Source: a virus (Duplodnaviria; Caudoviricetes). Taken from it: a DNA stretch of 64,000 bases. Each line of letters starts with the position of its first letter. Positions within the stretch are counted from its first letter, which is position 1. Location of the stretch: IMG/VR virus record IMGVR_UViG_3300008267_000148, positions 830 to 64,829 of that record. One strand, written 5' to 3'. Both the position numbers and the translations under genes were made by a program. Of the stretch, positions 1-64,000 are shown piece by piece. A model generated the notes under the pieces. That model saw nothing but the letters and a program-made list of their open reading frames with translations, was not told the DNA's origin and did no database searches.

Positions 1-43
1 TCACTAATCCTTTGTAGTTCTTTAATAAAATCGTCTATCGTTT

Positions 44-169
44 TCATAATTTTCTTATTCCGTAACCAATAACTTCTTCATCTCTAATAATTGAACATAT
101 TTCAACTTTGAATAGTTTTCTAAGTGTTGGGTTAAACCATCTTTTAAACCATATGTTGTGAGATTCCAT
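44..169 (-). CDS. small hypothetical protein (41 aa, MESHNIWFKRW...)
   Basis: ORF read by hand; start overlaps the stop of the upstream gene and its stop overlaps the ATG (45-47) of a gene running off the window, suggesting translational coupling. Confidence 0.55.
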   Translation of the reverse strand: MESHNIWFKRWFNPTLRKLFKVEICSIIRDEEVIGYGIRKL

Positions 170-630
170 TATCTTGATTTATAAAGTACCGTTAATTTAC
201 CCCTACAATCACCATGACCTGGTAACCCTCTGTAATTTTTTCCCATGTAATTGTTATACTTCTCATCCATCTCACAGATGTAAGCTAATTTACCGTTGTA
301 ATAGATACAAGCGAAACCGTACCAATCATTCTCAATTATAACGGTGTACGCAGATGTCATTGCTGAACCACCTATACCCTGCCAACCACCTGAGGTATTA
401 CCCCAAGTTTGTTTAATCATATGGAAATTAATCTCTTTCCAATATCTATATTCTTCTTGGGTCATTTGGGTTGAGGTTTCTCTCTTAACGACCTTCTCAT
501 TCCAGAACTTAACCAATCTTTCTCTATCATCACCACTAGTTAGTTGTGGGAATGTGTTTGCCAAGTATTCATACTCTGAAATACTTTTCATTAAGTCCGA
601 CATATCGGACAATTCTATGTTTAACATCAT
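169..630 (-). CDS. hypothetical phage protein
   Basis: 153-aa ORF in a tightly packed minus-strand run. Confidence 0.75.
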   Translation of the reverse strand: MMLNIELSDMSDLMKSISEYEYLANTFPQLTSGDDRERLVKFWNEKVVKRETSTQMTQEEYRYWKEINFHMIKQTWGNTSGGWQGIGGSAMTSAYTVIIENDWYGFACIYYNGKLAYICEMDEKYNNYMGKNYRGLPGHGDCRGKLTVLYKSR

Positions 631-636
631 TTTTTT

Positions 637-1434
637 TTAATTTAAGAGTATATTATTCTCAATCAGAACCTCATCGTGTCCCAAACATTTCAACCATGTT
701 TCTTTTGAAACAAAATTATTGGTTCCGAATATACTAGCATTCTCAGTACACCAATCACAAAGTTCGTCAAGGGTTTCAAACACCGGTGATTGTGGAGAAC
801 CTTCACTTGTGTTTTCCCACATTTGATAACCATCACCTACAGGTGGTTCGTATCCAACCCAATTCTCAGCGAGTTTTTTAATATCATCACTGAACCAAAT
901 CTCACCTTCACCATTACAACATTCACACTCTCCGTAAACACCAAGTTCTTTTGCTCGAACTTCAACACAAACGCTACGGTTGATTGCGTCGTGCCCCATC
1001 CCTGTAATGTTCCATCTGTTAACCTCTTCGGGTGTTGGGAATGTTGGTTGTTCACATTCTACCCACCGTCTTTCTTCTCGTGGTAGGGTTATGTCATTCT
1101 TTTCCCATACATTTTTCTCATCGTTAAAATGATACCAAGCATCTAATAAATCGGATAATCTACCCGCTCTAACCAACGCTTCAACCTCACTCTCGGTAAT
1201 ATTATTACTATGAGCGTTTATGTTATACCTAGCGTTAGGTCTATATGGATTTGGTCTATAAACCGCATTGTCAGAGTTATACCATTCGTCGTGAATTTTC
1301 TTTGTCTCAGGATTAAGACCTGTTCTTTCACACGCATTACACTCCTGACTATGATAAGGGTTAAGATACCCTTTCCATACTTGTTTTTCTGACCACTTAA
1401 AATCAAGTGGAACTCTTTTTAAAATTCTTCCCAT
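637..1434 (-). CDS. hypothetical phage protein with CxxC motifs
   Basis: 265-aa ORF; CNAC and CECC motifs; C-terminal YQMWENTSEGSPQSPVF segment. Confidence 0.8.
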   Translation of the reverse strand: MGRILKRVPLDFKWSEKQVWKGYLNPYHSQECNACERTGLNPETKKIHDEWYNSDNAVYRPNPYRPNARYNINAHSNNITESEVEALVRAGRLSDLLDAWYHFNDEKNVWEKNDITLPREERRWVECEQPTFPTPEEVNRWNITGMGHDAINRSVCVEVRAKELGVYGECECCNGEGEIWFSDDIKKLAENWVGYEPPVGDGYQMWENTSEGSPQSPVFETLDELCDWCTENASIFGTNNFVSKETWLKCLGHDEVLIENNILLN

Positions 1435-1440
1435 AATGTC

Positions 1441-1662
1441 TTATTTTTCAATTAACATATTTGTGTTTGAAATCGGAACTCTCATAACAGGGATTGCCGA
1501 GTTTGTTTCATCACTTGTTTTTTGCATGATTTCATAAAATCCCGCTTCGTTAATTTTAACGGTTGATACGTTGGTAAACGATTCTAAAATATTAGATTTG
1601 CGTGTAGACCCATCTAATAAAGTAACCTCTTTTGTTGTCGTATTAAATACTAAAGTTTGCAT
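1441..1662 (-). CDS. hypothetical protein
   Basis: 73-aa ORF overlapping the end of the upstream gene. Confidence 0.7.
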   Translation of the reverse strand: MQTLVFNTTTKEVTLLDGSTRKSNILESFTNVSTVKINEAGFYEIMQKTSDETNSAIPVMRVPISNTNMLIEK

Positions 1663-2206
1663 ATTGTTTGATTTTGTTTATAGTATAAGTAAAAATATTT
1701 GCTTTATCCATCATTACCGTAGCTAATCTAACCTCTTCGGCACGTTTTTTTTGTTCACCCCATTCAATTATTTGTTTTCTCTTGGTTTCACTCATTGATA
1801 CAGTAAACCCAGTTTCTTCACTATACTTAATACCCCAATACGCCAATGTGTAGTAATCGACTTTAGCGAAACTTTTATCTTGACAAGTCTTAACCACAAA
1901 GTTATCAAAATCAGATAAGTCCATCCACATAATAACGTCTTGGATTACTTGAAATGTTGCCATCCAAAATAAATCGGGGTTATTGTAAGGTCTCGGAACC
2001 TTAAGGGTGAACCCATACTTTTGATTTGGTATTTCAGCATGAAACTCGGCACTAATACCATGTTCTATTACGTCTTTGGTAATAATTGAACTGAGTAATT
2101 TATTAAGGTAATTGGTTTTCTTGTCTTGAGCGTGGGGGTAGTAAAATTCCTGACGACTAATTTCGTTTATACTTGAATAAAGGACTGTCTTACTATTTAC
2201 TACCAT
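1643..2206 (-). CDS. hypothetical protein (start revised to ATG at 2206)
   Basis: ORF track start (2224) overlaps the promoter -7 box; ATG lies 4 nt after TACATTTG. Confidence 0.7.
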   Translation of the reverse strand: MVVNSKTVLYSSINEISRQEFYYPHAQDKKTNYLNKLLSSIITKDVIEHGISAEFHAEIPNQKYGFTLKVPRPYNNPDLFWMATFQVIQDVIMWMDLSDFDNFVVKTCQDKSFAKVDYYTLAYWGIKYSEETGFTVSMSETKRKQIIEWGEQKKRAEEVRLATVMMDKANIFTYTINKIKQYANFSI

Positions 2207-2210
2207 ACCA

Positions 2211-2218
2211 CAAATGTA
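2211..2218 (-). promoter_or_regulatory. Bacteroidota sigma-A -7 element (TACATTTG)
   Basis: matches TAnnTTTG; lies just after a terminator, 4 nt before ATG. Confidence 0.6.
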
Positions 2219-2238
2219 CGGCAAATATCTGATATAAA

Positions 2239-2260
2239 AAAACCCTCAGGTGAGGGTTTT
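2239..2260. terminator. intrinsic terminator hairpin
   Basis: aaaaccctc-aggt-gagggtttt inverted repeat flanked by A/T tracts, just after the stop of 2267..3373. Confidence 0.8.
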
Positions 2261-2266
2261 AAATTA

Positions 2267-3373
2267 TTATCTTTTATTTTCGTTGATTAGTTTCCAAACT
2301 TCCCAATTTATTATGGATTCGTTTTTAACATCAGACGCCATGTCGTATAATTTGGCAATTTTTCTAATCATGTTGTTACCAACATAATTCATAATTTTGA
2401 TTTCATGGTCGATAAATTTTTTAGGGTTTTTTTGATATTTCTGAACGTCGTTAACAAACTTATCAAAATATTTACCCTTTTTACCTTCAAACCCTATCAT
2501 AGCCTCCATGAAGTTAGTAGTTAATCTCCTTCTCATTCTATCACCCATCCAGTTACCAAAATTAATGGCGACGAGTCTTATAACATCATCAGCAAGTTCT
2601 TCATCACTTTTACCCTCATAAGGAAAATCAAGTCTTTCAAAAAATCGTTTGATTTTGTCCGATTCTTTAATTAGGTCATTACGTAATGTTTCATACGTAT
2701 ACCCCCTCATTCTATTTAATCTTTCGTAGGTTCTTGTCGATGTTAAGAACTTATAGAATTGTTGTTTATCAATCTCACCAGCCTTAACTAATGCAGCAAA
2801 CTCAGATGGTCTAACTAAACTTTCAATAGCATTTGCGTAGTAAATGTAATGTATAAACTCATTTACGGGTGTTATATTTGCAAAACCCTCACTTGATGCA
2901 GTTTCATATTTAACTCTTTTAGTTAAAGGTGTTGGTCCAATTTTTCTATTGTCATAAAAATGTTTTAACTCGTGAGATATACTACCAATATATTCTAATT
3001 TATTAGTAATCATATCCTGAACTAAATCCTCGCCAGTAGTATCTGATTTAACAGCATATCTAAATGATAGATTGAATGTCGTGGTTGTTAGTTTTTCAAC
3101 CTTAAAGTCGTTATTTAACTTACTTTTTTCACTAGTTGCCATACCAATCAAGTCCAACTCATCAGTTACACCTTCAATATCAATTTCAAAATCAACAGTA
3201 CTAAATGTTACATCACCTACTTTAAATTCACCTCTAAACTTTTTCTTAAAGTCTTTTAAATCACTAACGTCGTAATCTTTAGGTATAATCTTTAATATCT
3301 TTTCATAAATCTTAATAGCAGTATCAATCTGATTTTCTGGTACACCTAAGGCCTCATTAAATTCTTTTCTCAT
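2267..3373 (-). CDS. hypothetical protein with HExxH motif (possible zincin-like metalloprotease), putative late gene
   Basis: SHELKH motif with downstream E (AIESLV); TATTTAT at 3391-3397. Confidence 0.7.
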   Translation of the reverse strand: MRKEFNEALGVPENQIDTAIKIYEKILKIIPKDYDVSDLKDFKKKFRGEFKVGDVTFSTVDFEIDIEGVTDELDLIGMATSEKSKLNNDFKVEKLTTTTFNLSFRYAVKSDTTGEDLVQDMITNKLEYIGSISHELKHFYDNRKIGPTPLTKRVKYETASSEGFANITPVNEFIHYIYYANAIESLVRPSEFAALVKAGEIDKQQFYKFLTSTRTYERLNRMRGYTYETLRNDLIKESDKIKRFFERLDFPYEGKSDEELADDVIRLVAINFGNWMGDRMRRRLTTNFMEAMIGFEGKKGKYFDKFVNDVQKYQKNPKKFIDHEIKIMNYVGNNMIRKIAKLYDMASDVKNESIINWEVWKLINENKR

Positions 3374-3420
3374 CTCTGAATTATTTATACATAAATACCT
3401 TAATAAAACTATTTAATAGT

Positions 3421-3804
3421 ATGGAGTTAAAAATTAACGAGTCTAAGTTCAAAAAACTATTATTCAATTACTTGGATAACGAAACTGAATTTAAAAGAGC
3501 TCAAGAACACAGAACGGGTTATGGTTCTAATGTTAGAGAGTTCTTTATTGAAATGAATTTTGGTGAGGAGGACTACCCTGAATATGATTGGTTATTTACT
3601 TATTATAAAACATCCAATGATTATGAAGATATCGTAGGTGTTGTTAGTCCATATAGTTCAAATGAATTTCCTTTAATTGAATACAATTCATACTTCTTTG
3701 ACCCCATCTTAAAAATGTTCGGTAGTAAACTATCTCACGAATACGTTCTTGAATGGTTAAATTATTATTTTGGTGTGGGCGCAATAACAATGCACGGTGG
3801 TTAA
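3421..3804 (+). CDS. hypothetical protein with N-terminal LKINES leader
   Basis: 127-aa ORF divergent from 2267..3373. Confidence 0.75.
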   Translation: MELKINESKFKKLLFNYLDNETEFKRAQEHRTGYGSNVREFFIEMNFGEEDYPEYDWLFTYYKTSNDYEDIVGVVSPYSSNEFPLIEYNSYFFDPILKMFGSKLSHEYVLEWLNYYFGVGAITMHGG

Positions 3805-6012
3805 TTATCTTAACACATTAACATAACCACCAATCACTTTTTTATAATCAAAACCAACAGCACTAATTGTCATGACCCAATTGTAGATTCCGGCAGGAAC
3901 TAATTGATAATTATATGTCCCATCCCAACCTTCAAGATGATTGTGACTTTCAAAAATAACTTCACCCCATCTATTGATAACGACTAAACTATAGTTGTAA
4001 GGGTCAAACCCTGAAGTTAATATTGGCGACCAAAGGTTATTGTGTTCATCACCATCAGGTGTAAATGAATTAGGTACATAGATTAACTCTTCAGGACAAT
4101 TTTCTACGGTAATCACAGTTTCTTGTTGATTAGAAACACAACCATTGGAATAGTGAACAACAGATAACGTAAACATACCCTCATCCTCAAAACTTATTGT
4201 AAAATTATCTGACTCATAATCATTACTCATCCAAGACCAAACATTATAACCGGGTAAGTTTGAAATCGCAGTGAATACAACATTAACAGAATCACCCTCA
4301 CATATCTCGTAAAAAGGGTTATATGGTGAAATAGAATCGAGTATTGGTTGTGGATAAACAACCACATTTGTTGTTGTGTCAAACATACAACCACTTTGTG
4401 TGTACACGTAACTGATGATGTTATTACCAATCGCATTACTTGGATAAAAATCATTACCTATTACTCCGTTACCACTAAACACCCCACCAATAGGTGTTCC
4501 TTGAAGGGTTGTGAACTCATCATAAGAACAAAATGGTCCTATAGGTTCAATCACGGGTAAAACATTAAATACGTTTAAGTCAACCGATATTGGTAAACTT
4601 GGGCAGTTATTCCCATCGTAGCCGGTAACTTGGATTCCGCCAGGGATAAACCCATCCCCAATGTTACCCCAATTAACATTAACACTATCAGTTCCTTGCC
4701 CGTTGTAAATATTACCAACTGATGACCATTGGTAAGTATAACCAACTTGTTCAGGTACTGAGTAAACTTCATTATTAGAGTGGTAACAAATAGTGTCGTT
4801 ATATATAATTGGACCAACAACAGGTATTGGTGGGTTATTTAATATAACATTACTTGATACGGTACAACCCGCAACATCTGTTATGGTGAATGAATAGTTA
4901 CCCGAACATAATCCTGTAGGGTTGAAGCCTGTTTGACCACCATTCCATGAAATTGTTTGTACTCCGTTACCACCGTTTGGTGAAATGAAAATACTACCAT
5001 TACAATCACCGAAACAAGTTGGGTTAATATTGAATATTGTTGGGTTTGGTAAATTTGGCGGACCAGGTAAAACAAATACGGTATCAGGTCCAAAACCACC
5101 TTGTTGTTGATTACAGGTATTCCATCCCGCGTTACATGTGGGATAAACAAAATGACAGGTATATTGAGCACCTCCTGCAGGTGGTGTTACGTTAATAGTC
5201 GGACCTGTACCTATTGGAATTGGATTACCCACTTGATACCAAGTTAGTGTTGGTGTTACAGTAGGTCCAGAAGGTGTCCATCTATAAGCATCGTTGTTTG
5301 TCACCCATTGTGTTGAGTTTCTACCAGGTGAGGTAATACCAATCGTCCCACCTAAATTATGAATACCTTGTGTTGCGGTACCGTTCTGCCATTGGATACA
5401 AGACGGTTTATTTTGAATATGATTCTCAATATAGTTAGTGGATTCGTAAATAACTATGTGGAATGTTCCTTGATTACCTGTACAAGAAAACATTGGCATA
5501 TTTAACCAGCTCACAACTAATTTTCTACATGGAGCAACCCCTTGGACTTGGTATTTAATTTGTCCTCCGATACCAGGATGCCAATCTTGCCAAGGACCCA
5601 TAATACAATTTTTAGGTACTAAAACATTTCCTGTTGGGATTGGTTGGGATGTAAAAGTTGTTGGTTGACCACCACTAAAAGAAATCCAACCATTTGACCC
5701 AACATAGAATTGTGTATATGTGTTACCAAAAAAACAAAAATTAAACCCTATTTGAAATGGTCCTTGTTGCGAATCATCCGTCATGAATAAACTATTCCCA
5801 TTATTAGTTTGAGCCACGTAAGGAATGTTTGTGACATTATAGTTTGTTGTTTGATTTGGGTTAGCTCCACCAGGTCCACACTGACTTAAATCAGCGGTTA
5901 ATGTTGTTGACCCTACACCACAAGGTAATATTTGGTCGGGCCCTAATGACGGACAAAATTGTGAATAAGCAAAACTTGTTATAAACGTAAATAAAATTAA
6001 AAGACTCTTCAT
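3805..6012 (-). CDS. secreted protein with signal peptide, SprB-like repeat and gliding-motility-associated (T9SS type B) C-terminal domain
   Basis: start revised to MKSLLILFTFITSFAYSQ (Sec signal); PTCFGDCNGSI..GG...LCSGNYSFTITD repeat; C-terminus IYVPNSFTPDGD..N..NRWGEVIFES..GWDG..PAGIY..G.V.VLR. Confidence 0.85.
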   Translation of the reverse strand: MKSLLILFTFITSFAYSQFCPSLGPDQILPCGVGSTTLTADLSQCGPGGANPNQTTNYNVTNIPYVAQTNNGNSLFMTDDSQQGPFQIGFNFCFFGNTYTQFYVGSNGWISFSGGQPTTFTSQPIPTGNVLVPKNCIMGPWQDWHPGIGGQIKYQVQGVAPCRKLVVSWLNMPMFSCTGNQGTFHIVIYESTNYIENHIQNKPSCIQWQNGTATQGIHNLGGTIGITSPGRNSTQWVTNNDAYRWTPSGPTVTPTLTWYQVGNPIPIGTGPTINVTPPAGGAQYTCHFVYPTCNAGWNTCNQQQGGFGPDTVFVLPGPPNLPNPTIFNINPTCFGDCNGSIFISPNGGNGVQTISWNGGQTGFNPTGLCSGNYSFTITDVAGCTVSSNVILNNPPIPVVGPIIYNDTICYHSNNEVYSVPEQVGYTYQWSSVGNIYNGQGTDSVNVNWGNIGDGFIPGGIQVTGYDGNNCPSLPISVDLNVFNVLPVIEPIGPFCSYDEFTTLQGTPIGGVFSGNGVIGNDFYPSNAIGNNIISYVYTQSGCMFDTTTNVVVYPQPILDSISPYNPFYEICEGDSVNVVFTAISNLPGYNVWSWMSNDYESDNFTISFEDEGMFTLSVVHYSNGCVSNQQETVITVENCPEELIYVPNSFTPDGDEHNNLWSPILTSGFDPYNYSLVVINRWGEVIFESHNHLEGWDGTYNYQLVPAGIYNWVMTISAVGFDYKKVIGGYVNVLR

Positions 6013-6119
6013 AAAAATAAGTATATAAGTAAACTTAAGGTTAGACGGACAATTAGCATTAAAGCTGTCCTGGTTTTCAACGAAAACAATATTTCTAATA
6101 TTAAATATATTTATCAAAT

Positions 6120-6614
6120 ATGGAAAGGTCTAAATTAGAAAATGTGGGTAACACTCAACTATACTTTGTATTAAAGAGAGTTATAGAAGAATATGATGAA
6201 CCGATAGGTAGTGATTCTATTGAGGACAACTCATTTATGGATGTGTGCGAAACTTCATGTAAAATTGTTGGTATAGGTGTCCCATATTATATTGACTATA
6301 ATTATATATTAGCAACTTTATTACTTAATAAAGGTTTTGATTATAGTGAAAATAAAGTTTCAGGTACGATAAAAAGACCTGAGGTTGGTTTATTTTCATT
6401 TGATATTGATGAGATTAGGGTTGAGACCGTTAGAACCACCTACACACACGAAATTTCTTCATATAGTAAATCCTTAGTATTCCCAACCGTCCAATCAATG
6501 CAAAATGATGGTGGTTTTGATTACTATGAAGGCACTGAAAGTGATAAAGATTATCTTGATGGTGAAACCACTGATATTAACTACGACCACAGGTCTTTAC
6601 GACAAATTAAATAA
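6120..6614 (+). CDS. hypothetical acidic protein, putative late gene
   Basis: 164-aa ORF; TATTTAT at 6108-6114. Confidence 0.75.
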   Translation: MERSKLENVGNTQLYFVLKRVIEEYDEPIGSDSIEDNSFMDVCETSCKIVGIGVPYYIDYNYILATLLLNKGFDYSENKVSGTIKRPEVGLFSFDIDEIRVETVRTTYTHEISSYSKSLVFPTVQSMQNDGGFDYYEGTESDKDYLDGETTDINYDHRSLRQIK

Positions 6615-7330
6615 TGAACTATCAACGTATCTTTTCTTTAAGTAAAAAGTTATTACCTAACTATAAAAATTTGGGTAGTCCAACCGAAATATTTCAATCA
6701 ATCATTAATAATGGTATGATTAAAAGCATAATAGGTACTAATGCCAGATATATTAGTATTACAATCATGTTATTTAAAAAAGGATTGTCTGAAGAAGAAA
6801 TTCATAGTTTATTTGAAGATGGTAGATTCACATTTACTGTAACAACTATAAGTGAAAGAGACCCTAATGAAGACTGTCCTCAATGTGGTGGTGATGGTAA
6901 ATACGATTGTGATTCTTGTGGTGGTGATGGTGAAATAACCTGTAATGATTGTGGTGGTGATGGTACAATAAACCAATACGAAGATGATGAACATGAATGT
7001 GATTCATGCTCGGGTGGTGGTTATGTTAATTGTGACGATTGTGATGCAAACGGTCAATTAGAATGTAATTATTGTGACGGTATTGGTTCTACTGAAAAAA
7101 CAGGTCATGATGAGATTGAGAATATAGTATTCCTTAGCGTTAATCAGAAATTAAAAGATTACTTTATCACTCATGACACACCTGTAAAAATTAGCGATGA
7201 AGCCCTTAGTAAAATATTCAACGACGAATATACTGTTGCAACAGGTAAGTTTTATGAACAGAGTAGTGACTATTATGAAGACTTTAATGTTGATGATAAT
7301 ATTGTCACCGAATTTGACGAACTATATTAA
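6614..7330 (+). CDS. protein with DnaJ-type CxxCxGxG zinc-finger repeats, no J domain
   Basis: CPQCGGDG, CDSCGGDG, CNDCGGDG, CDSCSGGG, CDDCDANG, CNYCDGIG. Confidence 0.8.
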   Translation: MNYQRIFSLSKKLLPNYKNLGSPTEIFQSIINNGMIKSIIGTNARYISITIMLFKKGLSEEEIHSLFEDGRFTFTVTTISERDPNEDCPQCGGDGKYDCDSCGGDGEITCNDCGGDGTINQYEDDEHECDSCSGGGYVNCDDCDANGQLECNYCDGIGSTEKTGHDEIENIVFLSVNQKLKDYFITHDTPVKISDEALSKIFNDEYTVATGKFYEQSSDYYEDFNVDDNIVTEFDELY

Positions 7331-7431
7331 TTCTCATCTTCTTTTTTAAAAGTAATGAAGTGGTATATTAAAAACACCACAGTAGATACTACCCCTATTA
7401 ATTGAATAACGCTTTCTATTTTAAAATTCAT
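7327..7431 (-). CDS. small membrane peptide (34 aa, MNFKIESVIQLIGVVSTVVFLIYHF...)
   Basis: ORF read by hand directly after 7433..8143; one hydrophobic helix. Confidence 0.5.
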   Translation of the reverse strand: MNFKIESVIQLIGVVSTVVFLIYHFITFKKEDEN

Positions 7432-7432
7432 A

Positions 7433-8143
7433 TTACCTATTTTTATATTCGTAGTTTATTTCATCAATACAGATGTGTGGTAATATATTAGAAACATTAC
7501 CTCGTATTGAATCAATCATATTCTCCCAACTATATTCTGGTATACCATATCTATTACGTAATGTCTCCCAATCGTTTTTATCTTCAAACCCAACCATTAA
7601 TTCGGTTACGTACATAGTAACACTCACACTATATAAACAATCGTCCTCATTTGAATTTCGGACTGAGTCAACTTCAAGAATGAATTTAATTTTCCAATCA
7701 ACATATTCATCATCTTCAGAATACGGCATAAGATATTCCCCCTGATAAGTTGTTACGGTATTTAGGTATTTTTGTAAGGTGTTTTTAACGGTCTCCATCA
7801 TTTTGGGTGAACCGCTAGTTCTTGTAAAATTAACCGTAATGTCTTCTTCATAATCATAACCAAGACTACGAATGGCCTGGTCAACCACGGCAGTTACCAA
7901 TTTTTTAACCTTACCCATTCTACCGTCTTTAGCATCAATATCAACCTCAACGGTTATGTATCCAAACTTTGGTGAATCACCATTAGTGATAATATCCCAA
8001 CTATTTCTTGGTGAGCCATTAATTTCTCTTATACTAAATTTGGGTAAGGTAAAATTATAGTTTTTGTGGAATCTTTCCACAAATTTAGGTAAGACTCTTT
8101 GAGCCACCTTCTCAATATCACTTGTATAAATATTATTACCCAT
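7433..8143 (-). CDS. hypothetical protein, putative late gene
   Basis: 236-aa ORF; TATTTAT at 8149-8155. Confidence 0.75.
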   Translation of the reverse strand: MGNNIYTSDIEKVAQRVLPKFVERFHKNYNFTLPKFSIREINGSPRNSWDIITNGDSPKFGYITVEVDIDAKDGRMGKVKKLVTAVVDQAIRSLGYDYEEDITVNFTRTSGSPKMMETVKNTLQKYLNTVTTYQGEYLMPYSEDDEYVDWKIKFILEVDSVRNSNEDDCLYSVSVTMYVTELMVGFEDKNDWETLRNRYGIPEYSWENMIDSIRGNVSNILPHICIDEINYEYKNR

Positions 8144-8340
8144 ATTAAATAAATACTAAGGTAGGTAATATAATCGAGTTATTCAACCAAAAGTGGTGAT
8201 TGAGTGGTCACCAAAATTGTCGTATTCGTCAGGTTCGTACATAATGTGAATATTAAGATAATTTAAATACTCGGATAAATAATAAAATTCTTCCATATAG
8301 TCAATATTTATTTAGAAATAAACACACATAATTAAAAAAA

Positions 8341-8943
8341 ATGAAGTATTCAAAAGAATTGATTGAAAAATCTGTCAAATCAAAAGGACATGTTTGGTTT
8401 GAGGACGCAAACAACAAGGGTTATGATGTTAACATTGTTGGTGTAAGAAACTCCGCAACAGGGGATAAAGTTACTAATGTATTTGATGATGCAATCACAG
8501 TATCATTCAAAGAAAATGGTGAGTGGAAATACTATGAATGGCCATGTACTACAGACCCTGGTAAAAAAGCAATGTTGGAATACCATAACCCAAATGGTGT
8601 TGCAAGATTAGTAGAAGGACAATATAGAGGTTCTCACTCAATAGGGTTACACCAAGGTAAATACCCAGCATTAAAACAAGCAAAAAACGTTAAAGTATAT
8701 CGTGATAAAGATAAAGATATGCAATACGATGAGAACACAATCCAAGAAGGTATTTTTGGTATTAACATCCACAGAAGTTCTGCAACAGGTACATCTACTT
8801 ATGTTGAAAACTGGAGTGAAGGTTGTCAAGTGTTTGCAAATGTTAAAGACTTTGAAGCTTTTATGGCGATTTGTAACAAAGCTAAAGACATTCATGGTAA
8901 TTCGTTTACCTACACATTAATCGAATCTGCGGATATCGTATAA
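8341..8943 (+). CDS. putative L,D-transpeptidase-like (YkuD-fold) cell-wall enzyme
   Basis: GINIH...WSEGCQ His/Cys motif resembling the YkuD HxxxS-x-GC signature; TATTTAT at 8305-8311; terminator follows. Confidence 0.6.
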   Translation: MKYSKELIEKSVKSKGHVWFEDANNKGYDVNIVGVRNSATGDKVTNVFDDAITVSFKENGEWKYYEWPCTTDPGKKAMLEYHNPNGVARLVEGQYRGSHSIGLHQGKYPALKQAKNVKVYRDKDKDMQYDENTIQEGIFGINIHRSSATGTSTYVENWSEGCQVFANVKDFEAFMAICNKAKDIHGNSFTYTLIESADIV

Positions 8944-8944
8944 T

Positions 8945-8970
8945 AAAAAACCCGAGTTAATCTCGGGTTA
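8945..8970. terminator. intrinsic terminator between convergent genes
   Basis: aacccgag-ttaat-ctcgggtt inverted repeat. Confidence 0.75.
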
Positions 8971-8977
8971 AGCCTTT

Positions 8978-9520
8978 TTATTTATATAAAGAACTAAAGA
9001 TTGTAACATTAACACCAGTCTTATTTGTAATTTGTTCTAAGTAATCTCTTACACAGTCTTCAATCTCACTTTCAATTTCATATCCTATCTCCTCATCATC
9101 GATGGCTTTCTGTAGTTGAAAAGTCTCACCTGTTACAATATTAACCTCGGCATTAGGGTCTTCAGCATCAACCAACACATCAACGTAAATGTTCGCATCT
9201 TCAATATCGTTAATTGATAGTTCAAACTTAAAATCATAACCACCACAAACCATCCCCCCATCACCAATCTTGTGTGGGTTCTTAAGTATTAGTTCTTCAG
9301 TCATCTTCATTGCGTTTTCATAACCCAAAAACTCTCTAAGATGAGCATAAACATTATTAATATTGGTACCATCAAGATTACCTCGTTTAAATCCAAACAA
9401 ATTAAGGAAGTTTTCATCAACACCAGGTCCGAATCGTTCCCAATATTTTTGAAACATTTTTCTATGTTGTAGATTTTCTTGAATGGTTTTAACCTGTGAT
9501 TCTGTTAGTACTAATTTCAT
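8978..9520 (-). CDS. hypothetical protein with LVLTESQ leader (putative virion-packaged)
   Basis: MKLVLTESQVKTIQE; TATTTAT at 9525-9531. Confidence 0.75.
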   Translation of the reverse strand: MKLVLTESQVKTIQENLQHRKMFQKYWERFGPGVDENFLNLFGFKRGNLDGTNINNVYAHLREFLGYENAMKMTEELILKNPHKIGDGGMVCGGYDFKFELSINDIEDANIYVDVLVDAEDPNAEVNIVTGETFQLQKAIDDEEIGYEIESEIEDCVRDYLEQITNKTGVNVTIFSSLYK

Positions 9521-9531
9521 ACCTATAAATA

Positions 9532-9972
9532 CTATTTGTATTGCTCAACGACTTCCATAACATCAGGTCGTTTTACAAACTCCAATACGTCGTCTTTTAA
9601 TTGTTTATTGGAACACCATCGGTTAAAAAACATCTCAGGGATGTTTTCACTTTGTTCTTCCCACGTTTCAAAGTCATAACCATCAGGAGTTAAGTCTTTC
9701 TCAACGTCAGCCCAACTTTGAGCTCTGTCAGAAGCGGTGTCAATAGAGTGAACACCTTCCGAATCAATAAGATAATCACCAACCTTTAAATAAGCATGGA
9801 TTAACACATCATCAATAATTTCTTCATCGTCATCATATCTTGCCGCTAACACCAAATGATATTTGACATCAACCTTAGGTAACATCTCTTTGAATACCCT
9901 GATTAGGTATTTAGCGAAGTAGTGACAATGACCAAACTGATAATCATTACGTCCAAAATGTTTCTCACTCAT
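9532..9972 (-). CDS. hypothetical protein with possible Cys-His-Asp (transglutaminase/papain-like) triad
   Basis: GHCHYFA...IHAYL...LIDSEG; TATTTAT at 9977-9983. Confidence 0.6.
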   Translation of the reverse strand: MSEKHFGRNDYQFGHCHYFAKYLIRVFKEMLPKVDVKYHLVLAARYDDDEEIIDDVLIHAYLKVGDYLIDSEGVHSIDTASDRAQSWADVEKDLTPDGYDFETWEEQSENIPEMFFNRWCSNKQLKDDVLEFVKRPDVMEVVEQYK

Positions 9973-9998
9973 ACTAATAAATATAAGTGAGAAACAAA

Positions 9999-10976
9999 TT
10001 ACTTACCGAATCCGATATCTGTTTTAGGTTTTGCTGTTGGTCGTTTCTTCATACCATCAAGGTTCTCCATAGTTTCTTCAAAACTACGACCCATTACGAT
10101 GGTTGATACAACAACTTCTTTAAGGTGAGATAAAGACATACCTTCAGTTCTTGTTAACCATTCTTTGATGTTAATCTGAGCCAAGTCCTCATCATTCAAT
10201 TTATGTTTGATGTAAGCCTCACGAATCTCTTCATTTGGTAACTCAACTCGGTATCTACGGTCGAAACGTGATGGTCGGTTGGTGATACGCTCTTCCAATT
10301 TCTCAGGGTAGTTTGTTGTTGCGATATAAACAACATTCTCAATTTGTTTAACCCCATCCAAAATATTTAACAAACGACTAGTCTGACTTCTACTCTCACC
10401 CGCAATTGAATCGATGTCTTCTAAGATAACAACCAATGGTCGGTTAGGTTCAATCTTACGGAACGTTGGGATGAACTTGGTGAATGATTCGACATCCTCC
10501 TCGTCTTTGATGTTAATTACAATACCATTCTTATCCATGATAAGTTTAGATAACAACTGAATGATACCTGACTTACCACAACCTGGTTCACCATACATCA
10601 AAATACCTCGTTTGTGAATGAAGTTGTATTTTTTATATACATCAACTCGGTTCCAAAAACTATCAATGTCCTCTAAGATATCAGTAATCTCAGGTGAAGG
10701 TAAGTGATACAACTCATCGGTTTTGAATGGTTGTTTCTTTAATGTATAATTTTGTAATTGGTGGTTCCAAACAATCTCGTAAATACCTGCGGGAACTTGG
10801 GGTGTTGTCACATAAGAAGGTGAGAACTCCTCGTCTTTTAACATACTCCAACAAGTGGGGATATCAGAATCAACCTTTTCATCTTCAATCACTCCGTTAA
10901 TTGGTCCGTCGTATGTAGCAACCTCATCGTTATCCAATTCTGATATAAGTTTTTGAATGTCCTTAAAATTTTTCAT
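9999..10976 (-). CDS. AAA+ ATPase
   Basis: Walker A GEPGCGKS, Walker B VILEDID, ATTNYPE, second region of homology RPSRFDR; start revised to MKNFKD. Confidence 0.9.
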   Translation of the reverse strand: MKNFKDIQKLISELDNDEVATYDGPINGVIEDEKVDSDIPTCWSMLKDEEFSPSYVTTPQVPAGIYEIVWNHQLQNYTLKKQPFKTDELYHLPSPEITDILEDIDSFWNRVDVYKKYNFIHKRGILMYGEPGCGKSGIIQLLSKLIMDKNGIVINIKDEEDVESFTKFIPTFRKIEPNRPLVVILEDIDSIAGESRSQTSRLLNILDGVKQIENVVYIATTNYPEKLEERITNRPSRFDRRYRVELPNEEIREAYIKHKLNDEDLAQINIKEWLTRTEGMSLSHLKEVVVSTIVMGRSFEETMENLDGMKKRPTAKPKTDIGFGK

Positions 10977-11054
10977 GTATAATGTTTTTACAATCATAAA
11001 AAAATAAAATCCATTTATCAAGTGGGTTCATAACTTATATTTAAAGAAAAAGAT

Positions 11055-11405
11055 ATGGCACATCCTATTATACACGCAAAAAGTTCCGCTAAAAAGTTCG
11101 GTGGAAAATGGGAAGAATATATAGATATTCATAACTGGTTCGACGAGACCAAATCTTGGTATGGTCATTCAAATCACAGAATGTTTCGACATCATTCAGA
11201 GGGTATCTTTGAAATGGAAAAGATATTCGGAAGTCACTTTACCAATAGTGAGGGTAAAGTTGTTTACACTCGTTATGTTGGTGAGCAACACGTAAAGGAA
11301 GATTGTTATAATCACATTCCATCGGCGAAAGAATGGTTAATGGCGTTAGAAGCAAAAGAAAGACCAATGTGGATGATGAGAACTTTAGAATTAAATGTAG
11401 ATTAA
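11055..11405 (+). CDS. DUF6915-like His-rich protein
   Basis: MAHP..HAKSS.KKFGG..Y..IH.WFD..K...HR..RHH..GIF..E...EQHV.ED pattern (family recalled, not searched). Confidence 0.7.
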   Translation: MAHPIIHAKSSAKKFGGKWEEYIDIHNWFDETKSWYGHSNHRMFRHHSEGIFEMEKIFGSHFTNSEGKVVYTRYVGEQHVKEDCYNHIPSAKEWLMALEAKERPMWMMRTLELNVD

Positions 11406-11426
11406 AGTATTTATAATAAAAAAATT

Positions 11427-12101
11427 ATGACACCAATAGTTACAGAAGAAGAATTAAAATCACTTAAATTATTTTCATATTACCTACAATCACACGGTAT
11501 TAAAAAAGCGGAAATGCAAGTTTATATTGAAGAATGTGGTATTGGTTATATGCCAGATAACGCGTATGGTGATGGTGGTCATGCTGAACTATACGACGCA
11601 GTTAGAAAAACTTTAGAAGATATTATTGAAAATAATGAATTGCATTCACAAGGTAATGATTGTGATAATAGAGGTAGTTTAAATTTATTTATCGATTGCG
11701 TAGAAAGAACTTTGGAGGCTGAGTATGATGAATATGTTCAAGGAACAAACGAAATGTCAGACTCAAAATACATAGATAATGATGATTTAGATGGCGATGA
11801 GAAAGATGCTATTGAGGGTTTCTTCGGTGAAATCAGTAAAACAGGTGATAGACTATACTTCAACGGTGGTGGTGACTCAGGTGAAATTGATAGTAGAACC
11901 GACAATGGTATTGAGGTACCAACTGATGTTTTAAATTTCCTTTATTCATGGTTAGAAAACTTCTACGGTGGTTGGGAAATAAACGAGGGTTCTCAAGGTA
12001 GTTTTTATTTTGACCCAAGTGAAAGAGCAATATTCTTAGACTTTGGTGAGAACACTGAAGAAACCGTAAGTGCCGGTATTGACTTCCAAATCAAATTCTA
12101 A
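11427..12101 (+). CDS. DUF6878-like acidic protein
   Basis: FNGGGDSGEID...GGWEINEGSQG motifs; TATTTAT at 11408-11414. Confidence 0.65.
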   Translation: MTPIVTEEELKSLKLFSYYLQSHGIKKAEMQVYIEECGIGYMPDNAYGDGGHAELYDAVRKTLEDIIENNELHSQGNDCDNRGSLNLFIDCVERTLEAEYDEYVQGTNEMSDSKYIDNDDLDGDEKDAIEGFFGEISKTGDRLYFNGGGDSGEIDSRTDNGIEVPTDVLNFLYSWLENFYGGWEINEGSQGSFYFDPSERAIFLDFGENTEETVSAGIDFQIKF

Positions 12102-12109
12102 TAAATAAC

Positions 12110-12134
12110 AAAACCCCTCCGAAGAGGGGTTTTT
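12110..12134. terminator. bidirectional intrinsic terminator
   Basis: aaaacccctc-cgaa-gaggggtttt between convergent transcription units. Confidence 0.85.
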
Positions 12135-12136
12135 CA

Positions 12137-12315
12137 GTCTGGCTAAAATGAGTAAGTTTCAAAGAAGTTTGCGTTTTGACGAGCGAATTTTGAATTTGGC
12201 AAATTTTGACTAAAGGACTGTACTATATCAAAATCGTATCATCAAGGTGCGAACCTTTTCCAGAATATGTAGTGAAGTATGGATAACCATACGTCTACTC
12301 ATTTTTCGCCGAGAC
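12137..12315 (-). ncRNA. candidate structured non-coding RNA downstream of DIP1984-like gene
   Basis: no ORF of 60 aa or more; ends pair in a ~18-bp imperfect stem (GUCUCGGCGAAAAAUGAGUA / UACUCAUUUUAGCCAGAC); internal hairpins GUAUGG-uuau-CCAUAC and AAGGU-ucgc-ACCUU; three UCAAAA repeats; terminator follows immediately. Confidence 0.65.
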
Positions 12316-12320
12316 CGGCT

Positions 12321-12752
12321 TTAGATTTGAGTGATTGAATTGTGAGCGTCTAACTCATCTTGAATCTCTTCAATTTGAGCTTCTAATGCTTTCACCATGT
12401 CGTCTCTTTGTAAGACTCCGATTTCGGAAACCATCATAATAGGTTCACTCTCTCTCCACCCTCTACTTGACTTACCTTCAGTACAACTTAGGCTACGTAG
12501 TTTTGTAACCATTGACTTTAACTCAGCTAATTTAAAGATTTTGTCATAGACGGGAGCATTCGCTCTATGAATTCTTGTCTTCAAATCTACAAGTTGTTTA
12601 ACACCTTCGTTAAACATAGCCAACATTTCAGTTGGGTTGTAAGGTCTTGTCATTCCTTCTTCAACAGAGTTGTAAGAACTAACTCTACTGAAGTACTCGG
12701 CGTTCTCTTTGACGAGTTTGTTTTTCAGTTTTAACGCTTGTTTAATATTCAT
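12321..12752 (-). CDS. DIP1984/DUF6847-like coiled-coil protein
   Basis: MNIKQALKLKNKL...N...LK.RI..AN...D.L...IE.IQD.LD..N pattern (family recalled, not searched). Confidence 0.65.
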   Translation of the reverse strand: MNIKQALKLKNKLVKENAEYFSRVSSYNSVEEGMTRPYNPTEMLAMFNEGVKQLVDLKTRIHRANAPVYDKIFKLAELKSMVTKLRSLSCTEGKSSRGWRESEPIMMVSEIGVLQRDDMVKALEAQIEEIQDELDAHNSITQI

Positions 12753-12805
12753 CTTTTTCTCTTTTAACTTCTATACAATTATAATAACAAAACTCAGAAA
12801 GTCAA

Positions 12806-13132
12806 TTACCATATCTCGTGAAATATCAATCTAAATTCACTACCGCGTCTTTCGTTATATTCATCTTCAAGTTGTTTTCTAATCTGATTATTAAAAACTT
12901 CCCAATCCATAGCTTCCACTTCAAACCCTAAAACATTGGCAATAGTTCTAATATCGTCACCAATACCCTCTAATGGAATTGGTTTACCATTAGTTAATAT
13001 AATGATACTCTCTTGTACTTTTGGGTAATCAGTATACAAATAGAACATCCTGTAATCAGGGTGTCTCCTCATCTCAGGTCGTCTTTCGTATACCTCTTTT
13101 AAGAACGTTTCTACTCGTTTAGAATAAATCAT
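12806..13132 (-). CDS. hypothetical protein
   Basis: 108-aa ORF. Confidence 0.7.
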   Translation of the reverse strand: MIYSKRVETFLKEVYERRPEMRRHPDYRMFYLYTDYPKVQESIIILTNGKPIPLEGIGDDIRTIANVLGFEVEAMDWEVFNNQIRKQLEDEYNERRGSEFRLIFHEIW

Positions 13133-13154
13133 AGATAAATGTATACAAAATAAA

Positions 13155-13175
13155 AAAGGGAGTCAAACTCCCTTC
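13155..13175 (-). terminator. intrinsic terminator
   Basis: aagggagt-caa-actcccttc hairpin with U-tract on the minus strand. Confidence 0.7.
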
Positions 13176-13180
13176 TTAAA

Positions 13181-13918
13181 TTAAATCATCTTCAAGATGA
13201 CTTCAGTCTTACCATCCCACTTTACGATTTGACTTTTTGGAATCCAAAACTCCATCTCACCAATCTCCTCAACTCGTTTCATGTAGTCGTTACGGAAACG
13301 CTCTGCTTGACTACGGTCAGTGATGTACTCAATCTTCATGTGTTTAGCACAAGTCTTACCCATCTTAGTAATCATTGAGAACTCGTCAGTCAAAGTCTTA
13401 CCACAACATACACAGATGTTACCACGTTTCTCAGTCATCTTACCTGCGAACTTCACTGCTTTAGGTGACACAGCCAACAACTTAGTGATGTCAAGAAGAA
13501 CAGGGTTGAACTCAAGACCGTAAGCCTCTTTCATTCCTTGACCAACTTTACGGCCAACTTTCAAAGTCTCACCGATAAGGTTGAGGTTGAAGTTACGGGT
13601 CTTCTTTTGGTCTTCTTCTTTTTGGATTTGTTTCAAAGCTGCTGAAACTTGTTTGTCGGTCAATTTACCGTACTTCTCAAGTTTAGCTTGTAATTCTTTA
13701 ACGAAAGCGTTCTCACCTTCGTAAGACTGAACTTTCTTCATGTCGTCAGTCAATTCAACCTGTTTTGCTTCAACAGGTGCTGAGAGGATTTTCTCTACGG
13801 CTGCGGATTGGTTGGGTGTCAATTGACCCCACTTATTAAGAGTTTCCTTCATCTTAAGGATGAATGAGTTGTTGCCTTGGTAGTTACGAACTTGGGTAGT
13901 GGTGTTGGTGGTTGTCAT
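13181..13918 (-). CDS. early hypothetical protein with internal repeat and C-terminal DUF6011-like zinc finger
   Basis: two copies of Y.G.N.F...K...K(W/Y)G.LT..Q; CVCCGKTLTD..S..MG..C; host-type promoter upstream. Confidence 0.75.
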   Translation of the reverse strand: MTTTNTTTQVRNYQGNNSFILKMKETLNKWGQLTPNQSAAVEKILSAPVEAKQVELTDDMKKVQSYEGENAFVKELQAKLEKYGKLTDKQVSAALKQIQKEEDQKKTRNFNLNLIGETLKVGRKVGQGMKEAYGLEFNPVLLDITKLLAVSPKAVKFAGKMTEKRGNICVCCGKTLTDEFSMITKMGKTCAKHMKIEYITDRSQAERFRNDYMKRVEEIGEMEFWIPKSQIVKWDGKTEVILKMI

Positions 13919-13939
13919 AGTATCTCTGATTTTGTTTTA

Positions 13940-13971
13940 CAAAGATACTGCGAATATTTGACTTTACCAAA
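13940..13971 (-). promoter_or_regulatory. Bacteroidota sigma-A promoter TTTG-N20-TATCTTTG
   Basis: exact consensus match upstream of 13181..13918. Confidence 0.85.
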
Positions 13972-13972
13972 T

Positions 13973-14923
13973 TTATTTTGGGTGATTGAATGTAAATGTT
14001 ACGTTGTCGTCATTTAAATACTTACTATTGTCAGTAATAAAACGATACTTGACACCTTTTTCGATGTCCTCAGAGAATGGACTTGGTACCACATAACCTT
14101 CAGGGTTAACAACTAATCTGTTTGTCCCTTCTACGTTTCCGGCCTTGTTGATTGTAATTTCAACATTAATCTTACCACCAGTCTTTTTAATCTTATCTAC
14201 GGTAAAATTAACTTTCTTTTTGTCTGGACCCCAACCCATACTTACCCATCTTGGTTTACCAATCAATGATTTTTTAATATCGGCTTTACTGAACTCCTCA
14301 ACTCTTTCTTTTTTAATTCGGTCAAATGTTTTTATACCACGAACTAAAGCGTCCATTTCATTTCTAGTAACATCATAAACATTTGATTGAAGTCCTGAAT
14401 TGTATCTAACAGGATTGGATTGTGATAAATGTTTTGAGGTTGAGCTTGAGTAGTTGTCACTAACTCTAAACCACTTATTATCTTTAAATAAGAAGATTGG
14501 GTACCATGAATACGAACTAACTATATAATGCCAGTTGTGACTATTATCAACATCCCAATAACCTTCTAAGTTTGAACCTTTAAAGGGGATTTTAGCTGAA
14601 CTATATTCGTAAGCAGTATTGTTTGGTGTCTTTCTTTGTTTGAAACTTCTGAAGTCTTTGAAACTTAACTTATCTAAGTTCTCGTAGTCACCTTCAGGTC
14701 TGTAGTTTGCCGTATAAACTTCGTAGTAGAATCTTGCATCAGTTGCTGGTCGACCAACAAACGGCATCATGGTTTTGATGAACTCTAATAACTTTGATTG
14801 TGTTGGGTATTCCGTTTTGTGTTTGTTCAAGTATTTGAATAAACGTACTTCTTTCTCAGACAACGGTTTGTCCACACCACCATCAAGTTGTTCTTGTAAT
14901 ATTTGTAATATCAACTCTTTCAT
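13973..14923 (-). CDS. hypothetical late protein with ILQEQ leader (start revised)
   Basis: MKELILQILQEQL; TATTTAT at 14929-14935. Confidence 0.75.
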   Translation of the reverse strand: MKELILQILQEQLDGGVDKPLSEKEVRLFKYLNKHKTEYPTQSKLLEFIKTMMPFVGRPATDARFYYEVYTANYRPEGDYENLDKLSFKDFRSFKQRKTPNNTAYEYSSAKIPFKGSNLEGYWDVDNSHNWHYIVSSYSWYPIFLFKDNKWFRVSDNYSSSTSKHLSQSNPVRYNSGLQSNVYDVTRNEMDALVRGIKTFDRIKKERVEEFSKADIKKSLIGKPRWVSMGWGPDKKKVNFTVDKIKKTGGKINVEITINKAGNVEGTNRLVVNPEGYVVPSPFSEDIEKGVKYRFITDNSKYLNDDNVTFTFNHPK

Positions 14924-14993
14924 CAGTAATAAATATCTTGTAAACGAAAAAACCCCCACATTTCTGTGAGGGTCTTTTAATATTTATGATACC

Positions 14994-15455
14994 TTATTTC
15001 AAGAATCTTAATTTGTATAATGTTGAATTGATTAACTCACAAACATTATCAATTTGATTTTGGATGTAGGAGTCTTTACAACAATCTCTTAATTCGGTCA
15101 CCTTTTCACAAAGGTCTTTAAGATAATTAATAGTTGATGTGGAATCTTTATAGTCATCAATCGGGTATTGTTTATAACCCTTTAAGATTGTGTACTTACC
15201 TTGATAAGACTCAATTAATCCGTCAATGAGTCCTCCGATTCCGTCGTAATAACCATTTAACGCAATATGTTCAGCGTATGATTTAGTTTGTAAATGTAAA
15301 GTATGTGCTTGTGTTCTTGAGTGAAGTAACAAAGACATCATTTCTGTAAAATCTTTTTTACCACCGTTATTTTGTTCAACAATCAAACCTTTTTGTTTAA
15401 CCGCTTCAAATAATTTCTCTTTTAATAATTCTTTATCCATAATTAAAGTTTTCAT
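14994..15455 (-). CDS. ferritin/Dps-like four-helix protein (DUF5856-like)
   Basis: QAHTLHLQTKSYAEHIAL..YY...D.L.ESYQG...QN.ID...LI.STLYKL.FL; true start may be the Met at 15440. Confidence 0.75.
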   Translation of the reverse strand: MKTLIMDKELLKEKLFEAVKQKGLIVEQNNGGKKDFTEMMSLLLHSRTQAHTLHLQTKSYAEHIALNGYYDGIGGLIDGLIESYQGKYTILKGYKQYPIDDYKDSTSTINYLKDLCEKVTELRDCCKDSYIQNQIDNVCELINSTLYKLRFLK

Positions 15456-15462
15456 ATAAATA

Positions 15463-15735
15463 TCAAAAATCTACAAAACAACTACCGTCAATTGAAAATA
15501 ATTTGATTCTAGTATCCATATCCTTCTTCATATAATATTTCAATATTTTGTCAGTATATTCACCGAAATCACCTCTATTTAGAATTTTAACCAGAAACTC
15601 GTGAATATTAATATTAATAGATTTATATGGTCTATTGTTATATCCTATAATAACAAACTTAATCCGGTTGGGGTTTTTTGGAATGTCAACCTCAACAGGT
15701 TTAGTTTCGTGTATCTTTAATGGATTATCTATCAA
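15463..15735 (-). CDS. hypothetical protein
   Basis: 90-aa ORF overlapping the end of rmlC. Confidence 0.6.
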   Translation of the reverse strand: MIDNPLKIHETKPVEVDIPKNPNRIKFVIIGYNNRPYKSININIHEFLVKILNRGDFGEYTDKILKYYMKKDMDTRIKLFSIDGSCFVDF

Positions 15736-16243
15736 AGGTAAAGTTCTTGGTGTAGTTATCTTTATGTGAAATAATCAAATCATCAGTTGATAACTTACCA
15801 TCAAAAAACTCTTTAATGGTCTCTCTAATCTCAGGAAACTCGTTCCAATAAATTGAACCTTCGTTCTCAGGACTATACACATTATCAACCAAATATTGAA
15901 CAACCGTGTTATCCTCGGTAGTTAAAAATCCGTGAGCGTAACCTCTTGGGACCAATAATACTTCACCAGGTGATACTATAAACGTACTAACCTTCATATA
16001 CTCAGGTGACTCAGGTCTAATGTCAACAATAAAGTCAATTATCATACCGTGAATTACTTTAATTAACTTAGCTTGAGCAAAGTCACCTAATTGGAAGTGC
16101 AATCCTCTAAAAGTCCCTCTAGTAGTGTTTACACTAACATTACTCTGTAACCATTGTTTACCTAATAAATCTAAAGCTAGTGGTGCAAATGACCCTCTAT
16201 GGTCCACAAAAACATCGTTTTTAATTTTATAACCGAATTCCAT
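15725..16243 (-). CDS. rmlC: dTDP-4-dehydrorhamnose 3,5-epimerase
   Basis: D.RG.F, GTFRGLHFQ, QAKL, D..VDIR..SP, VPRGYAHGF, Y.P..E. Confidence 0.92.
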   Translation of the reverse strand: MEFGYKIKNDVFVDHRGSFAPLALDLLGKQWLQSNVSVNTTRGTFRGLHFQLGDFAQAKLIKVIHGMIIDFIVDIRPESPEYMKVSTFIVSPGEVLLVPRGYAHGFLTTEDNTVVQYLVDNVYSPENEGSIYWNEFPEIRETIKEFFDGKLSTDDLIISHKDNYTKNFTFDR

Positions 16244-16244
16244 A

Positions 16245-17159
16245 TTACTTAATAATTTTTTCTAACCAATCTTTTAGTTTAATTGTTTGTATTTCACCAA
16301 ACTCTATTCTGTATTTTGAACTACTTAAAGAATATCTTCTGTCATGACCTAGTCGGTCTTCAACATATTTGTATTTAACTTCTTTACCTAAGATTTCACT
16401 AATCATACTTACCACTTGATTATTGGTGTAGGTCTCTTCACTACCAATATTGTAGATTTGATTAATCTGGTCTGACTTTAATAGTGTATAGATAGCCCTT
16501 GAGTTATCGTCAGCATGAATCCATTCTCTAACTTGATTACCATCACCATAAACAGGAACCTCAACATTGTTCTTAATTGATTGGATAATCTTAGGAATGA
16601 ATTTTTCGTGGTGTTGATTCTCACCGTAATTGTTACAAGTTCTGGTGATAAGATAAGGTAAACCAAATGTTCTGTTGGCTGAGATTACCAATAGGTCAGC
16701 CGCCGCTTTGGTTGATGAGTAATAAGAACTTGGGTGAAGTCCATCACCTTCTTGAGCTACGTGGTTTGGTGACCAAGTAAAATCATCCATATCACCATAA
16801 ACCTCATCCGTTGAGATGTGTAAGAATTTCTTTAGTTTGTCGTTCTTTCTGGCAACCTCCAACATGTTGAATGTTCCCTGGACGTTTGATTTAACAAATG
16901 GTAAACCGTCTTTGATTGAATTGTCTACGTGAGATTCTGCGGCGAAGTTAACAATGTAATCATACTCACCTAATTCTTCTGCAGTAACATCACAAATGTC
17001 TTTTTGAATAAACTTAACTGACTTACGGATATTATTAGGGTTCGCAGCATAAGTCATTTTATCAATCAAAACAATCTCGTCGTTTGTATTCTCGTTTACG
17101 TAATTAATAAAGTGTGAACCAATAAATCCAAGTCCACCTGTTACAATAATTTTACTCAT
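16245..17159 (-). CDS. rmlB: dTDP-glucose 4,6-dehydratase
   Basis: TGGLGFIGS, DKMTYAAN, FAAESHVDNSI, HISTDEVYG, YSSTKAAAD, NNYG, DRLGHDRRY. Confidence 0.95.
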   Translation of the reverse strand: MSKIIVTGGLGFIGSHFINYVNENTNDEIVLIDKMTYAANPNNIRKSVKFIQKDICDVTAEELGEYDYIVNFAAESHVDNSIKDGLPFVKSNVQGTFNMLEVARKNDKLKKFLHISTDEVYGDMDDFTWSPNHVAQEGDGLHPSSYYSSTKAAADLLVISANRTFGLPYLITRTCNNYGENQHHEKFIPKIIQSIKNNVEVPVYGDGNQVREWIHADDNSRAIYTLLKSDQINQIYNIGSEETYTNNQVVSMISEILGKEVKYKYVEDRLGHDRRYSLSSSKYRIEFGEIQTIKLKDWLEKIIK

Positions 17160-17217
17160 AAAAAAACCTTTGTATCAATCATAATACAAAGGTCTTCAAT
17201 TGTAAAATATTCGTAAG

Positions 17218-17520
17218 TTATTTACCTATAACAATCTCGTCAAAATTTAAGGAACCCATCCCTCTATTATCGTCAACAAATTCATCATACATAAACGATT
17301 TCGCAACTGATACAATACTTTGTTCACACTGAGCAATTTTAGACTCCATCCAATCTTCCAACTGTTCATTATCTTCCATTGATTCCCACATTTTTTGAGC
17401 CATGATAGCAATAGTGTATAATTGTTGTTTCGCCATGTAAGAACCTTCTTTGTGTTCTTCATTCAAACCATTAACCAACTTTTCAAGTTGTTTCTCGGTT
17501 AATATAATATCTTTACCCAT
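17218..17520 (-). CDS. hypothetical late protein with ILTEKQ leader (start revised)
   Basis: MGKDIILTEKQLEKLVNGLNEE; TATTTAT at 17536-17542. Confidence 0.75.
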   Translation of the reverse strand: MGKDIILTEKQLEKLVNGLNEEHKEGSYMAKQQLYTIAIMAQKMWESMEDNEQLEDWMESKIAQCEQSIVSVAKSFMYDEFVDDNRGMGSLNFDEIVIGK

Positions 17521-17555
17521 AGTTTTCTTTTCTATATAAATACTTTGAAAATAAG

Positions 17556-17581
17556 AAAGGGAGACGTTTCCATCTCCCTTT
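17556..17581. terminator. hairpin / intrinsic terminator
   Basis: aaagggaga-cgtttcca-tctcccttt inverted repeat. Confidence 0.7.
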
Positions 17582-17645
17582 GGGGCCGACCGAATTAACG
17601 GGGCTTCCACCACCTTATTTTACTAAACAAGGAAAAACACACACA

Positions 17646-18140
17646 CTACGAAAACTCAACACTGCTCGACACTCGGAGTCCGTCAATAATTTTATCAACA
17701 TGTCTCCTCCAATCAAACCAGATGGATTTCTCGTTCTTTTTGAAGTAATCTTCATCAGCAACTAAACCGTCCCAGTTTAACGCCATCTCGATGAACTCTT
17801 CAGTATCTTGGAGTACTCCGTATTCGTCAACTACTCGACCTGAACGTATGTACTTTAATAACTCCTCTTTATTTGAGTAATATTTGTTATTGTGGAAATT
17901 CCAACAAAATTTCCAACCACCGCTTCTTTTACCTAAATGAATATTTACCTCATTTAAAAACTCATCCCAAGGATTTTGTTTGTCCCATTCAAACTCACTA
18001 TTTTTGTCTTTAATTGTTGCAAAGTTACGACCAATTAAAGACACATCAAACCAATCTAAACGACTTACACGGTCACACAATCTCTGATGTCTTTCTAACA
18101 TTTCTTTGGATTTTGGAATCCTGTAAAAATTTGTTCCCAT
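17646..18140 (-). CDS. hypothetical phage protein (MGTNFY...IHLGKRSGGWKF...I.DEYG type)
   Basis: 164-aa ORF with motifs common in phage early proteins. Confidence 0.75.
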   Translation of the reverse strand: MGTNFYRIPKSKEMLERHQRLCDRVSRLDWFDVSLIGRNFATIKDKNSEFEWDKQNPWDEFLNEVNIHLGKRSGGWKFCWNFHNNKYYSNKEELLKYIRSGRVVDEYGVLQDTEEFIEMALNWDGLVADEDYFKKNEKSIWFDWRRHVDKIIDGLRVSSSVEFS

Positions 18141-18141
18141 G

Positions 18142-18360
18142 TCACTTTAAAAATTTATTGGTTACCGTGTCAATTAATAATTCTTGTTTCTGTGGTGAGT
18201 CAACAACATTATCATACAATCCTTTAACCTTAACTACCGCAACGATAAAGGACACCACTAAAATAATCAATAATGTTTTTAATATTTTTTTCCAAAATTT
18301 CAAAACCATATAGATTACGACTAAGATAGAGATTGCCCACCCGATTAATATACTATCCAT
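18142..18360 (-). CDS. small membrane protein
   Basis: two hydrophobic segments. Confidence 0.65.
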   Translation of the reverse strand: MDSILIGWAISILVVIYMVLKFWKKILKTLLIILVVSFIVAVVKVKGLYDNVVDSPQKQELLIDTVTNKFLK

Positions 18361-18368
18361 GTCTTATC

Positions 18369-18644
18369 TTATTTAGTAACTAAAGCTTCAATTTTACTTT
18401 TCATGTGGTCAGCCAACTCGTACTCGTTAGTTGAGGTGACAACAATTGAATCCTCCAAAAAACGGAAAGGGATATTGATAAGAAAATCAGTTCCGTTGAA
18501 AAAGGTCAAGTTGTTCTTCAACTCCAAACAACCCTGAATCATCTTCAAGAACAACTTGAACTGAGTACCGTCAACGAAGGTCTCGTTCAAAAGGGTTCCA
18601 AACTTTTCGTTCTCGATACGGATTTTATATACTACTGTGTTCAT
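18369..18644 (-). CDS. hypothetical early protein
   Basis: 91-aa ORF; TATCTTTG at 18662-18669. Confidence 0.75.
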   Translation of the reverse strand: MNTVVYKIRIENEKFGTLLNETFVDGTQFKLFLKMIQGCLELKNNLTFFNGTDFLINIPFRFLEDSIVVTSTNEYELADHMKSKIEALVTK

Positions 18645-18672
18645 ATGTCTGATTATTTATACAAAGATACTA

Positions 18673-19407
18673 CTATTTTTGGATTCTACCTAATCCTTCC
18701 ACCAAATTTTTCAAATTTCTATCAGTTTTGATATTAACTTTTTCAATAATAAATTCAAAGGTATCATCCTCAGGGTTGTGAATAAATCCAACCTCAACAC
18801 TGGTGTCGTTACCATTATGGATTGTGAACTTACTAGTGTTTCGATAATCTCTATGAATATAGTTCCAAGGATATTGTTTACCCAATTCTAGGTATGCACG
18901 ATTGTTAAGGTTTTTTCTCTCATCCTCTCTTTTTTGAGCTTCCAACTTACCATCGATAAATTCAAGTATTTTTTTGGCAACAGTAACACCATTTTTACAA
19001 TAACGACCACTTTCATAGTTGATATAGGTTCTTACTTTATAACCTTCATTACGAGAACCGTATGAATTTCTTGAGGATACAAAGTGTTCTGAAATATCCA
19101 CTCTAACACTGCTTCTTGAGACATTTTCAGGTAGTTTACCTGTGTAGATAATTTCACATTCGTTATATGGTAACTCTAAAGTCTCAACAGGGAAGTGACT
19201 AACATAAACGTTAAAGTTCTCAACTCTTGGTTTTTTAACCAATTCAAAGTCATTAGAGACCTTTTGCATGTGAGAGAAATACAAATCAAAAGCGTCCTCT
19301 CTTTTCTTATAGTCCGTAGAACGACGGTTAATCGATATTAAAACTCGATTTTTTTCGTTCTCGTAACTTTTTTTAGCGGCTTCTTTATTTGTTTTGGTAG
19401 GGGTCAT
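18673..19407 (-). CDS. hypothetical early protein
   Basis: 244-aa ORF; TATCTTTG at 19428-19435. Confidence 0.75.
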   Translation of the reverse strand: MTPTKTNKEAAKKSYENEKNRVLISINRRSTDYKKREDAFDLYFSHMQKVSNDFELVKKPRVENFNVYVSHFPVETLELPYNECEIIYTGKLPENVSRSSVRVDISEHFVSSRNSYGSRNEGYKVRTYINYESGRYCKNGVTVAKKILEFIDGKLEAQKREDERKNLNNRAYLELGKQYPWNYIHRDYRNTSKFTIHNGNDTSVEVGFIHNPEDDTFEFIIEKVNIKTDRNLKNLVEGLGRIQK

Positions 19408-19442
19408 ATTCTCTGTGTTTGTGAATACAAAGATATTAAAAA

Positions 19443-19880
19443 TTACTTAATCTGCCGCATAATTTCCCGATTAATATCTTTTTCTTTTAAACTTTCCCTC
19501 TTATCGTAAAGTTTTTTACCCTTACCTAAGACAATTTCCATCTTTAATAATCCCTTCTCAGTGCTAAAAATCTTATAGGGTACCAGTGTCAAACCTTTTA
19601 CCAGTTCTTTTTGTAGTTTGACCAACTCTCGTTTCTTCATTAAGAGTTTACGCTCTCGTAGTGGTTCGTGAGTATAGGATTGTTTATACTCAGGAATGTT
19701 CATTCCCTTCACAAAAAGTTCACCATCGTTAAAGTAACAATACGCATCCACCAACGAGACTTTACTATCACGGATTGACTTCACCTCAGAACCCATCAGT
19801 TGAATCCCCACGGTAAACGTATCCACGAAGAAATACTCGTGACTCACTTTACGGTTTACTATGTTGACTGATTTTTTCAC
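19443..19880 (-). CDS. smpB: SsrA-binding protein (start revised to GTG at 19880)
   Basis: NRK..HEYF, GIQLMGSEVKSIR, HEPLRERKLL, GLTLVP, GKGKKLYDKRE. Confidence 0.93.
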   Translation of the reverse strand: MKKSVNIVNRKVSHEYFFVDTFTVGIQLMGSEVKSIRDSKVSLVDAYCYFNDGELFVKGMNIPEYKQSYTHEPLRERKLLMKKRELVKLQKELVKGLTLVPYKIFSTEKGLLKMEIVLGKGKKLYDKRESLKEKDINREIMRQIK

Positions 19881-19884
19881 ACCA

Positions 19885-19916
19885 CAAAGATACATAAAAA
19901 AAAACAAAACCCCAAA
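19885..19916 (-). promoter_or_regulatory. Bacteroidota sigma-A promoter TTTG-N20-TATCTTTG
   Basis: exact consensus, 4 nt upstream of the smpB GTG. Confidence 0.85.
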
Positions 19917-19939
19917 GAGTTTTTACACTTTTGGGGTTT
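19907..19939. terminator. intrinsic terminator overlapping the smpB -33 box
   Basis: aaaccccaaa...tttggggttt inverted repeat. Confidence 0.7.
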
Positions 19940-20012
19940 AAATAATTACCAACTTGTTAGAAAGGGGTGTTGGGCTTTGGTATCACATAAATACATGATA
20001 ATTTTAAAAAAA

Positions 20013-20438
20013 CTACTCTTGAGTTAAAATATTTTGAATTAATTTGTATAATTGGTCGGTTTTATCCTCAATCGGTAAATTATCTACCGTAAAATACCCA
20101 CATTCAGTGTGTTCGTCACCATCTTCAGCATTTTCTAAATCAGGTATGATTCTCTCATCGCTCTCTAATAAGAACACATACATTAAACCTCGGTGTTCAC
20201 TACCATCACGATTTGTTCGATTAACAAAACCAATTAATTGTAACTTTCCTGAAATCAAATGATTTGTTTCTTCTTTAAATTCTCTTCTCGCAGCATCAGC
20301 CGGTGATTCAACACCATCAATTTTACCCGCGGGTACAGACCAAACGCCTGGTAAGTCACCTTTATTATTTCTTTTACATAACAAAACTTCATCACCAACT
20401 TTAACTAAAACACCGACATATCGTTTTAAAATTTCCAT
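20013..20438 (-). CDS. NUDIX hydrolase
   Basis: Nudix box AGKIDGVESPADAARREFKEET. Confidence 0.9.
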   Translation of the reverse strand: MEILKRYVGVLVKVGDEVLLCKRNNKGDLPGVWSVPAGKIDGVESPADAARREFKEETNHLISGKLQLIGFVNRTNRDGSEHRGLMYVFLLESDERIIPDLENAEDGDEHTECGYFTVDNLPIEDKTDQLYKLIQNILTQE

Positions 20439-20467
20439 TTTATATCTTTCTTTATATTTATGTTTAT

Positions 20468-20809
20468 ATGATAATAAGTATTAACAAGAATAAATTCAAG
20501 GTCAAAGTTATGATTTCACCTCGTGATACCCAAAAAGGTATGATGGGTCGTAAGTTTGACTCAACCTTCAACGGAATGTTATTCTTAATGGATGGTGATG
20601 AACAATGTTTCTGGATGAAAAATTGTATAATACCTTTAGACATTATCATGATTGACGGTAACACTATTACAGAAATCCACCATAGTTGCCCACCATGTAC
20701 TACAGATGAATGTAATAATTATTGTGGTGAAGGTGATGTAGTATTAGAACTACCTTCAGGTACCTGTAAAAAATTAGGTTTTCAAATCGGTGATGAGGTT
20801 ACATTTTAA
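20468..20809 (+). CDS. DUF192 family protein
   Basis: GMM.R...GMLF...FWMKNC.IPLDII...VLEL..G. Confidence 0.85.
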   Translation: MIISINKNKFKVKVMISPRDTQKGMMGRKFDSTFNGMLFLMDGDEQCFWMKNCIIPLDIIMIDGNTITEIHHSCPPCTTDECNNYCGEGDVVLELPSGTCKKLGFQIGDEVTF

Positions 20810-22215
20810 TCCTCACCATTAATCTTCTCTTGTAATTTTTTAACCAATTCACTTTGAATCATCTTTGTGAACTTCACATAAGGTGTGTCATCAGACTCAG
20901 GGTCATATTTGTATTTACCTGCCGGTGGTCTTTTACTTCTACCTAAATAACTTAAACCAGAAATGTTTGTAATACATTTGTGACCACCACTATTCGACTG
21001 AATTAAATCCCAAGCGTTTACCGTAACGTTATCCAAGTCTTCCATCTCTTCAGGTGTAAGGTCACTAAATGGTTTTTCCATCATCCCACCAATCTGAGTT
21101 AAGATATCACGACCGTTCTCAATTGTCTTAAAGTTTTTACCATATAAAGCAACGAAATCTTTAAATGTAAAACCAACTGACTCTGGTCCGAAATCTTTAC
21201 CTGACTCTGAAATCCATTTGATAGTTGATAAAGGAATTTGTCTTTCTTTTAATTGGTCTTCCCATTTCGCAAGAACCTCTTGAGCAATCTCACCTAAGTT
21301 AACACCTTTTAATTCACGTTCTTTTTTAAATGGATTACAAGACGCTTGTACTAAACCTAAAGGCCAAGCAATTACTAAGAAGTCAGCTTCAGGGTTATTC
21401 TTGAATGGTGTGTATCGGTCATAAGAACCTGGTTTCATCATAGAACCACCACCATATTGAACAATAACATTACCTTGTACATTTACGTTAGGGTGGTTTT
21501 TCATTTGTTCAATATAACCTTCTCTGTTCTTTTGTAGTTGTTCGATTGGGGCGTAACCCTTCTCGTTCATAATACGTTTGATATTCATCACCAAATTAAG
21601 TAATGATGGTGAAGTTTCCATAACCAACTCTTCTAAGAAACCTGGTTTGTTTTTAAACGCTAATAATAATTTGTTAGCAACCAAACCTAAGGCTTGTTTA
21701 TTCTTAGCCGCTGGTGAGTTTTTGTCTAACTTAAATAAATAATTAATTACTTGGTCAACGCTAACTTCATTTGCCGCGTAGTTAGCCGAGTCAACCATAG
21801 ATATCAATTGAATGTCTTCAGGTGAAAACAATTCTTTTGGTGATACCACTTGTGAAATAGTTTCAACGTTTGAACGTGAGTGTCTGAATGATGTTGATTT
21901 AGTATCTTCAGCACCGGCTTGTCTATCGTGGTGGTCAGTATGAATAACGAACATTGGTTTACCGTGAGCAAAGTCGACTAATACAGGCATCGTATCTCCC
22001 TGAGCGTCATTCTTTTTAACCGCAAACTCCTTATCTCCGTATTGAATGATGTGAGCACCAACGACTTTAATTCCGTTGTTCTCCAAATACTTCTTCATTG
22101 CAATTGCCGTTGTTACACCATCTAAATCTTGGTGAAAATATATTTCAGCCTTAGGATATCTTTCAGCAATTTTCTTAATATCTCTTAAACCACTTTCTTT
22201 TAATAACTTTTTCAT
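20806..22215 (-). CDS. DHH-superfamily phosphoesterase-like protein with LKES leader
   Basis: HQDLDG, VDF, DHH and C-terminal GGH motifs. Confidence 0.75.
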   Translation of the reverse strand: MKKLLKESGLRDIKKIAERYPKAEIYFHQDLDGVTTAIAMKKYLENNGIKVVGAHIIQYGDKEFAVKKNDAQGDTMPVLVDFAHGKPMFVIHTDHHDRQAGAEDTKSTSFRHSRSNVETISQVVSPKELFSPEDIQLISMVDSANYAANEVSVDQVINYLFKLDKNSPAAKNKQALGLVANKLLLAFKNKPGFLEELVMETSPSLLNLVMNIKRIMNEKGYAPIEQLQKNREGYIEQMKNHPNVNVQGNVIVQYGGGSMMKPGSYDRYTPFKNNPEADFLVIAWPLGLVQASCNPFKKERELKGVNLGEIAQEVLAKWEDQLKERQIPLSTIKWISESGKDFGPESVGFTFKDFVALYGKNFKTIENGRDILTQIGGMMEKPFSDLTPEEMEDLDNVTVNAWDLIQSNSGGHKCITNISGLSYLGRSKRPPAGKYKYDPESDDTPYVKFTKMIQSELVKKLQEKINGED

Positions 22216-22220
22216 AATAA

Positions 22221-23345
22221 TTATCTACCTAATAATGAACCAATCAATGAAGAAAACGCATCTCCACCAACTTTATTTGTCGCTGCTTGTCCAACCATAT
22301 TACCCATACCTGATTCAGATGGTGGTGGTGGTACTTCACCCATTTCGTTACTCCATGTTTGTTGAGCTTCAGGTGTCTGAGAATATTGGTCCCATTTTTC
22401 TTCAGCATTTGGTACTTGGGACAATAATTCATCAGGACCAATAAAGTTTCCGATACCTAACCAATCTAAGAAACCTAAATAAGTTTTAGTACGTCTCATT
22501 AATGAACGAGTTGCGGGATTACCACCAAATATTCTTGGTACACCAGCGGATATTTTTTGACCTAAAGTCGCGTCGGACTTCATATATTTCAACCAAGAGT
22601 TTTTCACGTCTTTATGACCTCTAAACATTTTACCTTGTTCTTTCTCAAGTTGTTTCATCAACTGAGTTTTTTCAGCTGAACTTAAACTTTTTTCAACATT
22701 TACTAATTTACCGTCTTTAACAACGTTTGTTGGCATTTTAAGTTCACGACTAGCCTTTGTGAAAATACCAACAAATTCTTCAACCGCTTTAACCATAGGC
22801 ATTCCAATACCGGGTACTTTACCAACTGACGCTTTTAAAACATCCATTAATTTAGAACCCCAACTTGGAGCTTTCTCAACCATTTTGGCAACAGGTCCAC
22901 CAGCTACTTTAGCGGTTTCTGCTATTTTAACCGCATCACCCGCAACAACCGCACCTCTAAAAGCTTTAGTTGCGGCACCACCGGCTTTAAGTACCCCAAC
23001 AACAGGTTTAGCAATTGCATCACCAAGTAATGGGACTACCGATATCCAAGATAAAACCGCGAATAATTTATCACCTTGTCTCCAATAACTAACCCCGTTA
23101 ACTAAATCAACCACACCTGTTGGGTCGAAGATACCTACGATATCACCAACTGTGTTGTACCACTTACTTTCATTTAATGTTTTGGCTTTTTCAGGGTAAA
23201 TGGTTTTTAACATTTCAACAACAATAATCTTGTCATTCTTACTTAAACCATTCCACTTCTCCTCTATGATTTTACTATATTCTTCGTTATAAATCTCTAG
23301 AATTCTATCCTTAACTTGAGATTCCGTTAATTTTTTGCTGGTCAT
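22221..23345 (-). CDS. putative virion-ejected protein with LTESQ leader and pre-toxin-TG-like hydrophobic segment
   Basis: MTSKKLTESQ; DIVGIFDPTGVVDLVNGVSYW..GD...A.LS...VPLLGD; Ala/Gly-rich; TATTTAT at 23361-23367. Confidence 0.65.
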   Translation of the reverse strand: MTSKKLTESQVKDRILEIYNEEYSKIIEEKWNGLSKNDKIIVVEMLKTIYPEKAKTLNESKWYNTVGDIVGIFDPTGVVDLVNGVSYWRQGDKLFAVLSWISVVPLLGDAIAKPVVGVLKAGGAATKAFRGAVVAGDAVKIAETAKVAGGPVAKMVEKAPSWGSKLMDVLKASVGKVPGIGMPMVKAVEEFVGIFTKASRELKMPTNVVKDGKLVNVEKSLSSAEKTQLMKQLEKEQGKMFRGHKDVKNSWLKYMKSDATLGQKISAGVPRIFGGNPATRSLMRRTKTYLGFLDWLGIGNFIGPDELLSQVPNAEEKWDQYSQTPEAQQTWSNEMGEVPPPPSESGMGNMVGQAATNKVGGDAFSSLIGSLLGR

Positions 23346-23390
23346 GATATTATTTTTAATATAAATATCATAAAAACAAAAAAGAGGACT

Positions 23391-24254
23391 TTATTTGTCC
23401 TCTTCCGCGAATTCAATCTTCACTTGTTTCTTTTCATCCACAAAATGTTGGACTCGAGCTCTCGCTATTTCAGCATAATTTGGTGATAATTCTATACCTA
23501 ACCATCGTCTATCTAACGTCTCCGCAGCGACCAAACTAGTTCCTGAACCTGCGAATGGGTCAAGGACCACATCATTCTTGTATGTAAGAATTTTAATCGC
23601 CTTTGTTGGGATATCCATTGAGAAAGTTGCCTTCGTTAAACTCTTTGTGTCGGCAAAGTAGTTCCATTGTCCAAACACTAAATCAATAAACTCTCGTTTC
23701 TGTGTTTCGGTATAGAATGTTTTGTTTCTCATATTACCATTCTTATCCTCAACCTCACCAAGTTCACCAACCCACTCAGGAGTACCTTTAACTTTCTTAA
23801 TATGGTTTTTCTTATAAGCCAACACAACACACTCTTTAGGGTTGTATATATAAGGTGCTGATGGACTCATCCAAGAACCCCAAGCCGTGGTACGACTTCT
23901 ATGTGGTGATTCTTCCTCAAGGTCAACAATTCCGAAAAACTTATAACCAATCTTCTTCATAATCTGCCAAACCTCACTAACAATGAATACTCGTCCACCT
24001 TTGGCTTGTCGATTAATTTCATAAGGAATGTTTAATGCGATACGACCATCGTCTTTTAAAACTCTAAAGGCTTCACTCATCCACTTCTCGGTGAATTCAA
24101 AGTACTCTTCAACCAACATATCATCTTCATGGACATCGTAAGCAATTCCAACACCATAAGGGGGTGACGTAACAATTAGGTCAACACTTCCCTCAGGGAG
24201 TGTTTTCATCACTTCAATACAATCCCCGTTTATAATTTTACCTGTTTCTATCAT
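23391..24254 (-). CDS. orphan DNA methyltransferase, beta class (N4-C/N6-A)
   Basis: TSPPY near N-terminus, DPFAGSGT near C-terminus. Confidence 0.92.
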   Translation of the reverse strand: MIETGKIINGDCIEVMKTLPEGSVDLIVTSPPYGVGIAYDVHEDDMLVEEYFEFTEKWMSEAFRVLKDDGRIALNIPYEINRQAKGGRVFIVSEVWQIMKKIGYKFFGIVDLEEESPHRSRTTAWGSWMSPSAPYIYNPKECVVLAYKKNHIKKVKGTPEWVGELGEVEDKNGNMRNKTFYTETQKREFIDLVFGQWNYFADTKSLTKATFSMDIPTKAIKILTYKNDVVLDPFAGSGTSLVAAETLDRRWLGIELSPNYAEIARARVQHFVDEKKQVKIEFAEEDK

Positions 24255-24284
24255 AAAATATTTTTAATAAGTATAGGTCTTTTT

Positions 24285-24473
24285 TTACTTAGATTCAACC
24301 ATAGTATAGGCATCACACTCAACTTTTTTAGTTGTTTTACAACCTAGTAACATACTAACAAATAATACACCAAAAATTAAGGTTAAGATAACTATCGCAG
24401 TCGACGCGACTTTATATGAAAATCGTATTTGATTTTCTGATTTTCCTTGCCAATCATTCTTATTCCACAACAT
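24285..24473 (-). CDS. small membrane/lipoprotein-like protein
   Basis: hydrophobic helix ending LLGC. Confidence 0.6.
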   Translation of the reverse strand: MLWNKNDWQGKSENQIRFSYKVASTAIVILTLIFGVLFVSMLLGCKTTKKVECDAYTMVESK

Positions 24474-24795
24474 TGTCTTCTAGTGTTTCTACGTGATGTT
24501 GGAGATACCAAAGAGCTTTCTTTAAGTCCTCCAATTCTTTTTCTTTATTCTTCTTTCCGGCCCTTGAAATGTATTTAACCGTATTACCCAAAGAGAATCC
24601 TAAACCCCAAGCATCTATTACTTTAATTGCTTCGTAAGGGTTATTTTCTCCACCATAATGTTGTGGGTGATTTACTTGTTCTTTTTGAGGTGGTGGTGGT
24701 GGATTCCTATGTCCCGGCATGTTGTTTACTTGTTCCACTTTTGGTGAGGTACACTGACAAAGTACGTTAGCCCCACATACACATTCTTTTTCCAT
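24460..24795 (-). CDS. DUF3310 (T7 gp1.7-like) protein
   Basis: VNHPQHY, GNTVKYISRAGKK, EDLKKALWYL; start revised to MEKEC. Confidence 0.85.
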   Translation of the reverse strand: MEKECVCGANVLCQCTSPKVEQVNNMPGHRNPPPPPQKEQVNHPQHYGGENNPYEAIKVIDAWGLGFSLGNTVKYISRAGKKNKEKELEDLKKALWYLQHHVETLEDNVVE

Positions 24796-24796
24796 A

Positions 24797-26029
24797 TTAA
24801 TCATTGTAAATTGAGCCGTTTTTATCATTTTCGAATTCTATCTCAGTAGATTCAATGTTAGCCTTAGATTCCATCATTTCTTCCGTTAATTCGTAATCAT
24901 CCTCATCCCTATATTCTTTTAAAAGTTCTTCAGGTTTTAACACCCCATTAAATTTTGATGCAATGTCATCAAACTTCTTAATATCAACATTAGTGTACAT
25001 ATTACGATGAGCAACTGATAACTCATCCGCCATGTCTAAACTTCTAATAATTTCTCTAATTATTTCATATGGGTTAGCATTTGACGCAGGTCTTCTATCT
25101 TCTAAATAACCTTTCCATTCTTTAGCTGTGTCTCTTGGAACTCTGATTGACGCACCTCTATCTGCAACACCCCAACTAAACTTATCAATCGATTGTGTCT
25201 CGTGTTTACCTGTTAATCTCATATCGTTATCTGAACCATAAACTTCAATGTGAGTATCTTTTCTAGTGTCAAACGCTTGGAAAATTGCCTTGAAGTATTC
25301 TTCGCCTCCTTTGTCTCTCATTTTTCCGGTTGAAAAGTTAGTATGTAAACCTGAACCATTCCAATCCATATTTTTACCCAATGGTTTTGGGTGGTATTCA
25401 ATGTGGTACCCGTATTTTTCAGATATTTTTTCCATAAAATATCTCGACATCCATAGGTCGTCACCAGCCTTTTTAGAACCTTTAGAGAATACTTGGTATT
25501 CCCATTGTCCTAAAGCAACCTCAGCATTAACACCGGTAATTGTTATTCCATGAGACAAACACATATCTAAATGTTCTTCAACTAACTCCCTACCAACAAC
25601 ACTTGAGCCAACACCACAATAGAACCTACCTTGAGGTTCTGAATTTAATGTGTGACCTAAAATATTACCTCGTTTACCTTCTTTAATAAAATATTCTTGT
25701 TCAAATCCAAACCAAATATCTGAATCACTATTAATGTCCGCCCTACGGTTTGATGGGTGTGGTGTTCCGTCAGGATACATCACTTCACAAAAAACATAAA
25801 TCTTATCTAACTTGTCATTCATATAAAGTCTGACAGGTTCTAAAATACAATCAGAATCGTGTCCTTCCGCTTGTTGTGTTGATGAACCATCAAAATTCCA
25901 CTTTGGTATATTTGCAAATACTGGTTTACCATTATCGAACAAAAGACTCTTGTCAACAACTTTAATTTTACTCCTTAAATTTGGTTCTGGCGTATAACCA
26001 TCTAACCATACATACTCTAATTTTATCAT
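24797..26029 (-). CDS. glnII: glutamine synthetase type II
   Basis: LEYVWLDG, LRSK, WNFDGSST.QA, FGFEQEY, NAEVALGQWEYQ, HPKP, WNGSGLHTNFS, RLTGKHET, RGASIRVP, YLEDRRPASN. Confidence 0.93.
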   Translation of the reverse strand: MIKLEYVWLDGYTPEPNLRSKIKVVDKSLLFDNGKPVFANIPKWNFDGSSTQQAEGHDSDCILEPVRLYMNDKLDKIYVFCEVMYPDGTPHPSNRRADINSDSDIWFGFEQEYFIKEGKRGNILGHTLNSEPQGRFYCGVGSSVVGRELVEEHLDMCLSHGITITGVNAEVALGQWEYQVFSKGSKKAGDDLWMSRYFMEKISEKYGYHIEYHPKPLGKNMDWNGSGLHTNFSTGKMRDKGGEEYFKAIFQAFDTRKDTHIEVYGSDNDMRLTGKHETQSIDKFSWGVADRGASIRVPRDTAKEWKGYLEDRRPASNANPYEIIREIIRSLDMADELSVAHRNMYTNVDIKKFDDIASKFNGVLKPEELLKEYRDEDDYELTEEMMESKANIESTEIEFENDKNGSIYND

Positions 26030-26286
26030 ACTTTTGAAATATAATATTTACCTATTTTAATTGATTTTTTCTTTCCTATTCTTTGTGAGAACCTCGGGGT
26101 TGTGGTAACATTAACCCCACACTTTTCACCAAACTTAATATATGAGGTATTATCACTATTACCAATAACAATATGATAATTACCAATCGTAATTATCCTT
26201 TGGGTTCCAAACCCATCTATCTTATATTTTTTGTGGTTTAACCACGTAGTACCCTTCGGATAACGGACTCTCTTCAATTTGGTCAT
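26026..26286 (-). CDS. hypothetical basic protein
   Basis: 86-aa ORF whose stop overlaps the glnII start. Confidence 0.55.
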   Translation of the reverse strand: MTKLKRVRYPKGTTWLNHKKYKIDGFGTQRIITIGNYHIVIGNSDNTSYIKFGEKCGVNVTTTPRFSQRIGKKKSIKIGKYYISKV

Positions 26287-26416
26287 CTTCGATTAATTTA
26301 TTTAAAATTCTCAATGTTTCCTCATCAGTTTCTTTCAAAATATATTTTGAAATATAAGAGATGTGAACGGGTTGTCTCAGTTTAGACATTAAGAGTTTGT
26401 TCTGATTTGGTGTCAT
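26222..26416 (-). CDS. small winged-helix-like hypothetical protein
   Basis: PVHISYISKYIL...LNKLIED..IEES...GYYVV; start revised to MTPNQ. Confidence 0.6.
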   Translation of the reverse strand: MTPNQNKLLMSKLRQPVHISYISKYILKETDEETLRILNKLIEDDQIEESPLSEGYYVVKPQKI

Positions 26417-26603
26417 AGTATTCTTTGATTTTGGTTTTAATTTCATCGTCAGTCATACCTTTTTCATGCCACCCAAAAACTTTTGATGCTAGGTCATCCA
26501 TGAAAATGAAAGCGTCGGCTTTAAACAATTTTTCCAATGATTTCTCACCTTTTAGGTAAGTTTCAATCACCCTTGTATCCACAAATCTTTTATTAAATCC
26601 CAT
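26382..26603 (-). CDS. hypothetical protein (MGFNKR...)
   Basis: 73-aa ORF coupled to the upstream gene. Confidence 0.7.
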   Translation of the reverse strand: MGFNKRFVDTRVIETYLKGEKSLEKLFKADAFIFMDDLASKVFGWHEKGMTDDEIKTKIKEYYDTKSEQTLNV

Positions 26604-27382
26604 TAGTCAGTTAATTTAGTTTCCCTTGTTACAATTTTTTTCTGTTGGTTGATAAAAGCAAGGACCTTTCGTTTGAATAATGGTAGTAAGGTTTCATCTA
26701 TTGGGAACACGTCTTTACAAACCATTTCAAAGATTGGATACTTATCTTCACCATTCTTTTCATAAGTTTTAGAAAAATTAGATAATAATTCAGGTATAGT
26801 CAAATTATTTCTCAAACCTTTATAAACTAATTTTGTCGTTGTCCTATATTGACTAACAGTCTTATAAACTCTTTTGGTTGTGTATTGCCAAATGTAAACC
26901 TCATCTTTCCGTTGGTAATAAAAGAAACCACTTTTACTTCGTAAATTATTTTTATTTCGTTTAGGGATAATGTCAATTGAATCAAAAGCAATTGTCCAAA
27001 CGGATTTTGCGAATTGGAAATAATCGTACAGTTGTGGTTGGCTATTTTTAAGAATTTGATGGTATTCAACAATTTCCTCCTCAGTTAAAACAGGAATATC
27101 TTTAACTTTTAAATCGGTTAACAATAATTCATCATCATTAGTTAAGAATTTTTTTTCGGTATATAAAATCTTGTTCTGATTAATTAACGTCTGAATGTTT
27201 CCTAAATGTAATGATAACTCAATAAACATCGGGTAAACTTCCATAGACTCCAAATGTTTATTTAATTTTTGGAAGTAGTCTAATAAAATATATTGTTTTT
27301 GTTCGGCGTCTAAAATACCCGTGAATAACCAATCAGTATCCATTAAAAACTCTACCTTTTTATTTTTTCTTTTCTTTTCCAT
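26603..27382 (-). CDS. hypothetical protein resembling a Bacteroidota conserved family
   Basis: W....D.E.KQY.LLDY.Q...YP...P..ETLLP..KR pattern (recalled, not searched). Confidence 0.7.
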   Translation of the reverse strand: MEKKRKNKKVEFLMDTDWLFTGILDAEQKQYILLDYFQKLNKHLESMEVYPMFIELSLHLGNIQTLINQNKILYTEKKFLTNDDELLLTDLKVKDIPVLTEEEIVEYHQILKNSQPQLYDYFQFAKSVWTIAFDSIDIIPKRNKNNLRSKSGFFYYQRKDEVYIWQYTTKRVYKTVSQYRTTTKLVYKGLRNNLTIPELLSNFSKTYEKNGEDKYPIFEMVCKDVFPIDETLLPLFKRKVLAFINQQKKIVTRETKLTD

Positions 27383-27423
27383 TCTTATTAGAAATATAAA
27401 AAGGTTTATTGAATTATGTAGTC

Positions 27424-28620
27424 TTATTCGACTCTCATCACATAATAAAGTACTCCGTCCTCACCTCTAACAGAATCATAACTTCCGTCGTAACTATTCA
27501 TAATACCCCAACCATCGTCGGCAACTAAACCTTTGGCTAATTCTTTCTCATCAACAAAATTTTTTAATTCCATACCATACTCTCTAATATATTGGATTGG
27601 GTCTCTTTTAACTTGATACACCAGTTCTTCAACTTTGTTATCAACCATTTCTTGAGTAACTTCGTCAGGTGTAATGTCATCCTTCTCTGACTCTAAATCA
27701 TCTATTAGATTTTGAAAGTCGTCATATAACTCATCGTAATCTTCGGCTTCAGTATCTAACTCTCGTTGTTGACGTTCATAATCCTCAATTTGACTCTCAA
27801 TTTCGGCTATTTTTCTTTCTTGTTCAGATGTTAATTCGTAATCACCCTCAGTAAAGTAAATTTCAGGATTATTCCAAACATCGTCTTCATAAAAGTCTTG
27901 GAAGTAGTCCGCAACCTCATCTTTATCAACGTATTCATCAATATAACCTTCTCTAAAACCATCTAAACCAATATCCTGAATATAGTCTTCTGAGTATCGT
28001 AATGCAGCGTCATCCATTTCCCTTTCATCACCAACAGCGTAAGCCCCGTCTTGACCTAAAACTTCAAAAGTTTGTAGACCATAATGGGCGTAAGGCTGGG
28101 GTACAACATCGTACACATCAGCTTCCTCATCATCAATCGTACCTTCTTCATTCAAATATTTAAATAATGCGTTTGCCTTTAAACCTACATCATCTGAGTT
28201 ATCAATACTCCATTCTTCGTTTGCTCGTCTAACATCAGCCTCAGCTCTTTTCTTTCTCAATATTTCAGCGTCAATCTTTCTTTGTAAAGGAGTATTACTT
28301 TTACTAACATAACCTCTAACTTGTGTTGTACCTAAATCACTTATGTTTGTACTATTAATATTTAAACTACCGTTAATGTTTGCAACATTACCAAGTGAAT
28401 CTGTTGGTGTGTTTGATAAATTAACATCACCATCAATCCATAAAGGCTTACCTTCAAATCTAGGTAAACGAGTAATACCTTTTCCGTGATAACCAGAAAG
28501 TTTCATCAGTTCCATATATTCATTCGCACCAATCTTAAAATAATCACCTTCGGTTTGTTCAACCAATCGTTTGATTAGATTACGGAACTCGCTCTCATTA
28601 AGTCTCACTTTACGTTTCAT
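27424..28620 (-). CDS. acidic late protein with RLNESE leader and short LRR-like segment
   Basis: MKRKVRLNESEFRNLIKRLVEQ; IDGDVNLSNT..SLGNV.NINGSLNINST.I.DLG; TATTTAT at 28625-28631. Confidence 0.75.
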   Translation of the reverse strand: MKRKVRLNESEFRNLIKRLVEQTEGDYFKIGANEYMELMKLSGYHGKGITRLPRFEGKPLWIDGDVNLSNTPTDSLGNVANINGSLNINSTNISDLGTTQVRGYVSKSNTPLQRKIDAEILRKKRAEADVRRANEEWSIDNSDDVGLKANALFKYLNEEGTIDDEEADVYDVVPQPYAHYGLQTFEVLGQDGAYAVGDEREMDDAALRYSEDYIQDIGLDGFREGYIDEYVDKDEVADYFQDFYEDDVWNNPEIYFTEGDYELTSEQERKIAEIESQIEDYERQQRELDTEAEDYDELYDDFQNLIDDLESEKDDITPDEVTQEMVDNKVEELVYQVKRDPIQYIREYGMELKNFVDEKELAKGLVADDGWGIMNSYDGSYDSVRGEDGVLYYVMRVE

Positions 28621-28724
28621 AACTATAAATACTCAACAATTATAATAATTTTAATTAGGATGTTGACATTTAAATGGTTGTGAGTAATATTTATAAGTAA
28701 ATAAACAAACTAATTTATTTAATC

Positions 28725-28892
28725 ATGGGATGCGGTTGCAAAAACAAAGGTAATCAAACTACACAATCAGTTTCTTCTGCTCAACCTAGTAGCCAACAAA
28801 CCTTGGCTCAAGTTCAGGCACAACAAACAAACAATACTTCTATCCAAGAATCTATTCGTAAAGTTGTTGAGAAATACTACAATAAGAAGTAA
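28725..28892 (+). CDS. small protein MGCGCKNK... (55 aa), missing from the ORF track
   Basis: ORF read by hand; TATTTAT at 28688-28694; terminator hairpin at 28921-28945. Confidence 0.75.
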   Translation: MGCGCKNKGNQTTQSVSSAQPSSQQTLAQVQAQQTNNTSIQESIRKVVEKYYNKK

Positions 28893-29001
28893 TTAACTGA
28901 GTCAGTTTGAAATTTAATTGAAAGGTGGTATGTTTTACCACCTTTTTCTATTTATATATCCATATTTTTTTGGTATATATTCTAAAAACATTAGTACAAG
29001 T

Positions 29002-29817
29002 ATGAATTTTATCAATCTAAATTCTAATAGGGGTATCGTAAATCTATTTGCCGATTATATCTTAACCCACCTAAATAAAGACAATGAGTATGACACTGTA
29101 ATTGAAGTTACTGATTCGGGTAAATTCTTTGTAATTAACGGACTTACAAATAGAAAAGAACTTCTTGATATGAATGATATCAAAATAAAGTTCTCAACTG
29201 AATATTCAAACCTTCTAAATGACTTTGGTTATACAAATATCAACGTAATTGACCTAATCTCTTATGATGTTGAGTTGGAAAAGAAAGATGATATGTGGTT
29301 AAAATTCTACTCTAGTGATAGAATCATTTACCCACAAGACCTTATTGATACGGTTACTAATGACTTAAATAAGATTAAGTACCACTCAATATCACCTGAG
29401 TTAGTTATTGAATTAGATTACTCGGAAAAAACTTTATCAAACGAATTTTGTAGGTTTGTTCCAATGACCATCACATCAGAGTTTCCTCACGGACATAGTT
29501 TGAGTATGGGTCGGTCAGTATTATATTATAGTGAATACATATGTAACCATTTAGAATCAAGTTTAAGAACTGGTGATATTGTATTTAAGTTCAGTACTAA
29601 AATGAATGATGATGATGACTACGATATTTCAATAACAACTGATTCGATTTATAAAGACTCTGACATTACATCAGTAATTTTAGATGTCTTTGATTTCAAC
29701 CTTACAAAGTTCACGAATGAAATAAAGGGTTACAATGTCATTAAAGACATCACTAACCCTTTTGATAGTAAACCGTGGTTGGTTAAAGATAAATCAAGAG
29801 ATATTTTTATTGTCTAA
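29002..29817 (+). CDS. degenerate S-adenosylmethionine-synthetase-like protein
   Basis: weak resemblance to MetK N- and C-terminal segments (..ADYIL.., V.NG.T, PHG....GR..YY..YI..., .V.DVFDF); canonical GAGDQG/GGGAFSGKD absent; start revised to MNFINL. Confidence 0.45.
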   Translation: MNFINLNSNRGIVNLFADYILTHLNKDNEYDTVIEVTDSGKFFVINGLTNRKELLDMNDIKIKFSTEYSNLLNDFGYTNINVIDLISYDVELEKKDDMWLKFYSSDRIIYPQDLIDTVTNDLNKIKYHSISPELVIELDYSEKTLSNEFCRFVPMTITSEFPHGHSLSMGRSVLYYSEYICNHLESSLRTGDIVFKFSTKMNDDDDYDISITTDSIYKDSDITSVILDVFDFNLTKFTNEIKGYNVIKDITNPFDSKPWLVKDKSRDIFIV

Positions 29818-30356
29818 ACTCTTTTTGAGTAAGAGACAATCTGATAGAAATCTTTTTTCTGAGTACAATAATCTCGAACCAATTCGAGTAAGTTCTTGAA
29901 CATGAAAGCCCCTGGTGTTTGTTTCTCACAACGGATAAATAATTCAATCATACCTGATACAAACTCAACCGAGAACGCACCTAAGTTTTCCAAGTCTTGG
30001 TACTTATCACTGAAATACTCAGTGAACATCAACTCATAATTGTTTCTTTGCTCAACAGAACTAAATGGTTCCAATCTGTCATATAACTCCAACCATTCTA
30101 TAATAAAGTTGGTCACATTGTTTGGTGCGTGTTCGTACTTTAATAGTAAGTCAACAATCCAATGTGTATGTGATGGTGCTCGTAATCTAGAGTTTGGTGT
30201 TCGATATTTAACAATATAATCTAATTCAGGATTACCACCTCGGCTCCCTTGATAGATTGCAATATAACCACCGTTATCCATTTCCCATGACTTGAGTGGT
30301 TCGTGTTTTATTCCTTTTTTAGTGTAAGATAGATTCATAGTATCAGTATATAACAA
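29814..30356 (-). CDS. hypothetical protein
   Basis: 180-aa ORF; R.R.PSHTHWIVDL and EKQT motifs. Confidence 0.7.
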   Translation of the reverse strand: MLYTDTMNLSYTKKGIKHEPLKSWEMDNGGYIAIYQGSRGGNPELDYIVKYRTPNSRLRAPSHTHWIVDLLLKYEHAPNNVTNFIIEWLELYDRLEPFSSVEQRNNYELMFTEYFSDKYQDLENLGAFSVEFVSGMIELFIRCEKQTPGAFMFKNLLELVRDYCTQKKDFYQIVSYSKRV

Positions 30357-30405
30357 AAAAAGGACACTAACAAGTATCCTTTTAAAAAATCAATGAAAAA
30401 CTTAA

Positions 30406-30690
30406 TTATTTTTCTAAATGTTCTCGGATTATTTTAACCCCTTCATCTATCTCATTGAAATCTCTTTCAGGTGCAAATAGATGTGTTTTAGGGTCTTTTT
30501 CTGGTGATTCTATAATCATGAAAGCGGGTACATAATCATTTTCAGTAACCTCAACAAAAAGGTCATACTCTTCTTCATGTTCGTCGATATCTCTCTCGAC
30601 AAAATTAAGATTAGATTCTTTAAGTTTTTCTTTCATTTCGACACAATAGGGACAACCCTTCATCGTGAACAACACCACCAACTTATCCAT
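30406..30690 (-). CDS. glutaredoxin-like protein
   Basis: CPYC active site, VP cis-Pro motif. Confidence 0.85.
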   Translation of the reverse strand: MDKLVVLFTMKGCPYCVEMKEKLKESNLNFVERDIDEHEEEYDLFVEVTENDYVPAFMIIESPEKDPKTHLFAPERDFNEIDEGVKIIREHLEK

Positions 30691-31006
30691 TTAACAAATC
30701 TTGTGCAAATTCTTTTAATTGTGATTCACCCAAAACTCCTGACCTAGTAAACGATTCTTCACCACCGTTAAATCCTTTAACCGTAGGGATTGCTCTAATA
30801 CCCAAAGTAGCGGCTAAATTTCTGTTTTCTTCAACATTCAAAGTGTACATTTTAACACCACTCTCTGATTCGTTAACCTCACTAGCAACTCTTTCAAATA
30901 CCGGTTTCATCATACGACACGGACCACACCAAGGTGCCCAAAAGTCTACGATAAGTTTCTCACCATTGTTAATTTTTTCCTGTAAAAGGTCTTCTGTAAT
31001 TTCCAT
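30683..31006 (-). CDS. trxA: thioredoxin
   Basis: VDFWAPWCGPC, IPT. Confidence 0.93.
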   Translation of the reverse strand: MEITEDLLQEKINNGEKLIVDFWAPWCGPCRMMKPVFERVASEVNESESGVKMYTLNVEENRNLAATLGIRAIPTVKGFNGGEESFTRSGVLGESQLKEFAQDLLNG

Positions 31007-31010
31007 AATT

Positions 31011-31346
31011 CTATTTTATCTTTTTAAGTTCATTTGTTGTATAATCAACAATATCTTGTTTGTTGGTCGTACTCAATATAAATACATCACCTTGGTCATT
31101 AAGATACAAATATATTCCTGTAGAGTCAAATTCTTTTAATGTTTTTACATCGTGTTTGATACCTTCTTCATCAATAAACTTTTCATACCAAATCGTATGA
31201 TATCTATTACCCAACATTCTATCGTATATCGACTCATTAAATGGTGGTCTTAGGTGGGTAATCGAAGGATAAGACCCAAATTTATTCATAAAATATATCA
31301 AACAATGTTCTGGTACCATATTACATAAAAGGTAAATCATCCCCAT
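31011..31346 (-). CDS. hypothetical protein
   Basis: ORF between PcfJ-like gene and trxA; true start may be the Met at 31319. Confidence 0.6.
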   Translation of the reverse strand: MGMIYLLCNMVPEHCLIYFMNKFGSYPSITHLRPPFNESIYDRMLGNRYHTIWYEKFIDEEGIKHDVKTLKEFDSTGIYLYLNDQGDVFILSTTNKQDIVDYTTNELKKIK

Positions 31347-33093
31347 CTAGTTGTAAATATTCATTTACATTTACTTCTTCACCCCACTGTAATGAAGCGT
31401 ATTTCCTAGGGTATTCTTCACCCAAATAATAACCTAGTGTAGGTTCACCAACAACCATCTTGGTGTGAATTTGTTTTTTGTTATGTTCTAAAACACCTTC
31501 AGGTAAATCAAATGTTTTGTTGTCAACCAATTTCTGTACTCGTTCATCTAAAATGTTGAGGTATGAATCCCACATGTCCTCCAATCTACTATTAAATCTA
31601 CCCAAACTCTGAACTCTCTTTAATTCAAATATCTTTTCACCGTCGTGGCGTATTTGGTATTCAATGGTGGCTCTTTCTTTACCATTAACATCTCCCAATC
31701 TAAGTGAGATGATAACTGAAGACTCTCGTTTAATATATGTCTTAACACAATTGGACTGGTGGGCGGACTCCGCATTATACTGACCACTATTCAAAAGTAA
31801 CACTGGATGAGCAACCTCATCAATACCTAAAATAACTCTCTCAACTTCTTCTTTGAACTTGTGAGGATAAATCCTGTGGAATGTTCCTTTATTTATGTAA
31901 TCAATCTTTTCAGACCAGTCCATATGTTCCTGTAAGAAAGAGTCGTAATTATTAGACTTCCACTTAATATTTTCAATATCTCGTAATCGAGTGTAAAACC
32001 TAAAGTGGTCATTGAATGTTGATTGAGCAATATCACCCGATATAACTAACTTAAGGATTTCAAACGCGTTTTTGCGTTCCACAGGTCTTTCTTGTAATAT
32101 TTTAATTCTTTCAGGATTAATACTGTAAGTAATGTGACCTAAATTATGGTCGATAATACTTTTAATCGTATTATCATCCAATGATAAGACAAACTTCTCA
32201 CCAAAAACATTTTGGATATCAAATAATCCAGTTAAGTTAGTTGTTGTGGTAGTATGTAAAATTCGTTTTAGTTTATCACCCTTAAGACCATTGAGTTTCA
32301 TGTAGGCTTCAATGTACTTGAAGTTGGTTTTCTTTAAATGTTTTTTGGTAACGGCAGGAAACGAAGTTCTAAATATTTTCCAATTGTTAGGGTACTTAAT
32401 ACCATTATGGTCCAAGTACAATTTATACATTAACTCATCAGAGGTTAAATTAGTTTCCAACGTCTTAATAGGTAATTGGCTAAAAAACGTTTGAATAACC
32501 TCATTAACAAATTGTGACAGGTTTTCAGGTTCTTTGGTAGAGATTCTACCATCAGGTATAAAATAAGAGTGTAGAGCACTTCTAAGATGAGCTTTAATAC
32601 CATTCATAGGTTCACCATAAAAGGTATTCTTAACCATCCTCTTAGAACACTTTCTTTTCTTGTGGTAATTGGTCATGTGACCGTAATAAACCGAACCTTC
32701 CTTTTCATTAAACCCCACGTATCTCATACCAGTGTGTTTAACAAAATAAGGTTTACCAACTCTTCTGGCATTTGAGTAATTAAAAACCTTTAAAGCGGTC
32801 TTACCTTCAAATCTTTCAATAACAACAATAACCCTTTCGTACATCACAGATGCCAATGGATTACCATAATTTTTAAGAAAGGTCTCCTCGTCTTTTTTCT
32901 CGTGGTCTAAAGTAAACTTACGGTATTTTGGGTGGTATTCGCTAGGACCAAGAATATCACTAATATCACCAAACGGGTCATCTTTATTTATATCAAAATT
33001 TCTCGTGACCGCAACAGGGTTAAAGACATTGGTGTCTTTATGAAACCCGGTGTAATGACGTTCAAATACTCTCTTATATAACGTTTCCCTCAT
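31321..33093 (-). CDS. PcfJ-like domain protein
   Basis: EH...; ES.HQSNCVKTY, SLR, RATIEY, QSLGRFN. Confidence 0.8.
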   Translation of the reverse strand: MRETLYKRVFERHYTGFHKDTNVFNPVAVTRNFDINKDDPFGDISDILGPSEYHPKYRKFTLDHEKKDEETFLKNYGNPLASVMYERVIVVIERFEGKTALKVFNYSNARRVGKPYFVKHTGMRYVGFNEKEGSVYYGHMTNYHKKRKCSKRMVKNTFYGEPMNGIKAHLRSALHSYFIPDGRISTKEPENLSQFVNEVIQTFFSQLPIKTLETNLTSDELMYKLYLDHNGIKYPNNWKIFRTSFPAVTKKHLKKTNFKYIEAYMKLNGLKGDKLKRILHTTTTTNLTGLFDIQNVFGEKFVLSLDDNTIKSIIDHNLGHITYSINPERIKILQERPVERKNAFEILKLVISGDIAQSTFNDHFRFYTRLRDIENIKWKSNNYDSFLQEHMDWSEKIDYINKGTFHRIYPHKFKEEVERVILGIDEVAHPVLLLNSGQYNAESAHQSNCVKTYIKRESSVIISLRLGDVNGKERATIEYQIRHDGEKIFELKRVQSLGRFNSRLEDMWDSYLNILDERVQKLVDNKTFDLPEGVLEHNKKQIHTKMVVGEPTLGYYLGEEYPRKYASLQWGEEVNVNEYLQLDGDDLPFM

Positions 33094-33109
33094 AATATAA
33101 ATTTAAGTA

Positions 33110-33135
33110 AAAAAAGGGGGAGTTTCAACTCCCCC
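33110..33135 (-). terminator. intrinsic terminator
   Basis: gggggagt-ttca-actccccc hairpin with U-tract on the minus strand. Confidence 0.8.
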
Positions 33136-33142
33136 ATTGTGA

Positions 33143-33898
33143 TTAACACAACTCTTCGGCTAGTTCCCAAAGTTTAGTATTCACTTGGTTCACCGCCATG
33201 ATGTTTTTCAATCCACGTAGACCAGTCTTACGACCACGAGCCGATGTGTATTCAACACCCCCACGTACAAACTTCTCTTGTACCACGTTGAAGACATTCC
33301 ACAAAGAGTTTTCCTTATCTTCCTCACGAATAGGATTAAGAATAGACATCACATCAAGTGAAGATGGTACTGAACCTGCTTTCCAACGAATATCAACCGC
33401 CTTCTCGATGAAGTTCACACGCTCAAGTTCAGTCAACTCACGACCCATCATTCGGTCAACAGACCCTTGAATCTTAGGGAGTCGACCTGCGAAACTCTCA
33501 GTCAAACGTTTAACGTCTTCCAAATCAAATCGACTGTGTCGGATGTTAAACGCTTCAGACAATGATGTTGGTACCGTTAGACCATTACTACAAACCAATC
33601 GGTGTAGACCAGCACTTACCGAGAATGTCGCCATTCCGTTGTGTGAATTACGGATGATTGCCTCAACCAAAGAGTCACCAACCTTTGGCAACTCACCGTT
33701 ACGGAAACGGAGTTCGTGCATTGAGTGGTTACCACGACCAGTCTGTTTTACAGATGCCAAGTTCCATCCTTCAGATTGGAAGTTATCCATAATCTCATGG
33801 GTAGGAACGAATACGTATCGGTTAGATAATTTTGGTGAGGGTGATGTTGCGAATACTGACGGAGCAACTTCTTTAATTAATTCGGGAGTATAAATCAT
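33143..33898 (-). CDS. DUF932/DUF945 family protein
   Basis: APSVFA..P...S.RY.F.PT, NSHNG, GLHRLVCSNGL, LWNVFNVVQE, N.KLW.LA. Confidence 0.88.
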   Translation of the reverse strand: MIYTPELIKEVAPSVFATSPSPKLSNRYVFVPTHEIMDNFQSEGWNLASVKQTGRGNHSMHELRFRNGELPKVGDSLVEAIIRNSHNGMATFSVSAGLHRLVCSNGLTVPTSLSEAFNIRHSRFDLEDVKRLTESFAGRLPKIQGSVDRMMGRELTELERVNFIEKAVDIRWKAGSVPSSLDVMSILNPIREEDKENSLWNVFNVVQEKFVRGGVEYTSARGRKTGLRGLKNIMAVNQVNTKLWELAEELC

Positions 33899-33922
33899 AT
33901 AAGGTCTTTTTTAATTACCCTA

Positions 33923-33953
33923 CAAAGGTAGGGATAATTTCTCAAACCACAAA
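33923..33953 (-). promoter_or_regulatory. Bacteroidota sigma-A promoter TTTG-N19-TACCTTTG
   Basis: consensus match upstream of the DUF932 gene. Confidence 0.75.
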
Positions 33954-33955
33954 AT

Positions 33956-34243
33956 TTAATTCATACAAATATCACCGAATTTTGTGTGGATAAAGATATC
34001 ATCAACAACTTTCTTAGTTTTGATTTCATCTTTATGAGTATCAAGAAGTATATCAAGGATTTGGTTACGAGTAATCTCAACGTCATCACCCTTTTCAAGG
34101 TTTTTATAACACTGAACCTCAACCTTGGCAAAAAATTCATCTTTGTCAGTTTGACCAATCAGCGAAATAAGTTCGTTAGGATTCTTCTCAAAGAATGTAA
34201 TGAACTGGCTGATGTATATTTCTACATCCACATTTTTCATCAT
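33956..34243 (-). CDS. hypothetical protein
   Basis: 95-aa ORF. Confidence 0.7.
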   Translation of the reverse strand: MMKNVDVEIYISQFITFFEKNPNELISLIGQTDKDEFFAKVEVQCYKNLEKGDDVEITRNQILDILLDTHKDEIKTKKVVDDIFIHTKFGDICMN

Positions 34244-34270
34244 ACTATTTTTTTTACAAAAATAATAAAA

Positions 34271-35653
34271 TTAGTTCACATAGTAAAAACCACCACCCTC
34301 ATCTGAAAGTTTTTCTTTCAATCTTGGTGGAATATTCACATTCGGGTTAGAGTCTTTCAAGTTAATGAAAGCCAAACCTGGAATGTCAGCTACCGACTCA
34401 GGAACTGCCTGTAAGTCTTTGTTAGATGGTAAAGCTAAGAAGTTTAAGTTCTGTAACTCACCAATAGAGTTAGGTAATGTTTTAATAATATTTTGGAACA
34501 ACAACGCTTGAAGTGACTTGAAACGTCCTAATGATTCAGGTACATTCAGTGCAATATCTTCTTTTGATTTGTTGTTAATTAACAAGTGTTCAATATCTTC
34601 AGGTAATGATGCAAATAACTCATCAAATCCGTAAAGTGCTACGAACTTACCTGCCGAACTATCAGGGTAATTAATTTCAACTTTCTTACCACCTTTGTTT
34701 ACCAATCCTTTAGCGAATTCAGGTTTGAAGAACTCTTTCAAACCTTCTTCTTGTCCGTTCAAGAAGTCAACCAAATTGATTTGTCTATCTTGTGGGTCCA
34801 TATATTGGTTAGATGGGAAGTGGAATTGGTATCTCAAAGCCGGAAGACCTGAAACATCACCAAATTCTTTCTCACCTGAGAATTTTCTACCTGAGTTAGG
34901 GATTACAACGTACAAAGGTCCGTCTTTAATGTATCCATTAAAGTAAGATAAACCAGGTGATGATGTACACCATCTTGTTTCACCTCTTGAAGGTTCTTGA
35001 TATGAACCACCGTAGAATTGAGCGGCATCCTTACCTAATTGACCTTGGTCTGAAATACGAGCCACAGTCCAATCACTACCACGGAATACAATCTCAGCAC
35101 CAGGGTGTTCGTATGTTTTAGAGGCTTCTTTCTTCTCTTCTTTGGTCGCCTTTGTTTTCTCTAAACTAAAGTCTTTAACTTGGTCGTAAAGAGTCTCAGG
35201 AGTCAATTTGTTAATATCTCTAAACTCTTGAGGTAAACGGTTCTTAAATCTTTCGTATTTCTGTAGGTCACCCGTTACCTTGTACAAGTCTTCAATAAAC
35301 AAACGTTGGAACTCAGCAAGCGCTGATTTGTACTGAGGTGAATTGGGGTCAACATCAGGTCCAACATTTAATTTAGGTGATACAAAGTTTTTCAATAACC
35401 ACTGAGTATATTTACCAACTTTCACATTGTCCATATCCTCAACACTCAACGATTCAACCTCAGCACCTTGAGGAGCCTTAGTTGTAGGGTCAGCGAAAAT
35501 GATATCTTTTAGAGTATTAAAGTCCATAATACCTTTAACTTTTTTACCTGGTTCAGGTTTAGCTTTAGGTGATGGCTTAACTAGTTTGTCATATAATACT
35601 TGGAATCGTGATTGCTCAACAATTAAATTTGAAAGTAAGTTAGTAAATCTCAT
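34271..35653 (-). CDS. late protein with LIVEQ leader, RWCTS motif and C-terminal leucine-rich repeats
   Basis: MRFTNLLSNLIVEQ; GETRWCTSS; VPESLGRFKSLQAL / LPNSIGELQNLNFLAL / VPESVADIPGLAFINL. Confidence 0.8.
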   Translation of the reverse strand: MRFTNLLSNLIVEQSRFQVLYDKLVKPSPKAKPEPGKKVKGIMDFNTLKDIIFADPTTKAPQGAEVESLSVEDMDNVKVGKYTQWLLKNFVSPKLNVGPDVDPNSPQYKSALAEFQRLFIEDLYKVTGDLQKYERFKNRLPQEFRDINKLTPETLYDQVKDFSLEKTKATKEEKKEASKTYEHPGAEIVFRGSDWTVARISDQGQLGKDAAQFYGGSYQEPSRGETRWCTSSPGLSYFNGYIKDGPLYVVIPNSGRKFSGEKEFGDVSGLPALRYQFHFPSNQYMDPQDRQINLVDFLNGQEEGLKEFFKPEFAKGLVNKGGKKVEINYPDSSAGKFVALYGFDELFASLPEDIEHLLINNKSKEDIALNVPESLGRFKSLQALLFQNIIKTLPNSIGELQNLNFLALPSNKDLQAVPESVADIPGLAFINLKDSNPNVNIPPRLKEKLSDEGGGFYYVN

Positions 35654-35725
35654 TTCTGTGTTTTTATTAAATAAATATCAAATAAAGCGAAAATATTCTG
35701 TTTTTAGTAGTTCATTATTCTGTTT

Positions 35726-36565
35726 TTAGTAGTTCATTATTAATAACTCTTCACCCATGTTTTGTGTTGTCCCTTTTTTAGCCGAGGCAGCCTTAGCAAA
35801 TTCTTTCTTAACCCATGTGTATTTGTCTTCAGGAAACCACTCATGTAATAATTCAAAATCATAATAAGATAAACTGAATTTACCTTTAATCTCATCTAAG
35901 ACATTAGCCAATCTTTCGTGGTCATCTCGGTCAAAATCATGGTTGGAGTAGTAGTTTTCAGTCTTCCAATATGGTGGGTCCAAATAGAAGTATGTTGTTG
36001 GACTATCAAACTCCTGAATTACACTTGCAAAGTCTCCAAGTCTAAAGTGAGTAATCTTTTTGAAATGGTCAAGCCAGTCGGGTTTAGAAAGTTTATCTCG
36101 GAATGTAAGGTACTTTGATTTGTACTTACCTTTAAGGTCAATGAAGTTAGATGTTTCAGGTTTAGACCCACTGAATACCTGTGTTAGAATGTAGGCGTAC
36201 TTAGCCGCAACATCATAATCAGGGTAATTGATTGTAAACCCTTCACCGTACAACTCAGATTGAAACTTTTTAAACTGTTCTTTATAGATAGGTGGGGTAT
36301 TCTCAACATCTCGTTCTTGACACGGAATACGGTTTACCGCATTTAACAAAACATCGGGGTTCTGTAAACACATAAATAAATTGTAATTTAACGGATTGAA
36401 GTCGTTGTATACCACCCTCTTTAAATTAGGGTACTTTGACAAATCCATATTAAAGAAACACCAAAACATTCCACCAAATGTTTCAACGTATGTTTCCATA
36501 TCTGTAGGGTAATGTGGTACAATCCACTTACCAATTTTACTTTTACCTCCTATATAACTCAACAT
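35726..36565 (-). CDS. Dam/D12-class DNA adenine methyltransferase
   Basis: YIGGKSK, YVETFGG, YNDFN, FYLDPPY, ELLIMNY. Confidence 0.9.
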   Translation of the reverse strand: MLSYIGGKSKIGKWIVPHYPTDMETYVETFGGMFWCFFNMDLSKYPNLKRVVYNDFNPLNYNLFMCLQNPDVLLNAVNRIPCQERDVENTPPIYKEQFKKFQSELYGEGFTINYPDYDVAAKYAYILTQVFSGSKPETSNFIDLKGKYKSKYLTFRDKLSKPDWLDHFKKITHFRLGDFASVIQEFDSPTTYFYLDPPYWKTENYYSNHDFDRDDHERLANVLDEIKGKFSLSYYDFELLHEWFPEDKYTWVKKEFAKAASAKKGTTQNMGEELLIMNY

Positions 36566-36583
36566 ATGTTTTCAAATTTACAA

Positions 36584-36615
36584 CAAAGATAAGTAATAAA
36601 AACCAAAAAGGCAAA
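36584..36615 (-). promoter_or_regulatory. Bacteroidota sigma-A promoter TTTG-N20-TATCTTTG
   Basis: exact consensus upstream of the adenine methyltransferase. Confidence 0.85.
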
Positions 36616-36674
36616 TGTTACTTTGAAATATTTTACATTATACATTAAATGAGGTATATTTATCAAAAAACATT

Positions 36675-36821
36675 ATGGGAGAAAAAAAGAAGTGTACTAG
36701 TTGTGGAACTTTCGCCAAGAAAAATAGATGGTTCTTATTAATATCTTTATATATGGCTTATGCGGCTATTTATGGTACCATCGAAATTGCTAAAAGTGTT
36801 TACACTTATTTCACCCGTTAA
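36675..36821 (+). CDS. small CxxC membrane protein (48 aa, MGEKKKCTSC...), missing from the ORF track
   Basis: ORF read by hand; TATTTAT at 36657-36663; one TM helix. Confidence 0.65.
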   Translation: MGEKKKCTSCGTFAKKNRWFLLISLYMAYAAIYGTIEIAKSVYTYFTR

Positions 36822-37735
36822 TTACGGGTGAATTTAACGTGTTGTTTAACAAACATATCACCAACCCCATTATACCCTCGTCCCTTAACCCTTAAAGGTT
36901 TTGACGTATCAAAAAGATTTGGCATTGTGATTGAAATCGCACCGAGGGGATGTGGTACCTCAATGTGACTATTATCTAATTCTTCTTTGGTAAAGTACTG
37001 ATTATATATTAAATCATCACCCATCTTTTCAAAATTTTTCTCAGGTACAGTTTTAGGTCTAATAACCAAATTACCGTAGAACCCGTCGTGGTAATCACCT
37101 TTACCTTGTAATTTTAAAAATTGACCATCATCAATACCATGTGGTAATTTAATCTTAATAACTTCAGTTACTGGTTTGGTAGTTTGACCATGGCACCCAC
37201 CACAAGTTCTTGTATAAACAAACCCAGAACCTTTACAATTGTTACAAATTTGCCTAACAACTTGTTGGAACATGCTTCCACCTATCGTTTGGTTTCTAAA
37301 TCCTTGACCCGAACAAGAGCCACAGGTGGTTTTATCACCACCACCACCATTACATAAATCACACTTGTCATTTTTGGTGTAGGTAATAACTTTGTCCCCA
37401 CCTAAATAAGATTCAACAGCTCCAACCGTAACTTCAATAATTTTGTCAGGTACCGTTTTTCTTTTTTGATAGAACTGACTACCAAATAAATCTTCAAACG
37501 GATTAAAACCACCACCACCATTCATAAATGGGTTATTACGTTTATTATCGTATTGGGCTCGTTTTGTCTCATCCCCCAATGTGTCATATGCTTCAGATAT
37601 CTCTTTAAATCTATCTTCAGAACCACCTTTATCAGGGTGATGTTCAACCGCTAGTTTTCGGTATGCTTTCTTAATTTCAGCTTGTGTCGCCTTTTCATCA
37701 ACACCTAATACGTTATAAAAATTATTACTACTCAT
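36818..37735 (-). CDS. dnaJ: DnaJ chaperone
   Basis: J domain with HPD, four CxxCxGxG repeats, C-terminal substrate domain. Confidence 0.92.
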   Translation of the reverse strand: MSSNNFYNVLGVDEKATQAEIKKAYRKLAVEHHPDKGGSEDRFKEISEAYDTLGDETKRAQYDNKRNNPFMNGGGGFNPFEDLFGSQFYQKRKTVPDKIIEVTVGAVESYLGGDKVITYTKNDKCDLCNGGGGDKTTCGSCSGQGFRNQTIGGSMFQQVVRQICNNCKGSGFVYTRTCGGCHGQTTKPVTEVIKIKLPHGIDDGQFLKLQGKGDYHDGFYGNLVIRPKTVPEKNFEKMGDDLIYNQYFTKEELDNSHIEVPHPLGAISITMPNLFDTSKPLRVKGRGYNGVGDMFVKQHVKFTRN

Positions 37736-37780
37736 TTACTTATAATGATTTTAATCCAAATTTAATCTATATAATATTAT

Positions 37781-38428
37781 ATGGAATATAACTATCAAAT
37801 AGTTCTTTTTAAAAATAAAGTAAAAAAGAAATTAATCAATAAGTTTAAAACTCATAAAAAAGCATCTGAGTTTTACGATTCTCTACTGAAGGATAGTGAG
37901 GGGGTTATATTTGATATGGAATATGAGAATGGGGTTAAATCTAATTACGAATTAGCAATCGTTGAGCGTATGTCAGGTACCATGTTACCGGTGTTTCTGA
38001 AAGACGAATTAGGTAGAACTGTCAAGGTTAAACTTGAGGATGATGATTACACCATAACTAAAATACTGAAATATAAAATCGATGAAGTTTTTTTGGATTA
38101 TCAAACAAAAAAGAAGATTAATACCAAACAATTCATTAGAAGATATTTGTCAGGTGATGGGCTTAAAATGATATCTAAGTTGAATAATAAAGTTATCGTT
38201 CAGAACGACGATGTCTTTAATCTATTTACGTTCAAGAATAATTACGACTCGTCTAGATTTTTAGATTGTCTTTCTGAAAATTTCTTGAGTTCAAAAAGAA
38301 CGGATTGTGTTTTTGTTAAAGACTACTCTACTCAACAGAGGAAGTATCTTTATCAGTTACTTGTTGAGAAAGGTTTTCCAAAGTCGTATTTGATTCGCCA
38401 TTCAACGACTCATCCATCAAAAACATAA
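37781..38428 (+). CDS. hypothetical protein
   Basis: 215-aa ORF. Confidence 0.75.
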   Translation: MEYNYQIVLFKNKVKKKLINKFKTHKKASEFYDSLLKDSEGVIFDMEYENGVKSNYELAIVERMSGTMLPVFLKDELGRTVKVKLEDDDYTITKILKYKIDEVFLDYQTKKKINTKQFIRRYLSGDGLKMISKLNNKVIVQNDDVFNLFTFKNNYDSSRFLDCLSENFLSSKRTDCVFVKDYSTQQRKYLYQLLVEKGFPKSYLIRHSTTHPSKT

Positions 38429-38630
38429 ACTGAGTATTTGATATCTCAACCATAAATTGTTTGTGATGATGGTCAATACTTCTGAAATTATTTTGAACTT
38501 TTTTAAAGTCTTCAAGACCTAATTCAATCGCAATTGCAGTTTTAGATGTTGGGAATAGGGTGTCGATGCCATCGGCAATTAAAGCCAACTTTTCAATTAT
38601 CCCATCAATACTTTTTTTATTCTCTTCCAT
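38328..38630 (-). CDS. hypothetical protein
   Basis: 100-aa ORF; 3' end overlaps the convergent gene by 101 nt. Confidence 0.6.
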   Translation of the reverse strand: MEENKKSIDGIIEKLALIADGIDTLFPTSKTAIAIELGLEDFKKVQNNFRSIDHHHKQFMVEISNTQFMFLMDESLNGESNTTLENLSQQVTDKDTSSVE

Positions 38631-38782
38631 AGCGTTAATTTCTCTTGTTTTGGGACAATGTCCTCTTTCTTTAAACCTTTAATTTTTTTAATGAGTTCGT
38701 TTTTTTCTTTATCTAACTCAATCTTGTCCTTCATCAACTCCTTCTCGTACCAGTCTAGCATTCGGTTGGTGTTCTTCGTCAT
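38597..38782 (-). CDS. small coiled-coil protein
   Basis: 61-aa ORF ending LWKRIKKVLMG. Confidence 0.65.
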   Translation of the reverse strand: MTKNTNRMLDWYEKELMKDKIELDKEKNELIKKIKGLKKEDIVPKQEKLTLWKRIKKVLMG

Positions 38783-39167
38783 AATCTAATTGGATTTGTT
38801 GTTGTTTAATTTGGAATTCAAGTCCTTTAAGGTTTGTTAAATTTTGTTTTTCAAACAAAACCTTTAACTCATTCACTTTATCATTAAATAATCTTTCTTT
38901 CTCTTCCCTATCTAAATTGTATTTAATAATACTTTGAATATTTTTATATGTCGTTTCTACGTCTTCCTCGCTAATCTCAGACACAAACGAAATCATTCTT
39001 TCATTGGCAATCTTACTCTCTTGTTCAACTACTCTATCTTCTCTAACGAATTTTTTAGGTAATCTCCAAGTATTTGGGAATGAAATATCGAAACTTAAAA
39101 ATTCTTTAAGTTTTCTTACCGACTGAATGTACGGTAATAGTGTTGAAAATTCTCTATATAAACTCAT
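38718..39167 (-). CDS. hypothetical protein
   Basis: 149-aa ORF. Confidence 0.75.
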   Translation of the reverse strand: MSLYREFSTLLPYIQSVRKLKEFLSFDISFPNTWRLPKKFVREDRVVEQESKIANERMISFVSEISEEDVETTYKNIQSIIKYNLDREEKERLFNDKVNELKVLFEKQNLTNLKGLEFQIKQQQIQLDYDEEHQPNARLVREGVDEGQD

Positions 39168-39168
39168 G

Positions 39169-39357
39169 TTATGATTTAATTAAGTATGTTAAAATGTATG
39201 AAAAAGAAACGCCAAAATAAATAAGTTCCCTCCCATTAAGTATTAACTTAGTAGGAGGGTTTTGTAGTAGGGCACCTATAAACCTAGCGATTGTTCTTAC
39301 AACAATCATCGATGAAAAAATGAATAGAAATAAAAATAATGATTCTAAACTAAACAT
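39169..39357 (-). CDS. small two-TM membrane protein
   Basis: two hydrophobic helices. Confidence 0.65.
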   Translation of the reverse strand: MFSLESLFLFLFIFSSMIVVRTIARFIGALLQNPPTKLILNGRELIYFGVSFSYILTYLIKS

Positions 39358-39358
39358 A

Positions 39359-39535
39359 TTAGTTTTCAGTTTTTTTATGTTCTAAGATTTCACCTCTAAG
39401 AGCTTGCAATAAAGCTTTCAATTCCTGAGCGGTTTTTCTAGCACGTGTACCAGCACTCTTGTTACCTTTGAAGAATTTTGTAGCATCTACTGACAACTCT
39501 TCGGTCATTGTTTTGATTTTTTCTAAAGTTTCCAT
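39359..39535 (-). CDS. histone H1-like (Hc1 family) DNA-binding protein, 58 aa, missing from the ORF track
   Basis: METLEKIK...KFFKGNKSAGTRARKTAQELK; GNK.AGTRARK is the Hc1-family core. Confidence 0.85.
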   Translation of the reverse strand: METLEKIKTMTEELSVDATKFFKGNKSAGTRARKTAQELKALLQALRGEILEHKKTEN

Positions 39536-39619
39536 TTTAATAAAATATACTTTGGTTAATTTATTTTTCTACTATATGATAAATTTTTTATTCGTATAGT
39601 AAACACTATGAAGGTTTTT

Positions 39620-40087
39620 TTATTTTTTCAACCCTCTATCAAGATGTTTATAAATTGTTGAAATCATATCCAAATCTGATTTTGTGAATGGTTTTTTTGT
39701 GTCAAATAGGTCGTTGAAGAATCCTGATATTGATTGTTTAACTTTATCTTCACTCTGATTATAGAAAATATCCTTAAAAAAAGCTTCGAAGTAATCATAG
39801 TGTTCTCCCTTACTATTAAACGTAATACTTTCTTTTTTGTAGTTATCAATAACTTTGTTCCAACACCATTCAAAGTGTTTTTCGTTATCATCATCAGACA
39901 TAACAATCTTAGTCTCATTCGGTGCGACCTCATCACCCAAATAAGTTTCAACAATCAATAAATTAAGTGAATGTGAAAAGTCTGAAAACAACTCAAGTTT
40001 TTCAGGTATAATATTATTAGCCCTAAACCATATATCAACATCCTCAGGATTTAATGGTTTGGTTATATAATTAAAAAAATTCTCCAT
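39620..40087 (-). CDS. hypothetical protein
   Basis: 155-aa ORF. Confidence 0.75.
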   Translation of the reverse strand: MENFFNYITKPLNPEDVDIWFRANNIIPEKLELFSDFSHSLNLLIVETYLGDEVAPNETKIVMSDDDNEKHFEWCWNKVIDNYKKESITFNSKGEHYDYFEAFFKDIFYNQSEDKVKQSISGFFNDLFDTKKPFTKSDLDMISTIYKHLDRGLKK

Positions 40088-40134
40088 AGATTTGGTCTAT
40101 GGAGAAATTATAAACGATAATATTTTATTGTAAA

Positions 40135-41796
40135 TTATTGTGTCTTTTGAGTGTAACCCATTAACGATTTCATTCTACCAAACTCCTCGTTAATTTTTTG
40201 TTTTTGTTTTTCATCAATAGACTCAAGTTTAGCCATGATTTTATCACCATCACCTTCACCTGCAGTATCATTTACAACTGGTTGAGGTGATTTATTGTAA
40301 GCCTTTCTTTTAATCTTAGCCAACATGTTATCTTTTCTGATTTTATTTCTTTTTTTGTTAACATCAGACTCACCAGTGTTAGCCCATTCAGGGTTGTTAC
40401 CTGTCTTAGATGAACCTTCAATGTTAGAACTAACCCAATCCTCATTAGGTTTGATTTCATCATAGTCAAGGTTCTCTAAAGCCGCCGCAGTGAAGTTGTC
40501 AACATACTCTTCAACAGCACCTGATGGTATGTAAGCTTTTTTATTCATTTTTTCAATCTCACCATTTCCTTTAGGAAACATTTTAGGGTTAGTTTCGTAC
40601 TCACCTTTAGAACCGTCTTTTAAATAATCTTTCATTTTTTGTGCCACTGACTTCAAATAATCACTATTCTCTTTACCGTCTTTATCATGTACTTGTTTAT
40701 ATTTTTCAAGACCTTTAGTAGTACCAACCTTTATGTTACTTTTAACTTCTTTTTCTTCTCTAACAATTTTTTCAATTAAATCAATCATTTCAGATTCAGT
40801 TAATTTAACAGATTTTTTCTTTTTGTGGTCAGCACCTTTAAAACCTTTAATGTTCTTAGCAAAGTTCGCCATTTTAACAACGTCAGGATTATCTGATTTC
40901 ATCGCTTTGTCAACACATTCTTTGGTTACTTCACCATCCTCAGATGCTAAACCATTTCTCTTACACCAAGAACCAAATTTACCTTCAGTTCCTTTCTTTT
41001 CCATTTTATTAGTTGCTTTTTGAATGAATTTTTCATCTTTAGATTCTTTGGTAACTCTAAATTCTTTACCATCAACTTCAAATTCATCATCACCACCTGC
41101 CTTCGCCTTTGCTAAAGCACCTGTGAACGCATTACCTTCTTTTTCTTCACGCTTTCTTAACATTTTAAAGTCTTCAGAGTCAATCTTACCATTATGGTTT
41201 TTATCTAATTTTTTCTGACCACCGTGTAACTTCTCATTCATTGAGAACTTGTATTTGTCAAGACCCATTTTGTCTGTTCCACAGAATTTTCTAGTTCTAT
41301 CGTCCTCAGGTCCAAAGTTATCCATATGATATTTACAAGACTCTTCGTCTTCAACTTCCTCCTCATCCTCAAACTCAACATCCTCTTCTTCCGCAACATA
41401 ATCAAACGGTGAACCAGCAGGATTAAATTTAGTTGACATATATAAGTTTTGTTTTGTTCCACACTCACATGTTTCACCTTCTTCATACATCTCACCTTCC
41501 ATAGCCATGGGTTTACCACATTGTTCACACATTTCACCGTCACCTTCTTCTAGTTCATCGATGTCATAATCGTCACCAAAGTAATCTTCATCATCATCTT
41601 CGTATGACATATCAGAAGACATTAAATCTTCAATATCATCATCGGACATCTTTGAAAGGTTTAATTTACCGAATTTAGGGTGACCGTCGTCCATTCCACC
41701 TAATTCGTTTAATTTAGTTGCAATACCGTTGGCTTTGTCCTCTAAAGTCTCGGTGATTACTTTAGAGATTATACTATCTAAATTATTTTTTCTCAT
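40135..41796 (-). CDS. large charged late protein, putative head core/scaffold-type, with EF-hand-like loop
   Basis: multiple I/L-x-E sites, LDKNHNGKIDSEDF, internal KKSVKLTESEMIDLIEKIVREE; TATTTAT at 41811-41817. Confidence 0.65.
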   Translation of the reverse strand: MRKNNLDSIISKVITETLEDKANGIATKLNELGGMDDGHPKFGKLNLSKMSDDDIEDLMSSDMSYEDDDEDYFGDDYDIDELEEGDGEMCEQCGKPMAMEGEMYEEGETCECGTKQNLYMSTKFNPAGSPFDYVAEEEDVEFEDEEEVEDEESCKYHMDNFGPEDDRTRKFCGTDKMGLDKYKFSMNEKLHGGQKKLDKNHNGKIDSEDFKMLRKREEKEGNAFTGALAKAKAGGDDEFEVDGKEFRVTKESKDEKFIQKATNKMEKKGTEGKFGSWCKRNGLASEDGEVTKECVDKAMKSDNPDVVKMANFAKNIKGFKGADHKKKKSVKLTESEMIDLIEKIVREEKEVKSNIKVGTTKGLEKYKQVHDKDGKENSDYLKSVAQKMKDYLKDGSKGEYETNPKMFPKGNGEIEKMNKKAYIPSGAVEEYVDNFTAAALENLDYDEIKPNEDWVSSNIEGSSKTGNNPEWANTGESDVNKKRNKIRKDNMLAKIKRKAYNKSPQPVVNDTAGEGDGDKIMAKLESIDEKQKQKINEEFGRMKSLMGYTQKTQ

Positions 41797-41832
41797 CTTA
41801 ATTTTTTATTATAAATATCTAAACTTTTTGGT

Positions 41833-42720
41833 TTATTTATCCTTAAATGAATTTTCGTACTCATAAGCAATGATAGCCTTGATGACGTTTTCACTGATGT
41901 TATGTTTTTCACTTACGTTAGTAATCGCCTTCTGAACTGATTTGTTTTCGAAAATCTTAAGAGCTTTTATATCTCCTTGATTACAGTATGGGAATTTTTT
42001 ACATTTCTTTTTAACTTGGACAAATTTACCACCAGGTATTTGTGTTTTAGCAGCACCTCTCCAATCTTTCTTATCCATCGATTTAGACCAAGCTGCGGTT
42101 GTTTCATACGAACCTGATGACGCAGAATCTGCGGCTTCGTTAGCCTCAACTTTTTGTCTACCCTGACAATGTGCCTTTTGACTAAATCCTTTAGGGTTAT
42201 TACAATCAATACTTTTTTTGTATTTTTCAGACCACTTTTCGTCTACGTGTTTTTTAAAAGCGTCTTGCTTATGACCACCAACCTCATACTCAAACTTACC
42301 AGAACCTTTAGGACCTGTTTCATTTTCACTTACAAAACCACCTTTAACTTTTTTCTTTGGTTGTTCGTCTTTGAACATACTATCCATTCTTTTTGGTTCA
42401 CTAAATAAACCAGTCACAAAACTTCCACCCGCACCAGAGGCGGTCGCTTCAGTAGTTTCACCTTCTTCACCCATAATAGGTAACATCATATTAAGTTTTC
42501 CAATTGGTTTTTTCATTTTAACTTTACCAACATTCTTTTTGATTGGTGACTTTTGGATTTTTCTTTTAATGATTTCCTCCTCTTCATTTTGAGGTATTGC
42601 ACCCATCATATCGTTAACAGCATTAATCGCGTCAGTTCCTTGGAGTAAATTCATTTTACTTACTTCGTTAGCAAACGTTCCTTTTAAATCTGAACCAATA
42701 CCTTCTTTAACTTTTCTCAT
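41833..42720 (-). CDS. putative virion-associated low-complexity protein
   Basis: KWSEKYKKSIDCNNPKGFSQKAHC and CKKFPYCNQG mini-domains. Confidence 0.7.
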   Translation of the reverse strand: MRKVKEGIGSDLKGTFANEVSKMNLLQGTDAINAVNDMMGAIPQNEEEEIIKRKIQKSPIKKNVGKVKMKKPIGKLNMMLPIMGEEGETTEATASGAGGSFVTGLFSEPKRMDSMFKDEQPKKKVKGGFVSENETGPKGSGKFEYEVGGHKQDAFKKHVDEKWSEKYKKSIDCNNPKGFSQKAHCQGRQKVEANEAADSASSGSYETTAAWSKSMDKKDWRGAAKTQIPGGKFVQVKKKCKKFPYCNQGDIKALKIFENKSVQKAITNVSEKHNISENVIKAIIAYEYENSFKDK

Positions 42721-42721
42721 C

Positions 42722-43138
42722 TTAGTTAGTTATTAATAAATATGATGTGGTTAATACACCAACAACAGAAATTACTTTATAGATAATACCCTCAAATTTG
42801 TATCTTTTAATTTCTTTTTGTAATTCCTTGTTTAAGTCAGTTGACACTTTAAGTTGTTCTTGTTGTTTTCCAATAATAATTTGGTTATTACTATCTTTTT
42901 GAGTTAATAGACTAATTGTCGTATCTTTTAAAATTTCTCTTTGTTGGGTCATCAACAATTTATCTTGAGTTAACTTTAACTCTTGTACACACCCATCATA
43001 CTTTACAAGGTCTTTAGCAATCTGTTTCGCAACCTCTTGGCTGATTACAACCTTAGTGGTGTCTTTACTGATACCTGTCTGTGAAAAACAACTCAAGCTC
43101 GTTAGGGCGAAGAGTGTCAATACTATTAACTTTTTCAT
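42722..43138 (-). CDS. putative spanin-like envelope protein
   Basis: signal peptide with Cys (LSC), coiled coil, C-terminal TM; overlaps the upstream gene by 74 nt. Confidence 0.5.
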   Translation of the reverse strand: MKKLIVLTLFALTSLSCFSQTGISKDTTKVVISQEVAKQIAKDLVKYDGCVQELKLTQDKLLMTQQREILKDTTISLLTQKDSNNQIIIGKQQEQLKVSTDLNKELQKEIKRYKFEGIIYKVISVVGVLTTSYLLITN

Positions 43139-43418
43139 TCGTGTTATTTTTTACTATTTTAATATTTTTATCAACCACTTCAATTTGTTCTGTAACCTTT
43201 CCTATTTCTTCTTTAGTTTGACTTATTTTTAAATCAATCTTTTCATTTTCACTGTGTACAGAATCAATCTCAGTTTGTAATTTTTCAATTTTTTCCTCAT
43301 AAGATTTAACGTCAGTCTTAATTGACTTCGTATTAAAAATATTTAATACAATTAACCCTATTATGATACTAAAGAGGATAATATCTTTATATTTTGTTAA
43401 AAAATTAACCATTTTCAC
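43065..43418 (-). CDS. putative inner-membrane spanin-like protein
   Basis: N-terminal TM followed by a long coiled coil. Confidence 0.5.
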   Translation of the reverse strand: MKMVNFLTKYKDIILFSIIIGLIVLNIFNTKSIKTDVKSYEEKIEKLQTEIDSVHSENEKIDLKISQTKEEIGKVTEQIEVVDKNIKIVKNNTNEKVNSIDTLRPNELELFFTDRYQ

Positions 43419-44013
43419 TAGTTTTCTTTCTTGATGCCAATATCTTAGACCATTTAGATTTAAACTTCTCGTAGTATGTTTTTAATTTTTCAATTAATGT
43501 TAAAAACTCTTCATCGGTTTTAATCATTTCACCGTTAATGTAAATACCATTTTCCTCACCAATCGAAAAGAAAAACTCTAAATCAAATTCAATCAATTTA
43601 CCTGACCACTCAACATTGTTAGGGTATACATTTAACTTATTGAAGTCTACCAAATCAGACACTTCTTCAACAAACTCGTCCATAGTCTCTTGGAAAGCGG
43701 TTTTCTCATCAGTTGTTAAATCTAAATCGGTTTTATCTTTACCATGTAAAACTAAGATTCCACCTGAGATTCTATAACCCTGTTGTTTGTCTTGTTTAGG
43801 GTCAACATCGTCCTCAATTTTATCTTCAACCGATTGAGCAACGTCATATTTTTTAGTTACGTTGTCATCAGTTAAATCAACACCTTGTTCGGTTAATAAA
43901 CCATAACGGCTACGAATGTGTGAGATATCTTCACTCAATCTTTCATTAGTCAATAAACTTCTAGAAGCTTTTAGTAACTTCTTTATTTCATCGTGTTTGT
44001 TATTCATTTTCAA
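43405..44013 (-). CDS. hypothetical protein
   Basis: 202-aa ORF within operon. Confidence 0.75.
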   Translation of the reverse strand: MKMNNKHDEIKKLLKASRSLLTNERLSEDISHIRSRYGLLTEQGVDLTDDNVTKKYDVAQSVEDKIEDDVDPKQDKQQGYRISGGILVLHGKDKTDLDLTTDEKTAFQETMDEFVEEVSDLVDFNKLNVYPNNVEWSGKLIEFDLEFFFSIGEENGIYINGEMIKTDEEFLTLIEKLKTYYEKFKSKWSKILASRKKTSENG

Positions 44014-44596
44014 TTCTTTTTAAAAATTCTTCAAAGTTAAACGAGGGGTTGACATCAGTAAATGATGTATCAAAGTTACTTCTGGTGACAACTCCTTCGT
44101 ATTTTTCAATACCATTTATTTTTGTATTGTGTCCAATAACCTTTGGGTTGATTTTCATCTCATTAAACAACTCTTTACAAATATTAACAACTGAATTTAG
44201 TTGTTCTTCAGTGTAAGGTTGCCAAAAAAAGTAATCTCTCCACTTTTTTTCGTACACTTTACCTTTATAAATATCACCAATCCAGTTAACGTAATAATCA
44301 CGTAGCTGTTCTTTTTGTAACCACCCTAAATTTTCTAAAGATATTATAATTGAATTTCGATTAACATTCGGTTCTGAGAAATAATCTGAATGTTCTACAT
44401 TCCCAAGGAGTTGTAAGACCTTACCTTCTCGGGTAACCAAATAATTTGGGATTCTTTTGAAATTACCGTTGTATCGGTATTTTAATGAATTGATATAATC
44501 GGTTGCGTTTCTTGATGTGTGAACCAAAATTATTTGGTTTTTCTTTTTCTGTTTACCAGTTGGCTTGAATTCGCCGTATTTTATAACGTCAACCAT
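44000..44596 (-). CDS. N-acetylmuramoyl-L-alanine amidase-like (Amidase_2) protein
   Basis: IILVHT, NYLVTREGKVLQL, NRNSIIISLEN, YTEEQL, IGH; last Zn ligand not obvious. Confidence 0.75.
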   Translation of the reverse strand: MVDVIKYGEFKPTGKQKKKNQIILVHTSRNATDYINSLKYRYNGNFKRIPNYLVTREGKVLQLLGNVEHSDYFSEPNVNRNSIIISLENLGWLQKEQLRDYYVNWIGDIYKGKVYEKKWRDYFFWQPYTEEQLNSVVNICKELFNEMKINPKVIGHNTKINGIEKYEGVVTRSNFDTSFTDVNPSFNFEEFLKRIENE

Positions 44597-44627
44597 TATT
44601 CCATAAGTAACTATTTTATCGGGTTAG

Positions 44628-45407
44628 TTATTTAGTATAACTTAATCTTCTTACCTCGTCATCAGTTGTTGTTGTAGTTGTTATTTCCTCAGTATCTACG
44701 TTTCGACCTTCTTCGTCATAAACTTCACCTACTTCATTAATAAAATATTTGACAGGTACCTCTTTAATAACTTCTACAGGGACTTCAACAATTTTTTCAA
44801 CTTCTTTAATTACCTCAACAGGAACTTCAACAATTTTTTCAACTTCTTTAATTACCTCAACAGGAACTTCAACAATTTTTTCAACTTCCTTAATTACCTC
44901 AACAGGAACTTCAACAATTTCTTTTTCACCCACATTCTCATATTCGTTTTCAGTGTATTTCACAAAGAAATGTAACGACGTTAATGAAATAACCGGTAGT
45001 AATCCACCTTCAAGAAATGCTAACCATCTTTTAATTGATACAATATCATTAATATCAGACCCAAAACTTTCCCATACAGGCCCTGTTAATTCCACCCATG
45101 ACTTGAATAATTCGCTATTCGCATCAATTTCTTTGTATGAAAAGAATATATTACCAATCATTTGGACAAAAGTGACTAATCCAAACATAAACCACACCCC
45201 ACCTTTAATCTTATTAGTGGCCGCAATAAGAGCAGTCATCGCACCCACCTCAATAGCTATTGATAAGTAAATTGCCCATGACAATGGGTTTGATAGGTCA
45301 TACCACGATACTACGTGAGATATAGAGATGCCCGCAACCAACAAAATAGGTACTAAAAACATAGACCTAATTGGGTTGCTCTTAATCCAATTCCAAATTA
45401 ACTTCAT
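44628..45407 (-). CDS. multi-TM membrane protein with EKIVEVPVEVIKEV repeats
   Basis: four TM helices followed by tandem 14-aa repeats. Confidence 0.75.
   Translation of the reverse strand: MKLIWNWIKSNPIRSMFLVPILLVAGISISHVVSWYDLSNPLSWAIYLSIAIEVGAMTALIAATNKIKGGVWFMFGLVTFVQMIGNIFFSYKEIDANSELFKSWVELTGPVWESFGSDINDIVSIKRWLAFLEGGLLPVISLTSLHFFVKYTENEYENVGEKEIVEVPVEVIKEVEKIVEVPVEVIKEVEKIVEVPVEVIKEVEKIVEVPVEVIKEVPVKYFINEVGEVYDEEGRNVDTEEITTTTTTDDEVRRLSYTK
44752..44920. repeat. 42-nt coding tandem repeat (~4 copies)
   Basis: unit acttcaacaattttttcaacttctttaattacctcaacagga. Confidence 0.9.
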
Positions 45408-45409
45408 TA

Positions 45410-45706
45410 TTATTTACCAAGCTTAGATAGTTCGTTATCAATTTCAGTCTGTCTATTAACATCCATCATTTTTCTATCTGTTGATTGAATCATTCTTTTC
45501 TCTGATTTCAACCCTTCAATTTTTATTTCTTTTCTTAACTCAATTTCTAATGAGTCAATTTTTTTATTAGTTACTTCGATATTATCCTGAACCTTACCGA
45601 TTCTACCGTTAGTTGAGCAAGTCTTTAAGAAGACAACTAATACCAATAATGTGGTGATTCTTACACCCCATTTATCTAAAAAATTTAAAATACTTTTCAT
45701 AGTCAA
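45410..45706 (-). CDS. membrane-anchored coiled-coil protein
   Basis: N-terminal TM ending LKTC, coiled coil. Confidence 0.7.
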   Translation of the reverse strand: MTMKSILNFLDKWGVRITTLLVLVVFLKTCSTNGRIGKVQDNIEVTNKKIDSLEIELRKEIKIEGLKSEKRMIQSTDRKMMDVNRQTEIDNELSKLGK

Positions 45707-45730
45707 TTATTTAATATAGTATAAAAGTAA

Positions 45731-45763
45731 AAAACCTTCTATCATAATAAATAGAAGGTTTTT
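45731..45763. terminator. intrinsic terminator
   Basis: aaaaccttctat...atagaaggtttt inverted repeat. Confidence 0.75.
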
Positions 45764-45771
45764 AAAAAATA

Positions 45772-46572
45772 TTACATGTAATCGAATAGTATCGAACTAT
45801 CGTTCCGTAATTTTCGAAGAGCCTTTTCTTTAATCTGTCTGACTCTTTCTTTAGTTAGGTTAAAATCACCACCAATATCTTCCAATGTTCGAGGAGTTCC
45901 TGATAACCCAAAATAGTCTTCAATGATTACTCGTTCACGTTCATCCAAGTATTCTAAAAGATTCATCAACTTAGACTTCAACATATCTTTCGTGTTGAAA
46001 ATCTCGTCGGGCATTTCAGCATCAGGGTTTTGGATGATGTCAATTAATGTATCACCATCTTCATTGATGTGCATATCCAAATCAATCATCGATGGTAGGT
46101 TTTGGAACTTATCATCTAACACTCCGCCAGTGTTCTCAATTTCTTTCTTCGCTCTGTGTAAGTCTTGTACTACGTTAACGGGTAGTCGAATAGTCCTAGC
46201 ATTGTCGTTGAGTGACTGAAGAATGGATTGTTTAACCCACCACACCGCGTATGAGATAAAACGTAGGTCTTTTGACCAATCAAAGTTTTTAATTGCTTTC
46301 ATCAATCCAAGATTACCTTCAGCAATTAAGTCAGGAAAATCTAACCCTTGATTTTGATATTGTTTTGCAACTGTGATAACGAAACGTAAGTTACCCTCAA
46401 GGATTTCTTTATGTACCGCATCAATTTGTCTTTGTGTTAGGGTCCCCGACTTCATAAGTTCAGCTAACTCCTTTTCACGTTCAGGAGTCATAACTTTAAT
46501 TTTACGAATGTCTTTCAAGTAAACTTGAATCTCGTCTTGATTAATCGGAATACCAGCGTTTTTTTCTTTCAT
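45772..46572 (-). CDS. RNA polymerase sigma-70 family factor (RpoD/RpoS-like, lacking region 1.1)
   Basis: YLKDI, NLRFVITVAKQY, DLIAEGNLGL.KA, FISYAVWW, RTIRLP, TLEDIG..F.LTKERVRQIKEKAL. Confidence 0.93.
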   Translation of the reverse strand: MKEKNAGIPINQDEIQVYLKDIRKIKVMTPEREKELAELMKSGTLTQRQIDAVHKEILEGNLRFVITVAKQYQNQGLDFPDLIAEGNLGLMKAIKNFDWSKDLRFISYAVWWVKQSILQSLNDNARTIRLPVNVVQDLHRAKKEIENTGGVLDDKFQNLPSMIDLDMHINEDGDTLIDIIQNPDAEMPDEIFNTKDMLKSKLMNLLEYLDERERVIIEDYFGLSGTPRTLEDIGGDFNLTKERVRQIKEKALRKLRNDSSILFDYM

Positions 46573-46577
46573 ATATG

Positions 46578-47126
46578 TTAACAGGTTTTTGAATATGTTT
46601 CTAAAAATTTCTTCTCTTGCAAAGATAGTGAATTAATTCCACACTCACTAATTTTATCTAAGATTTCGTCAATCTCAATTTTTTTAGGTGAGTTTTTAAT
46701 CTTAACTATCTCATTATCAACATCATCCTCATCAGTGTACTCCTCTTTAAGGATGTACTGAATATTTTTAGGAATCTCGTCTTGATTCATATTTTGAGCC
46801 ATGGTTTCAAAACCTGACATATCTTCATCTTTTGAGATGTTAAATAGGTGTTTAAAGGTTTCTGAATTCATACCTACTGACATATTGTCAGTCTTATACG
46901 GTAATAGTAAATAAACAATTGTCTCAGAAAAAAATAAAATACCTAAGTATTCGTGTAGTTCCTGTATTGAATCGGTTGATTTAAAGGTGATAATTGCCGA
47001 ACTAGGTCCGTAATAATATTTGATGTCGTTAGAGTCGCTGACGATTGATACATCCTCAGCGATGCTCTTAACGAATCCATCTTGGTCTTTGTGTTCTGCG
47101 AAAACAAACAAAATATAATCTGTCAT
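46578..47126 (-). CDS. hypothetical protein with C-terminal DUF6576-like motif
   Basis: IDEILDKISECGINSLSLQEKKFL. Confidence 0.7.
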   Translation of the reverse strand: MTDYILFVFAEHKDQDGFVKSIAEDVSIVSDSNDIKYYYGPSSAIITFKSTDSIQELHEYLGILFFSETIVYLLLPYKTDNMSVGMNSETFKHLFNISKDEDMSGFETMAQNMNQDEIPKNIQYILKEEYTDEDDVDNEIVKIKNSPKKIEIDEILDKISECGINSLSLQEKKFLETYSKTC

Positions 47127-47146
47127 ATTTTTTTAAATTGATATTA

Positions 47147-47178
47147 CAAAGATAGTAATATTTTTTAAACTAACCAAA
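47147..47178 (-). promoter_or_regulatory. Bacteroidota sigma-A promoter TTTG-N20-TATCTTTG driving the sigma-factor operon
   Basis: exact consensus. Confidence 0.85.
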
Positions 47179-49548
47179 TTATTGTGAGACGTAACTAATA
47201 TTCTCTTCTTTTCTAATTTTAATAACGTTGTCCGCCCAGTTATTCACTAATGGGTTGTGTGTGATAACAAAAATCTTTTCAAAATATTCTTTAATTTTTG
47301 TAAAAAATTCGGATACCATTTCTAAGTTATCATTAGATATTTTGCCAAAGACCTCATCGAAAACGATAATGTTTGGTTTTGGTAAAGAACAAATTTTACT
47401 TAATACTGCTCTCAAAGCTAATGACGCAATAGTTCTTTCATAACCAGAACCTGATGACATTAATTTTTCAACTTGAGTATTATTATCAATCATTAAGAAC
47501 TCAACCTCATTTTTATCATTAATCCTAACTTCTAATCTAAAGTGAGAACTATCTTCAAGTAATCTTTGTAATTCACTATTGATTAATGGCATCATGGTTT
47601 TCATGATTAACTTTGAAACTCCGTTTTTACCATATATCTCTAAGAACACTTTGTAAATCTTTTCTTTTTCAGCCTCTTCAGCAATCTTAACAATATTTTT
47701 CTTATTGGTATCGATTTTTTCGGTTAAAGATTTAATCTGGTAAGTGTTGTTATCAATATTTCTTTGGGTCTGAGTTTTCTCTCTTTCAAGTTCTTCAAGT
47801 CGATTACCAGCCTTAATTAATAAAGCGTCTGTTTTATTGTTCTCAACAATTTTATCCTGAACCTCATTGTATCGGTCAAGTTTAACTTTCAAACCTTCAA
47901 TCTTAAGGTCGATACTCTCAATACTAACTTCATACTTTTCTTTGATAAGTTTGTTTTTTTCATACTCATCAAACTCTTTTTTAAGTTGTGTGAAACCTTG
48001 TTCTTTACTGATTAAATCCTTCATTAACCCCTCTTTTTGGGTTTTTTGCATGATTAATCCGTCAAGTTCAGCAATTTTGGCGTTAGTAATTGCTGCGTTC
48101 ATTAACTCAATACCACAGTGTTCACATTTGATTCCACCCTCAACTGAAGACTTTAACGTATTAATTGCGGATATTTCCGTATCAATACGTATCACTTCTT
48201 TAAGAAGGTTGTTAATTTCATCCTTAACCTCGTCGTGTTTGTCCTCATGATAGAATGAAGATGGTTCAACAACTTTAACTTCATTTAATTGTGAAACGAC
48301 CTTTCGTTTATCCAAATCCAACCCATTAATGTCTTCTTGAATTTTGGTTGGGGATAATAAACTAATTTCCTTATCGATATTATGCTTACCCTTCAGTAAG
48401 TTATCACGATAATCTTGACCTTTAACAATTTTTTCACCGGTTTCAATTAACGATTTTTTATATTCCTCAACACCATTGTTTAGTTCAACAATCTGACCTT
48501 CATATGTTTCAATGTCGGTTTTTAATTGTTCACTATTGTAGATGTTGGACATCATCGTTTTTGAAAATTCACTATAGATTTCTTTAGCGGCATCTTCCTT
48601 ACGTTTCAAGAAATCCAATCCCATGAAACGAGATAATACCTGACCACGAGCGGTTGGTTTTGAGTCAATTAAATCCTCAAGATTGGTTGCTGTAGTCAAA
48701 ATTGTCATTAAGAAGTCCTCTTTAGAACCGATAGATGTTTTGATGAAAGCTTCAGTTTCTCGTCTTTGTTCACCAGTGAAGTTTAACAAACTACCATCTG
48801 AAAGTTTTTTGAAGAAGTCTAATTCGGTTTTTACATTCCAATCACCACTTTTGGCCTTTTTACGTTCAATATTACGGACGATGATATATTCTTCACCATC
48901 AATAATAATCTCACCTTTAACCTTAACGTGGTTCTTATCAGTAAACCTGTTAAATACTTCTTCAGCTTTAGATGTTTTTGTCGTTTCATTAAAGAACAAA
49001 AACAATAAAAGGTCAACACTCAGAACCGTCTTACCACCAAAGTTAGGTGGGTTCGATTCAACAACACTAATACCATCACACTTCTCAAAATCAATCTTTT
49101 GGTTCTCACCATAAGAAAGGAAGTTTGAAAACTCGATGTTCTTAATAAACCATCTTTTAAATGGTGTTGCCTCAGTCTGAGATAAAACTAGTTTGTTATC
49201 CACAACAGAATTCAATTTGAGTATCTCATCCAAGTAATCCTCCTTACCTTTAGACTCCAAGTATGACTTAACCAAACCAATCTGATAGTTTTCATCCAAA
49301 ATATTGAATGAGATGTCTACATTGTGTGTGGTATCTTCACTCACTTTAGTCTTAGTGATAACATTTACATTTGTTGTCTGGTATTTCTTTTGGAAGTAGT
49401 GACGAACACTTTTAATCTTCTCTTGCGTAAAATTTTCCGCACTATCTTCCCATACCACTTGTACATATGGATTCTCGAACTTTGTAATATCCAAATCTTT
49501 TATCATTATTTTATAATTGTATTCTATTGGGGGATTAAACAAATCCAT
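47179..49548 (-). CDS. SbcC/Rad50/gp46-like recombination ATPase
   Basis: FSNFLSYG, NFGGKT Walker A variant, CEHC zinc hook, SGYE signature, FDEVFG, ITH. Confidence 0.9.
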   Translation of the reverse strand: MDLFNPPIEYNYKIMIKDLDITKFENPYVQVVWEDSAENFTQEKIKSVRHYFQKKYQTTNVNVITKTKVSEDTTHNVDISFNILDENYQIGLVKSYLESKGKEDYLDEILKLNSVVDNKLVLSQTEATPFKRWFIKNIEFSNFLSYGENQKIDFEKCDGISVVESNPPNFGGKTVLSVDLLLFLFFNETTKTSKAEEVFNRFTDKNHVKVKGEIIIDGEEYIIVRNIERKKAKSGDWNVKTELDFFKKLSDGSLLNFTGEQRRETEAFIKTSIGSKEDFLMTILTTATNLEDLIDSKPTARGQVLSRFMGLDFLKRKEDAAKEIYSEFSKTMMSNIYNSEQLKTDIETYEGQIVELNNGVEEYKKSLIETGEKIVKGQDYRDNLLKGKHNIDKEISLLSPTKIQEDINGLDLDKRKVVSQLNEVKVVEPSSFYHEDKHDEVKDEINNLLKEVIRIDTEISAINTLKSSVEGGIKCEHCGIELMNAAITNAKIAELDGLIMQKTQKEGLMKDLISKEQGFTQLKKEFDEYEKNKLIKEKYEVSIESIDLKIEGLKVKLDRYNEVQDKIVENNKTDALLIKAGNRLEELEREKTQTQRNIDNNTYQIKSLTEKIDTNKKNIVKIAEEAEKEKIYKVFLEIYGKNGVSKLIMKTMMPLINSELQRLLEDSSHFRLEVRINDKNEVEFLMIDNNTQVEKLMSSGSGYERTIASLALRAVLSKICSLPKPNIIVFDEVFGKISNDNLEMVSEFFTKIKEYFEKIFVITHNPLVNNWADNVIKIRKEENISYVSQ

Positions 49549-49760
49549 TAGAGTTTAATTTCTGCACCACTCTCAACTTCTGAAACTACTTCAAAAGGAA
49601 TTTCACCCGCATTTGAATTAATCTTCATTTTTTCTTGGAGCTCCTCCATTTGTTTGTTAAACATTTCTTGGTACACCTTCTGCATCTTTTTTTGTTCAGC
49701 ATTAATCTTTTGATTTCTTGCGGCAACTTTTTTTCTGTGTTCTTTTGCTTTTTTTCCCAT
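49548..49760 (-). CDS. small basic protein
   Basis: MGKKAKEHRKKVAARN. Confidence 0.7.
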   Translation of the reverse strand: MGKKAKEHRKKVAARNQKINAEQKKMQKVYQEMFNKQMEELQEKMKINSNAGEIPFEVVSEVESGAEIKL

Positions 49761-49761
49761 T

Positions 49762-49956
49762 TTATTTTTTTTTGTTTTGTTCTCTATAATCTATAATAAA
49801 TCCTATGGCAACAATCAAGTTCATACCAAAAGACATTATCAATTCGTGAATATCTTCATATACCGATGTCATTAAATGGACGTGTCCAACCATCCAAAAA
49901 GGTATTGAGAGGTTTTGACTAATCCATACAATAGTATACTTTAAGAAGTTTTTCAT
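49762..49956 (-). CDS. small membrane protein
   Basis: two hydrophobic segments. Confidence 0.65.
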   Translation of the reverse strand: MKNFLKYTIVWISQNLSIPFWMVGHVHLMTSVYEDIHELIMSFGMNLIVAIGFIIDYREQNKKK

Positions 49957-50294
49957 GACGGTCGATTTTCTTCAAACCATTCAACCATCGCATTAAACCC
50001 CCACACAAATCCTGACGCTAACATTCCGTCAAAAAACCAAGATATAATCGGTGAAGTTCCGATTAAAGTGGTTGATGGTGACATAAATGATAATGATAGG
50101 AAGAATCCTACCCATGTGCTAGTACACATCATACAACCTAATAATTCTGAAATGAATTGACCTAAGTCATTGAATGGTGCGTATTTATTTCCACCCCATC
50201 TTTTAAAGAAACCTCTTAATCCATTAAAAATGGAACCATAAACAAGAATGTTTGACATTCCGTAGGCGATTAATAACCAAATTAAAATATTCAT
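49953..50294 (-). CDS. membrane protein with CxxC (DUF1360-like)
   Basis: IF..LR...LLGCMMCTSTWVG. Confidence 0.7.
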   Translation of the reverse strand: MNILIWLLIAYGMSNILVYGSIFNGLRGFFKRWGGNKYAPFNDLGQFISELLGCMMCTSTWVGFFLSLSFMSPSTTLIGTSPIISWFFDGMLASGFVWGFNAMVEWFEENRPS

Positions 50295-50295
50295 G

Positions 50296-51075
50296 TTATA
50301 AATTTTGTTTTAAATTAGAACCTTTAAGGTAGATTGCCTCAACATTTTTGTTTTGAGTTTCAAGTTGTTGGATTTTACCTTCGAGTTCGTTTATTTTTGT
50401 GTTTTTTAATGATAGTTCTTTTCTAAGATTCTGTAAAGTTTCTTGTAACATATTTACCTTAGTATTTGTTACAAGAACATCAGATTTAGACTTAAGTTCA
50501 TCTAAAGTTTGTCTAAGTTCATCTAGTTCTTCAACCTTTTTAGACATTTCATTTTGGAAAATATTTTCCTTTTCGGTGGTTATAGTGGAAAATTCTTTCT
50601 TTAACAACTCAATTTCATCGTCTTTAGTGGAAAATTTTTGTCTAAGTTCATCTAGTAGTAAATCACTTTTAGACATTTCATTTTCCAACATTTGTATTTT
50701 TAACAACAGTTCATTTACCTGAGCATCATCGGTCACATAAACTTCTTTCTCAACTATTTTTTCAACGGGAACTTCTTTAATGACCTCAACTATTTTCTCA
50801 ACCTCTTTGATGATTTCAACAGGTACTTCCACCCGTTTTTCTAAAATTACCTCTTTTTCCACCCATTTTTCTTGAACCTCACCTATTTTTCTTGAATCTG
50901 ACTCGTTTTTTAAGTGGTTTTCACCTTCATTAAGTGTTTTTCCCAAAAGACCATACTTCTTAATGTCAAAACCTTGTTTAAAACAATCCTGAATGAACTT
51001 ATTGATGTCTGTAATACCATTGACCATACAGAAATCATAAATCTCCTTATTGTTTTTAATTTCGACTGAGTACAT
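50296..51075 (-). CDS. coiled-coil protein with VEVPVE/EKIVE repeats
   Basis: 259-aa ORF; repeat region then long heptad region. Confidence 0.75.
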   Translation of the reverse strand: MYSVEIKNNKEIYDFCMVNGITDINKFIQDCFKQGFDIKKYGLLGKTLNEGENHLKNESDSRKIGEVQEKWVEKEVILEKRVEVPVEIIKEVEKIVEVIKEVPVEKIVEKEVYVTDDAQVNELLLKIQMLENEMSKSDLLLDELRQKFSTKDDEIELLKKEFSTITTEKENIFQNEMSKKVEELDELRQTLDELKSKSDVLVTNTKVNMLQETLQNLRKELSLKNTKINELEGKIQQLETQNKNVEAIYLKGSNLKQNL

Positions 51076-51078
51076 TGG

Positions 51079-51858
51079 TTATGAGTTAGCTAGTTTTTCA
51101 GTTCCGTTTATAATATCATCAAATGTTTTAATCTTAAACGCTAAGAATGGTCTTGGGTTTTCTAAATCAACAAATTCGTATGTATCTTTATCAATATCGT
51201 AAATACCGAATCCGTGTTTTCTTATAGTCTCCCCATAATTTTGTTGGATTGTTGACCCAACCATGTAAGCCTTCTTTTTATTGGGAATATCAAATACTTG
51301 TCTCTTATGTATATCACCACATAATACCAAGTCAACACCGTCGAATTTAGATGAATCAAAACCGCTCTCAAATTTATATCCGATGTCAGTAGATAAACCA
51401 ATAACAGGTCCGTGAAAAAGACCAATCTTAACCCGATTTGTTTCAGGAATTTCTGGTGGTAAGTTGTGTTCCATGAGTGAGTAAACAACCCACTCAACGT
51501 TTGAGTCTTCGTAAGTACCTCTGTTCTTATAATAGACAATATTTTCATTCTGTAATGAATCAACGATTGGTGTTAACGCATCCAATCTCTGCGAATTATT
51601 TTCTAAAAAATCGTGGTTACCAATAATAACAATAGTCTTAGCAATCTTAGAACATTCAGTTAAAACCCATGACACCATTTCAATAAGCTCAGGTGTCATT
51701 TGATTTTTAGAATGAACTAAATCACCGGTAAAAACAATTCTATCGGGTGCAATATCACCCCATTGTTTAAACATATCTTGTAAAATTGACCTGTACAAAT
51801 CATGGTCTTTAAAAAGACGGATGTGTAAGTCTGAAAAGTGTACTAATTTTTTAATCAT
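51079..51858 (-). CDS. SbcD/Mre11/gp47-like metallophosphoesterase nuclease
   Basis: SDLH, GDLVH, GNHD, FHG, GDIHK, GS..QQNYGE. Confidence 0.9.
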   Translation of the reverse strand: MIKKLVHFSDLHIRLFKDHDLYRSILQDMFKQWGDIAPDRIVFTGDLVHSKNQMTPELIEMVSWVLTECSKIAKTIVIIGNHDFLENNSQRLDALTPIVDSLQNENIVYYKNRGTYEDSNVEWVVYSLMEHNLPPEIPETNRVKIGLFHGPVIGLSTDIGYKFESGFDSSKFDGVDLVLCGDIHKRQVFDIPNKKKAYMVGSTIQQNYGETIRKHGFGIYDIDKDTYEFVDLENPRPFLAFKIKTFDDIINGTEKLANS

Positions 51859-52150
51859 TTGGGTTTGTGTTGTTTCCGTAATAAGGCATTTGGTCAGGTC
51901 TATAAGTCCAATCAGGTGTCAAATCAGGTTTTACCGAAGGATAAAAAGGTGGCACCATTGGGTCGTCTGTTCTGATTATCGGATTAACAGGTACTGGAAC
52001 CGTGTATGGTCTAGCGATACCAAAATTATCATCCCCTTTAACAGTTTTTAATTTTTCTTGGATGGTTTCAATATCAACTTGAGTAATAGTTGTCCAATTT
52101 CTATTGGTCATAAAACCATCTAACCAATAATAAAACTCTTTGTAATTCAT
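51851..52150 (-). CDS. hypothetical protein (MNYKEFYYWLDGF..., start revised)
   Basis: ATG overlaps the upstream stop. Confidence 0.7.
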   Translation of the reverse strand: MNYKEFYYWLDGFMTNRNWTTITQVDIETIQEKLKTVKGDDNFGIARPYTVPVPVNPIIRTDDPMVPPFYPSVKPDLTPDWTYRPDQMPYYGNNTNPND

Positions 52151-52365
52151 TACTTGTCGAATAGTTTGAAGTCTTCGTTTACGTGACCACAACCCTCACA
52201 CATATATGTTGGGAATGGTACTAAAGTATCTTCAGGACTTCCTGTTAATAGTTTAGGTACTTTTTTAATCATGGTAACTTCTTTGAAGAAGGTACCCTTA
52301 CATTTCTCACACTCAACGGTTTCTTGTTGTTTAAGGTCAATTTTTGGTCTAATAATATCGTCCAT
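52150..52365 (-). CDS. zinc-ribbon protein
   Basis: CEKC ... CEGCGH. Confidence 0.75.
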   Translation of the reverse strand: MDDIIRPKIDLKQQETVECEKCKGTFFKEVTMIKKVPKLLTGSPEDTLVPFPTYMCEGCGHVNEDFKLFDK

Positions 52366-52386
52366 AGTTATTTTATTTGATAATAG

Positions 52387-52476
52387 TTATTTTATTTGAT
52401 AATTTATTTTAATTTTAGTGTTTTGGGTGTCCCATGTGGTATTGTAATACCATGCGAGTGTAATATAACTTTCCAT
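52387..52476 (-). CDS. possible 29-aa micro-protein MESYITLAWYY...
   Basis: ORF read by hand, fills the gap in the operon. Confidence 0.4.
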   Translation of the reverse strand: MESYITLAWYYNTTWDTQNTKIKINYQIK

Positions 52477-52492
52477 CTTAAAGTATAACAGA

Positions 52493-53356
52493 TTAAATTT
52501 TATTTGTCAAATAGTTTTCCATCTTCATGTCCATGACTGAAGTGATAACTTCTTTAGGAACTCTGAATTCTTCATAATCACCATTCTCTTTCAATAATAC
52601 CACAATACAACCTAATAGTTTAATATTTTCATACTTAGTACCTTCCAACATTTTAAGTATTAATTTACCGTATAATGGTAGTTGGACAAAGTAGTGCCCT
52701 AACGCATTGTCAGGTTGTTTTGTAAACGGGTACTTCATTGGTTTTGTAAAATGACTACTTTCAAAGTTCTTTGGTTTATTAGTTTTCCAATCTGTAATAA
52801 TTAAACCAACACTACCATCTTTACCAATTATCAACCAAACCTTGTCTGGTTGTCCTGTGTAACCAAGTTCAGGATGTCCCAACACTATCTCAGTATCAAG
52901 TAACACCGCACCACGTTCAATCATCATTTCAAGATAATCCTTACCAGCACTAATCATACTATCACTCTTTAGTATTTGAGTAAAATCACATTCAAAGATA
53001 GGTTCACGAACATTTTTATAATCACCAAATAATTTAATGGTTTCTTTTTCTAAATAGAAGTGAGTTCGACTACCCATATTGGTTGAGTAGGTTCCTGCCA
53101 TGGCCCACTCCTCTTTCAATTGTTCCGCTAATTCAATATCACCTTTAGCCTTTTTTAAAGCAATTTCGTCAGCGGGAAACTCAGTATAAAACTTTTTTAA
53201 AACTTTAGATACTGATGGAAAGTCATTCCTTAACTTACCATCTTTATCTTTCATAAAATAAATGTGGTCTTCTTCAATAAATGAAAGACCTAACTCTTCT
53301 CTTTTTTTGTCTAAAATATCTCGTATTTCAACAGCAACTTCTCTTAAATTCAACAT
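52493..53356 (-). CDS. PD-(D/E)XK exonuclease (Cas4/lambda-exo-like)
   Basis: H.Y, PSVS, GSRTH, E, GQPD, DWKT, QLPLY. Confidence 0.85.
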   Translation of the reverse strand: MLNLREVAVEIRDILDKKREELGLSFIEEDHIYFMKDKDGKLRNDFPSVSKVLKKFYTEFPADEIALKKAKGDIELAEQLKEEWAMAGTYSTNMGSRTHFYLEKETIKLFGDYKNVREPIFECDFTQILKSDSMISAGKDYLEMMIERGAVLLDTEIVLGHPELGYTGQPDKVWLIIGKDGSVGLIITDWKTNKPKNFESSHFTKPMKYPFTKQPDNALGHYFVQLPLYGKLILKMLEGTKYENIKLLGCIVVLLKENGDYEEFRVPKEVITSVMDMKMENYLTNKI

Positions 53357-53357
53357 A

Positions 53358-54260
53358 TTAATATTTCATCTTATAATAGTAATTGTCTATCTGACCTTTC
53401 AAGTCACAGACATCTTTATCGGGCGGTAATTTCAGGATTTTTAATCTCCCATACAAATCACCACCATTTAATTCATTATATAATTTCATTCCATCTTTAA
53501 ACGCATCTCCGTCTAACGCAATAGTTACAGTACCTTTAGATTTAAGATATAAACTATCAAACAATAGTGAACTCATGTGTTTACCTAACATTGGAATACT
53601 ATTAGGTAAAAAGAACCCGTCAAAGACACCCTCAACTAAAAATATATCTTCATCCCAATTTATCAGGTTCTCGTTGAAGATGATTTTGTCTTTCTCAGCT
53701 TCAGGGTTTTTATATTTTGCACGGGTATTTGGGTCCCAACTTCGAGCAATATAATAATTTAAATTACCATTCAAGTCATAAGATGGTACGACAATCCTAC
53801 CTTTATGAGAACCTTTATCACAAAAACCGATACCATATTTTTCAATCATCTCGTCAGTTATCCCTCGACTACTCAGATAATTATATGCTTGTCGTCTAAC
53901 AGGATATACGGGTGTTGAGTCTTTAAATAATGTGAAACTTTCAGGTAGTTTTAATTTTGGTTTTTTCTTTTCAACAGGTTTGTCATCTTCAGGTTGTAAA
54001 ACTTTATATATTTTTTTCTGTTTCCGATTACCAAAACTATCAAATAATTTTCCTAACGGACCTTTTGTGTTGTTTACATCGCCACAACTCCAACATTTAT
54101 AAACATGATGGTGGTAATTAACCTCTAAGTTTCCTTTATTCCTACCTTCATCGCATACGGGACAGTCAAAGGCGATTTGGCCTTTGGACTCATAGTGTTG
54201 TTTTTCGTCACCTAAGATTTCTCTCAGTAACTCAACTAATATTTCCGCATCATCAGACAT
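53358..54260 (-). CDS. DNA primase (zinc finger + TOPRIM, gp61-like)
   Basis: CPVC..CWSC, YL..RGI, RIVVP, KYKNP, VEGVFD, LDGDA, KD. Confidence 0.88.
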   Translation of the reverse strand: MSDDAEILVELLREILGDEKQHYESKGQIAFDCPVCDEGRNKGNLEVNYHHHVYKCWSCGDVNNTKGPLGKLFDSFGNRKQKKIYKVLQPEDDKPVEKKKPKLKLPESFTLFKDSTPVYPVRRQAYNYLSSRGITDEMIEKYGIGFCDKGSHKGRIVVPSYDLNGNLNYYIARSWDPNTRAKYKNPEAEKDKIIFNENLINWDEDIFLVEGVFDGFFLPNSIPMLGKHMSSLLFDSLYLKSKGTVTIALDGDAFKDGMKLYNELNGGDLYGRLKILKLPPDKDVCDLKGQIDNYYYKMKY

Positions 54261-54347
54261 CGTTTAAGTATAATAAATTTTATTCTGTTAATCAACCTTC
54301 ACAAGTTTTTGGGAACCATTATATTTATTAAGGTAAAGAAGTAGAAC

Positions 54348-54563
54348 ATGCCAATTGACATAACAATAAACAACATAACAGGAGCTTCACCATACGATGT
54401 GTATGTGTGTGACGACCCAGTAAGTACTTGTATCTATATTGATACGATTTCTTTATTACCTTATCAATTTGAGGTTCCTAATATTATGTCATCTAACACA
54501 GTTTTTAATTTAAAAATTGTGGATAATAATGGATGTTTAACTTACCAAACTTTGACCGTTTAA
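54348..54563 (+). CDS. small beta-rich late protein
   Basis: TATTTAT at 54322-54328; G.SPYDVY motif shared with the N-terminus of 60847..62121. Confidence 0.75.
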   Translation: MPIDITINNITGASPYDVYVCDDPVSTCIYIDTISLLPYQFEVPNIMSSNTVFNLKIVDNNGCLTYQTLTV

Positions 54564-54564
54564 A

Positions 54565-57500
54565 ATGAGTTGTCCTAATACATTAAAATTAAGATGTTGT
54601 AGTAACCCAACAGTTATTATTCAACCATGTAGTCCCAAAATTGACGGTGTTGTTTGGCAGTCATTTATTTTAGGTAATTTCTATTCAGATGACAATGGTG
54701 TATGTTGGGAGGCAGGGGAATTTTCACCAATAACTCATTATAACACAACAAACGCCTATGTAACCGAAAGTAGTTGTGAATCATGTCAATTATTATACCC
54801 TTTAGGTGATTGTGAAATCTTACCACCGGTTTCTGGTGAAACTTGTAATTGTATTGATATTTTTATAAACGATGAAGATTTATTAAATGCTACGGGTAAC
54901 ACAAATGCACCTAACGGTTCAGTTATTATAGATATTCTCGCTTGTGAAAGTGAATCCCCAACAAGTTTTATTTTCTCAACAGCGGGAAGTGCCATATATT
55001 GTGGAACATTATTAGGCCCACCATATTATTATCAAGACAATGATTTAGTTGTTGCAACATCAACCGCAACTCAAACCGCAAATGTTTGTTCACAAGCCGA
55101 AGATTGTGCTTTACCAACACCTACACCAACATCAACACCAACACAAACACCAACACAAACTCAAACCCCAACTTTAACGTCAACACAAACTCAAACCCCA
55201 ACACCAACACCAACACCAACATTAACTTCTACACTGACATTAACACCGACATTAACACCGACAGGTACTTTAAATCCAACACCAACACCAACACCAGTAT
55301 GTACATGTGAGTGTTTACAAGGGGATACTAATTTACCAACATTAGCAACAGGTAATACCGACACTAACTTAAATAATTTGGTTAGGGTGACTTATACTGA
55401 TTGTAGTGGTAATTTAGTTGATGCTGCGTTAACAATGTCCTCAACATTCAGACTTTGTGTTGAGGGTCCTTGTAACTCAGGTAGTATCAGCCAAATAGTG
55501 GTATATGTTGATGACGTTGGGTATACCGGTACAACGTTCCCGTACACACTTAGTGGATACTCGTTTTCATTTGGGTGTTCATCAACACCTTGTTGTGATA
55601 ATGACGATTGTGGTAGCCCAATAATACCAATGACTCCAACACCAACCGTAACTTCAACTTCAACACCAACACTTACTCCAACACCAACTTTGACGGAGAG
55701 TAGTACACCAACCCCTACGCCTACCGTAACACAAACTAGTACCCCCACACCAACACCAACGCCTTGTGCGATTTGTGTTTGTTGGACGTTAAGGTATACA
55801 GGTTCTACCTCACCTGCAACTGCTGAATATACAAATTGTTCCAATAGTTTGGATACGTTAACCGTATACCCTAACGAACAATTTAGTCTATGTGTTTGCG
55901 ATGGTACATCAGTTGAAATTATTGAGGACCCGTCAACTTCATTAGAGACGGTATCATTAGGTCTTTGTTCTGATGGTATAACTTGTGATACTCCAGCAGC
56001 AACTCAAACACCAACACCAACACCAACATCAACACAAGCGAGTACTCCAACCCCCACGCCTACATTAACCGAAACCCCAACTCCAACACCGACTCGAACT
56101 TTAACACCAACCCCAACACCGACTCGAACTTTAACACCAACCCCAACTTCAACACCTACAAGTTGTTTTGACGATTATTGTTTGTCTAATACAGGTAACT
56201 CAACTTGGAATGATATTTATGAAATAACGGGTACCCATAACGGTAAAGATTACTGGGTAGGTGCAGTTAATGGTCTTTATATTTATTACGATTCTACAAA
56301 TGTACAATGGTGTTTGTCAGACGCATTAGATGGTAGTTGTTATCTATCGGGTCAATCACCATGTCAACACAATTGTCCTGACTTATGTACTGATTATTTC
56401 ACAAATGGAGTTTGTCCAACCCCAACTCCAACACCAACCTCAGCCTGTGAGATTGATTTCGATATTATTTTTGAATGTGATACTAGTGTTACACCTACCC
56501 CAACACCTACACCCACAGTAACCCCAACACAAACACTAACACCAACACCTACTAATGTATGTGCATCTCTTAGTGTTGACGCATCAATATCTTTCTCAAC
56601 TCCAACACCGACACCAACTCAAACATTAACCCCAACCCCAAGCGCACCAATATCAAGACCTTGTAACTTTACGGGTGATGTAACATTTACAACCTTAGAT
56701 GAGATTATGTTATGTCCTAATAGTAAACAATTCCAAGATTGTTATAATGGTACAATGTATTATGTGACAGGAGTTGTTGATACACCAAGTGGTGATACTT
56801 TAGAACCGTACATGGTATTTGAGGCATTGGTTGATGGTACTTCAAAATGTATTTCATATATTGGTGAAAATAATGAAGTTATTGGTATTAACACCATTGA
56901 CCTTAGAACAGGTCCTTATGGTTTCTCTAATCTTGGTGATTGTATTAATTGTTCTGTTTTGGTGACTCCAACACCTACAATGACACCTACAATGACACCA
57001 ACCCCAACGATGACACCAACTCAATCATCGTTACCTATTTCAGGATATTACACATTTAAAAAATGTGATAATACAAACACTTACATAATTCAAACGTCAC
57101 CATCATTTGTAACAACCTCGGGTACAACATTCTACAATTCAGGTGACTTATCTTGTTGGACTTATTTATATAATACGCCATCAATTCCGTCACTAAACCC
57201 AAGTTATAATATTATCAATTTTACGGGTAATTATTTCTCAAGTTCAGGTACAACTTATGATAAGTGTGAGGAATGTATTGGTTCAACCACTACAACAACC
57301 ACAACAACTTCGTTACCTGTATCGTGTAGTGTTCCTTACACCCACTACAAAATGAACACATGTGCTAGAACGACGGGGTACATTAAAGTTAATGGTATTA
57401 TACAATATAGTTTTGTTGCAACAACTCCGGTAAATGCTTATTCAGGTGTCTTATCTGTAACAACAGGTGATATTATTGAGATTAATCTTACTTGTTTAGC

Positions 57501-57678
57501 ACCTAATAATACTTGTCCTGATACAATGTCGATGGGTAGTTTAGGTATATCACCTTTTAATTTGAATTACAACACTTATTACCCAAGTACACCTATTAGT
57601 GAAACATTTATCGTAGATAGTAGTTGGTGTAATCCAGGAACCCAAATCGTTTTACAGAGTGATTCTATAGGGGTATAA
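54565..57678 (+). CDS. large Cys-rich protein with multiple (Thr-Pro)n linkers, putative virion fibre/surface protein
   Basis: at least seven PTPT tracts separating small Cys-rich modules; no signal peptide. Confidence 0.8.
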   Translation: MSCPNTLKLRCCSNPTVIIQPCSPKIDGVVWQSFILGNFYSDDNGVCWEAGEFSPITHYNTTNAYVTESSCESCQLLYPLGDCEILPPVSGETCNCIDIFINDEDLLNATGNTNAPNGSVIIDILACESESPTSFIFSTAGSAIYCGTLLGPPYYYQDNDLVVATSTATQTANVCSQAEDCALPTPTPTSTPTQTPTQTQTPTLTSTQTQTPTPTPTPTLTSTLTLTPTLTPTGTLNPTPTPTPVCTCECLQGDTNLPTLATGNTDTNLNNLVRVTYTDCSGNLVDAALTMSSTFRLCVEGPCNSGSISQIVVYVDDVGYTGTTFPYTLSGYSFSFGCSSTPCCDNDDCGSPIIPMTPTPTVTSTSTPTLTPTPTLTESSTPTPTPTVTQTSTPTPTPTPCAICVCWTLRYTGSTSPATAEYTNCSNSLDTLTVYPNEQFSLCVCDGTSVEIIEDPSTSLETVSLGLCSDGITCDTPAATQTPTPTPTSTQASTPTPTPTLTETPTPTPTRTLTPTPTPTRTLTPTPTSTPTSCFDDYCLSNTGNSTWNDIYEITGTHNGKDYWVGAVNGLYIYYDSTNVQWCLSDALDGSCYLSGQSPCQHNCPDLCTDYFTNGVCPTPTPTPTSACEIDFDIIFECDTSVTPTPTPTPTVTPTQTLTPTPTNVCASLSVDASISFSTPTPTPTQTLTPTPSAPISRPCNFTGDVTFTTLDEIMLCPNSKQFQDCYNGTMYYVTGVVDTPSGDTLEPYMVFEALVDGTSKCISYIGENNEVIGINTIDLRTGPYGFSNLGDCINCSVLVTPTPTMTPTMTPTPTMTPTQSSLPISGYYTFKKCDNTNTYIIQTSPSFVTTSGTTFYNSGDLSCWTYLYNTPSIPSLNPSYNIINFTGNYFSSSGTTYDKCEECIGSTTTTTTTTSLPVSCSVPYTHYKMNTCARTTGYIKVNGIIQYSFVATTPVNAYSGVLSVTTGDIIEINLTCLAPNNTCPDTMSMGSLGISPFNLNYNTYYPSTPISETFIVDSSWCNPGTQIVLQSDSIGV

Positions 57679-57692
57679 AAACCCATATAAAA

Positions 57693-57720
57693 AAAAATAT
57701 CGTCTAAAAAGACGATATTT
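57693..57720. terminator. intrinsic terminator between convergent genes
   Basis: aaatatcgtct-aaaa-agacgatattt. Confidence 0.8.
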
Positions 57721-57745
57721 CAAATTATCGGTAAATTAAACGATA

Positions 57746-58345
57746 TTACCAAATTTCTTCTTGTTTCATATAACCTAAGACACAACAGTATGCGTCTGTT
57801 TGGTCAAAATTTTCTTTCTTAAGAGTGTTATTTTTGGTGTACTGCCATTGAATCTGAGGTTCTCTTTTAGCAACTAATTCCCATATAATCATCTTCTTAT
57901 CACAATCTTTAGGATATCCACCAAATAAAACAAACTTCTTTTTATCGTTTTGTTGAGTTAAATGTGGGAAAGCGAATTTTCTAGAATTATATGTCGATAT
58001 AAATTCAGGAACCACTCCCAAAATATCATAAACCTCTTTACAGATTAGAGTGTTAAATCTCATTAGTGTTCCAATCGTATATACGTTGTTTGAGTTTAAT
58101 AAAGGTTCTTCAATAATCACTTTAGTAATTCCCAAGTCTTTATAAGCTAAAAGTTTAGTTTTGAAGATATCACTCTTCAATAGTAACTCTTTAATCTTAT
58201 TTTCCTCTTTTGGTTTTGGGACTGGTGAAATGTGGGTTAACTCTAATAATTGTTTTGTTTGAATGTCGAATAACGCCCATCCAATTGTTTTGGTTGATAC
58301 ATCTAACCCTAAAACTTTGGGGCTTTCTTTGAATTTTTTGCTCAT
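57746..58345 (-). CDS. RuvC-like Holliday junction resolvase
   Basis: LGLDVSTKTIGWA, IIEE, K, D..DA. Confidence 0.8.
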   Translation of the reverse strand: MSKKFKESPKVLGLDVSTKTIGWALFDIQTKQLLELTHISPVPKPKEENKIKELLLKSDIFKTKLLAYKDLGITKVIIEEPLLNSNNVYTIGTLMRFNTLICKEVYDILGVVPEFISTYNSRKFAFPHLTQQNDKKKFVLFGGYPKDCDKKMIIWELVAKREPQIQWQYTKNNTLKKENFDQTDAYCCVLGYMKQEEIW

Positions 58346-58354
58346 ATTACTATT

Positions 58355-60817
58355 TTAGAAATCAAACTTAACCAAGAACTGTTGTATTCCTTGTCTAACA
58401 ACAGGTGATTGTAGCTTAGATATAATCATAAGGTTCTTGTCTGAATCGTAAAGACCAATTTCAGTAATATATGGTGTTAACGTGTCATTCCATGTTGGGT
58501 TTGATGACGTTTGAAACTCCGCTTGACCTAAATTAACTTTATATCTCATCTCGTAAATAGTTGCCTGAATATCAGTTTCAATGTTTCCGTAGAAATAATA
58601 TTCGTCACCAAAATTAAGTTGTGGTGTTGTGACATTATTCTCAGTTAAGTTAATGTAATCACTTAAATCATAATAATCAGCATTGTCATACATATCTTGT
58701 GTGATAACAAACGTAGACCCCGTTAATGCGTCTTGAGTAATGTATCCACCTATGGTTGACCCACTAATAACATTGGTCATGTCAATAATTTTCCATTCAT
58801 CAGCATCAGGTCTTGTATCACCAGATACTTTTTGACAAATAATTTCAAATTTATCAGCATAATACCCATTTGGTACATAACAATAGGTTGGGCATAACGT
58901 TGTTGTGGTTGTCGTCGTAGTTGTTGTGTCGGTTGGTGTTACTAAACAACCAAACTCAGCCCCAAATCTTATACCCACATTTTGAGAAGTAATTGGTTGA
59001 CAATCAATGTTAGGACCTTGTATTTTTTGATAATAGTTACAATGTAATGAATTAGTAAACGATTGGGTATTACTTAATCTATATGTAACATAAAGATATT
59101 CTGTTGTTGCGGATAACATACCGACAACAGATTCTTCAGTTGTGTTACAAGTATTAGGTGTTACTAATGTCAACTTAGGTGCCGGTAAAGTCCAGTTTCT
59201 GTTTGACTTGTAAGATAATGCGGCAATAATTTCCTCATCGTCAAAAATAACAATTTGTGAATCAGGGAATACTTTACCCACACGATTAGGAATTCCATTA
59301 TCGTTAGGGTTATTATCCCATAAATGGTAGTAACGTAATCCCGGTACATTCATATCAGGATTTTTAGTTGACTTAATGTATTGTACCTCAAATAAACCGA
59401 ACTCATCAAATCCTGGTGGGTCAACCCAAAATGTTTGTCCATTACAACATGCAGGGTTTTTATGCCACATTAACCAAGGGATATGAATTCTAAAGTTTCT
59501 AGCTTGACCTGTAGTATCGGCAATATTTTGATATGGTTCAAATGCGAACTTCTCACCATAAAAGAAATCAATTGTGTTATTAGTATAATGAACAATGGCA
59601 ATAGCTTTTTGGTCTTTTGGTTCAACAATAACTTTCTCATCAAATGAGTTGTAGTAATATGTTGCACTAGTATCTGTTTGACCACTATTTGACATGTATC
59701 CGAAGTACTCTTTTGACCCCATGAATCCAACAGAACCAAATTGGTCATACCCTTTATATGTGTTGTTATATAAACCTGCAGGATTTTCAGACCATGGAAT
59801 ATTCATATTCCAAACATTAACATTGAACTCGTCAGTATAACAAAGTGATTCGTAATTGATAACGTTTTGATTCCAATGTTGCCATGGTGTAACTGAGTCA
59901 TATAATGAACTCATATTTGGCGGATAGATTAATACTCTTGAGTAACATCCTGAACCTAATGAAGAAAAATCAGGTGTTGCTCTGTCTAAAGTGTACTTAT
60001 CTAAACAAATATCAACAATACGATAAGTCATCATAGAGTAACAACTATGTATTGAAATTACACATTGGTCGGGTAATGGTGTTGGGCAAGGATTTGTTGG
60101 TTCAGGAACACAACAAGTTGCTGATGGTGTTGGTGTCGGTGTTACCGTAGCACATGGTAAATTGTTAGTTGCCGATGGCGTAGGTGTTGGTGTTGTATGA
60201 CCATTAGATGCGGTCATTGTCATTGTTGGTGTAGGTGTAGGTGTAGGTGGTGTAATACAAGAACAATTGTATTGACCATGACCATCATAATAGATAGTAA
60301 TTAAATCACCAACCGCAGGTAATCTTACAATATCGGTATTACATCCTGAATACGATAACTGAATGGTTGTACCACCAGTTAAACTTGACATATCAACAAT
60401 ATAATTAGAATTTATCACATATTGGTCATTAGTCCAAGCACTCCAATTAATAGTAGTTGCCGAAGTATTACCTGTGAAAAATCCTCTCATCGCCGCTCTA
60501 TTATAAACAGGGCTAACAATTGAGTCCATAAATGGTATTCCATAAGTGTTACCACTAACTCCATCAACATAGAATGGGTATTTTACATATTGTTTGTTTG
60601 ATTGTGGTGAACCCGCTGAATTTTGAGAATTAAAACTTGGTTCTAAAACAAAAGTATTGGCTTGATTGTATGATGAAGGTAATGAATTATACGATACTTC
60701 CCCATCACCAATTTGGAAATATGATATATTAAACGTACCTTGAGATAACTTCTGTCTTGCGGTATCGGTTAACCTTGTGTTTATCAACCCTGAAGTATTT
60801 TTTAAAATATAACTCAT
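58355..60817 (-). CDS. putative tail/baseplate structural protein with TP tract
   Basis: N-terminal LTD.ARQ.L..G...ISYFQIGD.EV.Y and C-terminal YITEIGLYD...L....KL..P motifs typical of large-phage structural proteins; TATTTAT at 60822-60828. Confidence 0.7.
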   Translation of the reverse strand: MSYILKNTSGLINTRLTDTARQKLSQGTFNISYFQIGDGEVSYNSLPSSYNQANTFVLEPSFNSQNSAGSPQSNKQYVKYPFYVDGVSGNTYGIPFMDSIVSPVYNRAAMRGFFTGNTSATTINWSAWTNDQYVINSNYIVDMSSLTGGTTIQLSYSGCNTDIVRLPAVGDLITIYYDGHGQYNCSCITPPTPTPTPTMTMTASNGHTTPTPTPSATNNLPCATVTPTPTPSATCCVPEPTNPCPTPLPDQCVISIHSCYSMMTYRIVDICLDKYTLDRATPDFSSLGSGCYSRVLIYPPNMSSLYDSVTPWQHWNQNVINYESLCYTDEFNVNVWNMNIPWSENPAGLYNNTYKGYDQFGSVGFMGSKEYFGYMSNSGQTDTSATYYYNSFDEKVIVEPKDQKAIAIVHYTNNTIDFFYGEKFAFEPYQNIADTTGQARNFRIHIPWLMWHKNPACCNGQTFWVDPPGFDEFGLFEVQYIKSTKNPDMNVPGLRYYHLWDNNPNDNGIPNRVGKVFPDSQIVIFDDEEIIAALSYKSNRNWTLPAPKLTLVTPNTCNTTEESVVGMLSATTEYLYVTYRLSNTQSFTNSLHCNYYQKIQGPNIDCQPITSQNVGIRFGAEFGCLVTPTDTTTTTTTTTTLCPTYCYVPNGYYADKFEIICQKVSGDTRPDADEWKIIDMTNVISGSTIGGYITQDALTGSTFVITQDMYDNADYYDLSDYINLTENNVTTPQLNFGDEYYFYGNIETDIQATIYEMRYKVNLGQAEFQTSSNPTWNDTLTPYITEIGLYDSDKNLMIISKLQSPVVRQGIQQFLVKFDF

Positions 60818-60846
60818 GTTTATAAATATGAAGTATTATTATTTTA

Positions 60847-62121
60847 TTATGAAATTGATTCTTCAATTCCCATTGTCGCTGATGAGTCAATCACAACATC
60901 ACAACAAGAACATCTGTTTATAACTGCGTTTGTAATAACATATGTGTCAACAGCATTTGCCACTAAACATGATGATGGTACAAAACTCACAGTTGTTGTA
61001 GTATTAATCTCAACCACATCACCACTTCCGATGATAATTGATGACCAATTATCTGTAATAGTATTCACATATACAGACCCACTTTGACAACCCGGAAGAG
61101 TGTTTGGTATTGTAGAACTTCCACTACTTTGAGAAGAAACTAGTTGTGGTATTCCATTTTTAGTTAAAACACTATTAGTCGCTAATGAAGCGGTAAATGG
61201 ATTAGGTGCTGACTTAAATACATTTAAATGACTTAGATTAACCGTTATGTCAACACCAGGTGGTAATGGAGGTGTTACACTTACCGTTACGGTATTCTGT
61301 TCTGTTGTTGAGTTGGATGTACTTCCTATCGTTGTTGAATACAATAAGTTAACCGTATACGTCACAGGTGTGACTGAGTTTGTTAACAAAGCCCCTAAAC
61401 TATATATTTGATTAGTACTATCTTTAACAACTACGGAGTAATTACCTTCACAAAGATTATTATATAATGGCTTGTTTGAGAACCATGTCACCCCATTATC
61501 GATTGAGAATTGATATGGTGGGACTCCACCTGATGGTATTATTGATATTGAACCATCACACTCACAACTTGGTTGATTAATCGACATTGTGAATGTAACA
61601 GGTGTTGTTTGACTGCACTCACCTGAATATGAAATTAAATTACCTATACCTCCACCTACGGTGTACCATCCTGATAATGGTGGATAAGGGGTTGCACTTA
61701 AGACTGAATATGTTAATGAACCTCCACTAAGTGTCCACTTATTTGTTGTCGTATTAAAGTAGATTGAATAAGTACTATCGTCGGAAATCCAAGATTGGTA
61801 CCCACCGTATAACCCGTCACTATTGAAATGGACAAAGTCGTCACCACTAATCTGTAAACAAAAATCATATGTTAATTGTTTATCTTGTACGGGTATTGAT
61901 ATGTTTGTCCCACATAATGTATTAACCACATAAAGAACCGTAGTTCCATTAGGTACCATAACAAAAACACCGGTAGATATTTGTGAATAAGTGATACCTG
62001 TTGCGGGTGACACTGAATTATATAAATTAGCAACGTGAGCACTATCTATTGAGGTATAATAGACCTCATACGGACCTGGTGATGTACCACCTGTTAATAT
62101 CACATTATAATACTGACTCAT
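60847..62121 (-). CDS. putative virion protein with SprB-like repeat
   Basis: PSCECDGSISI..SGGVPPYQFSIDNG...NLCEGNYSVVVKDS. Confidence 0.7.
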   Translation of the reverse strand: MSQYYNVILTGGTSPGPYEVYYTSIDSAHVANLYNSVSPATGITYSQISTGVFVMVPNGTTVLYVVNTLCGTNISIPVQDKQLTYDFCLQISGDDFVHFNSDGLYGGYQSWISDDSTYSIYFNTTTNKWTLSGGSLTYSVLSATPYPPLSGWYTVGGGIGNLISYSGECSQTTPVTFTMSINQPSCECDGSISIIPSGGVPPYQFSIDNGVTWFSNKPLYNNLCEGNYSVVVKDSTNQIYSLGALLTNSVTPVTYTVNLLYSTTIGSTSNSTTEQNTVTVSVTPPLPPGVDITVNLSHLNVFKSAPNPFTASLATNSVLTKNGIPQLVSSQSSGSSTIPNTLPGCQSGSVYVNTITDNWSSIIIGSGDVVEINTTTTVSFVPSSCLVANAVDTYVITNAVINRCSCCDVVIDSSATMGIEESIS

Positions 62122-62135
62122 TTTATTTATATCTA

Positions 62136-62825
62136 TTATTTACTACAAGTACAATCTTTATGACTACTTTGGAATAAGTTAGTAACTAATCCGTTTTGGT
62201 ATTGTATTACCTCGTAACATCCTGAAAGGATAGTACCGCTAGGCCATTTTATTTTAATATAATCACCAATACTTGCTAATCCGTTATTAGGAATAACTCG
62301 TAAATCAAGGTTATCGTCACAATTTCTAACCAATAATCCATTAGGTTTAGTTGGTGTTGGGGTAGGTGTTTTAGTTCTTGTTAATGTCGGAGTATTGGTT
62401 GGTGTTGGCGTGCTTGTTGTACCTGGAGTTGTTGTTAATGTTGGGGTTGGTGTTAATGTTTTGGTTGGGGTTGGTGTTAATGTTCTCGTTAATGTTGGTG
62501 TTGGTGTTGGTTGAACTGAGAAATTAACCGCGATAACACCAAAATCACAATCGGTTGTTGCGGTTAAGGTACATTCAGTAATAGCACTAAAATCATTATA
62601 ATAATCAATAACCGTGGCAGTATATGTACCAACACTTAAGTTATTAATTGCCGGAGATATTGTACCGTTACTCCAAATAATAGAATATGGTGGTGTACCT
62701 CCTGTAATTGATACTGTTAATTGTCCGTCTGAAGCGACAGGTGAAGATGGATTTACAGCAATACATTCAACTTCCATAGGGAAGATTGTGACTACATTAC
62801 ATTCATTTTGAATTTGTGAACCCAT
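62136..62825 (-). CDS. putative virion protein with SprB-like repeat and TP tract
   Basis: DGQLTVSITGGTPPYSIIWSNG....NLSVGTYTATVID; long PTPT region; TATTTAT at 62842-62848. Confidence 0.7.
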   Translation of the reverse strand: MGSQIQNECNVVTIFPMEVECIAVNPSSPVASDGQLTVSITGGTPPYSIIWSNGTISPAINNLSVGTYTATVIDYYNDFSAITECTLTATTDCDFGVIAVNFSVQPTPTPTLTRTLTPTPTKTLTPTPTLTTTPGTTSTPTPTNTPTLTRTKTPTPTPTKPNGLLVRNCDDNLDLRVIPNNGLASIGDYIKIKWPSGTILSGCYEVIQYQNGLVTNLFQSSHKDCTCSK

Positions 62826-62854
62826 TTAGATACTTTATACTATAAATAATCCGA

Positions 62855-63829
62855 TTATTGTTTTTTGACTATAGATATCATAAGTTCTATATATTTTTTT
62901 GTTGAGCTATTATTTTCAACGTAATCAAAATAACTAATATCTTCTTTTAGTTTATCCAATGGACTAACATTTATGAAATCTCCCTTGAAGAATTTTCTAT
63001 TTTTTAAGTCTTGTGTGACTCCCGCCATGTGTAGGATAGGTCTTTGTTCGTAAACTCTTATATCATCAGTAGCCCAAGAAAAATCTAATTCTTTAGTGAT
63101 TTTAGTTTCTTTTCCAAAGTACCATAGGTTCCACAATAAAGACCACATCTCAGCAGTCCAAAATTGTATTTGACCAGGGTTAATAGGGAATCTTTTTTGG
63201 TAGTCTAACATTTGGTCGTATAATGGTACACAATCCATGTAGATTTTCTCCCATATCATCCAATCGGTATTTTTGATAATGTATTGACCCCCACCTGAGT
63301 TTTCCTGATTACATTCAATACATTCGGGGGTAATACCAATAACGTTACACATTTCTTGTAACAATTGACCTTCGTTTGATTCAGGATGTTGGGCTTCATA
63401 CCTCTTACAACAATCCATTATATAGTTGTAACCGATATATCCAATCGTATCAGATAAATAACAAATTTTATCATCTAACAATTTATTAAATTCAGGTAAT
63501 TCTCTAAAAATAATATCGGAATCATGTAAGAAAAAACACTCACCATATTGTGGATTTTCTTTCAACCATTGGTAAACTAAAAATGGTTTGATGTTTGGAA
63601 TATAATGTTTGAACTCTCGTGTATCTAAATAATGATGAACATTAACACCCAATTCTTTTATACTTAAAGACTCTTGAGTTGGTTCAGTATTGTTGTTAAC
63701 TATCCCAAATAAAACATGAATATTTTTAGGGTTAATTCCCATCTCAATAAAGTTGTGAATATACACTCTGACTTGCCAGTGAAAATATGGGACATCAGGT
63801 TGTGAACTAACAAAAAGTAATTTATCCAT
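62855..63829 (-). CDS. GT-A fold glycosyltransferase resembling plant peptidyl-serine galactosyl / hydroxyproline arabinosyl transferases (GT96/GT95)
   Basis: YFHWQ, YIPNIKP..V..WL, DSDIIFR, GY, GGG, WTAEMW, H in the same order as the SERGT1/HPAT motifs. Confidence 0.7.
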   Translation of the reverse strand: MDKLLFVSSQPDVPYFHWQVRVYIHNFIEMGINPKNIHVLFGIVNNNTEPTQESLSIKELGVNVHHYLDTREFKHYIPNIKPFLVYQWLKENPQYGECFFLHDSDIIFRELPEFNKLLDDKICYLSDTIGYIGYNYIMDCCKRYEAQHPESNEGQLLQEMCNVIGITPECIECNQENSGGGQYIIKNTDWMIWEKIYMDCVPLYDQMLDYQKRFPINPGQIQFWTAEMWSLLWNLWYFGKETKITKELDFSWATDDIRVYEQRPILHMAGVTQDLKNRKFFKGDFINVSPLDKLKEDISYFDYVENNSSTKKYIELMISIVKKQ

Positions 63830-63896
63830 GTTTTTATTTTAAATATAACTAAGGACTTTACTTAATAAATGGTGTTTTGGGCGATATTTATAATAT

Positions 63897-64000
63897 ATGA
63901 AACTACTAAAAACCATAACTAAGTTGGTGATGGAATCAAAAGAAGCTTATGACTTAGCCTGTGAAAAAGGTGTGAGTGAGAAAGAGCTTACCCGACTTGA
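63897..64000 (+). CDS. partial late gene (MKLLKTITKLVMES...), truncated by window end
   Basis: TATTTAT at 63885-63891; open to window end. Confidence 0.7.
   Translation, partial: MKLLKTITKLVMESKEAYDLACEKGVSEKELTRL

Follow-up and report, generated by a model that had tools for sequence, protein, structure and literature searches.

Glycosylation of virions by phages has its precedent in the mycobacteriophages, whose capsid and tail tube subunits are reported to bear C-terminal glycans (Freeman 2023, as cited in PMC12619734). The same work (Freeman et al. 2023, Cell Host Microbe) is also cited for mycobacteriophage virion glycosylation in PMC13313380 and PMC12582341, and PMC12619734 refers to immune effects reported for mycobacteriophages. 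A sequence-only reading of the DNA considered here had proposed a plant-type O-glycosylation system and had added that no phage system of this type was described; judged by what PMC12619734 relates of capsid and tail tube C-termini, that remark was wrong in kind, and the pairing of a phrog_4417-family enzyme with poly-Thr tracts is a further variant on the mycobacteriophage precedent. As for plant enzymes, those of GT95 (HPAT) and GT96 are described as type II membrane proteins of the Golgi with Hyp or Ser as acceptor (PMC8012813), while PMC8476585 gives GT95 as predicted to be GT-A-like and GT96 as possibly of a novel predicted fold with no representative crystal structure.

The window, i.e. 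the whole 64,000-nucleotide stretch of phage DNA that was analysed, carries the glycosyltransferase gene as the first of a co-directional minus-strand series with gaps of 29, 14, 29 and 9 bp. Its placement upstream of, and co-oriented with, the TP/SprB genes, as read from the sequence, is borne out, the ORF heading the series that contains them. A hairpin (57694-57721; consensus match only) closes both this series and a convergent plus-strand gene. The features concerned are:

62855 to 63829, minus strand: phrog_4417-family soluble GT-A glycosyltransferase, 324 aa (ORF, PHROG profile, AF2 model, fold matches)
63515 to 63523, minus strand: DxD motif D103-S104-D105, predicted metal and nucleotide-sugar site (conservation, fold)
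63029 to 63031, minus strand: His267, invariant in alignments A1 and A6, putative third metal ligand, GT8-like
62984 to 62986, minus strand: K282, invariant, near His267 (alignment)
62136 to 62825, minus strand: SprB-repeat protein, 229 aa, candidate acceptor (PF13573, E 1.4e-6)
60847 to 62121, minus strand: SprB-repeat protein, 424 aa (PF13573, E 1.4e-7; relatives at 72 of 80 related loci)
58355 to 60817, minus strand: conserved multidomain protein, 820 aa, best-conserved candidate acceptor (relatives at 72 of 80 loci)
57746 to 58345, minus strand: RuvC-like resolvase, 199 aa, last gene of the series (phrog_159, E 5.3e-6; relatives at 65 of 80 loci)
57694 to 57721, minus strand: terminator-like hairpin, 12 pairs followed by a T run (consensus match only)
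54565 to 57678, plus strand: multi-linker protein, 1037 aa, candidate acceptor (phrog_15511, unknown function)
15725 to 17159, minus strand: rmlC (15725-16243) and an rmlB-type dehydratase/epimerase (16245-17159), possible sugar-nucleotide supply

The resolvase probably has no part in glycosylation. A promoter scan was uninformative (38 sites against 38.1 expected).

The glycosyltransferase ORF starts with ATG and occupies exactly the span read from the sequence, and all five longer motifs of the series noted there are present: YFHWQ at residue 15, YIPNIKPFLVYQWL at 76, HDSDIIFR at 102, GGG at 179 and WTAEMW at 224. The remaining two, GY and H, are too short and were left uncounted as observations. 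These motifs exceed chance, because they map onto conserved columns of a large family. Across alignment A1 (57 sequences) W18, Y76, D105, G180, M228 and H267 are invariant, and Y15, Q19, D103, G179, Q222, W224 and W229 are conserved in at least 90%; the conservation of D103 and D105 also holds in alignments A2 and A6. In the AF2 secondary structure the DxD directly follows the strand at residues 98-101, and the GT-A fold suggests a catalytic role for it. His267 may correspond to the third metal ligand, as one half of an equivalent of the GT8 His/Lys, an assignment made by analogy and not from a residue-by-residue alignment. No hydrophobic segment was found in the 324-aa protein: given a peak 19-residue Kyte-Doolittle mean of 0.75, it has no membrane anchor, as the sequence-only reading had held, and in particular none of the type II kind found in Golgi GT95/GT96 enzymes. 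The protein is soluble.

The AF2 model (pLDDT 97.8, pTM 0.94) returned 389 Foldseek matches in the PDB at E <= 0.001 with GT-A enzymes at the head of the list, namely WbbM, the UGGT catalytic domain, xyloside xylosyltransferase, glycogenin, ABO transferases and LgtC (E 2e-7 to 2e-5), at modest TM-scores of 0.36-0.48. A VIA-align search of 48,161 chains with residues 1-324 gave Z of 15.2 for glycogenin, 14.4 for both LgtC and WbbM (residues 280-572), 14.3 for Skp1 alpha-galactosyltransferase, 14.1 for UGGT, 13.7 for GlyE and 11.1 for the PBCV-1 capsid glycosyltransferase; GT8/GT24-type matches (Z 13.7-15.2) align over 208-242 residues at rmsd 3.3-4.3 and 6-11% identity. The model has both the single Rossmann-like alpha/beta/alpha domain and the DxD after the central strand that mark the GT-A superfamily. 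Its closest solved folds appear to be GT8/GT24/GT6 enzymes, the families to which we take the matched PDB entries to belong in CAZy. A GT8-like fold is suggested by the best Z-scores, to glycogenin, LgtC, Gat1 and GlyE, and the invariant H267 and K282 may correspond to the GT8 His and Lys.

At the level of sequence, the phrog_4417 profile matches the protein at E 1.5e-72 (residues 6-317 on profile positions 3-288 of 293). The entry for phrog_4417 is annotated only as unknown function. No Pfam or NCBIfam model matches the 324-aa protein, with no glycosyltransferase model at E <= 1, and neither Pfam GT8 (Glyco_transf_8) nor any other glycosyltransferase model matches any of the 57 relatives at E <= 5. 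The family is nevertheless large, with 1292 relatives in a protein collection clustered at 90% (840 representatives at 50% identity). At E <= 1e-5, tblastn finds it in 77 GenBank phage records, some of them from phages of Lactococcus, Lactobacillus, Enterococcus and Staphylococcus. Every recognisable domain fused to its members is glycan-related: PF11397 GlcNAc-T, protein O-FucT, GT2, GT25, GT6, GT7C, sugar dehydratase, sulfo- and methyltransferase, and F5/8-C. Together with the GT-A fold and the DxD, these partners uphold the original assignment of the protein as a glycosyltransferase. Separately, PDB sequence matches to TAL-effector repeats (E down to 9.5e-6) were rejected as an artefact, since they sum weak matches of residues 155-183 to the repeat, each stretch being insignificant.

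Three of the neighbours contain Thr/Pro-rich linkers. The 229-aa SprB-repeat protein, with relatives at 77 of the 80 related loci, has one of 61 residues (residues 104-164; 62334-62516). The 820-aa protein has linkers at 60071-60265 and a T10 run at 58898-58927, and its orthologs retain the linker in 28 of 29 cases, with extra domains inserted at linker sites. Seven Thr/Pro linkers and a T8 tract separate small Cys-containing domains in the 1037-aa protein (12 TP/SP runs), which is variable among relatives and has counterparts at 63 of 80 loci. The 424-aa SprB-repeat protein is Ser/Thr-rich, without TP or poly-Thr runs. We regard the 229-, 820- and 1037-aa neighbours as putative virion proteins. 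Virion-type signal near the locus came from a single case, a syntenic variable gene in a relative that matches tail-fibre PHROGs; Pfam and NCBIfam found nothing beyond SprB repeats in the window neighbours, and PHROG scans gave almost nothing structural, either for the conserved genes upstream or for ten large ORFs of the window. The 820-aa protein matches no Pfam, PHROG or NCBIfam model and, like a conserved upstream 1006-aa protein, has no tblastn match in cultured phages. Its profile matched only a low-complexity stretch in the PDB, and its fold model was poor (mean pLDDT 48) and was for that reason left out of the fold search. The rmlC gene (PF00908, E 1.6e-36) and the rmlB-type gene (PF01370, E 2e-57; PF16363, E 2e-51) lie some 46 kb from the glycosyltransferase gene, and any link to it would be weak, since the small phages that carry the enzyme are annotated without sugar-nucleotide genes.

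The co-occurrence of the enzyme with Thr-rich genes, a check put forward with the sequence-only reading, was found both in the window's own clade and in distant phages. In the former (80 loci, 66 of them distinct), a (T/S)P-run protein lies within 5 kb downstream of the enzyme at 53 of 55 loci. ORFs with TP/SP runs make up 48/61 of those at +2 to +4 kb, versus 2/119 and 1/146 in the outer bins, and for poly-Thr ORFs the corresponding counts are 45/61, 3/119 and 0/146. In the distant GenBank phages an adjacent protein bears a poly-Thr tract in all nine cases examined. The bearer is usually the major tail or capsid protein, and the tract mostly forms its C-terminal tail. The tail proteins are only 20-25% identical to one another, but poly-Thr positions count among their few invariant columns. 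The enzyme gene sits within head/tail modules in seven of nine annotated phages. Among the 61 CDS of phiFL1A, whose annotation contains no other glycosyltransferase, Thr runs of at least four residues occur in the major head and major tail proteins only. More broadly, a poly-Thr ORF lies within 3 kb of the enzyme at 40 of 51 diverse viral loci and, within 1 kb, 56/240 ORFs are poly-Thr versus 4/517 in enzyme-free control loci. These poly-Thr ORFs are directly upstream of and co-oriented with the enzyme in 65 of 71 instances, and four of ten sampled have a major-tail-protein N-terminus. The enzyme-adjacent tract recurs on unrelated carriers (capsid, tail, small ~110-aa and large fibre-like proteins) in Bacillota prophages, GenBank phages and environmental contigs, and the link is present at 19 of 22 loci in Bacillota genomes. 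The Pro/Thr-rich fibres originally proposed as acceptors thus stand as regards coupling to Thr-rich structural proteins, but the recurring signal is Thr (poly-Thr, Thr-Pro) and not Pro/Hyp repeats.

All of this coupling is genomic, and relatedness inflates its counts. Of 56 distinct homologous tail proteins whose flanks were adequate, 28 have both the tail and the enzyme, 27 neither, one the tail only and none the enzyme only; the close homologs without enzyme have plain ends or Ig-like domains in place of poly-Thr. On the tail-protein tree, where at least six changes are required for poly-Thr and seven for the enzyme, supported branches yield three independent pairs (two concordant, none discordant, one without change), too few for an adequately powered sign test. 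The one exception is a complete phage record with a poly-Thr-tailed tail protein and without a phrog_4417-family enzyme, for which positive controls gave signal. A poly-Thr ORF was absent within 3 kb of the enzyme at 11 of the 51 diverse viral loci. In Bacteroidota genomes the link holds at 4 of 26 loci only, and the chromosomal proteins there are mostly longer fused forms in contexts unlike those of phages.

We consider it probable that the phrog_4417 enzyme is a soluble, cytoplasmic, metal-dependent GT-A transferase which places sugar on Thr-rich tracts of the phage's own virion proteins. A sugar coating of the virus particle is the most likely role because the enzyme almost always adjoins particle proteins with Thr-rich tails or linkers. 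The enzyme would take a nucleotide sugar supplied by the host and, probably as the initiating transferase, form an O-linkage to the hydroxyl of threonine, perhaps also of serine, within low-complexity tracts, before or during virion assembly; the nearest folds suggest a retaining mechanism. Tails and linkers would then bear a mucin-like glycan coat, which may protect against proteases, stiffen linkers or shield the particle from recognition. In the large phage of the window the likely acceptors are the 229-aa SprB-repeat, 820-aa and 1037-aa multi-linker proteins, in or beside the series. For small Firmicutes phages they would be the poly-Thr tails at the C-termini of the major tail and major capsid proteins. 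On balance we lean, with less assurance, towards a more general form of this proposal, in which a widespread one-enzyme 'poly-threonine tag' system glycosylates tagged capsid, tail tube and fibre-like proteins in the cytoplasm of its hosts. Phages of Bacillota, of Bacteroidota-type hosts and of many uncultured lineages would possess it, and the poly-Thr/Thr-Pro tag and the GT8-like enzyme would be gained and lost jointly.

Several other explanations have to be weighed against glycosylation of virion proteins. The sequence-only reading took the enzyme for a plant-type GT95/GT96 homolog modifying Pro-rich, extensin-like repeats (Ser/Hyp by Pro), possibly with an rml-derived deoxy sugar, and the Thr-Pro rich neighbours, the rmlB/rmlC genes of the window and the GT-A-like prediction for GT95 (PMC8476585) agree with it. 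A weak lead in the same direction comes from the ESM Atlas, where one related viral cluster has 10% of its members labelled HPAT (PF23452) and 20 of the 30 nearest named clusters fall within the same set as that cluster. The plant-type label is not supported, however: the Pfam HPAT model PF23452 misses the protein, touches one of 57 relatives (E 0.38) and matches none of 92 at E <= 0.01, and the nearest folds are those of GT8/GT24/GT6. Scoring PF23452 and PF23741 (DUF7164) against four phage records gave nothing at E <= 10, a weak answer because control genomes were likewise silent. The tracts of distant carriers are pure poly-Thr without Pro, small carriers have no sugar-nucleotide genes annotated, and the phage protein lacks the anchor of the Golgi enzymes. 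We know of no production by bacteria or phages of hydroxyproline acceptors of the plant kind. We hold this explanation to be quite unlikely, and equally so the view that the poly-Thr/Thr-Pro tracts are unmodified spacers which co-occur with the enzyme through shared inheritance of structural modules. It is true that multidomain surface proteins often have Thr/Pro linkers, that little of the support for coupling is phylogenetically independent (three pairs on supported branches), and that one complete phage retains the tail but not the enzyme. Shared inheritance nonetheless accounts poorly for a tract that accompanies the enzyme on unrelated carriers across prophages, GenBank phages and environmental contigs, that is confined to two of 61 phiFL1A proteins, and that gives way to plain or Ig-like ends in enzyme-free homologs.

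An enzyme that acts on a glycan of the host surface (LPS, teichoic acid or capsule, e.g. in superinfection exclusion), or that extends the glycan of another enzyme, is unlikely on present evidence. The best structural match had been expected to distinguish DNA- or LPS-modifying enzymes from protein-modifying ones; the fold search was run, but cannot discriminate, because LgtC and WbbM tie with glycogenin, Skp1 alpha-galactosyltransferase, GlyE and UGGT at Z 13.7-15.2, so that LPS enzymes are among the best matches alongside protein-modifying ones. In many relatives the enzyme is joined to a second glycosyltransferase domain, suggesting that a glycan is built in several steps, and the Bacteroidota chromosomal forms have no poly-Thr neighbours. 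A surface role fits less well with an anchorless enzyme whose gene lies within late structural modules, away from lysogeny genes, and in phiFL1A no other annotated glycosyltransferase could serve as glycan starter; it also leaves unexplained the near one-to-one tracking of enzyme and poly-Thr tail. Most improbable of all is glycosylation of phage DNA, i.e. the addition of sugar to hydroxymethylated bases in evasion of restriction, even though phage glycosyltransferases often act on DNA. Enterococcus phage VPE25 has both a homolog and glucosylated cytosines, and its authors speculated that a second sugar-related ORF, which may or may not be the homolog, might modify the DNA further (PMC4999554). 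The same source ascribes the VPE25 modification to a T4-like beta-glucosyltransferase. A scan for a thymidylate-synthase-type hydroxymethylase (PF00303), as distinct from TET/JBP-type routes, found one in VPE25 and none in four smaller complete carriers (phiFL1A, 1706, iLp84 and R3.3). The position of the gene inside head/tail modules in seven of nine annotated phages and its tracking of poly-Thr tails likewise argue against a DNA substrate.

Should glycosylation of virion proteins by the phrog_4417 enzyme be correct, a large family annotated as hypothetical, in well-studied phages of Lactococcus, Lactobacillus, Enterococcus and Staphylococcus, gains a testable function. The prediction is that the major capsid and tail proteins of carrier phages are glycoproteins, which bears on virion stability, adsorption, the interpretation of cryo-EM maps and the immune recognition of therapeutic phages. 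For the window, the proposal further suggests that a poorly known lineage of very large aquatic phages decorates the linkers of its variable adhesin-like proteins. If true, the pairing would constitute a simple, portable module for cytoplasmic O-glycosylation. One soluble enzyme plus a short tag that can be encoded would also be an attractive tool for glycoengineering in the cytoplasm.

Our literature search found no precedent for the phrog_4417 family or for a link between poly-Thr and a transferase; the comparison is with systems that resemble it in part. The nearest in fold are the GT8/GT24 enzymes (glycogenin, LgtC, Gat1, GlyE and the UGGT catalytic domain), which share with it Z-scores of 13.7-15.2 and solubility; GT8-type enzymes also have the DxD after the fourth strand, and a conserved C-terminal His and Lys to which H267 and K282 may correspond. 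Several of the GT8/GT24 group modify cytoplasmic proteins, as proposed for the phage enzyme, and GlyE, an enzyme that glycosylates a Ser-rich repeat adhesin, offers a close analogy in function. They differ in their 6-11% identity to the phage enzyme, in the latter's lack of a Pfam GT8 match and in its predicted acceptor, the poly-Thr tracts of virion proteins. Plant GT95 (HPAT) and GT96 (SGT1) are alike in outline, in that low-complexity Pro/Ser/Thr-rich structural repeats are O-glycosylated, but unlike in that the Pfam HPAT model does not match the phage family. Chlorovirus PBCV-1 (A64R-type) also encodes a soluble GT-A enzyme acting on the major capsid protein independently of host secretory glycosylation; its fold match is weaker than those of GT8 enzymes (2p6w, Z 11.1), the virus is one of eukaryotes, and linkage and acceptor differ. 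The mycobacteriophage system also has phage-encoded glycosyltransferases, and its glycans are reported at the C-termini of capsid and tail tube subunits; in phrog_4417 carriers, C-terminal poly-Thr tails on these two kinds of subunit are encoded beside the enzyme gene. Its enzymes are apparently of a different family, no Mycobacterium phage being in the tally of 77 tblastn-positive records at E <= 1e-5, and its hosts differ from those of phrog_4417 carriers, which are Bacillota, Bacteroidota-type and environmental phages. For the phrog_4417 system a simple poly-Thr tag is predicted, and where the window is concerned, the acceptor sites would lie in linkers inside large proteins.

The transferase stands first in a series of five co-directional genes, with gaps of 29, 14, 29 and 9 bp between them. 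The features concerned are:

62855-63829, minus strand: called ORF of the transferase, 324 aa, ATG start
downstream of the transferase: 229-aa SprB-repeat protein with a 61-residue Thr/Pro linker
downstream of the transferase: 424-aa SprB-repeat protein
58355-60817, downstream of the transferase: 820-aa protein with Thr/Pro linkers and a T10 run
57694-57721: terminator-like hairpin, ending the five-gene series
convergent to the series: 1037-aa protein with seven Thr/Pro linkers and a T8 tract
15725-17159: rmlC and an rmlB-type dehydratase

The sequence-only reading had described this ORF, its motif series and the lack of a membrane anchor, and was accurate at the sequence level. YFHWQ lies at residue 15, YIPNIKPFLVYQWL at 76, HDSDIIFR at 102, GGG at 179 and WTAEMW at 224, and no hydrophobic segment is present (maximum 19-residue hydropathy 0.75). 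In a 57-sequence alignment W18, Y76, D105, G180, M228, H267 and K282 are invariant, and Y15, Q19, D103, G179, Q222, W224 and W229 are conserved at ≥90%; since the motifs fall on conserved columns of a large family, they are not chance strings. Residues 155-183 (about 63281-63367), QLLQEMCNVIGITPECIECNQENSGGGQY, resemble one TAL-effector repeat, and the matches to TALE structures add up to E-values of 1e-5; every single-repeat match was insignificant, and we rejected the likeness as chance amplified by repeats.

No Pfam or NCBIfam model matched the transferase; its match was to phrog_4417 (E 1.5e-72), a family of phage proteins whose function is unknown. Among 1541 candidates from a 90%-clustered collection, 1292 were relatives at E ≤ 0.001, and the family comprises 840 representatives at 50% identity. 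Homologs occur in 77 GenBank phage records, mostly of Lactobacillus, Enterococcus, Staphylococcus and Lactococcus phages, all below 60% identity and all labelled hypothetical. Many relatives are longer fusions, and wherever a partner domain could be recognised it was glycan-related: PF11397 GlcNAc transferase, protein O-fucosyltransferase, GT2, GT25, GT6, GT7C, sugar dehydratase/epimerase, sulfo- and methyltransferases, and F5/8-C modules. One provirus record (98% complete) carries one in-frame TGA inside its transferase match, which may mark a defective copy or be a boundary effect.

An alignment-based AlphaFold2 model was very confident (pLDDT 97.8, pTM 0.94). Foldseek against the PDB returned GT-A glycosyltransferases, including WbbM, the UGGT catalytic domain, xyloside xylosyltransferase, glycogenin, ABO transferases and LgtC (E 2e-7 to 2e-5, TM 0.36-0.48). 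A second, independent structural alignment against 48,161 representative chains gave Z scores of 15.2 for glycogenin, 14.4 for both LgtC and WbbM residues 280-572, 14.3 for Skp1 alpha-galactosyltransferase, 14.1 for UGGT and 13.7 for pneumococcal GlyE; the PBCV-1 capsid glycosyltransferase also matched, at Z 11.1. D103-S-D105 follows the strand at 98-101, the placement of the DxD motif in GT-A enzymes. Judging by position rather than residue-by-residue alignment, the invariant H267 and K282 are probably counterparts of the metal-binding His and diphosphate-binding Lys of GT8. Because the closest fold matches are retaining enzymes in the CAZy classification, we infer a retaining mechanism. The plant GT95/GT96 label earlier attached to the enzyme was not supported: the Pfam HPAT (GT95) model, the sole available test, missed the transferase and nearly all of its relatives, and the one remaining lead is an Atlas label on 10% of a single related cluster.

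The genomic context of distant homologs points to structural proteins as likely acceptors. Nine GenBank phages were picked for host diversity, and in all nine a protein neighbouring the homolog bears a long poly-Thr tract. The tract is mostly a C-terminal tail, carried by the major tail protein, the capsid protein or both; it is T10 in Lactococcus phage 1706 and T16 in PMBT8, for example. In phiFL1A, 1706, phiCTP1 and PMBT8 the gene for the homolog comes immediately after that for the major tail or tail tube protein, and in iLp84, VPE25 and R3.3 it comes after the region of the capsid gene; in Iacchus it lies outside the head/tail module, and the Chryseobacterium phage record is unannotated. 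Six of the poly-Thr-tailed tail proteins share only 20-25% identity, save one pair; their alignment has few invariant columns, and these include the poly-Thr ones. In phiFL1A, Thr runs of at least four occur in two of 61 proteins, the major head and major tail proteins. The annotation of those 61 proteins includes no second glycosyltransferase and no sugar-nucleotide gene, so that glycan synthesis there would have to be initiated by the enzyme itself, from a nucleotide sugar of the host.

Three controlled tests addressed this coupling. When 80 viral loci were retrieved by tail-protein homology, using a query trimmed of its poly-Thr tail, 41 had both tail and enzyme, 36 neither, three the tail only (two of these lacking the needed flank) and none the enzyme only. 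Confined to the 56 distinct tail proteins whose flanks were long enough, the corresponding counts were 28, 27, one and zero (Fisher p 8e-15, uncorrected for relatedness). Tail-protein homologs without the enzyme have plain ends or Ig-like extensions. The tail-protein tree implies at least six and at least seven changes of the two traits, poly-Thr and enzyme, with only three independent pairs on supported branches (two concordant, none discordant, one unchanged), too few for a sign test. One complete (100%) viral record with a poly-Thr-tailed major tail protein and no detectable phrog_4417-type transferase (positive controls detected at 1e-102) may rely on another enzyme or reflect recent loss.

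The second test used 80 diverse viral loci, 75 of them distinct, at 35-56% identity to a distant query. Of the 51 loci flanked by at least 3 kb on either side, 40 had a poly-Thr ORF within 3 kb and 11 had none. Poly-Thr occurred in 56 of 240 ORFs within 1 kb of the enzyme versus 1-2% beyond 3 kb, and in 4 of 517 ORFs of enzyme-free control loci; 65 of 71 poly-Thr ORFs were directly upstream and co-oriented. Among ten sampled, four had a major-tail-protein N-terminus and one matched a virion structural protein. In the third test, on bacterial genomes, the link held in 19/22 Bacillota loci; it held in only 4/26 Bacteroidota genome loci, where most relatives are fused proteins of 450-712 aa and the surroundings do not resemble phage; these chromosomal loci look like a cellular glycosylation cluster of a different kind. 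In Pedobacter, Chitinophaga, Mucilaginibacter, Elizabethkingia and Sphingobacterium, 730-780-aa ORFs often flank the fused relative, one with a Walker-type GSGKTT string, and one Bacteroidota locus (L296) has a nearby 101-aa ORF with a Thr/Gly/Ser-rich stretch.

Within the window, the proposed coupling to Thr-Pro and SprB-repeat genes was borne out, the transferase heading a series with SprB-repeat and Thr/Pro-linker proteins. All three ORFs with (T/S)P runs, and the two longest of four poly-Thr runs, lie at its locus. Two distant ORFs, 31321-33093 (590 aa) and 44628-45407 (259 aa), carry T5 and T6 runs and may be further acceptors or chance. Gene order is kept across 80 related viral loci (58-86% identity, 66 distinct), which, forming one syntenic clade, amount to one evolutionary observation; relatives of the 229-, 424-, 820-, 199- (RuvC-like) and 1037-aa proteins occur in 77, 72, 72, 65 and 63 of them. 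At +2 to +4 kb, 48 of 61 ORFs have (T/S)P runs and 45 of 61 poly-Thr, versus 2/119 and 1/146, and 3/119 and 0/146, in outer bins; a (T/S)P-run ORF lies within 5 kb downstream in 53 of 55 loci with sufficient flank. The Thr/Pro linker of the 820-aa protein, whose structure model was poor, is retained in 28 of 29 orthologs. In some orthologs entire additional domains, the longest several hundred residues in length, are inserted exactly at the linker and the poly-Thr site, making these linkers domain-insertion hot spots. The window neighbours are candidate virion proteins; against such a role, they had no relatives among cultured phages, and the only tail-fibre family match around the clade loci was one syntenic variable gene in one relative.

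Glycosylation of phage DNA is an unlikely role for the enzyme. A hydroxymethylase-type gene is present in the carrier VPE25 but absent from all four smaller carriers, and PMC4999554 attributes the glucosylated DNA of VPE25 to a T4-like enzyme. Action on a host surface glycan does not fit a soluble enzyme encoded within late structural modules and tracking poly-Thr tails. As to sugar supply, 41 Pfam families matched the window; the 25 of them listed include no rmlA family, and their sole RmlD-type match is to the rmlB-type protein itself; the window's rml genes would form an incomplete deoxy-sugar pathway, dependent on the host or on genes beyond the window.

Mycobacteriophage virions are reported to bear glycans on the C-terminal ends of their capsid and tail tube subunits, as cited in PMC12619734, PMC13313380 and PMC12582341, and our literature search found nothing on this transferase family or on poly-Thr linked to a transferase; the proposed system would thus be a variant within a known phenomenon. 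The phage itself must be very large, as its 64.8-kb contig has a CheckV completeness of 22%, and related contigs reach 318 kb. Positions 1-54000 of the window encode DnaJ, a glutamine synthetase catalytic domain (Gln-synt_C), a sigma-70-type factor and SmpB (19443-19907), and the window also holds thioredoxin/glutaredoxin, two DNA methylases and NUDIX. PMC12619734 describes 'moraphages' as large aquatic, mostly freshwater phages of 200-307 kbp, whose hosts are predicted to be Bacteroidota and whose core genes include four putative glycosyltransferases, and highlights glutamine synthetase and DnaJ. Judged by predicted gene content (DnaJ, the glutamine synthetase domain, SmpB and the sigma factor), the window would fit that description.
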